Source: a virus (lineage: Duplodnaviria > Heunggongvirae > Uroviricota > Caudoviricetes). From it: a DNA stretch of 13,381 bases. The stretch is from IMG/VR virus record IMGVR_UViG_3300032167_005013; one strand, 5' to 3'. How positions within the stretch are numbered: the first letter of the stretch is position 1; each line of letters starts with the position of its first letter. This document shows, piece after piece, positions 1 to 13,381 of this stretch. Under the pieces are notes generated by a model. The model did no database searches. It saw nothing but the letters and a program-made list of their open reading frames with translations, and was not told where the DNA came from. The translations under genes and the position numbers were made by a program.

Positions 1-581
1 TTTGTTGCACTTCCTGCAGTTGTCGCAGATGCGGCACTTCCTGCAGTTGTTGCGGATGTTGCACTGTCTGCGGTTTCAGCATGTCCTGCCTCGGTCGCAT
101 ATCCTGCGCTTTCTGCAGTTGTCGCTGATGCCGCACTGTCAGCACTTCCGGCTTCAGTTGCATAAGCAACACTTCCACTTGACGTAACATAATTACTATG
201 GGTATGGTCCATACCTGCAGCGACACCATCTGCTGTTGCAGTTGTAGCCACATCCCCATTGGAAATTTTTACGTGTCCGTAATTGGATGTTGTTGCAACG
301 CCATATGCCGTCGATGTGGACGCATGATTTGTTGGTGCTTTTTTAGAGACCTCTGCGGTAAGAGAAGTACCATCGCTCTGAGAAAAATATTTCTCATCCA
401 GAACAGTATCAGGTGAAAATTTTTCAATTTTACCTGTTGCAGTTGCAGATGTTGCTACTTTGATAGAAAGGAATGGGTCATTGGAATTACAATTTACTGC
501 AATTTCACCATATTCCACAGACGTTGTCTCTGGAGTTTTCCCACTTACAAATGAGTGGGGGTTAATAAGATGCTGTGCCAT
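1..581 (-). CDS. Tail fibre-like protein, 5' part (runs off the left edge)
   Basis: Manual translation from ATG at 581: MAQHLINPHSFVSGKTPETTSVEYGEIAVNCNSNDPFLSIK...KAPTNHASTSTAYGVATTSNYGHVKIS...GMDHTHSNY...YATEAGSADSAASATTAESAG...SATTAGSAASATTAGSAT, with no stop to position 1. The GEIAVN head motif, HAS..YG..YGHVK motif, HxH and every-third-residue Ala repeats are typical of phage fibres. Missing from the ORF track. Confidence 0.75.
   Translation of the reverse strand, partial: MAQHLINPHSFVSGKTPETTSVEYGEIAVNCNSNDPFLSIKVATSATATGKIEKFSPDTVLDEKYFSQSDGTSLTAEVSKKAPTNHASTSTAYGVATTSNYGHVKISNGDVATTATADGVAAGMDHTHSNYVTSSGSVAYATEAGSADSAASATTAESAGYATEAGHAETADSATSATTAGSAASATTAGSAT
7..60. repeat. 27-nt tandem repeat encoding a 9-aa Ala/Ser/Thr unit (xSATTAGSA)
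   Basis: gcacttcctgcagttgtcgcagatgcg (7-33) and gcacttcctgcagttgttgcggatgtt (34-60); more degenerate units continue to about 170. Confidence 0.85.
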
Positions 582-604
582 TTATATAAATGATATTTTT
601 TAAA

Positions 605-618
605 GACTTATATAAGTC
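605..618. promoter_or_regulatory. Perfect 14-bp palindrome (possible operator)
   Basis: gacttatataagtc is its own reverse complement and lies between the CTATTTATA motif (644-636) and the fibre ATG (581). Confidence 0.35.
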
Positions 619-635
619 AAATTATTTTACTATAT

Positions 636-644
636 TATAAATAG
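636..644 (-). promoter_or_regulatory. Putative phage late-promoter motif CTATTTATA
   Basis: Sense-strand motif upstream of the fibre gene; also at 4582 and 10899, and as ATATTTATA at 11511 upstream of terL. Confidence 0.5.
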
Positions 645-645
645 T

Positions 646-675
646 AAAAAGGAGAGGAAAACACTTCCTCTCCTT
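646..675 (-). terminator. Intrinsic terminator after the sigma-like gene
   Basis: Minus strand AAGGAGAGGAA-GTGTT-TTCCTCTCCTT followed by TTT; 11-bp stem about 30 nt past the stop at 707. Confidence 0.8.
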
Positions 676-706
676 CAATAAAAAACAGGTAATTTATGAA
701 CTTGAA

Positions 707-1237
707 TTATCTCAAGGTTTTCATGAGTTCTCTGAACCTTGGATTCTTCTTCGGGAGTTCCTCCCTTATATATTTTCTTATCTTCTTGAACTGATAATGA
801 ATATTATCAATTCCACTTTCCTCTTCAAGTTCGATATAATGTTCCCGTTGTGCTGCATGGCGTAGCCATAAGTTTGAAATCTTTTCACCAAACTCCTCAT
901 ATAATTCATCTCTTACTATTTCGACGAATTCATCTATTTCTGGTTGATACTCATCATCAATAATATCAAAACCTTTCATGCTATCAATATCTTCCATCTG
1001 TTTTTTCCTTTTTAAACGATTTGTTGTGTTTTGTTTAAACGCCACCCAAAAATACGCCTTTATTTTCTTGATGTCAGTGACATCATCTTTATATGTGTTT
1101 GCGCATTGCAATAATGTATCTTGAAATACGTCTTCGTCAAATTCCATTTTTAATTTTATAATGTTCAATTTGAACGATTTCTTGATATCTTCGTATATCA
1201 ATGAAACTTGCCTTAAAAATTCGGGGTTCGGTATCAT
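707..1237 (-). CDS. ECF-type sigma70-like factor (176 aa)
   Basis: EDVFQDTLLQ and KAYFWVAFKQNTTNRLKR resemble ECF region 2 (AEDxxQExFL; KAWLxxIxxNxxxNxLR). The C-terminal HYIELEEESGI...YQFKKIRKYIREEL resembles a degenerate region-4 helix-turn-helix. Confidence 0.6.
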   Translation of the reverse strand: MIPNPEFLRQVSLIYEDIKKSFKLNIIKLKMEFDEDVFQDTLLQCANTYKDDVTDIKKIKAYFWVAFKQNTTNRLKRKKQMEDIDSMKGFDIIDDEYQPEIDEFVEIVRDELYEEFGEKISNLWLRHAAQREHYIELEEESGIDNIHYQFKKIRKYIREELPKKNPRFRELMKTLR

Positions 1238-1259
1238 ATGGCCTTAACCTACTTTATTG

Positions 1260-1601
1260 TTATACAATAAGATTTATAATATCTTCCTTCTTCAATATGA
1301 GCACTTTATTAGGCAGCATCTGCCTTATCATTTCGTTCTTCACGTACTGTTTCAAATCAATAACAAGACCATTGTCGTCAATCTGATTTGCATATTCAAC
1401 AAGAATATCTTGCGGGTTTATATCCCCATTTTCATCTGCGAACATGTTCAGCACATCATCAACCTTATGTATATTTTGTTTCACAAGTACTTTAAGAGTT
1501 GCATTTATCATCTTTTCTGATACTGTGGGATTACTAAAATAAGTATCTATAAGTTGGTTCAAAGAACTATTCAATTTCAATTTAATTTCCTGAATTTTCA
1601 T
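1260..1601 (-). CDS. Hypothetical protein (113 aa)
   Basis: Clean ORF overlapping the upstream gene by 20 nt; same strand and cluster. Confidence 0.8.
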   Translation of the reverse strand: MKIQEIKLKLNSSLNQLIDTYFSNPTVSEKMINATLKVLVKQNIHKVDDVLNMFADENGDINPQDILVEYANQIDDNGLVIDLKQYVKNEMIRQMLPNKVLILKKEDIINLIV

Positions 1602-2112
1602 ACCTTTCTACGTTTTTTGTTTCGGTTTTTATACGTTTATAATCGTCAAATGACATTGAAGAATAATGACTTAAATAATCATTAAGTTCCATTAGATTTC
1701 GTTTGTTTTCTACCGCCTGTTCTTTTTTTGCTGTTGTTATTAGTTTTTTAAGTGAGTCTATCTTGGCAATTGCCTCGGGCTTGGAATTTATTTTCCATTT
1801 CACCCCTCTCATCAATTCCTCCTGTATCATTGTTTGGAGTTGGTTATTTAACTCTGTAAACTCAGCATCCCCCTGAAGTTTCTCTATAACAGCCTCATCA
1901 AGTTCTTTCATCATACCATCAAGTTCCCCAAGATAATCTTTCCCACCTTCACGTTCCCCGGGGTATTTGTTATTCAAAGTCTGTTGCATCTGATGATATT
2001 GAGCAAGAGCACTATCAAATTGTTGTCGTGGGTCATATTCGGGCTGCGGTCTCATTGCTTGTCCTATATTTTGGTATAGCAAAGGGTCCTGACTAAATAC
2101 AAAATTATTCAT
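1582..2112 (-). CDS. Gln-rich coiled-coil hypothetical protein (176 aa)
   Basis: MNNFVFSQDPLLYQ... with a Q/P-rich N-terminus, then amphipathic helical, Q/E/K-rich sequence. Confidence 0.85.
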   Translation of the reverse strand: MNNFVFSQDPLLYQNIGQAMRPQPEYDPRQQFDSALAQYHQMQQTLNNKYPGEREGGKDYLGELDGMMKELDEAVIEKLQGDAEFTELNNQLQTMIQEELMRGVKWKINSKPEAIAKIDSLKKLITTAKKEQAVENKRNLMELNDYLSHYSSMSFDDYKRIKTETKNVERYENSGN

Positions 2113-2141
2113 TTTACACTGTTTTTAATTTGTTATTTGGT

Positions 2142-2171
2142 GGTTAGAGGAATGTCCCCACTCCTCTAACC
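2142..2171. other. Intergenic hairpin (10-bp stem, 10-nt loop)
   Basis: ggttagagga-atgtccccac-tcctctaacc. No U-tract follows on the coding (minus) strand, so it may be a stability or processing element, not a terminator. Confidence 0.55.
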
Positions 2172-2183
2172 TGTGTTTTTGCA

Positions 2184-2696
2184 TTATGCACCTGCTGCTA
2201 CTGTGGTGCAATTGCATGGGCTGTAACTTGCGTAGCCTGTTACTGTAGGTGTTGAAGGAAGAACCACTTCACCTGAAATCATCTTGCAAGTACGTCTTGC
2301 GAGGTTGAAATCTGCAACAAGAGCCACATTGTCAATCTTAGAGTTGATAAGGGCATCCTGATAAGGACGGATTGCAGCCATCATATCTACCTTTCTATCA
2401 ACTTCACTGATTTTAGCACTGAGTTCATCTTTGTTATCCCTCTGACCTTTGTAAAGTGCGAAAGAGTTGTCAACATTGAATTTGTAAAGGCTGAAAAACT
2501 TCTCACTGAGGTCTTTTTGTCCGGCAATCTGAGCCTCATAATACTGTTTTGTCAATTCAATGTAATCAGCCTGCTCTTTTCTTTCATTGTAGAGTTCACC
2601 GTGAGGTACTCCTGAATCTGAAGGACATCCGCCGAAAAATCCATTAAAAAGTCCGTCTTTCATTGCTAAAATTCCGCCAAGTGCTGTGCCTATAAT
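2184..2696 (-). CDS. Exon 2 of intron-split uncharacterised phage protein (spliced product 192 aa)
   Basis: Starts IIGTALGGILAM directly after the intron-terminal G at 2697, in frame with exon 1. Contains a Gly-rich hydrophobic segment, a central helical region and a C-terminal SPCNC. Confidence 0.88.
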   Translation of the reverse strand: MIGTALGGILAMKDGLFNGFFGGCPSDSGVPHGELYNERKEQADYIELTKQYYEAQIAGQKDLSEKFFSLYKFNVDNSFALYKGQRDNKDELSAKISEVDRKVDMMAAIRPYQDALINSKIDNVALVADFNLARRTCKMISGEVVLPSTPTVTGYASYSPCNCTTVAAGA

Positions 2697-3122
2697 CAAA
2701 TATCTTCCATATAAGTCGTTAATTTATATGCGTTCTTTTACGAACTGCTGTATATTTCTATACAGATGAGACTATATCTTCATCTAAGTTACCTTAGAGC
2801 CTCCCATTTCCACTCACTTGAGTGTACCCTACTCCATTACATTTCTGTTGTTTCGGTAGTCGTTGAACCTTCAAAATCGTCATATTCCCATTTATACCCT
2901 AATGCCGTATTATAATGCCTTCCTGATGGTGAAACATATTTTTTATCTCACTATTTCCTTTAGGTTTTCCTAAACTTAAACCTGCTTCTTTGTCGGTTTA
3001 ATTACGTTTGGATTAATTGGACTTGACTTATTTGCTTGGCTGCTGATTGTCTTCATCATTACATGTTAAGAGTTCCCAGCAATTAAGGAGGTTTTATACG
3101 AGCATTATTAGTTAAACAGTTT
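2697..3122 (-). ncRNA. Group I self-splicing intron, 426 nt (IA-like, as in phage introns)
   Basis: Minus strand cores: P AATTGCTGGGAAC (3084-3072), Q AATCAGCAG (3048-3040), R GTTCAACGACTA (2868-2857), S AAGATATAGTC (2780-2770). Pairings: P7 GACUA/UAGUC, P4 UGCUG/CAGCA, P3 CCUCCU/GGGAGG, P8 UCUAAG-GUAA-CUUAGA, P9 CUGUAUA-GAAA-UAUACAG. The 5' exon ends in U, the intron ends in G, and removal restores the reading frame. Confidence 0.93.
2879..2997 (-). pseudogene. Frameshifted NUMOD1-like homing-endonuclease remnant inside the intron (P6 region)
   Basis: TDKEAGLSLGKPKGNSEIK, then a frameshift in an A6 run (2944-2939), then KYVSPSGRHYNTALGYKWEYD. Resembles the NUMOD1 pattern EAARxLG...SxI....KTAGGYxWKY. 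No start codon and no nuclease domain. Confidence 0.65.
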
Positions 3123-3188
3123 ACCCGTAGTCAGGCCTGCGTTTGCCTTTGCGTTAGTCGCCCATTTTTGTTCCATTACTTCTGCCAT
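3123..3188 (-). CDS. Exon 1 of intron-split gene (22 codons)
   Basis: ATG at 3188 gives MAEVMEQKWATNAKANAGLTTG (66 nt), joining IIGTALGG to give NAGLTTGIIGTALGG. Confidence 0.88.
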
Positions 3189-3317
3189 AATACTTTTGTG
3201 TTTTTAATTTGTTATTCGTTGGTTAAGCGCTTTTCCAAAATAAAAATGCACGTAAATCATTTATGGGTAAAAATGTTTTAAAATATCTTAAAACGCTGAA
3301 AATTAGACACTTATGAT

Positions 3318-3352
3318 AAAAAAAATGGCGTAAACCGTCGTAGTTTACGCCA
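3318..3352 (-). terminator. Intrinsic terminator
   Basis: Minus strand TGGCGTAAAC-TACGACG-GTTTACGCCA followed by T8, downstream of the stop at 3395. Confidence 0.85.
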
Positions 3353-3394
3353 AAATAAACAAAATTGAAAAAATAATAGATTTAATCTAAAAAA

Positions 3395-4534
3395 TTAGTT
3401 TTTTATTTTATTGACAACGATAAAAATCGACATGCCTATATTATATAATGTAACTAAAATTAATAGAATTATTTCTTGTGTCGTTGACACTTCTGATTTG
3501 ATATAATCAAAATCAATGAATTCTTTTCTTACCCAATCACCGTTTTCGAGGCATGACCTTAACATTTTGGAATAATCCACCAAATCCAATGAATCGGTTT
3601 CCATGAAATATGATTCAGTCTTTACGTCCAAAACGGGGGCATCACACCATGAAAATGCATTACACCACTTTACTTTAAGGCTATCATCAACACCAATGCA
3701 TACAACGAGTTCGTTTTTATTTCCACCTTTCCAATATGACCGCTGCAATTCCGATATCTCAAGGTCTTTATTTTGGTAAACAAGGACATAATTTCTGAAT
3801 TGATATCTTTGTCCATAGTAACCATTTATATACTTGATAGCATCAATCCCTTCTTTGGAAATTGCAACTTCACTGATAACAGGGGTTTGGTCATACCAAT
3901 CAAGTTCTGGATATCTATATAAACCAAGAGAATCAACATCTTTTTCATCTATCTCAGTGAAATTAAATATCGACCTACTGTTCTGTATTTTATTTTTATA
4001 TCTGTGGCTGGATGTTAAAGTGCAAATTGTTTTTTCTCTCCCGTCCCAATAATAATCCTGAGCATCACCATCAATACGATAATAATCGCGTTTCATGTCA
4101 ACGAATTTCATTGGCGGATTCCCAAGTTGTTTCTTAAACTTATTGAAATCTTCTTTGTAGAAAATTGTACCTTCATGACCATTTGCATCAAAATACGTCC
4201 ACTTCTCAGGATGATAATCTCGGTATGAACAATCATAATATTCGGTTGTATAAATGGTGTTACCTTCCGAATCAGTACCTGACGGAACTTCTCTTGAACA
4301 AGTCCGTTCAACCCATTCATCCCACTCATCATAATGACGTATTTTGGTAACATAGGAACCAAGATATTCTATATCGGTTTGATTTGCGGATACCATTATT
4401 GTCCTTGATAAAAGAAACAACAATAATGAGGGGACGATAAGAATAATATATTCCCACCAAACACACTCTTTCCTAAAGAAAAGAAGAAGAAAAATGGCCG
4501 TAATTAACGGCAATGCATAACAAATTATCTCCAT
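3395..4534 (-). CDS. Membrane protein with a TPM-like extracytoplasmic domain (about 379 aa)
   Basis: Two N-terminal hydrophobic helices and one C-terminal helix flank a large soluble region. YWKGGNKNELVVCIG recalls the TPM-domain W-x-x-G...VL motif of LemA-linked proteins. ATG 4534 preferred to the track's TTG 4543. Confidence 0.55.
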   Translation of the reverse strand: MEIICYALPLITAIFLLLFFRKECVWWEYIILIVPSLLLFLLSRTIMVSANQTDIEYLGSYVTKIRHYDEWDEWVERTCSREVPSGTDSEGNTIYTTEYYDCSYRDYHPEKWTYFDANGHEGTIFYKEDFNKFKKQLGNPPMKFVDMKRDYYRIDGDAQDYYWDGREKTICTLTSSHRYKNKIQNSRSIFNFTEIDEKDVDSLGLYRYPELDWYDQTPVISEVAISKEGIDAIKYINGYYGQRYQFRNYVLVYQNKDLEISELQRSYWKGGNKNELVVCIGVDDSLKVKWCNAFSWCDAPVLDVKTESYFMETDSLDLVDYSKMLRSCLENGDWVRKEFIDFDYIKSEVSTTQEIILLILVTLYNIGMSIFIVVNKIKN

Positions 4535-4551
4535 ATTTTTCAAAATTTATA

Positions 4552-4559
4552 CAAATATA
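4552..4559 (-). promoter_or_regulatory. Bacteroidota sigmaA -7 element TATATTTG
   Basis: Matches TAnnTTTG. The nearest upstream TTTG is only 15 nt away, against the canonical 19-21. Confidence 0.45.
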
Positions 4560-4561
4560 TT

Positions 4562-4576
4562 ACAAAAACCATGCCA
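4562..4576 (-). promoter_or_regulatory. Sigma54-like -24/-12 motif TGGCATGGTTTTTGT
   Basis: TGGCAT-N5-TTGT, 27 nt upstream of ATG 4534; 23 of 24 nt identical to 9278-9301. Confidence 0.6.
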
Positions 4577-4581
4577 AAAGA

Positions 4582-4590
4582 CTATTTATA
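4582..4590 (+). promoter_or_regulatory. Putative late-promoter motif CTATTTATA
   Basis: Ends 23 nt before ATG 4614, the same spacing as 10899-10907 to ATG 10931. Confidence 0.55.
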
Positions 4591-4613
4591 TACAAATAAA
4601 TTGAATTTTTATT

Positions 4614-5090
4614 ATGGCAACAATATCATTAAATGAAAATGAACTCCGTGCTTTGATTAAAGAAAGCGTTGAACAGGCTATGCTTGATGAAGGTTTCTTC
4701 GACAACATGAAAGCAGCATGGCAAGGTGCAAAACAGGGATATAAGGCACAGGACACATTGGATAAGGGAGTGGAAGGTTTCAAACGCCACCATGATTATG
4801 AGGACCTTCAGAAACAAGCAAACCCTTTTGGCCCGGGAATGGAAAATACTGCTCAGGAACAGGCAACAGAAATCTATAGACAATATAAGGAATACGCAAC
4901 AATGGCAAATAGGCTTCTTAGCAAATATAATAAAATGGTGAAGACTTATGGCCTTCAGAAAGTAGGCAAAGGGCAGGTTGTCGAACCAACTGCAAACCCT
5001 AATTTCAAAGGTAAAGGAGTTCCTGTACAAAGAAAATCAGCATATGCTGTAGGTGGAAAACAAAACCCAGGTACTGCAACACTTCGTTAA
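4614..5090 (+). CDS. Small protein with conserved N-terminal leader (putative virion or head-internal protein, 158 aa)
   Basis: LNENELRALIKESVEQAMLDEGFFD aligns closely with the N-terminus of 10931-11353; it has its own promoter motif and terminator. Confidence 0.8.
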   Translation: MATISLNENELRALIKESVEQAMLDEGFFDNMKAAWQGAKQGYKAQDTLDKGVEGFKRHHDYEDLQKQANPFGPGMENTAQEQATEIYRQYKEYATMANRLLSKYNKMVKTYGLQKVGKGQVVEPTANPNFKGKGVPVQRKSAYAVGGKQNPGTATLR

Positions 5091-5109
5091 TCATCAATAA
5101 ATAAAGCAT

Positions 5110-5137
5110 AAAAGACCGTCAATGACGGTCTTTTTTT
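5110..5137. terminator. Bidirectional intrinsic terminator
   Basis: aaaa-gaccgtc-aat-gacggtc-ttttttt between the convergent genes 4614(+) and 5136(-). Confidence 0.9.
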
Positions 5138-5630
5138 ATAGAATGACATAAATAAGAAGAAAAAACTGAATCATAATACAACACAAAAATATAGTGAAAT
5201 CATTACAATCCCTAATTGTTCGATAAACATTTACTTCATCATTGTAAAATTCGCCATCAGTTTTACCTGTTTCCCATTTACTTCTTAATGATTCATAAAT
5301 TTCCCTCAGATAACTACCTTTTCCCAAATATATAGCGTTAATAATCAGATACAGCAATACCAATGAATTTGCTACGAAAATAAATGTTTCTGGAATGTTG
5401 ATAACACCTTTTAAATAAAAAGCCAAACTCCCTATTTCAGCCAAAATCAGCAGAATTGCAATATATTTGCCAAGTAGTATGCCATCCGCAATAAGTTGGG
5501 CATGCAGTAAATTAGATGGGCAATAATATTGACGAGATATCATCAATGAACTACGCTCATAAATGTAATACAATGTTACTACAATACCAATAAATGCACA
5601 AAGCCATAAAAATGTAGTAAAAAATTCCAT
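5136..5630 (-). CDS. Multi-pass membrane protein (164 aa)
   Basis: About four hydrophobic segments (FLWLCAFIGIVVTLYYI; YIAILLILAEIGSLAFYL; FIFVANSLVLLYLIINAIYL; FTIFLCCIMIQFFLLIYVIL). Confidence 0.8.
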   Translation of the reverse strand: MEFFTTFLWLCAFIGIVVTLYYIYERSSLMISRQYYCPSNLLHAQLIADGILLGKYIAILLILAEIGSLAFYLKGVINIPETFIFVANSLVLLYLIINAIYLGKGSYLREIYESLRSKWETGKTDGEFYNDEVNVYRTIRDCNDFTIFLCCIMIQFFLLIYVIL

Positions 5631-5665
5631 GTTTTTCCCTTTTAAAATTAGCCACCTAATCTACC

Positions 5666-5680
5666 ACAAATATCATGCCA
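5666..5680 (-). promoter_or_regulatory. Sigma54-like -24/-12 motif TGGCATGATATTTGT
   Basis: TGGCAT-N5-TTGT in the intergenic gap, 35 nt upstream of ATG 5630. Confidence 0.55.
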
Positions 5681-5694
5681 AACTGTATTAAATG

Positions 5695-6228
5695 TTAAAA
5701 AAGGTTCACATCGTCATCAAGGCCTGTTTCCATTACAACCTTGCTTCGCGTTGAACTGATTACCGTGTATTCAATCACATCCTTGTTGGAGATGAACCAC
5801 TTGCTCGGAACTGTGGTAAGCAGAACATTATGTTCGCGAATTATATCCAACATCTTCTCCTGTACCTTAGCAAATTCAGTTCTCTGAATTTCAATGCTCT
5901 GCATGAGGTCCTTATAAAGACTTGTGTCAAAGTTCGGATTTGCTTCCTGAATCCATTTCATAAGGCTCCCATCTCCCTGTGAATACCTTCCTTCGATAAG
6001 GGCCGGATAAATTTCAGCGAACGCATCCTTATATTCATTAGAAACCTGTGCTTTCTGCTGAAGAACCTTCCACATCTTATCATGAACACCCTCAACCTTT
6101 CCACGCTGAGCCTCTGCCTGTGCGCGAAGACGAGCATCCTGATTGTTGTAACTAAAATACATTCCCAAAGTTGTTACGGCACCAATAAGAATAATCACCG
6201 CAACTGAAATACCAATAATTTTTTTCAT
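5695..6228 (-). CDS. LemA-like membrane-anchored helical protein (177 aa)
   Basis: A single N-terminal TM helix followed by SYNN, then long amphipathic helices, EANPNF and ...EHNVLLTTVPSKWF, which parallels the LemA YNxxIxxFPxxxxA ending. Size and topology fit LemA. Confidence 0.65.
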   Translation of the reverse strand: MKKIIGISVAVIILIGAVTTLGMYFSYNNQDARLRAQAEAQRGKVEGVHDKMWKVLQQKAQVSNEYKDAFAEIYPALIEGRYSQGDGSLMKWIQEANPNFDTSLYKDLMQSIEIQRTEFAKVQEKMLDIIREHNVLLTTVPSKWFISNKDVIEYTVISSTRSKVVMETGLDDDVNLF

Positions 6229-6239
6229 TTTTTTATCTT

Positions 6240-6737
6240 TTAATTTGTAAATAATTCAGGATATTTGCTAATAGCATTAAACATTTCAGACGACATTGAC
6301 TTCATATCGCTATTAATAATCTGTGTTTTTACACTTTCAAAAGCCTCATAAAATTCTGCAGGCTCAATGATTACAATTTCAGTGTGCACATCAATGATTC
6401 TTCTGTCATGTAAAACATAAGTCAAAACGTCCCTATTTGTAAGGAAACTAAAGCCATATATCTCCCCTTTAATCATTAAAGATTTAATTATCCCACCTGA
6501 TACACTTGGGGTTGCATATATATTGGCTTTCTCGGCCCTTATGTAAGCATCTCGTATTGGAAGGTAGATGTAAGTATATCCATCTTCACTCCTATTGGAG
6601 TCAATTACCTCATTTAGGGCTTCCTCCCATTTCTTACAAAACAAAATACGGTCCTGATAAACGTCAGATAAATTTTTTAGAATTTCATTTTCATCTTCTT
6701 CACTTCTCTCGAACCATTTTTTAATATTCTCAAACAT
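6240..6737 (-). CDS. Hypothetical protein (165 aa, MFENIKKW...)
   Basis: The track start at 6815 crosses a hairpin and AT-rich spacer. ATG 6737 has a typical AT-rich leader, and the stop lies 11 nt before the LemA-like start. Confidence 0.75.
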   Translation of the reverse strand: MFENIKKWFERSEEDENEILKNLSDVYQDRILFCKKWEEALNEVIDSNRSEDGYTYIYLPIRDAYIRAEKANIYATPSVSGGIIKSLMIKGEIYGFSFLTNRDVLTYVLHDRRIIDVHTEIVIIEPAEFYEAFESVKTQIINSDMKSMSSEMFNAISKYPELFTN

Positions 6738-6794
6738 ATTTATATGTATTATTTTGTGTAAATGTGTGTATATAAGTAAGTAAAAATGTATGTC

Positions 6795-6821
6795 GAGAGG
6801 GTGGTAGTTTACCACCCTTTC
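6795..6821. terminator. Hairpin directly after the small membrane gene (possible terminator)
   Basis: gag-agggtggta-gtt-taccaccct-ttc; only a weak, delayed U-tract on the minus strand. Confidence 0.5.
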
Positions 6822-7001
6822 TTATTCCTTATCAAATTTAAAATTTCGATACACAAATATCCAAAGGCATAAAAAGCCCAATCCTACCATAAACCATATA
6901 CTTATTTCCGCAAGAAATACAATAAGGATGCCAAATGCCCAACCAATGAGCAAAATCAATATAACCGCTATAAACGATATTCCTAATCTAAACCAATCCA
7001 C
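6822..7001 (-). CDS. Small two-helix membrane protein (59 aa), not in the ORF track
   Basis: GTG 7001 gives MDWFRLGISFIAVILILLIGWAFGILIVFLAEISIWFMVGLGFLCLWIFVYRNFKFDKE, stop TAA at 6824-6822. It starts 2 nt after the upstream stop and fills the gap exactly. Confidence 0.7.
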   Translation of the reverse strand: MDWFRLGISFIAVILILLIGWAFGILIVFLAEISIWFMVGLGFLCLWIFVYRNFKFDKE

Positions 7002-7003
7002 AT

Positions 7004-7213
7004 CTATGTTGTTAAAATTACACCACTATAAGCACAATGTCTTATGCCAAATTCAATCCACTCAATTAGCCTAAAACTATTTCCTGTTCCATAATGACGA
7101 GCATGACTATTAAGTTCTGTTTCTTGGAATATTAGACTATCATAATCACATCCACAAATGTCGAATTTTGTTCGTTGCCCAAAACTGTCTGTTTTTTCAA
7201 TAACTCCAATCAT
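7004..7213 (-). CDS. Small hypothetical protein (69 aa)
   Basis: ATGA overlap with the stop of 7210-7731 suggests translational coupling; ends in TAG. Confidence 0.65.
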   Translation of the reverse strand: MIGVIEKTDSFGQRTKFDICGCDYDSLIFQETELNSHARHYGTGNSFRLIEWIEFGIRHCAYSGVILTT

Positions 7214-7731
7214 TTTAATGTTACTTTATACTCTCCAACTAAAGTAGTTGTAATATGATACCCCATTTTCTTTAATAGATTCCTTACCTTTAAGGTCATA
7301 TATGATGTATAATAATGACCATCTCTATTAACTAATCTTATTGCTCTGTCCAGCTTATTAGCTTCGTTTGATGTTAAAACATTAGAATCAAGGTACTCTC
7401 TACATAAAGTCCACCAGTCTTTTTCAAGATATTCTTCTTTAGTCAAAGACCCCACCGTCCTTTGGAATGCAACATCAAAAGATAATTCCGAAAATCTAGA
7501 AATTACATATGTTCTAAATGACGATTCAACATCCCATTTGTCAATATATTTCTTGCAAAGTTCATTATTGCGTTCTCGAATGAAAATACAAGCAATTTCC
7601 TCATTAGTCGGGATATTAATCATTCCCATTTCAATGCATAAATTTATGGCTTCACTATAATCATGGATACCCATTTCAGACATCAAAAATTCAGCAAACA
7701 AACTTTCTTTAGTTATATTAAAATTTCGCAT
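7210..7731 (-). CDS. Hypothetical protein (173 aa)
   Basis: TAATG coupling with the upstream gene and ATGA coupling with the downstream gene. Confidence 0.8.
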   Translation of the reverse strand: MRNFNITKESLFAEFLMSEMGIHDYSEAINLCIEMGMINIPTNEEIACIFIRERNNELCKKYIDKWDVESSFRTYVISRFSELSFDVAFQRTVGSLTKEEYLEKDWWTLCREYLDSNVLTSNEANKLDRAIRLVNRDGHYYTSYMTLKVRNLLKKMGYHITTTLVGEYKVTLK

Positions 7732-8402
7732 TATCTTATATCTTTAATGTATTCAGGGTTAATATATGAGCATATAATTGGATTTCCTCTATATGACTTA
7801 ATATCACACCAACGCTCATGAACGTGATAACCATTTTCATCCTTCATTACATGAGGAAAAGGAATGCATTCATATTCTTCTGTTTTTCCCTCATATTCCA
7901 CAACCACCGTTCTATGACAGGACCTGTCCATAAGGTTAGCCAACTTAATCCAAGGTATAAGGTCTTCATATTCACTCTTGAGATTATAATATTTTTCTTC
8001 TTCCCCATCATATTTGTCAATATGGACTTCTTTTCCCTCGACTTCAAAACGAATATCAGTAAAAACCCACTCAGGGGGATTATCCCCGTATTTTTCCTTA
8101 ATGCGATAAAGAATTGTTGTCATTGCGTCCTGAGGAATATGGTCACGATAATCATGAACCTGCGCATGTCTTGAAAAATTCATTATAGAATTGATTTCCC
8201 GACGTATATCATGTGCCATAAAACGTTCCCTATCTTCCGAAAAGTGACCATATGAATTACTTGCAATATCTCCAGCGTGAGAGTGCGCTGCAATACTTTT
8301 TCGACCAATACAATATCTGTAAGACATCCATATCAGGTTTTCATAGTACATATTATCCCTAATCTCAATCTTAAATTTATCTTTCTTTTTCGCCATAGTC
8401 AT
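7731..8402 (-). CDS. Hypothetical phage protein (about 223 aa)
   Basis: Long ORF containing LIWMSYRYCIGRKS, downstream of a canonical sigmaA promoter. ATG 8402 or 8396 preferred to TTG 8417. Confidence 0.8.
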   Translation of the reverse strand: MTMAKKKDKFKIEIRDNMYYENLIWMSYRYCIGRKSIAAHSHAGDIASNSYGHFSEDRERFMAHDIRREINSIMNFSRHAQVHDYRDHIPQDAMTTILYRIKEKYGDNPPEWVFTDIRFEVEGKEVHIDKYDGEEEKYYNLKSEYEDLIPWIKLANLMDRSCHRTVVVEYEGKTEEYECIPFPHVMKDENGYHVHERWCDIKSYRGNPIICSYINPEYIKDIR

Positions 8403-8449
8403 AAACTTTATGCTCAAATATTATTTATGTTCATAAAATATGAACAATG

Positions 8450-8480
8450 CAAATATAGTGAACAAAAATTAAAAAACAAA
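8450..8480 (-). promoter_or_regulatory. Bacteroidota sigmaA promoter (-33 TTTG, -7 TATATTTG)
   Basis: TTTG (8480-8477), N19, TATATTTG (8457-8450) followed by CA; canonical spacing. Confidence 0.75.
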
Positions 8481-8548
8481 ATTTTTCTATATTTCTTCGT
8501 ATTCCGTTTTCGGATATACTTCAACCATATTCTCCTGAAGCCATATCA

Positions 8549-8896
8549 TCAATATATTGAAAGTTTAATTGTATCAGGGTATTCACCGAAAACATACTTT
8601 GTTACCGGGCAAAGCCATAGTTCATCCCTATATAGTCTACTCTTGACAAAATATGTTGCGCCATCAGCGTCCTCACGAAGTTTAATAAGTTCTGCAGATT
8701 CTCCTGCATTTGCTTCACTTATACAATCACTCTCATCGGTTCTAAGACCAATTTCGTATTCTCTTCTTCCCTCGGAGTACAGTTCCAACATTGTATCGGC
8801 ACCAAAAACCATTTGCATATCATTTACGTCACCCTCATACAATGGAAGGTCTACAAACCATTTAGTTCCCAATTTTACAAATCTAAGTTTAATCAT
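8549..8896 (-). CDS. Hypothetical protein, DUF6717-like (115 aa)
   Basis: WFVDLP...MVFGADTMLE and LWLCPVTKYVFGEYPDTI, recognised from memory as DUF6717-like; not verified by search. Confidence 0.55.
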   Translation of the reverse strand: MIKLRFVKLGTKWFVDLPLYEGDVNDMQMVFGADTMLELYSEGRREYEIGLRTDESDCISEANAGESAELIKLREDADGATYFVKSRLYRDELWLCPVTKYVFGEYPDTIKLSIY

Positions 8897-8915
8897 AACA
8901 TCATTTTATCTTAAA

Positions 8916-9254
8916 TTATACTAATCTCTTCTTTTCAAGTTCTTCAATAACTTGTTTGGTCTGTGATGGCACTGTAATTGCTTTTCTCTTGGATTGTTTA
9001 TTTTTCGTTGTTGGATAATACAATATAGGAGTGATTACCCTCCTTCCATTATATTCTACCTTAAACCCTCCGAAAAAAGTAAAACCAAGGTCATATTCAG
9101 TTATCACAGTCTCGATTTTTTCGCCCATTTGGTTTTCATATCGTTTATTAAGCACATCACAATATTCGTGCATTTTGCTATACATACGTTTTTCTAATTC
9201 GTTATACTCTTGATACATTGCATGAATGTCACTTAAAATTTCTGCAGTCTCCAT
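8916..9254 (-). CDS. Hypothetical protein (112 aa)
   Basis: Clean ATG-TAA ORF in a same-strand run, preceded by the TGGCAT motif. Confidence 0.75.
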   Translation of the reverse strand: METAEILSDIHAMYQEYNELEKRMYSKMHEYCDVLNKRYENQMGEKIETVITEYDLGFTFFGGFKVEYNGRRVITPILYYPTTKNKQSKRKAITVPSQTKQVIEELEKKRLV

Positions 9255-9283
9255 TATCTTAATTTTTATAGTTTTCTTATATT

Positions 9284-9298
9284 ACAAAAATCATGCCA
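9284..9298 (-). promoter_or_regulatory. Sigma54-like -24/-12 motif TGGCATGATTTTTGT
   Basis: 29 nt upstream of ATG 9254; 9278-9301 is nearly identical to 4556-4579. Confidence 0.6.
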
Positions 9299-9315
9299 AA
9301 ACCATAACATTATTT

Positions 9316-10185
9316 CTAATGTTTTTTAAACCAATCTGTATTCCCACATTTTATGAATCGATGAAAATATAACATTGCATTTTTTTCCACATATTTTAAT
9401 GCTACTACCGATTTTCGCCCAATAAAATCAAACATCCATTCACCAAATTCAATCCCCCATTTTTCAAATTTGTTTTTTATTTCCTTCTTGTGCTTTCGGG
9501 CCTCGGGAAGAACTTCATAAAAAGCATCATAATAACGTTTATATGGTTCACAATTTTTTAAAACTCTAATAAAATCATTTCTTGTATAATCTTTGCGGTC
9601 CCCCAATTCCCGTTCAATATGTGGGGTTGTTTCGGAAATTATTGCTTTCATTTCCTTTTCATGACATGCATATAAAGCTCGTGCAAATCTCATACTGATA
9701 TCATTATCACAATTATATTCAGCAATAAACTTCGTAAGAGGCTCATACCATTCAGGAAGGTCGTTAACCAAAGGTTTATTGGGGATTTTTGAATTCAAGT
9801 TATATTTTGCCTGAGCGACGAGTACATATCCATGATTCAATTCGTGAACCGCTATCTCATATAATTTTTGTCTAAGTGCATCATAATTTTGTTTAAGAAC
9901 ATCCATACGTGATATAAAATAATTGATTGATACATTATCAAAATCAGCACCATTGAATGAACCTTTTGTTGGGCGCACGTCAATTAGCATATTACCAACA
10001 AAATCGTCTTCAGAATATTCTATATTAATTTCAAATTTTTTAAATATTGATTCTGAAAATGAATCAAATACACCCCTCCTATCATGTGTTTTTACCATAT
10101 TAATTGCCTTATCAGCAATTTCCAACGCCAATGCATATTGTTTCGGAAATTCCCCTAATGCCTCATTTATTAAATTTTCAATCAT
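9316..10185 (-). CDS. Putative HExxH zinc metallopeptidase (about 289 aa)
   Basis: YEIAVHELNHGY motif after a beta-rich segment, with a later HEKE as candidate third ligand. ATG 10185 (MIENLINE) sits 2 nt after the upstream stop. Confidence 0.55.
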   Translation of the reverse strand: MIENLINEALGEFPKQYALALEIADKAINMVKTHDRRGVFDSFSESIFKKFEINIEYSEDDFVGNMLIDVRPTKGSFNGADFDNVSINYFISRMDVLKQNYDALRQKLYEIAVHELNHGYVLVAQAKYNLNSKIPNKPLVNDLPEWYEPLTKFIAEYNCDNDISMRFARALYACHEKEMKAIISETTPHIERELGDRKDYTRNDFIRVLKNCEPYKRYYDAFYEVLPEARKHKKEIKNKFEKWGIEFGEWMFDFIGRKSVVALKYVEKNAMLYFHRFIKCGNTDWFKKH

Positions 10186-10187
10186 AA

Positions 10188-10808
10188 TTAACCACATATT
10201 ATTTTATTATAATCAGCAATTTCCTTTAATTTTTCTCTTGAAACAAGCACGTTTACCGGTTTCTCAGCCAATTTTCTTGAACAGACAAATCTACAACCAT
10301 TTATTTCAATATCTCCCTGAGGTTCCTTGACATCTTTTCTCATTCTATCAGCCTTGATATGAAGTTTCCTGATGTCCCACCCCAAAGACTTAAGATAATC
10401 GATTAACTTTTGTTTATCAATTAACGCAATTTCCATTTCTTTAATATCGTCAATGTCTTCAAGAATGTCATAATCGGCTTTATCTATCCAAATACACAGA
10501 AATGAATTATTTAATTTTCCTTCAGAAATCAACCACCCATCAATTAGTTTATCACCTTTTCCTAAAAATGATAGTTCAAACGCAAATGTTTGAAGCCCTT
10601 TATTGATGTACCTTATTGCAGCTTTTTCATCACAAACGTATTGTTTACCACCCCATATGAATATCACGTCAATACCTTTCAATTGGCGTTCTCGGTCTTC
10701 AATCCTCTCATAACTTTCAACATCGCAATAAAAATGTTTTTCAAGGAACTTGGATACGATATCAGCGCATTTCTCATCTTCACGCCTTATCTTACTATTA
10801 TAAGCCAT
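10188..10808 (-). CDS. PD-(D/E)XK nuclease-fold protein (206 aa)
   Basis: An N-terminal helix with an acidic residue (REDEKCADIV), then RQLKGIDVIF (PD-like Asp) and YVCDEKAA (D-E-K triad). Confidence 0.65.
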   Translation of the reverse strand: MAYNSKIRREDEKCADIVSKFLEKHFYCDVESYERIEDRERQLKGIDVIFIWGGKQYVCDEKAAIRYINKGLQTFAFELSFLGKGDKLIDGWLISEGKLNNSFLCIWIDKADYDILEDIDDIKEMEIALIDKQKLIDYLKSLGWDIRKLHIKADRMRKDVKEPQGDIEINGCRFVCSRKLAEKPVNVLVSREKLKEIADYNKIICG

Positions 10809-10839
10809 AACATATATTTTTGTCTCTTATAAATCGCTA

Positions 10840-10871
10840 CAAATATACACAAAAACTTTGATTAAAACAAA
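10840..10871 (-). promoter_or_regulatory. Bacteroidota sigmaA promoter (-33 TTTG, -7 TATATTTG)
   Basis: TTTG (10871-10868), N20, TATATTTG (10847-10840), 31 nt upstream of ATG 10808. Confidence 0.75.
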
Positions 10872-10898
10872 TAAAATCAATGTTTTCTTATTACCAAA

Positions 10899-10907
10899 CT
10901 ATTTATA
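10899..10907 (+). promoter_or_regulatory. Putative late-promoter motif CTATTTATA
   Basis: Ends 23 nt before ATG 10931. Confidence 0.55.
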
Positions 10908-10930
10908 GAATAGATTAAATTGCATATACA

Positions 10931-11353
10931 ATGGGACAAAATGTAAAAAAATTGACAGAATCTGATTTAAAATATATTGTTGAAAATTGCGTAAAAAGAA
11001 TTCTTGTAAAAGAGGGGGTTCTTGATAAAGCCGGAGAATGGCTTAACGATAGGGCTGATGATTTCGAGCGAGGTTACGGCCTTAAAGAAGGTAAGCCACA
11101 ATCAATTGAAGACGTGTTTGAAGGTGATGGATGGAAAGTTGCTGCTGTAAAACAAAGCAATAACGGTTATACCTACTATGGTGTTAGAAGGGCAACAGGT
11201 ACATGGGGAGCACATAACGGAATCCCTGCTGAGGAAATGGTAGAAGAACTTAATATTTTCCTCCAAGACAGTGGCCAACAGCCAACTGCAGAATATGTGG
11301 GGACACATCCGACTGCAAAATACGTGGAGGTATTTAGAGTGAAAACAATTTAA
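10931..11353 (+). CDS. Small protein with conserved N-terminal leader (putative virion or head-internal protein, 140 aa)
   Basis: LTESDLKYIVENCVKRILVKEGVLD matches the leader of 4614-5090. Confidence 0.8.
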   Translation: MGQNVKKLTESDLKYIVENCVKRILVKEGVLDKAGEWLNDRADDFERGYGLKEGKPQSIEDVFEGDGWKVAAVKQSNNGYTYYGVRRATGTWGAHNGIPAEEMVEELNIFLQDSGQQPTAEYVGTHPTAKYVEVFRVKTI

Positions 11354-11359
11354 AAACAT

Positions 11360-11390
11360 AAAAACCCTGTGATTAATCACAGGGTTTTTT
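11360..11390. terminator. Bidirectional terminator (perfect 30-bp palindrome)
   Basis: aaaaaccctgtgatt|aatcacagggttttt, 6 nt after the stop at 11353. Confidence 0.9.
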
Positions 11391-11451
11391 CATATTTATG
11401 ACCATGAATTTTACGTGCATCTTTTATAAATTCTTCAACAGTTTTTCTTGT
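11377..11451 (-). pseudogene. Remnant of a homing-endonuclease-associated repeat (DUF723-like)
   Basis: The minus frame reads TRKTVEEFIKDARKIHGHKYEKTL*, matching the TxEEFIxxAxxxHGxKYDY module. No ATG exists back to the upstream in-frame stop. Confidence 0.55.
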
Positions 11452-11510
11452 CAGTATACAACTATAATTTTCTTGTATAAGAGATATTGAAAATTTTTGG
11501 AAAAACCAAT

Positions 11511-11519
11511 ATATTTATA
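11511..11519 (+). promoter_or_regulatory. Putative late-promoter motif ATATTTATA
   Basis: Ends 15 nt before the terminase ATG. Confidence 0.45.
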
Positions 11520-11534
11520 ATAATTTTTACAATT

Positions 11535-13381
11535 ATGATTGATTTTAGTAACTTAATGTTAGAGTATGCTAAATGTTATAAAGATAAGAGTCGTATCTAC
11601 ATGATACAAAATTTTCTTAAAACATATGATGCAACCCAAAAGAAAGAGGTTCCTTTTACCCTTTTTCCACGACAACAAGACTTGTGCCGTACATTAGGTG
11701 GGGGAAACAATGTTGTTACGACAAAGCCGAGACAAGCCGGCATTACAACCACCTCAGGCGCGTTTATTGCTTGTGAGATGTGCCTTGCTGATAAAGAAAT
11801 GCCCCAAACCGTCCTTGCTATTGGAAATACATTGGACCTCGCTCAGCAAATGCTTTTTAAAATCAGGGATTTTCTTCTGCAATTTCCATTATGGATGTGG
11901 GGTGAAGAATTCATGGATTTAGGCTATGATATTATGAAACCACCCCCAAATAAAAACGTTATTTTTAATGTTTGCAATGGTAAAGAATTAGTCCTCAAAA
12001 ATGGGTGCCGCGTTGTGGCTCGTTCATCAGGGCCTGATGCTTCCCGAGGAGTCGGTGGTGTTTCGTTCCTTATCTTCGATGAAGCCTCATTTATCGAAAA
12101 TGGCGCTGATGTATACGCATCAGCCCTCCCAACTGTCTCTACCGGTGGTCATATTATTATGATTTCAACACCAAACGGTAAAGACCAACTCTATTATAAA
12201 ACATGTGAGGGGGCTAAAAAGAAAGGTACCAGTGATTGGAATGGTTTTGACCTTGTGGAGATGAAATGGTTCCAAGACCCTCGTTATAATAAAAACCTTG
12301 AATGGTATCGTAGGAATGAGGAAACTAATGAAAATGAATATATTAAAGAGCAAACAATCGACGAAAAGGGTAATGTAAAATATGACCCCGAACGTTGGGC
12401 TGAACTTGAGAAACAGGGGTGGAAAGCAAGGAGTCCTTGGTATATTAAAATGTGCCAACAGTTCAATTTTGATGAACAGAAAATTGCTCAGGAGTTGGAT
12501 GTGTCCTTTCTTGGTTCGGCGAACAACGTAGTTGACCCGCAGTATATTGAAATGCAATTGAATCTCAATGTTCAAGAACCTAATCAAGAATATAAAGACC
12601 CGTTGATTGAAGATACTTGGATTTGGAAACCACCTATTATGGGGCACCGTTATATAATGTGTATAGACGCTTCCCGTGGAGATGCTGCCGATAGAAGTGC
12701 ATTGGAAATGATTGATATGGATGGAATTGATGATGAAACAGGGCAGCCTATATTGGAACAGGTATTGGAATATCATGGTAAAGTGACAGGTGATGACCTT
12801 GGCGAAATTGCCTATAGATATGGTAAGATGTACGGTGATGCATTTGTTGTTGTTGATTGTATCGGTGGCGTTGGTGATGCTTGTATATTGACGCTTATGA
12901 GGTTAGGCTATAAAAATCTTTATTACGATGACCCAACGCTTAAAACATATACCATGGCTAGGGATGCTTCAAGTTTGAACTTAACTCCTGACGGAAAACT
13001 CCCGGGATTCCATAGTTCTTCAGTGCGTTTCCAAATGTTGACAAACTTTGCTTATATGGTTAAGACGAATGCGTTTAAAATACGCTCAAAACGTGTTATT
13101 AGTGAATTGGAGACTTGGATATATAAAGGAGACCAAGGTAGAATTGACCATATGGATGGCGCTCATGATGATACACTCACTTGTCTTGCTATGGGATTGT
13201 TTGTAATGAAATTCTCATTTGAAAAACTTGAAACTGTCAAGAAACAGGATGCTGCAATATTAAAAGCGTGGACATCATCAGCACAATTAAATAATACCTA
13301 TGGAAGAGGCTATAACAGCAGCACAACAATTAACATTGCGCCGAAGCCTAATATGCCTTTTTATGGCACACAAACAGTTCA
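11535..13381 (+). CDS. terL: Large terminase subunit, T4 gp17-like (615+ aa, runs off the right edge)
   Basis: Manual translation MIDFSNLMLEYAKCY... is open to the window end. Motifs: Q motif LFPRQ, Walker A VTTKPRQAGITT, Walker B FLIFDEAS, motif C MISTPNG, RNase H-like IMCIDASRG and HMDGAHDDTLTCLAM. Confidence 0.95.
   Translation, partial: MIDFSNLMLEYAKCYKDKSRIYMIQNFLKTYDATQKKEVPFTLFPRQQDLCRTLGGGNNVVTTKPRQAGITTTSGAFIACEMCLADKEMPQTVLAIGNTLDLAQQMLFKIRDFLLQFPLWMWGEEFMDLGYDIMKPPPNKNVIFNVCNGKELVLKNGCRVVARSSGPDASRGVGGVSFLIFDEASFIENGADVYASALPTVSTGGHIIMISTPNGKDQLYYKTCEGAKKKGTSDWNGFDLVEMKWFQDPRYNKNLEWYRRNEETNENEYIKEQTIDEKGNVKYDPERWAELEKQGWKARSPWYIKMCQQFNFDEQKIAQELDVSFLGSANNVVDPQYIEMQLNLNVQEPNQEYKDPLIEDTWIWKPPIMGHRYIMCIDASRGDAADRSALEMIDMDGIDDETGQPILEQVLEYHGKVTGDDLGEIAYRYGKMYGDAFVVVDCIGGVGDACILTLMRLGYKNLYYDDPTLKTYTMARDASSLNLTPDGKLPGFHSSSVRFQMLTNFAYMVKTNAFKIRSKRVISELETWIYKGDQGRIDHMDGAHDDTLTCLAMGLFVMKFSFEKLETVKKQDAAILKAWTSSAQLNNTYGRGYNSSTTINIAPKPNMPFYGTQTV

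Follow-up and report, generated by a model that had tools for sequence, protein, structure and literature searches.

The group I intron of the T4 td gene belongs to subgroup IA2, with the GIY-YIG endonuclease I-TevI encoded in sequence looped out of P6. Among gut phages, crAss-like phages carry group I introns densely in their core genes, that of the capsid among them (Yutin et al. 2021; PMC7886860). The main text of Chen et al. (2026; PMC12880540) describes 136 Jug jumbo gut phages that together hold 2,513 group I introns. These are large phages of gut Bacteroidales (genomes of 360–402 kb, 27–30% GC, ∼18 introns per genome) in which terL, nrdD, polB and other genes are often split by small group I introns and homing endonucleases, and metatranscriptome reads confirmed the splicing of introns in 37 cases out of 76. 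As far as these sources were covered, the published intron-split genes of gut Bacteroidota jumbo and crAss-like phages include those of the capsid and terminase (PMC12880540, PMC7886860).

The window analysed here is a stretch of 13,381 nt from an IMG/VR record (IMGVR_UViG_3300032167_005013), part of a contig of 85.5 kb with 35.3% GC that is estimated to be 20% complete. Positions are those of the window. The intron, its exons and all their elements lie on the minus strand (−), and descending numbers follow the RNA from 5′ to 3′. With high confidence the segment 2697–3122 (−) can be assigned as an IA-like self-splicing group I intron in a conserved 192-aa gene of the virion module of a large gut or rumen phage, probably of Bacteroidota. 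It is 426 nt in length and ends with the ωG at G2697. Exon 1 (3123–3188) runs from the ATG at 3188 to T3123 and comprises 22 codons (MAEVMEQKWATNAKANAGLTTG), while exon 2 (2184–2696) contributes 170 codons and the stop, giving a spliced product of 192 aa. The 5′ splice site lies after T3123 and the 3′ splice site after G2697, so that with splice sites marked by a slash the strand reads ATG (3188) ... CUGACUACGGGU/AAACUGUUUAACUAAUAAUGCUCGUAUAAAACCUCCUUAAUUGCUGGGAA ... GAAGAUAUUUG/AUUAUAGGC. The predicted exon–exon junction of this allele is ACUACGGGU/AUUAUAGGC, read at the level of codons as ACTACGGGT/ATTATAGGC.

An earlier note made from the letters alone had placed a group I intron here and proposed a covariance-model search. 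The search gives a match to Rfam RF00028 at 2748–3142 (−) over the full model (1–253), with 52.8 bits (E 3.1e-11) against a gathering score of 50, and RF00028 is the sole Rfam family detected in the window. The score is 2.8 bits over the cut-off because of a 141-nt insertion in P6, which corresponds to the endonuclease relic described below.

The boundaries are fixed by intron-less alleles, which the note had suggested should exist. A query with exon 2 retrieved 1,636 related protein clusters, the best 120 of which were examined. The best match (P0003, 192 aa, 98% identical) is exon 1 joined to exon 2, its residues 1–22 corresponding to exon 1 and its junction reading MAEVMEQKWATNAKANAGLTTG/IIGTALGG (...NAGLTTGIIGTALGG...). 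It thus matches the in-frame product ...GLTTG/IIGTALGG... that had been predicted. The gene for P0003 is uninterrupted on three contigs from different samples (L001–L003), where the neighbouring genes are the same, and alignment of the DNA with these alleles contains a single gap, located exactly at 3122–2697. The junction motif is invariant across an alignment of 16 full-length homologues.

Among the best 120 of the 1,636 clusters, 80 are full length and uninterrupted over the junction, 35 begin within 6 residues of the 3′ splice site (MIIGT..., LIIGT..., MWKKKIIGT...) and 5 begin at the next internal methionine. In each of the seven further truncated clusters that were checked, and at two metagenome loci, exon 1 lies upstream and an insert occupies the very same codon boundary, the pattern also seen for the truncated call of the window (P0004). 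There are nine other distinct introns at this site in related metagenomic phages, ranging from 254 to 1121 nt and all ending in G. Seven are compact and lack an ORF (L045, 254 nt; L026, 293 nt; L041, 297 nt; L021, 312 nt; L038, 318 nt; L040, 324 nt; L036, 373 nt), and two contain an intact endonuclease in the P6 loop (L043, 952 nt; L004, 1121 nt). A single site therefore exists as intron-less, compact and endonuclease-bearing alleles. The compact relatives score higher with RF00028 (82.4 bits for L026 and 77.1 bits for L021), while the Rfam scan of the endonuclease-bearing L004 intron gave no match even at E ≤ 1. Rfam negatives elsewhere in the contig therefore leave room for ORF-bearing introns. 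A search of the 85.5-kb contig by nhmmer with both core halves of this intron family found only the copy in the window, and a search of IMG/VR for related loci returned none with a single protein query and one locus with an alignment query.

The RNA has the architecture of a group I ribozyme, with the four conserved core elements P, Q, R and S, which the earlier note had also seen, aligned to the Rfam consensus. The internal guide (3097–3108) provides GCUCGUA (3103–3097), which is complementary to the last 7 nt of exon 1 (UACGGGU, 3129–3123) in a P1 helix of 7 bp with a U.G wobble at the 5′ splice site, and AUAAU (3108–3104), which is complementary to the start of exon 2 (AUUAU, 2696–2692) as P10. 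Both pairings, and the terminal G, are present as that note gave them. The spacing between P1 and P3 is only 5 nt, and P2 is therefore absent from this copy. The 5′ core (3039–3091), located from the Rfam alignment and RNAalifold, begins with the 5′ strand of P3 (CCUCCU, 3091–3086) and continues as the P element and P4 (3084–3073), the P5 hairpin, and the Q element and P4′ (3048–3039). Beyond the P6 insert lies the R element (GUUCAACGACUA, 2857–2868), which includes the 5′ strand of P7 (GACUA, 2861–2857). The ∼55 nt between GACUA and GGGAGG contain first a variable hairpin (P7.1), which is missing in L041 and L045 and weak in the window copy, and then the P7.2 hairpin (CACUC-AAGU-GAGUG, 2811–2824), an extra domain of IA type between P7 and P3′. 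The 3′ strand of P3 (GGGAGG, 2800–2805) is followed by the P8 hairpin (2798–2783), the S element (AAGAUAUAGUC, 2780–2770) with the 3′ strand of P7 (UAGUC, 2774–2770), P9 (2765–2748), P9.1 (2745–2732) and P9.2 (2730–2708). On the basis of the two hairpins between P7 and P3′ the intron is IA-like (IA2-like, of the T4 td and Twort type), a subgroup assigned by inspection. The minimum free energy fold of 2685–3135 alone recovers P1, P3, P4/P5, P6, P8 and P9 (z = −2.3). This and the covariation agree with the P3, P4, P6, P7, P8 and P9 pairings that had been claimed, all of which are located in the sequence.

The pairings are supported by covariation among the introns at the site. P1 occurs with exon and guide strands ACGGGU with GCUCGU, UUGGGU with GCUCAA, ACUGGU with GCCAGU, and ACCGGU with GCUGGU, each exon change being compensated in the guide. 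Compensatory changes affect four of the seven pairs, while the U.G wobble at the cleavage site never varies (eight of eight sequences). P7 changes from GACUA with UAGUC to GACCA with UGGUC in L004 and L036, and P3 is either CCUCCU with GGGAGG or CUUCCU with GGGAAG, covarying in L036. Two of the five pairs of P7.2 have compensatory changes, and double changes also occur in P5, P8 and P9.2 over the 10 distinct introns. In total RNAalifold finds double changes in 16 of 67 pairs. The final base is G in all 10 distinct introns, in all of which UAAU adjacent to the guide pairs with AUUA of exon 2. P10 lacks covariation because the exon bases are invariant. We regard such covariation as strong comparative evidence for selection on the RNA structure of the same-site introns, 5′-exon recognition included, and it indicates that the introns at this site splice.

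Alignment with the L004 and L043 introns shows that the intron is more than a plain ORF-less element. While the window intron has no sense-strand ORF of 40 aa or more, and thus no intact endonuclease ORF, its P6 loop contains the relic of a GIY-YIG/NUMOD homing-endonuclease ORF at 2837–2996 (−). The relic keeps the last ∼50 codons (∼160 nt), which a 13-nt deletion has divided between two frames, and ∼690 nt that include the catalytic domain are deleted relative to L004 and L043. The end of the old ORF overlaps P6′ and the 5′ strand of P7, and this overlap may be why the relic has been retained. In the relatives the P6 ORFs are intact, with 278 aa in L004 and 217 aa in L043. These match phrog_314, a homing endonuclease family (E 4e-24 and 2e-28 respectively), and a family with the GIY-YIG motif (E 4e-7 and 1e-10). 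NUMOD3 is above the Pfam cut-off in the L004 and L043 ORFs (24.1 bits against 20.4), NUMOD1 and GIY-YIG are slightly under their cut-offs, and comparison of the endonuclease with solved structures gave no detectable sequence match.

The exon sequence next to the 5′ splice site is unusually divergent. With the intron removed, the window is 96.6% identical to L001 over 5.8 kb (3.3% divergence), and the opening 44 nt of each exon are the same in both. Eight differences, all of them synonymous (Poisson 3.5e-7), fall in the final 19 nt of exon 1, the window having AAC GCA GGC CTG ACT ACG GGT where L001 has AAT GCT GGT TTA ACA ACC GGA. The codons at the junction are GGU/AUU in 10 of 10 intron-bearing alleles, while in the intron-less alleles GGU is found in 8 of 15 (the others being GGA or GGC) and AUU in 9 of 15 (the others AUC); within both groups the alleles are mutually related, and Fisher and shuffle-type statistics overstate their independence. 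Three explanations fit the cluster of exon differences, namely co-conversion during homing, selection on the P1 and P10 pairings, or selection of empty sites resistant to the endonuclease.

By the established group I pathway, UACGGGU of exon 1 would form P1 with the guide GCUCGUA, and an external guanosine bound in P7 would attack on the 3′ side of the wobble U (after T3123). The guide AUAAU would then hold exon 2 in P10, and the terminal G2697 would enter the G site, with ligation of the exons to give ...GLTTG/IIGTALGG.... The intron would have arrived by homing, using a GIY-YIG/NUMOD endonuclease with the I-TevI domain set, whose gene in the P6 loop was later largely deleted in this genome, and co-conversion at that time could have left the cluster of exon differences. 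With most of its endonuclease gene lost the intron should be immobile by itself, but should still splice. The window intron is a real group I intron, very probably functional, whose homing endonuclease has decayed and which occupies a polymorphic site.

It could instead be a splicing-dead, decaying relic, with the host gene either a pseudogene or expressed only as a 159–171-aa product of exon 2. The endonuclease has already decayed, which marks the element as old in its lineage, the Rfam score is marginal, and a spliced read of the window allele was not found among the metatranscriptome contigs. However, all core helices are intact, as are the ωG, P10 and the U.G wobble, each being identical to its counterpart in the compact relatives of higher score or compensated with respect to it. 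The exons remain open and together encode a protein 98% identical to that of the intron-less allele, the first 44 nt of exon 1 are unchanged and all differences in exon 1 are synonymous, and across the host-gene family the 22 residues at the N-terminus are conserved. We therefore consider a dead relic very improbable. Marginally less probable again is an intron that splices in vivo only with help from a host or phage RNA chaperone or a maturase-like factor, with no physiological self-splicing. Some group I introns need protein cofactors, and in this copy P2 is missing, P7.1 is weak and P6 carries a non-functional insert of 160 nt. Yet two of the shortest relatives (254 and 297 nt) lack P7.1 and are nevertheless maintained in intact genes, and T4 td, like other phage IA introns that hold a large insert in P6, self-splices in vitro.

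The gene calls present two separate units with an endonuclease relic between them, as would be found if the insert were an intergenic mobile element (the remnant of a free-standing endonuclease) between two small genes. The supposed first gene, however, is 22 codons homologous to the N-terminus of 80 uninterrupted clusters, and the insert contains a complete ribozyme core whose guide covaries with the upstream exon. The intron-less alleles and the covariation of P1 refute an intergenic element. A functional intron with a decayed endonuclease remains the preferred reading, and it could be taken further. The site might capture a complete, running homing cycle (empty site, invasion by an endonuclease-bearing intron, decay and compact intron) in jumbo phages of ruminant and other guts, with the 19-nt block of eight changes as its co-conversion footprint, the endonuclease possibly a weapon of competition, and the intron able to pass to or from Crassvirales. 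This extended proposal is a tentative one that we think rather unlikely in its entirety. Were the endonuclease to cut intron-less relatives in co-infection, the element would be a weapon of inter-phage competition, as has reportedly been shown for an intron of a Pseudomonas jumbo phage; and a virion gene common with Crassvirales could let the intron move between two phage orders.

Assembled contigs from four metatranscriptome runs were compared with positions 2400–3400. The only joint over the intron that is resolved to the letter (X15) passes from 2696 to 3135 with 12 letters between, and carries TTAACAACCGGA. These are the codons of the intron-less allele, and the joint was therefore rejected as a splice product of the window allele; it may even derive from DNA. 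The other joints (2696 to 3171 and similar) have unknown letters between their sides and short flanks. Joints from 2872–2876 to 3032–3034 were also rejected as splicing, as they correspond to relatives with other P6 loops. These contigs neither show nor contradict splicing of the window allele. In bovine gut metatranscriptome contigs (X17 and X18) at least six variants of the intron core are found over window positions 2872–3034 (−), differing in their short P6 loops, and some of them continue into flanking sequence that does not resemble the host gene. In these samples the intron family is diverse and abundant, and it is probably present in other genes as well.

The host gene is flanked by a 382-aa gene (phrog_2087, function unknown) on one side and by three small conserved genes on the other. 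The region also encodes a virion structural protein (phrog_1383) and a T4-type large terminase, whose best match is that of a Flavobacterium myovirus (26% identity). Related contigs are up to 341 kb in length, and the DNA is found in animal faecal and gut metagenomes. The host protein has no Pfam or PHROG family match and no meaningful match in the PDB, and an Atlas search returned unnamed viral clusters only. Its AlphaFold model is mostly helical and unreliable, the mean pLDDT of 46.8 making it too poor for a fold search. Homologues that are 33–52% identical occur in Crassvirales, some of them annotated ‘putative tail protein’, and in a Bacteroides fragilis phage. The splice junction falls inside a glycine-rich, hydrophobic stretch near the N-terminus (GLTTG/IIGTALGGILAM).

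After the host gene (region 2184–2112) the window continues with genes of ∼170, ∼113 and ∼176 aa (1582–2112, 1260–1601 and 707–1237, all (−)). This order resembles a block of the crAss-like phage cr106_1 beside a ‘putative tail protein’, where genes of 169, 125 and 216 aa are followed by a 383-aa gene and the major capsid protein. The gene order suggests a virion gene block common to this jumbo phage and Crassvirales. The interval separating exon 1 from the 382-aa gene contains a G+C-rich hairpin (GGCGTAAAC...GTTTACGCC) with a T run after it (3317–3351 (−)). This resembles an intrinsic terminator, and on this reading of the sequence the intron-bearing gene may have its own promoter. The surroundings vary between relatives. 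In L043 (131–688) and L045 (1521–2012) an SSB gene, with other replication or nucleotide genes, stands before the intron-bearing gene in place of the phrog_2087 gene, and an HD/zeta-toxin-like kinase, YqeY and IMPDH are nearby, an arrangement showing that the gene block has changed its genome context. In L036 (934–1421) and L037 (1596–1781) small opposite-strand ORFs (121, 41 and 61 aa) that are absent in the window separate exon 1 from the capsid-module gene upstream of it. In L004 (605–1597) the phrog_2087 homologue is called at 330 aa against 382, which may be a miscalled start or another interruption.

The interruption has consequences for annotation. Gene callers begin exon 2 at the false TTG (2699–2697) or at an internal ATG, and the recorded call P0004 is only 159 aa, bearing out the truncation that had been foreseen. 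About one-third of the best 120 clusters (of 1,636 matched) of this phage protein, which is widespread, have false starts at or near the 3′ splice site, and the miscalled entries lose 20–29 conserved N-terminal residues, including half of the hydrophobic segment. These entries and the 159-aa call should become joined coding sequences, and the value of the result is chiefly in annotation. The site also presents a natural series of unusual completeness (empty, endonuclease-bearing, endonuclease-decayed and compact) with clear co-evolution of guide and exon, so the locus is suited to the study of intron homing and decay in uncultured gut phages. General knowledge of group I introns is unchanged.

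The earlier note had suggested that such an intron may be undescribed. Group I introns of gut Bacteroidota jumbo and crAss-like phages are in fact published (PMC12880540, main text; PMC7886860), and only this host gene and site appear new. The host gene is not named in the main text of Chen et al. (PMC12880540), no account of this gene family being interrupted by an intron was found in the literature (for that paper, its main text), and none of the annotated records has an intron in a homologue of the host gene. To that extent the insertion site and host gene appear unreported, while the element itself is of a known kind. As in the Jug phages, gene callers fragment the split gene. Unlike them, the contig has 35.3% GC against the 27–30% given in that main text and one intron of this family in 85.5 kb against ∼18 per genome, and from its GC content it is probably of another clade.

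The intron core is 72–86% identical to cores in 266 phage records, phiKZ-like phages included, and by this sequence relationship the window intron is a member of one widespread phage intron family. The 3′ core (P3′ to P9.2, 127 nt) is 84–86% identical to those of the crAss-like phages cr116_1 and bajarodcaudo virus 1, where, unlike in the window, it lies in a different gene, beside nrdD and a ‘mobile intron protein’. In these genomes (L049 1746–2945 and L050 2209–2945 respectively) the end of the unannotated core coincides exactly with the point at which a 105-aa ‘hypothetical protein’, encoded upstream of nrdD, is annotated to start, and in cr116_1 the core comes after the ‘mobile intron protein’ endonuclease; the 105-aa gene probably represents the 3′ exon of an interrupted gene. 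In Herelleviridae and other large phages (Staphylococcus Twort/K-like, Listeria P100-like nrdA, Enterococcus, Bacillus PBS1, Pseudomonas 201phi2-1 RNAP and Lak megaphages) the 3′ core is 72–78% identical (85% for PBS1), but hosts and interrupted genes differ and the likeness is limited to the catalytic core.

The closest parallel is with T4 td. Both are phage group I introns with hairpins of the P7.1 and P7.2 type between P7 and P3′, a U.G at the 5′ splice site and P10, and the relatives L004 and L043 carry a GIY-YIG and NUMOD ORF in the P6 loop as td does. Unlike td, the window intron lies in a virion-module gene and not in one of nucleotide metabolism, P2 is absent, and the endonuclease persists only as a frameshifted 3′ relic.
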